This document shows, one piece after another, positions 1-20,413 of a stretch of 20,413 nucleotides of DNA (positions are counted from its first letter, which is position 1; every line of letters starts with the position of its first letter). Where the stretch lies: the NCBI RefSeq assembly GCF_018420025.1, contig NZ_JAEDAM010000096.1, forward strand, positions 1-20,413, given 5' to 3'. This stretch comes from Candidatus Vampirococcus lugosii. GTDB taxonomy: Bacteria; Patescibacteriota; Gracilibacteria; Absconditabacterales; Absconditicoccaceae. Made by a program: the position numbers and the translations under genes. The notes under the pieces were generated by a model. That model was not told where the DNA came from and did no database searches. It saw only the letters and a program-made list of their open reading frames with translations.

Positions 1-236
1 CTTTCAAAAGTAAAAATGTCTGCATCAACAACTCCTATATCAAAAAAAATAAATAAATATAATAATTTAATTTTAAAATATATTTCAAATCGTTTGCCAA
101 ATATTGTTGGTAAACCTTAATTGGTGTAAAATGGTAGTGTTGTTTACAGTTTTTTATAAATTTCCAGTAATTCCACTTTTTTTATTTATTGTTTTTATTA
201 GTTCTTGTTACTGTAGTTAGATTAATAAAAAAAGAC

Positions 237-266
237 TTGATTTTTTTAAAAAAAAAGTTATATATT
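237..266 (+). promoter_or_regulatory. sigma70-like promoter candidate upstream of the tRNA pair and rRNA locus
   Basis: TTGATT at 237-242, then TATATA/TATATT at 259-266 with 16-18 nt spacing, about 27 nt upstream of the first tRNA. AT-rich background makes chance matches likely. Confidence 0.3.
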
Positions 267-292
267 GTATTACAATAATTTGTTTCAATTGA

Positions 293-366
293 GGGCTTGT
301 AGCTCAGTTGGTTAGAGCAACCGGCTCATAACCGGTAGGTCACTGGTTCAAGTCCAGTCAAGCCCA
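293..366 (+). tRNA. tRNA with CAU anticodon. The body resembles bacterial tRNA-Ile, so likely tRNA-Ile2 (lysidine-modified); elongator tRNA-Met is not excluded.
   Basis: Hand-folded 74-nt cloverleaf: acceptor GGGCTTG/CAAGCCC, D arm GCTC-AGTTGGTTA-GAGC, anticodon arm ACCGG-CTCATAA-CCGGT, T arm ACTGG-TTCAAGT-CCAGT, discriminator A. No encoded CCA. No initiator features (no 1:72 mismatch, no GGG/CCC anticodon stem). Confidence 0.85.
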
Positions 367-369
367 TTT

Positions 370-443
370 GCGGGTGTAACTCAATTGGCTAGAGTATCTG
401 CCTTCCAAGCAGAATGTTGCGAGTTCGAGTCTCGTCGCCCGCT
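370..443 (+). tRNA. tRNA-Gly (anticodon UCC)
   Basis: Hand-folded 74-nt cloverleaf: acceptor GCGGGTG/CGCCCGC, anticodon arm TCTGC-CTTCCAA-GCAGA, T arm GCGAG-TTCGAGT-CTCGT. It starts 3 nt after the previous tRNA. This is the ordinary GGN reader, not a UCA tRNA. Confidence 0.88.
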
Positions 444-489
444 ATTTAAATTAGATATTGATTTAAGTAGAAAAAAGTCAAAAAAGGAC

Positions 490-517
490 TTGAAAAATTA
501 AATAAAATAATTATACT
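490..517 (+). promoter_or_regulatory. sigma70-like promoter candidate upstream of 23S
   Basis: TTGAAA (490-495), 16-nt spacer, TATACT (512-517). The flanking GACTTGA motif is shared with the 237 candidate (AGACTTGA vs GGACTTGA). Confidence 0.3.
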
Positions 518-614
518 GTTTCTTACTTCAACGACAAAAAGTGAGTTAAATATTTGGATGTAAATGCTAATTAAAAAAAAGAAGATCATTAACAGATTGA
601 TATATTATATTTTT

Positions 615-3607
<2,993 letters not shown>

Positions 3608-3663
3608 AAAAATATAATGTATTAATTTGTATGTGATGATAAAATTATAAATTAGTAGAATAT

Positions 3664-3686
3664 ATAATATAATATAATATAATATA
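3664..3686. repeat. (ATAAT)n pentanucleotide microsatellite, about 4.6 copies, in the 23S-5S spacer
   Basis: Direct reading: ataat ataat ataat ataat ata. Confidence 0.8.
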
Positions 3687-3709
3687 AAAAAATACTATAA
3701 AAAATTATT

Positions 3710-3731
3710 AAGAAAGTAGTAAGAAAGTAGT
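3710..3731. repeat. 11-bp tandem direct repeat AAGAAAGTAGT x2 in the 23S-5S spacer
   Basis: aagaaagtagt at 3710-3720 and again at 3721-3731, exact. Confidence 0.8.
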
Positions 3732-3739
3732 AAAAAGTA

Positions 3740-3767
3740 TTGAAAATATGATATAAATCATTATATA
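3740..3767 (+). promoter_or_regulatory. weak internal promoter candidate upstream of 5S/16S
   Basis: TTGAAA (3740-3745), 16-nt spacer, TATATA (3762-3767). Could be chance in AT-rich spacer. Confidence 0.2.
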
Positions 3768-3834
3768 AGATTACTTTAGTAAAAGTTTCTTGAATATATA
3801 GACAATATTAAATAGATAATAGATTAGTATTTAA

Positions 3835-3958
3835 TATTGGTGGTATTAATGCAATATTAGGAGACACCTGTTACCATTCCGAACACAGAAGTTAAGTTAA
3901 TATTGGTTGATGATACTGGTTCTACTGGAGCTGGGAAAGTAAATTGGTGCCACCAATA
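3835..3958 (+). rRNA. rrf: 5S ribosomal RNA (ends approximate)
   Basis: Terminal helix ATTGGTGG / CCACCAAT, and the conserved CCATTCCGAACACAGAAGTTAAG block (loop B/helix III region). Confidence 0.9.
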
Positions 3959-3986
3959 TTAAGTGCTGATGAGTTACTTAATGTTG

Positions 3987-4003
3987 ATATAATATAATAT
4001 AAT
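3987..4003. repeat. (ATAAT)n microsatellite, about 3.4 copies, in the 5S-16S spacer
   Basis: at ataat ataat ataat. Same unit and orientation as 3664-3686, so 5S is bracketed by the same microsatellite. Confidence 0.75.
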
Positions 4004-4083
4004 AAGATGTATTATAATAAAATAATAAGAAGGTCATTAAAAGAGATGTAATAATAATTAAAGGAAGTATGGTTATAGACTTA

Positions 4084-5601
<1,518 letters not shown>

Positions 5602-5693
5602 AAGTAAAGATATAAGTAGAGAATAAAATAAACAAGGGTTTATATACCATACTTCTTTTAATTATTATTGCATTGATATGAATATAAATGTTT

Positions 5694-5729
5694 AAAAAAA
5701 GCTAATTATTAATTTAATTAGTTTTTTTG
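5694..5729. terminator. bidirectional intrinsic terminator between 16S and the convergent mutL
   Basis: A7 run, stem CTAATTA (5702-5708) / TAATTAG (5715-5721) with a 6-nt loop, then a T7 run. The A and T runs can extend the stem. The symmetric A/T flanks suit termination from both directions. Confidence 0.45.
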
Positions 5730-5856
5730 TTGATTTTTTTAAAAAAATTTAATTAGTGATAGTTTGTTTTGTATTAATTTAAAATTTGTATTAATTTAAA
5801 ACAGGAAAGTATATAAAAAGTATATAATATATTAAGTAAAAATTAATATAAATTTT

Positions 5857-7623
5857 TTATCTATCAAAAAGTTTTTCTATATTTTCTTTTGATATATTTA
5901 CTATGCTTGGTCTTCAATGTTGACAAACAAACATTTTATCTATGTTTTTATATCAATCATTTATTAAATTTACCATTTCTGGTATTGAAAGTTTATCTCA
6001 AGCTTTTATTGATGTTTTACAAGCTTTAGTAGCAAATATTTCATCAAATATACTATCCAAAGAAATATTTTCTGAATAAATTATTTTATCTATTACTTTT
6101 TCCAAATCTATATTATATTTTATGAAAATTTTGGGAACTGAATATATAGCAATAGAATCTTCTCATATCATAGATATATCAAATCATAAATTATTTAATT
6201 GTTCTATCTTTTGATCAGTATTTATATTTTTAGGAACTTGAATACTAATTGGATTAAGTATTATTTCAGGCTCTAAATTATTTTCTGTCATATCTTTTTT
6301 CATTTTTTCAAAAGCAATTCTTTCTGCCAAAGCATGTTGATCTACAAAATATAATTCATTTTCACCTTGCAAAATTATAAAACTATTCCATATTTGTCAA
6401 ATAACTTGAAATTCTTGAAAATTATTATTTATAATAGAATTATTTTGTACTCAATCAAAATTTGATTTTGAATAAATATTTGTTTGTTCAGGGAAATTAA
6501 AAGAAGATCAATAATTTGATTTTGGTTCAGCAAATCAACTTTTATAAAAATTATTATTAAATCAAGAATTATAAGATTTATTTACAAAATTATTTTGATA
6601 ATCTTTCTGATAATTAAGACTAGCACTAGAAACTTTTTCACTACTAAAACAAGATGATAATGTTTGAGTTATTAAATTAAAAATACTATTAGGATCTTGA
6701 AATTTAACTTCTTGTTTTCTTGGATGCACATTTACATCTACCAAACTTCAATCTATTTGTAAAAAAATAATAGCAAGAGGAAATTGTCAAGGACTTATTT
6801 GTCTTTTGTAAAAATCAAGAATGGCTTTTTTTATTATTTTGTCTTGTACTGGTCTATTATTTACAAAAATTTTAATATTACTTGGAGAAGAAAATGTAAG
6901 TGTACTATCACTTGCTACACCAAATATAGAAATTTTATTAAATTCATTTTCCAATATTTTTATATTATTTTTCCAAGATTCTTTATAAACTTGCAAAAGT
7001 CTTGTAAGACAATCATTAACTTTATTAAAATTTTTAATTATTTTACCATTTTTTATAAGTCTAAATTTTTTATCGTAATTTTGAATAACAAAATTTAAAA
7101 ATATGTCCAAAATATAATTATATTCAGTGGTTTCAGTTTTTAAAAATTTTTGTCTAGCAGGAACATTAAAAAATAAATCTTGTACCAAAACTTTAGTTCA
7201 ATGTTCTTTATCAAAAGCAATTTGTTTGATAGATATATTTTTATCTATTTTTATAAGTTGATTTGCCACAGTATCATTAGTAGATTTTGTTTGTATAGTA
7301 AACTTACTAACTTCAGAAATTGTAGATAATGCCTCTCATCTAAAACCAAAAGAAGATATATCAAGTAAATCTTCATCAGATTTTATTTTGGAAGTTGCAT
7401 AACTTTGAATAGAAAGTTCAAGATCTTCTTGAGAAATTCAAAATCAATTATCTTCTACTTTTATAAAAGATTTACCACCATTACTAATTTCCAAAATAAT
7501 ATCATTGGCACCTGCATCCAAACTATTTTCAATTAATTCTTTTACCACAGAACTTGGTCTTTCTACAACTTCTCATGCTTTCAATTTATTTATAATATAT
7601 GGAGCCAACTTTTTGATTCACAT
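5857..7623 (-). CDS. mutL: DNA mismatch repair protein MutL (588 aa; table 25)
   Basis: ATG at 7623, TAA at 5859-5857. I checked every in-frame codon and found no TAA/TAG, with about 18 in-frame TGA. N-terminal GHKL motifs: [26 protein letters not shown]-terminal motifs: [12 protein letters not shown] and CQHGRP. The three standard-code fragments in the ORF track (6184-6372, 6562-6744, 6787-7188) are all in this frame. Confidence 0.93.
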
Positions 7624-7639
7624 TATTAATAATAATAAA

Positions 7640-8014
7640 TTAAATTTTTTTATTAAATTTTATTTTTGGTCTTTCTATTAATTTTATATTTTTTTTGGAA
7701 ATATTTTTATACTTATAATTTAAATATATAGAAATTATATAATGTTTAATATATGTTTTATTGATAATATATAAAAAATTTGATTTTATTTTTTTTATAG
7801 GAAAAATTAGAGCTAATCACAAAAAAAGTATCAATGTAGCAAAAGGTGTAGGAGTAAGATAAGCAAAAATTCAAAAAAGTAAAATTATTATTCAAATACA
7901 TATTCTAAATATGTAATGAGTTTTCCAACAATATTTAAAAATTTTATTTTTTTTTATTAGTTTAAATAAATTATTAACTTTTGTTTTAAAATTTTTATTT
8001 ATTTTTTTCTTCAT
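7640..8014 (-). CDS. small basic membrane protein (124 aa), possibly a YbaN/DUF454- or PGPGW-like hairpin; family uncertain
   Basis: ATG at 8014, TAA at 7642-7640, three in-frame TGA. It ends 17 nt upstream of the mutL start, same strand. Hydrophobic core ICIGIIILLFGIFAYLTPTPFATLILFLGLALIF between Lys-rich ends. A 125-codon frame free of TAA/TAG is unlikely by chance in DNA this AT-rich. Confidence 0.5.
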
Positions 8015-8055
8015 AAATAATTCAAATTAAGTTTTAATTAAAATTTATTATATAT

Positions 8056-8083
8056 AATATAATTATTTTTTCATAAATATCAA
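8056..8083 (-). promoter_or_regulatory. promoter candidate for the small-membrane-protein/mutL unit
   Basis: On the - strand: TTGATA (8083-8078), 16-nt spacer, TATATT (8061-8056). Confidence 0.25.
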
Positions 8084-8224
8084 ATAAAAATATAGATATA
8101 ATTTTGTATAGTCCTGCTAAAATTTATCCAACTTGAATGTTAAAATTATTTGTTATAGAGTTTTTTAAATATTTTTTTATATACTTAAATCTATATAATT
8201 TAATTAAATTAAATCTATATTTAT

Positions 8225-8253
8225 TTGACAAATTAAACTTAAATATATAAAAT
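8225..8253 (+). promoter_or_regulatory. near-consensus sigma70 promoter for the 8307/8773 gene pair
   Basis: TTGACA (8225-8230), 17-nt spacer, TAAAAT (8248-8253), about 50 nt upstream of the ATG at 8307. Confidence 0.45.
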
Positions 8254-8306
8254 ATATTAGATGTATATATTAATTTTAATATAAAAAATTAAAATAAAAT
8301 AATTTT

Positions 8307-8768
8307 ATGGAAAATAAAAAATGTGAGCAATATCTTGCAAATTATATTAAATCAAAAAATTTTAATGATAAAGAGAGTATTTCATATATAATGAAAAATG
8401 CTTGGTGAGAGAATATTTCTAATTGTTATAAATATTTTGGTTGATCAGCTGATATAAAGGATTTTATTAAAAATTTAAAATCTAATCAAAACTATAAATA
8501 TACTGAAGAAAAATGAAAAAATAATAAAAAAGAAACAATAAAACAGAAAGAAGAAGAAATTCAAGAAAATATAAAACAAGAAAATATAAAACAAGAAAAT
8601 ATAAAACAAGAAAATATAAAACAAGAAAATATTTGACAGTTTGATTCTATGATTGATAGTTCTATTTACTTATTTAAAATAATATGAATATGTTTTATAT
8701 GAATTATAGTAGTATTATTAATAAAATATATTAGAATATACTTTATTTTAAAAATAAAAACAAAATAA
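8307..8768 (+). CDS. 153-aa membrane-anchored protein; paralog of the N-terminal module of the downstream ATPase
   Basis: ATG 8307, TAA 8766-8768, seven in-frame TGA. MENKKCEQYLANYIKSKNFND...KNAWGENISNCYKYFGGSADIKDFIKNLKSNQNY aligns by eye with residues 1-60 of the 8773 product. (QENIK)x4 linker, then GQFDSMIDSS plus the TM helix LFKIIGICFIGIIVVLLI, again matching the neighbour. Confidence 0.75.
8562..8632 (+). repeat. 15-bp in-frame tandem repeat CAAGAAAATATAAAA, 4.7 copies, encoding (QENIK)n
   Basis: Exact copies at 8562, 8577, 8592 and 8607, and a partial copy at 8622. Confidence 0.95.
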
Positions 8769-8772
8769 TTAG

Positions 8773-11700
8773 ATGGAAAAGAAAAAATGTGAGCAATTTC
8801 TTATAGATTATATTGAATCAAAATCATTTAATGAAGATGAACCTGTTTGATCTATAGCAAAAAATGTTTGGTGAGAAAATATTTCTAATTGTTATAGACA
8901 TTTTGGTTGATCATCTTGAATATCTGATTTTATTAATAATTTAAAATCTAATAATAATTACCATTATTCTGCTGAAGAAGAATGAATATCCAATGATAAA
9001 TGAGAATGAAAATGAACTAGTGTTTGAAAAATCTATGATGAACTTAACTGAGAGAATCAAGAAAATTGAGAATTTCAAGAAAATCAAGAGCAAGAAGTTT
9101 GACAATTTGATTCTATAATTGATACTTCACTTTTTGCATTAAAAATAATATGAATATGATTGTTATGAATTATTTTAATAATATTTATTTGGAAATTATT
9201 TAAATATCTTTTTGCTTTTTTGTATGATGTTTTGAATATAAGAAGAATTCAATATCTTAGAGTAATAATTCCTAGGTGAGATAGTAGAGAAGAAAGAGAA
9301 ATGCAAAAAGAAATTGCAAAAGATATGCATGAAAAAATAGCTAGGATGGGACAAGTTTTTAGAAATATTCATAAACTTTGAGAATTATCTGTTCGGGATA
9401 TAATTATGAATTATGTGTTTTCAAAACCTAAAGTTTCTTTTGCTTTACATTATAAAGATTGACAATTACAATTACTTTTTGCAGTATATCCTGAATATAA
9501 AAATATTTTGGAATGAGCTATTACAGCTCAATATTCTGATGCAAGTGTAGAAACTATTAAAATACCTCATTTTTTTGCAAAAACATATTATGATATAATT
9601 CCTATACATCCTGAAAAAGATCCTGTTTATCCTATAAGAATATTTAAACAACTTGAAGATGATCCTTTGAATAATGTTTTGGATGCTATTTGAAAAATTT
9701 CTAATGAAGATACATTTACAATATTTACAACTATAAAACCTGCTTGATCAAGTTTTAATATTAAAGCACAAAATTTTGCAAATGCATTATATAAAAAAGA
9801 TGAATCAGTAACATTGTCTACTCCTTTATGGAAAAAACTTGTTTTCCCTTGGAAATTTTTTGATTTTTTAATACATTGACCTTCTGATTGATTAGTTAAA
9901 AAATTTAGTAATAATGACAGTCAATGAGATCCAATTATTCGTATGGTTAAATCTGAAGAAGATGCATTAAATGCTATGTGAGAAGAAGCTGGTAAACCTG
10001 CATTTATCTCTGGTATGATGTTAATCACTTCTTCAGATTATAAAGATAGATTATGAGCAAATTTGCAAACAGTAGTATCAGCACTTACTATATATAAAGA
10101 TGAATATAATAATTGATTAAATCAACCAGAAATTATGCATGATATTTTTTGATTTATATTTAAACCTTTATGGAAATTTGCTATATTTTTTCATTTGCCA
10201 AATTTCTTTTATAAAAAAAATATTTTTACGGTAAATGAATTAGCTTGATTTTTTCATATTCCAGATTGATTATTTAATCGTTCTCCAATTATAAAATGGA
10301 TGGATTACAAGGCATTACCTGCTCCAGATAATTTACCAAAAATGGAAAAACCAAATAATTTTTTTATCACTTGAAAAGTTGCTGAAGAATATTTAGATTG
10401 AAATATATCAAAAATATTTAAATGAGTAAGACATTGGGCAGTTGGTAAGAAAAAAACTAAAAAAGAAAAATTAGTTCCTATAGAAAATTATAAAAAAAAT
10501 GAATTATTTGATAAAGAAATAATAACTAAAAACGGTAAAGATTATGTAAAAGAAACTGTAAATGTTTTACAAACTTGACTTAGAGTTTTTAAAGATTGAA
10601 CACTTTTATGAGTTAATGTTTATAGAAATAGATTTACTCCTATTTATATGAGGAAAAAAGATAGATCTAGACATCATTATATTATTTGAAAATCTGGTTG
10701 AGGTAAATCAGTTTATATTGCAAGTATGGCTAGACAAGATGTTTGGAATTGAGATTGACTTTGTGTTATAGATCCCCATTGAGATTTGGTAGAAGATATT
10801 ATGGAATATATTCCTAAAGAAAGAGCAAAAGATGTTATATATTTTGATGCAGGTAATGAGGAAAGACCTATGTGACTTAATCTTTATGAAATTGATAATC
10901 AAGATCAAGCAGATAGAGTTGTAAATGATGCTACTGAAATATTTATGAAAATGTTTGGACCAGAAATTTTTGGACCTAGAATTCAAGAATATTTCAAATA
11001 TGCAAGTTTAACATTATTGGAAGATATGGAAGAATGAGCATCATTAATTGATGTTCCAAGATTATTTACTGATGAAACTTTTAGAGAATATAAAATCAAA
11101 AAAGTAAAAAATCCTGTAGTTAAAAATTTTTGGGATAAAACATATAATGCTATGGGTGATAGAGAAAAACAAGAAATTATTCCTTATTTTACTTCCAAAT
11201 TTGTTAATTTTATTACTAATAGACTTATTAGAAATATTATATGACAAACAAAATCAGCTATTAATTTTCGTAAAGCTATGGATGAAGGGAAAATATTGCT
11301 TGTAAATTTAAGTAAATGAAAGCTTGGTGAAATGAATGCACAGCTTTTAGGTATGATTTTGGTAAGTCAAATAAATAATGCAGCTATGTCAAGAGCTGAT
11401 ATTCCAGAAGATCAAAGAAGAGATTTTTTCTTATATGTTGATGAGTTTCAAAATTTTGTTACTGATACTTTTGCCGATATTTTATCAGAAGCTAGAAAAT
11501 ATCATTTGGCATTAATAATGGCTCATCAATATATATGACAGCTTGAATGATCTAATTGATGAATGTGAGATTCAGGTTGAGTAAAAGATGCAGTATTTGG
11601 TAATGTATGAACTATGCAAAGTTTTAAAATATGAGCACCAGATGCAGAAGCTTTGGAAAAAGAATATGCTCCAGTTCTTTCTCCTCAAGATATAGTTGGT

Positions 11701-11904
11701 ATATCAAATTTTAAAGTGTATATTAAATTAAATATTTCTAATGCATCTAGTAGAGTATTTAGTATGAATACTATATGGACAGAAGATTACAAAAATCCAA
11801 AAGTTGCTGAAATATTAAAAGAATATTGTAGCAAAAAATATTGAAGAAAAAGACAATTTGTAGATGCTGAAATTAGTGCTAGATTAGGTATATTAAATGA
11901 TTAA
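8773..11904 (+). CDS. TrwB/TraD/VirD4-like (type IV coupling protein-like, FtsK/HerA superfamily) membrane-anchored P-loop ATPase, 1043 aa
   Basis: ATG 8773, TAA 11902-11904. Every codon checked: no TAA/TAG, about 54 in-frame TGA. Motifs: N-terminal TM (ALKIIGIGLLGIILIIFIW), Walker A HHYIIGKSGGGKS (10687-10710), VIDPHGDL, Walker B FFLYVDEFQNF, MAHQYIGQL, AVFGNVGTMQSFKIG. ELAGFFHIPDG resembles the N-terminal domain seen in candidate phyla radiation (CPR) homologs of this ATPase class, from memory. Confidence 0.85.
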
Positions 11905-11973
11905 TTTTAATATTTTACTAATATTTATATATAATTAGTAGGTTACTTATCAAATTCAACATGTTGTTTATCT

Positions 11974-12020
11974 TAATAACAAAAAAAGTGTATTTTATAA
12001 ATACACTTTTTTTGTTATTA
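11974..12020. terminator. bidirectional intrinsic terminator shared by the convergent 8773 and 15424 genes
   Basis: Perfect 22-nt inverted repeat TAATAACAAAAAAAGTGTATTT (11974-11995) / AAATACACTTTTTTTGTTATTA (11999-12020) with a 3-nt loop. The GTGTATTT core stem has an A run on one side and a T run on the other. Confidence 0.6.
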
Positions 12021-12067
12021 GTTTTTATAAAAAATTATTCTACTCTTTTTTATATGATAAAATATAT

Positions 12068-15000
12068 TTATCTTGTACAATATCATCACACAGTACTATT
12101 TAAACTAGCTATTTCTCATCTTGATAACCTAGGAGCTTCACAAAACCAAGTCCATTGTGTATATCATCATTTCAAATCTAATTTGTCTATTCCTCCTCTT
12201 GCTCTAATTCTAGAATAAGATCAATAATTTTCGTAACAAACTCTGTTTAAAGCATTTGGCAATGGATTAGTATTACCAATATCATCAGAGTCTAATAAAA
12301 CAGAAGAATTGCTTCCAGAATTTGGATTATCAGTTGCCATAACAGATCATGGATTAGTCCATCAACTTTGATACCAACATTCATCTCATATATCTAACAC
12401 ATCAATTCTCCTTCAATTATCAAGTTCTGTTATTTTTCAATTATCACATTTAAAAATTCTTTTTGCAGAATTTGGCATACCATAAGTACTTGATATATAA
12501 TGATATGATAATACTTGTCAATCTTTCATTTGATGAACTCTTACTCAATTAACTTCTTGTTGACTACATCCTCTTCAACTTGAATAATTTTCTAATATAT
12601 AATTTGTTCTAGTTCCATCATTTGATCTATTTATCCATCAACATGTTGTATCCCTTACTGTTGTAGTTCAAGCTATTTTATTACATTCTGATAAACATCT
12701 ACTCCTAGTTAAAACATCTGCAAAACCTTCAGATCTCAATCTTGTACCAGAGCTTAAAACTTGATTATCTCCTACTTTTTCTCAAGTACTTTCTATTTCA
12801 ACACTTCATAAATAACATTGTCACATAGGAATACATTCCTGAATAACACTTGATAATCTACTTGTTGTTTTTTCTTCATATCAATCATTACAACTTCTTA
12901 TTGTTTCTCTTGGTTCACCTACTTTTTCCCACTTACCAGTATTATTATCACATTTAAAATCCTGTCTATATCTTACTACTCAATAATCTACATTTACTTC
13001 TTTATTAACCAATTGTCTTCAATTTCTTTCTGCTATTTCATATCAATCTATTACAGTAGCTTCACATGTTTTATTATTATTGTTGTTGTTATTATTATTA
13101 TTGTTGTTGTTATTATTATTATTGTTGTTGTTATTATTATTATTATTGTTATTATTATTGTTATTATTATTATCAGTTGATAGTATTTCATAATGACAAT
13201 CTACATCAGATTTCAAAAGTGTAGGATCAGTTTTTGAACCTATTCAAAAGTATAAACCATAAGTTGTGTTTCATCATTGTTCAGTTGTATAAACATTAAC
13301 ACCACAACCTGAATTTATTCTTCAAGGAGATGAATTAGTCTTAACAGTAAGATTTTTACCTTTATGTTTAATTATAAAAGAATTTATACCTGATTTTAAT
13401 TTAAAACCTCAACCTACATACTTTTTATTTTTAGAAACTTCTTTTTTCCAAGTTCAGTCAATATTAGTAATATTATTTGGATCTGAAACAGTTATAGTAA
13501 TAGTATCTTCTTTATCTTTTTCTTTTTCACCTTCTTTATCTTTTTCTTTTTCACCTTCTTTATCTTTATCTTTATCTATTTCATAAGAAAGACATATTGT
13601 AGGTTCTAAATTCCAACGAACTTGTGCTGATTGTGTGCCCTCCCAATGTGCTTCAAGATAATTGTTATTACAACTAACACTATTAAAATTTTGTAAATTA
13701 TCTCATTTATTTGTTTTAAGTATAATGCTTGAATTTGGTATAACTTGTGATGAAATATTTTCACACTGTTGTCTATTAATGCTTTTATAACAATTTCATT
13801 TATCTTTACCATCTTCACCTTCTTTTTCTTCTTTCAATACATTATCATTATATTCTACATATAAACTATCATTATAATCTCTTTTTACTACTGCACCATG
13901 TGTTGATGAAAAAACATCTCAAAATTTAAAACCTCAATCTTCTAATTTAATATCAAATTCTATATCATTATATCCTTTTCTTTCCAAAGTAATATTTACT
14001 TTATCTCATTTATTAAATTTATCCATAAATTTTTCATAAGTATAATATCATCAATTCTTATAAGAACTTCAATCAATAGCCATACCAAAAGCTCCTTTTG
14101 CTGTATTCATTCCTTTTTCTGCCTTAATTACAATATCTTTCAAAGATTTACCGTAATTATCTTTAACTACAATAAATGGCACATCAGATTTATCTTCTTT
14201 TAATTCTCAACATTTATTTACTAATTTAGCTTCATAATTTTTATTCACTTCAATATAATAAGTTTCTCAATCTAATGATATTGGAAACATACTACATCAT
14301 CAAAAATCTTTTGATCACAAAACAGGATCAATTCATATACTTATTATATCTCTATCTTTTCTGAATTGTATTTTATTAATACTTTTATTAAAGTATATAT
14401 CTTCTTCTTTTATTCAAGATTTTTTATCAAATAATAAACCTTTTAGCGGTAATTCTATATTTGCTGACTTAAAATTTTGTGGAACAGCAATTATAGCATC
14501 ATTTTTATATCAAGGTAATGATGATATTTTAGGATATTCTTTTGCATTATCAAGCAATACCAGAAAAAGATATCTTTTTTGTTTTCATATATGTAGATTA
14601 TGTTTTTCATAATCATCTTTATAAATATTTTTTAAGTTAATAAGAAAATCTGATTCATCTTGTATTTTTATATCTCTTATTACTTTTATATCTTTTATAT
14701 TTCCATCTTCTTCTCAAATTATAGTATCAATTATTCCACTTATTTCATTTTCACTCTTTTTATTAAGAATTTCTAATGCTTTAATTTTGAAATTAATAAA
14801 TACAACATCTAATACTGGCCAAAAACTATGTGTTTTTAATTGAACTTCTATTTTATTTATAGCTTCTATTTTTTCTACTAACCATGCAATATCCCTTTTT
14901 TCAAGTTCCAAATTTTCAAGCATATTATCAACAAAACCCTTATACATCATTTTCTCTGATGGATTCAATTTTCAAACTTTCTCTTTTAATTCTTTCTCCA

Positions 15001-15424
15001 AACTATCTATCTCTTTTATTAAACTACTTATTCATTTACTTTCTTCTTCTTTTTCTTTATTTTTATCTTCTTTTTCATTTTTATCTCAAACATTTATTTC
15101 AATCCTCTTTGAAAACTCTGGATCATCTAAATTATAATCTTCATTATCACATTTAACTTCTGTCCATCAATTATCATAAAATTTTACTGGTCCACTTCTA
15201 TCTATAATAAGTCATTTTTGATTTGACTTATATGTTTGTCTTGTTCATTTTCAATTATTAGTTGAAATTCTACAAATCTTCCATCATTCAATTTTTATTG
15301 TAACATCTATTTCTTCTCATGGTTTCACTGTCTCACTAGATACACTTAATTCTGCAATATCTTGTCAATAAGATATTCAAGATAAAAAGAACATTCACAT
15401 AAAAAGTAATCATATTTTCTTCAT
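12068..15424 (-). CDS. large secreted cysteine-rich, Asn/Lys-rich surface protein, 1118 aa, no family recognised
   Basis: ATG 15424, TAA 12070-12068. Every in-frame codon checked: no TAA/TAG, many TGA. Signal-peptide-like N terminus MKKIGLLFMGMFFLSGISYG|QD. Coiled-coil-like Glu/Lys segment, (KEGEKEKD) repeats, N33 tract. The C-terminal roughly 400 aa has many Cys and a recurring (F/V)KCDN motif seen 3 times. Confidence 0.8.
13073..13171 (-). repeat. 99-bp AAT/AAC trinucleotide tract encoding 33 consecutive Asn, with a 21-bp higher-order unit
   Basis: On the + strand, (GTT)3(ATT)4 is repeated three times, followed by ATT/GTT variants. The tract is in frame within the 12068-15424 CDS. Confidence 0.95.
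13507..13580 (-). repeat. 24-bp in-frame tandem repeat (about 2.5 copies plus degenerate AAAGAT units) encoding KEGEKEKD / KD repeats
   Basis: CTTCTTTATCTTTTTCTTTTTCAC at 13507-13530 and 13531-13554, a partial third copy, then ATCTTT units. Confidence 0.9.
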
Positions 15425-15488
15425 AATTATTATGGTAATAATATAAATAAATTTAATACTAATTTTTTAAATTAATTAGTATAATTAA

Positions 15489-15516
15489 ATTATATTATTT
15501 TTTTTATCTTTTTCAA
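15489..15516 (-). promoter_or_regulatory. near-consensus sigma70 promoter for the large secreted protein gene
   Basis: On the - strand: TTGAAA (15516-15511), 16-nt spacer, TATAAT (15494-15489), about 60 nt upstream of the ATG at 15424. Confidence 0.4.
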
Positions 15517-15692
15517 GGTTTTTTTATATTTTGTGTGCAAGTAATGTTAAATTTTCAGTATAATAATATTTATTCTATTGCATAATGGAAAAAGATTTAT
15601 CACCATTTTTTATGAAAAATATAAATAGTAATTAACAAATTTATCTTTTTTTATTTTTGAGTTTTATATTATCTTTGTAGATTAAAATCTAT

Positions 15693-15725
15693 AAATAAAT
15701 CCTTGAATAGATCAAGGATTTATTT
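15693..15725 (-). terminator. intrinsic terminator downstream of the MCP gene
   Basis: 14-bp perfect stem AAATAAATCCTTGA (15693-15706) / TCAAGGATTTATTT (15712-15725) with a 5-nt loop, 26 nt after the stop at 15751. The - strand transcript has a U-rich 3' side. Confidence 0.55.
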
Positions 15726-15750
15726 TGTAGTAAGTATATTTTATTATAAT

Positions 15751-17289
15751 TTATTCAAATTTAACTCACATTCTAAATCATCACCAATGTTCTCATTTTA
15801 CATATATAGGAGAAGAAATATCAAGCATAGGAATAGTTTTACCTCACATTTCCCTTATATAAATTTGTACTAATTTTTTTTCTTCATTATTTGAAGCCGC
15901 TTTTAATCAAACTCTATCAGTAAATTTCCTTCTATTTCTTGAATTAGCTGTATTTCGATTTATATCTGATTTTGTATTAGATTTTCTTTGAGGATGTGAA
16001 AATTTTTTATTATGAGTAGGTAAATAACCATCTTTTTTGAATACAGGTGCACAAAATATTATTTTTCATGTTTCATCTTCTTCCAAAATTTTTTCTTGTA
16101 TTTTTTGGAATTCATCAGTTAATCAAGTAAATCAAGTAATATATTGAACAGGATTTGTTCATGGAATTTCAATAAATTTTTCATCAAATAATTCTTCCAA
16201 TGTAATTATTCATACAAGTTCTACAAGATTTCAATTTAAATCAAGTTTTAATTTTTTTACAGTTTTACCTTTATCTATAATTTCTTCAAACATTTTACTA
16301 TAATAATCTGCAGTTTGAGAAGCAATTTCTGCCATTTTTCATTCATCTATGTTTAAATTATAATTAATTCAAAGTTGCATTTGTTTTTCACATATTATAA
16401 GAGATTCGTCCAGATGTGAATATGCACTATCCAATGATTTATTAGAATTATCTAAATCATATCAAGTTTCTTCTAGTTCTTTCATAGTATTGTCTAATTG
16501 ATTTTGAACTATTTCAACAGTTTTTTGAAGTAATTCAAGTCAACCTTTTGCATCTTTAGTTGCTCATACTGCTTTTGAAATATTATTTAAAATATTTTCA
16601 ACTCATTGATTTGAATTATTTGACTTTTGTGCCATATTTTTAATTATCTCTTTTAGAGATTCACTTTTTTCTATTAAATCATTAATTATATCTCAAGTTT
16701 TTTTAGAAGTATTTTCAGTTTTTTTAGATAAAGATTTTATTTCTTCTGCAACAACAGAAAAAGCATTACCTACAACTCATGCTCTAGCTGACTCTATTTG
16801 AGCATTTATAGTTAAAATATTTGATTGATTTGAAATTTCTGAAATATTTCAAGTAAGTGATTTTGCTTCTTGAGCATTATAATTATGAATATTTATTTTT
16901 TCTTCCAAACTCAATATATCAGATATAAGATATTTTATGTTTTCTACTACTTCATCAGTATCAATAGATGAATTTTCCAAAGCTTCTAATGCATTATTTA
17001 TAATAGCTTCAGGTCATTGAGCATTGTCAGAAAGTTTTTGAACTTGTGAAACAACTTTATCTAATCTTTGTATTATATCATTTAAATTATTTATTTTCTC
17101 AAACATTGTAGTTTTGATATTACCAATATTACTTGTTACAGATGCAAGTTCTATAACTTGTTTTTTCAAAAGTCATAAATTTTTTTCAATGTATTCTATA
17201 AGTTGTCAATTAGTTTCTCTTAGCTCTAACAATTCTCATTTTAATTTTTTTGATCAATTAAATAAGTTTACACTAAAATTATTTACCAT
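15751..17289 (-). CDS. soluble methyl-accepting chemotaxis protein (512 aa) with a C-terminal sensor-like domain
   Basis: ATG 17289, TAA 15753-15751. Every codon checked: no TAA/TAG. MCP signalling hairpin SNILTINAQIESARAGVVGNAFSVVAEEIKSLSKKT. No hydrophobic TM segment. C-terminal roughly 170 aa: FCAPVFKKDGYLPTHNKKFSHPQ...NSRNRRKFTDRVGLKAA...DISSPIYVKGEHWGGFRMGVKFE. Confidence 0.85.
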
Positions 17290-17355
17290 AAGAAAATATT
17301 ATTAATAAAATTAAAAAAATTATAAATTGTGTCTTTTAATAAAACAGCAAGTACC

Positions 17356-17383
17356 TATATAATTAAAAAAATATAAATGTCAA
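17356..17383 (-). promoter_or_regulatory. near-consensus sigma70 promoter for the MCP gene
   Basis: On the - strand: TTGACA (17383-17378), 16-nt spacer, TATATA (17361-17356), about 65 nt upstream of the ATG at 17289. Confidence 0.4.
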
Positions 17384-17501
17384 TTAAAAATTATATATTT
17401 TAATAATTTAAGTTAAGTATTCAAATATTATTATTGAAAGATACAAAAAATTTAAAAATATTACTATATTTATTTTGAGTACAAATTTCAAATAAATTTA
17501 A

Positions 17502-18668
17502 TTATCTAACTCATAATTCAACATCAACATTTTTTTCATTTCAATCTGAAATAACTCTAAATTGTATATTATCTCATGGTTTATAAGCGAATAATTGATA
17601 TAAAAATGTATTTCATTTTCAAATTAAATTTCAATTTATATGTGTGATTATATCACCTGATTTAATTCATGCATTATCTGCAGATGAATTTGGAACTACA
17701 TTAGAAATTAATACTCAATTTTTGACTGATAATTCATTTTCTATAGCTATAGCATTATTGATATCTGTATGTTCAACTCACAAAAAAGGTCTTGTAATTT
17801 CATTATCGTTTATGACCATCTCAAGAGTTGATTCAACAAATTCTTCATTTATAGGAATACTAAATCAAATTCACTGACCTATAGCACTTATAGCAGTATT
17901 TATTCAAAGAACATTTCCCCAAATATCCATCAAAGGTCCACCACTATTACCAGGATTTATAGGAGCATCTGTTTGATAAAGTCATACATAAATACTATCA
18001 GCTTTTATATCTTCAAGTTGTCTTCATTTTCAACTTATAATACCGAAACTTGCACTATCTTGAAATTGTGATAAAGCATTTCATATAGCCAAAACAAATT
18101 GTCATACTTTTATATTATCAAATACAGATACAAGATTTACAGTATTTAAATTTGAAGGAACATTTCCTTCATCATTCAATATTTTTAAAACTGCTATATC
18201 AAGAATAGGATCAAACCAAATTTTATCTACATCATATCTAAATCAATCTTTTGTTACAACAGTATAATTTGTATTTCATCTTCTAGCTTCTTGTATAACA
18301 TGTTTATTTGTGATTATATATCAATCTTTTGATACAATTATTCAACTACCTCATCATATTTCTTGATTTTCTTGTTGAGAATATCAACCAAAAAAATTCA
18401 ATGGATCTTGATAATATATGTCCAAATCTCTACTTATTATAATACTAACAACTCATTTTCAAGAATTTGAAATTGTATTTATTAAAATATCTTGTAAATC
18501 ATTTACATTATCCACTCATGATAATGTGTCTATATTTTGTATATTTTCATCAACAAGTTTATTTTCCAAAAGATAATTTTGAGTAAATAAGTGATATCAT
18601 ACTATGAATGTAATATTTATTATTAATGATACAACAATAAGACTTATTATTATTTTAATTTTTTTCAT
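17502..18668 (-). CDS. htrA: HtrA/DegP-family (S1C) serine protease with one PDZ domain, 388 aa
   Basis: ATG 18668, TAA 17504-17502. Every codon checked. N-terminal anchor/signal KIIISLIVVSLIINITFIV. Catalytic triad contexts GGGSGIIVSKDGYIITNKHV, DIAVLKI, TDAPINPGNSGGPL. PDZ segment GVLISNVVPNSSADNAGIKSGDIITHING. Confidence 0.92.
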
Positions 18669-18694
18669 AAATTAATATTTTTTATTTAAATAAA

Positions 18695-19537
18695 TTATTT
18701 ATTTTTAATTATTACATCATTATTACTTCATAAATCAATTTCCAAAAGAGATTTATAATTAACTAATGATGATGCTACAATTCATCTATATTTTTTTAAT
18801 TGTAAAGATATATCTACTAAATTATTAAAATATAAATCTGGTCAATTATTTTGATAAACAATAGTTCTACTAGCTCATGGAATATATTTTATATAATCAA
18901 TATTTTCTTCTCAAACTATATTTTTTATATCCTCAATTTGAGATTTTAATAAATTACTATTTACTTTATAAAAAAAAGATTTATCCATATGTGATTTTTT
19001 TATATAATTTGGTATTTTTATTTTATTATTTTCAGATATTAATGAACTTCATGAATATAAAGAGAACATATTCTCACCAAAACTTGCAATATATGAGTTA
19101 TCATTAGTAAAAATAAAATCAAAATCAACATAATTAACATTCAAAATTGCAACTCAGTTTCAAATATGATTAATATCAAAAGATTTTAATATATTAAATT
19201 CATCCAAAATTTGTTTTTCATAATTTCATTTTTTTAAATACTTGAATATATAATAATTTTCTCAAATAATTCAAGATTGTATTTTTGAAAACATATCTTT
19301 GTTTGGATAATCATTAATATTTTTTTCCAAGAATCTAATTTCTTTTATTTCATAATCATCGGACAATATTGTATATTGCAATGATACATACAAAATAAAA
19401 GAAAAAATTATAAAAAAGAATAAAAAAAAGTATTTCTTTTTATTCTTATTAAGAAATATATTAATATACCTTAATTTTTTCTTAAATAAATTTTTTTCTC
19501 TTTTCCAAAATCTTTTTGATCCAAGCTTATGTTTCAT
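18695..19537 (-). CDS. FtsQ/DivIB-like cell-division protein (280 aa): single N-terminal TM plus POTRA-like region; assignment tentative
   Basis: ATG 19537, TAA 18697-18695. Every codon checked. Basic N terminus, TM YFFLFFFIIFSFILYVSL, then YEIKEIRFLEKN (like the FtsQ POTRA start) and an extracytoplasmic domain of the usual size. No strongly diagnostic motif. Confidence 0.5.
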
Positions 19538-19540
19538 AAA

Positions 19541-19981
19541 CTAATAAAAAATTGTATATAAAATAACAGTAATTATTGATCAAAACAATATTCAAGCCAA
19601 AACTTCATATAAAGTATGTCATAATCTTTCTTTTAGAAGAATATATTTATTATCTCAAAATTCAAATACTGTTTTTAGTTGATGACTAATATTATTTAGA
19701 TATTTGGCATGTTTTCCAGCTTCATATCTTACATTCATACTATCATACCAAAATAAAAATGAAAAAGTAAAAGCTATAGCAAATTCTGAAGAATCTATTC
19801 AAAATTTTAATAACATTAAAGTTGTTATACTAGCTGATATTCAACTATGAACTGATGGAAATCAACCAGCTCTTCGTATACTTTGAACATTAATTTTTTT
19901 CTCTTTATAAAAATCTATAAGTATTTTTATTAATTGTATAATAAATCATATAAAAATAGGAACAAAAAAATAATGAATCAT
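19541..19981 (-). CDS. divergent PAP2 family membrane protein (DUF212, YuiD-like), 146 aa
   Basis: ATG 19981, TAG 19543-19541 (the only TAG stop in the window). Motifs IIQLIKILIDF, RRAGGFPSVHSG, YDSMNVRYEAGKHA and LKERLGHTLYEVLAG match the family pattern GG(M/F)PSSHS ... YDA.GVRR.AG ... LGHTP.EV recalled from B. subtilis YuiD. Its stop is 3 nt from the FtsQ-like start. Confidence 0.85.
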
Positions 19982-20215
19982 ATTAAAAAATATAAATACT
20001 AAATTTAAATGACATAATAAACAAATAAACTCAAAAATCAATTTAAAATTGTTTTTTTGTGTCGATAATATTAAAGGATATTTATATAATTAAAAATATT
20101 TACTGTATAAATTGTTAATTATTGATTTTCCTCGCTTGGCGGGAAAAAAATATTGATTTTGGTAAAGAAAAAAATATAATGAAAAGGATTTAGTAAAATT
20201 AAAAAAATTAAAGAA

Positions 20216-20413
20216 ATGAAAAAAATATTGATATGAACACAAGATTTCAAAACATTTATAAATGAAAAATGATATTATATAGATAAAACTAAAACAATAC
20301 ATAATTTATTGATAAGTAATAGGTATTATTTTTTGTCTAGACCAAGAAGATTTGGGAAATCATTGACATTATCAATGATAAAATATTTGTATATGTGAGA
20401 AAAAGAATTATTC
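20216..20413 (+). CDS. AAA-ATPase-like protein (PF09820-type N terminus, usually fused to a PD-(D/E)XK nuclease domain); 5' partial, runs off the window
   Basis: MKKILIGTQDFKTFINEKGYYIDKTKTIHNLLISNRYYFLSRPRRFGKSLTLSMIKYLYMGEKELF matches the family signature PIG.Q.F......YYVDKT......L......YFLSRPRRFGKSL recalled from memory. Three in-frame TGA, one on the conserved IG. Confidence 0.8.

Follow-up and report, generated by a model that had tools for sequence, protein, structure and literature searches.

UGA as a glycine codon and CGA as a probable tryptophan codon in a contig of Candidatus Vampirococcus lugosii

Candidatus Vampirococcus lugosii has been described as a predatory bacterium of the Absconditabacteria (SR1), within the Candidate Phyla Radiation, and that description states the reading of UGA as glycine for its genome, with a citation of Campbell et al. 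2013 (Moreira et al. 2021, PMC8080830). A second change, the reading of CGA and CGG as tryptophan, was predicted computationally for the Absconditabacteria by Shulgina and Eddy 2021 (PMC8629427), whose main text does not have Vampirococcus among its names; it is taken as given in PMC13092985. The prediction study also describes a tRNA-Gly(UCA) for the clade and finds release factor 2 (RF2) genes only in the two Gracilibacteria species that are without this tRNA. Here we compare these described systems with a stretch of 20,413 nucleotides, referred to in the following as the window.

The window has a G+C content of 27%, and four of its encoded proteins are identical to NCBI entries of Candidatus Vampirococcus lugosii (taxid 2789015): MutL (MBS8122428.1, with TGA translated as glycine), a 512-residue protein with an MCP domain (MBS8122433.1), an HtrA-type protease (MBS8122434.1) and a DUF212 protein (MBS8122436.1). 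The closest relatives of the window proteins come from Absconditicoccus praedator and from SR1 genomes. The exact protein matches support membership of the Absconditabacteria/Gracilibacteria clade, and the lineage proposed in the earlier note on this DNA, which had been made from the sequence alone, is borne out. A scan of a genome collection with MutL returned standard-code bacteria only, because the back-translated patterns used for such a scan cannot hold TGA for glycine, and was uninformative on the lineage. We conclude that the window almost certainly belongs to Candidatus Vampirococcus lugosii, that UGA is an ordinary glycine codon in it and that termination occurs at UAA and UAG only.

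Under the standard code (table 11) the longest ORF overlapping positions 5604-20413 has 133 amino acids (6787-7188, minus strand), which is the ceiling given in the earlier note. When TGA is read through as a sense codon, the nine ORFs listed there are reproduced, with lengths of 124 to 1118 codons and an ATG start in every case; eight end in TAA, one ends in TAG and none, in this small sample, ends in TGA. Their coding frames comprise 4352 codons, among which there are 214 TGA and neither TAA nor TAG, while 562 TAA and 206 TAG are present in the other two frames of these genes. The presence of in-frame TGA without TAA or TAG is therefore not a matter of chance. The hand counts of the earlier note (54 in-frame TGA in the gene starting at 8773 and 18 in mutL) proved exact, and in-frame TGA is found at each of the positions it had named, namely 5914-5916, 7573-7575, 10687-10689, 10699-10701, 16777-16779, 18342-18344, 18351-18356 and 19862-19864; positions 8869-8874 read TGG-TGA, as it had said.

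Could these TGA codons be genuine stops in genes broken by pseudogene decay or by sequencing error? Such a reading would account for the absence of standard-code ORFs above 133 amino acids in the region, and the genome was derived from whole-genome-amplified cells. The stop codons, however, are strongly asymmetric for an A+T-rich genome, as the frames are interrupted by TGA and never by TAA or TAG. The frames also run intact for up to 1118 codons with no frameshifts, TGA occupies catalytic and structural glycine positions, and independent relatives show the identical pattern. Pseudogenes were rejected on the asymmetry of stop types, and decay or error is vanishingly improbable as an explanation; a sense codon, as proposed in the earlier note, is what the frames indicate.

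The first of the nine ORFs is mutL (5857-7623, minus strand; 588 aa, 18 in-frame TGA, stop TAA), with the Pfam domains DNA_mis_repair, MutL_C and HATPase_c_3. It is followed by an ORF for a hydrophobic protein of 124 aa (7640-8014, minus strand; three in-frame TGA, stop TAA) with no family match and no homologue in the loci of relatives that were examined. On the plus strand, an ORF of 153 aa (8307-8768; six TGA) repeats in tandem, in diverged form, the 5' end of the gene that follows, with 54% identity to the N-terminus of its product, and belongs to a tandem duplication of 466 bp at 8284-9173. The next gene itself (8773-11904, plus strand) encodes 1043 aa with 54 in-frame TGA and one CGG, and resembles VirD4/TraD/TrwB-like ATPases in weak matches below the cut-off (TrwB_AAD_bind, TraG-D_C, a CD1115-family VirD4-like model and SXT TraD, in Pfam and NCBIfam); a scan of viral contigs yielded no relatives of it. 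The largest ORF (12068-15424, minus strand; 1118 aa, 60 in-frame TGA) starts with a signal-peptide-like N-terminus, includes a run of 34 asparagines and has no family match.

The remaining four genes also lie on the minus strand. The 512-aa protein (15751-17289; 26 TGA, one CGA) combines an MCP signalling domain (Pfam MCPsignal) with a conserved C-terminal module, and the 388-aa HtrA/DegP-type serine protease (17502-18668; 28 in-frame TGA) consists of Trypsin_2 and PDZ_2 domains. An ORF of 280 aa (18695-19537; 11 TGA) is placed between the protease gene and the gene for DUF212, a divergent PAP2 family (Pfam DUF212; 19541-19981; 146 aa, eight TGA, one CGA, stop TAG). This position is kept in relatives, where the ORF has tblastn matches in the loci L077, L078, L079 and L080. 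The gene identities suggested in the earlier note thus hold for MutL, the MCP signalling protein, HtrA (Trypsin_2 and PDZ) and DUF212, all of which score above the Pfam cut-offs, whereas the TrwB/TraD assignment is weak and stays below the cut-off in both Pfam and NCBIfam.

The identity of the amino acid inserted at UGA was assessed by tabulating residues at TGA columns, as the earlier note had suggested. In HtrA, the 27 alignable TGA columns pooled over 79 distant homologues contain 1185 glycines and 96 tryptophans, compared with background frequencies in the same comparison of 9.2% for glycine and 0.8% for tryptophan. Glycine is the commonest residue in 18 of these columns and tryptophan in none. 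About one third of the TGA columns lie at positions that are not conserved, as is to be expected for any codon. Solved structures agree with the tabulation, since glycine occupies the motif positions singled out in the earlier note in E. coli MutL, in DegP-type proteases, in TrwB and in a Thermotoga chemoreceptor. Glycines of E. coli MutL align with the window TGA at residues 17, 60, 62, 96 and 142; in TrwB, glycine matches the TGA of the Walker A motif (10687-10689) as well as that of D-P-x-G-D, and the Thermotoga chemoreceptor has it at the TGA that follows E-S-A-R-A.

A comparison with closer relatives leads to the same assignment. For mutL, the translations of the 48 relatives had been made at their source with TGA as tryptophan, so that a W in them may stand for TGA; read in this way, the residues at window TGA columns (G 21%, W 50%) are nearly equal to those at window GGN columns (G 24%, W 54%), and at window TGG columns glycine is absent (0%). 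Likewise, the DUF212 TGA columns in 118 relatives are mixtures of G and W, the latter representing TGA. Codon alignments show exchange of TGA and GGN in both directions and never of TGA and TGG. The window TGG columns of mutL and DUF212 are 71-89% W in relatives, with no G, and at the DNA level their partner is TGG or CGA. UGG is thus kept as a tryptophan codon.

Several public pipelines have translated these genes with table 4 (P0002, P0122, P0242), in which UGA encodes tryptophan as it does in Mycoplasma and several insect endosymbionts. Table 4 would be in keeping with the low G+C content, with TGA as a sense codon and with TAA and TAG as the stops. It would, however, raise tryptophan to 5.7% of the residues in the nine genes and leave glycine at only 1.9%, which becomes 6.9% when TGA is counted as glycine. 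Moreover, tryptophan is the commonest residue at no TGA column of the standard-code homologues, where glycine dominates, and the relatives swap TGA with GGN instead of TGG. Table 4 was rejected because the column tabulations do not place UGA on conserved tryptophan, and we regard it as extremely unlikely. UGA as glycine and not tryptophan, the central claim of the earlier note, is upheld by the HtrA columns, the solved structures and the codon exchange among relatives alike. UGA makes up 214 of the 298 glycine codons in the nine genes (72%) and so predominates among them; this share is not given in the available passages of PMC8080830.

In principle UGA might be ambiguous, being mostly glycine and partly a stop, or being read at some sites by another tRNA or as selenocysteine. 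A potential ambiguity, due to wobble of U34 between UGA and UGG, is indeed noted in PMC8629427. With 214 sites and up to 60 in a single gene, on the other hand, a modest rate of termination at UGA would already leave no full-length protein, and TGA serves as the stop in none of the nine genes. Selenocysteine was rejected since the 214 sites lie on glycine columns and cysteine does not rank among their commonest residues; at the HtrA TGA columns it is outside the eight commonest. An ambiguous UGA is therefore very unlikely.

According to ARAGORN and Rfam, positions 370-443 (plus strand) encode a tRNA-Gly(UCC) with G1:C72, C2:G71, G3:C70 and U73. This is an ordinary glycine tRNA and is not the UGA reader. 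It is accompanied in the window by a tRNA-Met, and a UCA anticodon occurs in no tRNA of the window; four loci of relatives contained no tRNAs. A pattern scan of metagenomes for tRNA-Gly(UCA) gave 50 loci, none of them in a UGA-recoded context, and the glycine-like UCA tRNAs obtained in this way lie on contigs of standard or unassessable code. From the literature on the clade, one would expect a UCA-anticodon tRNA with glycine identity elements to decode UGA, and the genome to lack release factor 2, the factor that would otherwise end translation at this codon.

The earlier note had assigned the window to translation table 25. Its UGA component stands, but the table is probably an incomplete description, as both CGA codons of the window are found on tryptophan columns. 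CGA and CGG are very rare, with two and one occurrences, respectively, in the 4352 codons of the nine ORFs. The first CGA (15955-15957, minus strand, in the MCP-domain gene) lies on a nearly invariant tryptophan column: a search with a 51-aa fragment free of TGA gave 117 representative homologues, which have W in 112 cases, F in two, Y in two and R in one, the last being the protein of the window itself. The invariant arginine columns in this 51-aa stretch are encoded by AGA or AGG in the window. The second CGA (19874-19876, minus strand, in the DUF212 gene) occupies an aromatic (Trp/Phe) column, where 118 relatives have 49 W, 48 R, 17 F, three L and no G; at the DNA level this codon is CGA in the window and in L077, L078 and L079, and TGG in L080. 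In the mutL genes of relatives, all four CGA codons are on TGG or tyrosine columns. CGA is thus located off arginine columns at both window sites and at all four of these sites, the AGA columns examined are never paired with CGA or CGG, and the arginine columns of MutL have W in 0.1% of cells.

These alignments suggest that CGA is read as tryptophan, not arginine, in Vampirococcus lugosii, which we consider quite probable. By extension CGG, whose sole occurrence is at 9394-9396 (plus strand, in the gene at 8773), is probably read as tryptophan as well. A tRNA(UCG) or tRNA(CCG) is not found within the window. Alternatively, table 25 may be complete, with CGA and CGG as rare arginine codons and with the tryptophan columns reflecting coincidence or real substitutions of tryptophan by arginine. 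The NCBI proteins, which have arginine at both window CGA sites (P0241, P0361), conform to this view; the window holds only three CGA and CGG codons, and the published reassignment of these codons is so far a computational prediction. A complete table 25 would, however, have to reconcile arginine with a position at which 112 of 117 homologues have tryptophan in a motif whose invariant arginines are AGA or AGG, with a DUF212 column of W, F, L and CGA-encoded "R" in which TGG alternates with CGA among relatives, and with the placement of CGA in the relatives' mutL and of AGA in the columns examined. We therefore regard it as rather unlikely. If CGA is indeed read as tryptophan, this change has to be added to table 25 to give the code actually in use. 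A code with three changes (UGA to glycine, CGA to tryptophan and probably CGG to tryptophan) is likely for Vampirococcus; it is contained in no NCBI table, and its prediction for the clade was made earlier.

Could the two reassignments be causally connected? As UGA dominates among the glycine codons, a tRNA-Gly(UCA) with U34 would threaten UGG by wobble, and this pressure on UGG might have led to the uptake of CGA and CGG as additional tryptophan codons. That these codons were recruited in response to the change of UGA is a speculative proposal, and we consider it unlikely.

What do these readings mean in practice? The reassignment of UGA to glycine is correct and adds nothing new scientifically because it has already been published for Vampirococcus lugosii (PMC8080830). 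Its practical value lies in correct gene calling, as the window looks like junk under table 11. Table 4 turns every recoded glycine into tryptophan, and public protein sets contain such mistranslated copies of the genes studied here. Annotation with table 25 probably places arginine instead of tryptophan at the CGA sites, including the nearly invariant tryptophan of the conserved module, and if the three-change code is true the deposited Vampirococcus proteome has arginine where the cell inserts tryptophan. The window offers an independent, small-scale confirmation of CGA behaving as tryptophan in one more genome of the Absconditabacteria lineage.

Among the known codes, code 25 of the Absconditabacteria/SR1 and Gracilibacteria is the closest: as stated for Vampirococcus lugosii (PMC8080830), organism, contig and reassignment are the same and there is no difference in kind. 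The likeness comprises UGA as a sense codon on conserved glycines, UGG as tryptophan, UAA and UAG as stops and a low G+C content. The tryptophan reading of CGA and CGG in Absconditabacteria is matched as well, by the rarity of CGA (2/4352) on tryptophan columns, by the encoding of arginine with AGA and by the swap of TGG and CGA among relatives. Code 4, used by Mycoplasmatales, Entomoplasmatales, Hodgkinia, Nasuia, Zinderia and Stammera, shares UGA as a sense codon, UAA and UAG as stops and an A+T-rich, reduced genome, but differs in that UGA is tryptophan there and glycine here.

Under the standard code (table 11), the longest ORF overlapping positions 5604-20413 is 133 aa. Reading TGA as a sense codon gives nine ORFs that start with ATG, span 124 to 1118 codons and fill the region to the right of the rRNA genes, eight of them terminated by TAA and one by TAG. 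The coding frame of these nine ORFs (4352 codons) holds 214 TGA and neither TAA nor TAG; the two non-coding frames of the same genes contain 562 TAA and 206 TAG. Interruption of the frames by TGA only cannot be due to chance or decay, in agreement with the earlier note, which had read TGA as sense and not as pseudogene decay. Its 133-aa maximum and its nine ORFs were reproduced, and its hand counts of in-frame TGA (54 in the gene at 8773, 18 in mutL) and all of its TGA coordinates are exact.

Judged from sequence comparison, UGA is glycine and not tryptophan, as the same reader had proposed, and four independent lines concur: standard-code reference proteins, HtrA columns, columns of relatives and codon alignments. 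E. coli MutL has Gly opposite TGA at aa 17, 60, 62, 96 and 142, TrwB in both Walker A and D-P-x-G-D, and a Thermotoga chemoreceptor in E-A-A-R-A-G; of about 24 TGA sites that align with DegP-type proteases in a printed alignment, read by eye, 12 face Gly and none faces Trp. The tabulation of consensus residues at TGA columns suggested in the earlier note was carried out for HtrA. Pooled over 79 distant homologues, these columns contain 1185 G and 96 W; among the 27 that could be aligned, G is the commonest residue in 18, and W never is. The stray W were traced to entries that their sources had translated with table 4 (UGA as Trp). For mutL, 48 relatives had been translated by their sources with TGA as W, so that any G there must be GGN. 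The relatives show 21% G and 50% W at columns with TGA in the window, 24% and 54% at GGN columns, and 0% and 71% at TGG columns; therefore, TGA columns resemble GGN columns and not TGG columns. DUF212 relatives follow the same pattern. When the window's mutL is aligned codon by codon with that of two relatives, Absconditicoccus praedator (complete genome) and one other, TGA and GGN are exchanged in both directions, and TGG stands opposite TGG only. The composition concurs: Gly makes up 6.9% of residues counting TGA versus 1.9% without it, and Trp under table 4 would reach 5.7%.

UGA is the majority glycine codon of the nine ORFs (72%), in which GGC and GGG occur once each. Across the mutL genes of the window and four relatives (L024, L026, L081 and L082) the TGA:GGN ratio follows G+C, with 18:7, 24:5 and 17:3 in low-GC genes and 7:25 and 14:36 in higher-GC SR1 genomes.

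The codon meaning is the part demonstrated here; for the decoding machinery we infer from the clade literature (PMC8629427) that UGA would be read by a tRNA(UCA) bearing the identity elements for glycine and that RF2 would have been lost. The 20-kb window contains no UGA-reading tRNA, and none was recovered from the loci of four relatives. In the tRNA-Gly(UCC) of the window all canonical identity elements (G1:C72, C2:G71, G3:C70, U73) are present, and the glycine identity set is therefore intact in this genome. A metagenome pattern scan returned tRNAs of 72-77 nt that combine the anticodon UCA with GCGGG in the acceptor (locus L073, 8966-9041 of OGZM01000847.1, and loci L039, L050, L060, L030, L038 and L053), most of them with the glycine-like U73. 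That of L073 lies within an 11-tRNA array adjoining standard-code genes without in-frame TGA. These tRNAs appear to be glycine-type opal suppressors of bacteria without UGA reassignment.

The window has a G+C content of 27%. RNA genes make up its left third and are all encoded on the + strand: tRNA-Met (293-366), tRNA-Gly(UCC) (370-443), 23S (622-3601), 5S (3839-3955) and 16S (4084-5603). In this order (293-5603) the 16S gene is downstream of 23S-5S, not upstream. Because the assembly was derived from MDA/MALBAC-amplified cells, the arrangement may be an amplification chimera. A passage of the genome paper describes "a single rRNA gene operon" (Moreira et al., PMC8080830).

Four of the families named in the earlier note exceed Pfam cut-offs, all on the - strand: MutL (5857-7623), the MCP signalling domain (15751-17289), HtrA-type Trypsin_2 plus PDZ (17502-18668) and DUF212 (19541-19981). 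The fifth, TrwB/TraD, was matched below cut-off only, by the 1043-aa VirD4/TraD/TrwB-like ATPase (8773-11904, +). A tandem duplication (8284-9173; 466 bp, 1.9 copies, 74% match) covers its start, and the 153-aa ORF upstream (8307-8768) duplicates its first ~125 residues in diverged form (54% identity), with its own fivefold QENIK repeat (8562-8632) and a hydrophobic tail. The 124-aa, 280-aa and 1118-aa ORFs gave no family matches, the last against both Pfam and NCBIfam; the place of the 280-aa ORF between DUF212 and HtrA is kept in four relatives. At its N-terminus the 1118-aa ORF (12068-15424, -) resembles a signal peptide; it further contains 34 consecutive Asn (13071-13173) and KDKEGEKE repeats (13507-13582), and its C-terminal third is rich in Cys. 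The C-terminal third of the MCP-domain protein (15751-16300) contains a conserved module, F-C-A-x-V...G-Y-L-P-T-H-N-x-K-F-S-x-P-Q...D-x-x-W-N-x-A-N-x-R-N-R-R-x-F-x-D-R, without Pfam coverage. It is matched by more than 100 representative proteins and lies C-terminal to the MCPsignal domain in all four full-length matches checked with Pfam.

The window translations (TGA as Gly) of MutL (MBS8122428.1), MCP (MBS8122433.1), HtrA (MBS8122434.1) and DUF212 (MBS8122436.1) are identical to NCBI entries of Candidatus Vampirococcus lugosii, which bears out the view that the recoding indicates the lineage. Public protein collections hold two translations of the same genes, one with TGA as Gly (NCBI) and one with TGA as Trp (Logan/ENA calls, table 4); in the table-4 versions (P0002, P0122, P0242 and many relatives) Trp is inflated to 3-5% and false W enter family alignments at invariant Gly columns.

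The assignment to table 25 in the earlier note stands for UGA as Gly and probably not as the complete code, since both CGA codons of the window fall on Trp columns. A computational study by Shulgina and Eddy (2021, PMC8629427), whose main text does not mention Vampirococcus, predicted that CGA and CGG both encode Trp in Absconditabacteria, and a 2026 paper (PMC13092985) accepts this as given. The window holds only 2 CGA and 1 CGG (9394-9396, +) codons; Arg is otherwise encoded by 104 AGA, 12 AGG and 4 CGT. The CGA at 15955-15957 (-) lies in the MCP-protein motif D-x-x-W-N-x-A-N-x-R-N-R-R, at a column with W in 112 of 117 representative homologues (F 2, Y 2, R 1); the lone R is the window's own protein, and the window encodes the invariant Arg of this stretch by AGA/AGG. 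At the CGA at 19874-19876 (-) the DUF212 column reads W 49, R 48, F 17, L 3 and G 0, and the DNA is CGA in the window and three relatives and TGG in a fourth. All four CGA codons in the relatives' mutL fall on TGG or Tyr columns, no AGA column examined pairs with CGA or CGG, and W occupies 0.1% of cells in MutL Arg columns. These alignments make it quite probable that CGA is Trp in this genome; if so, table 25 is incomplete here and deposited proteins hold Arg where Trp belongs. MBS8122433.1 and MBS8122436.1 each show Arg at their CGA position, and mistranslation is probably systematic at every CGA or CGG of the genome.

The reassignment of UGA to glycine is correct here, yet already published for this organism: it is stated for Vampirococcus lugosii in a passage of the genome paper (Moreira et al., PMC8080830), and because that concerns this very sequence we claim no novelty for it. 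To this the present analysis adds the CGA caveat, the 72% share of UGA and the tracking of G+C by the mutL TGA:GGN ratio.
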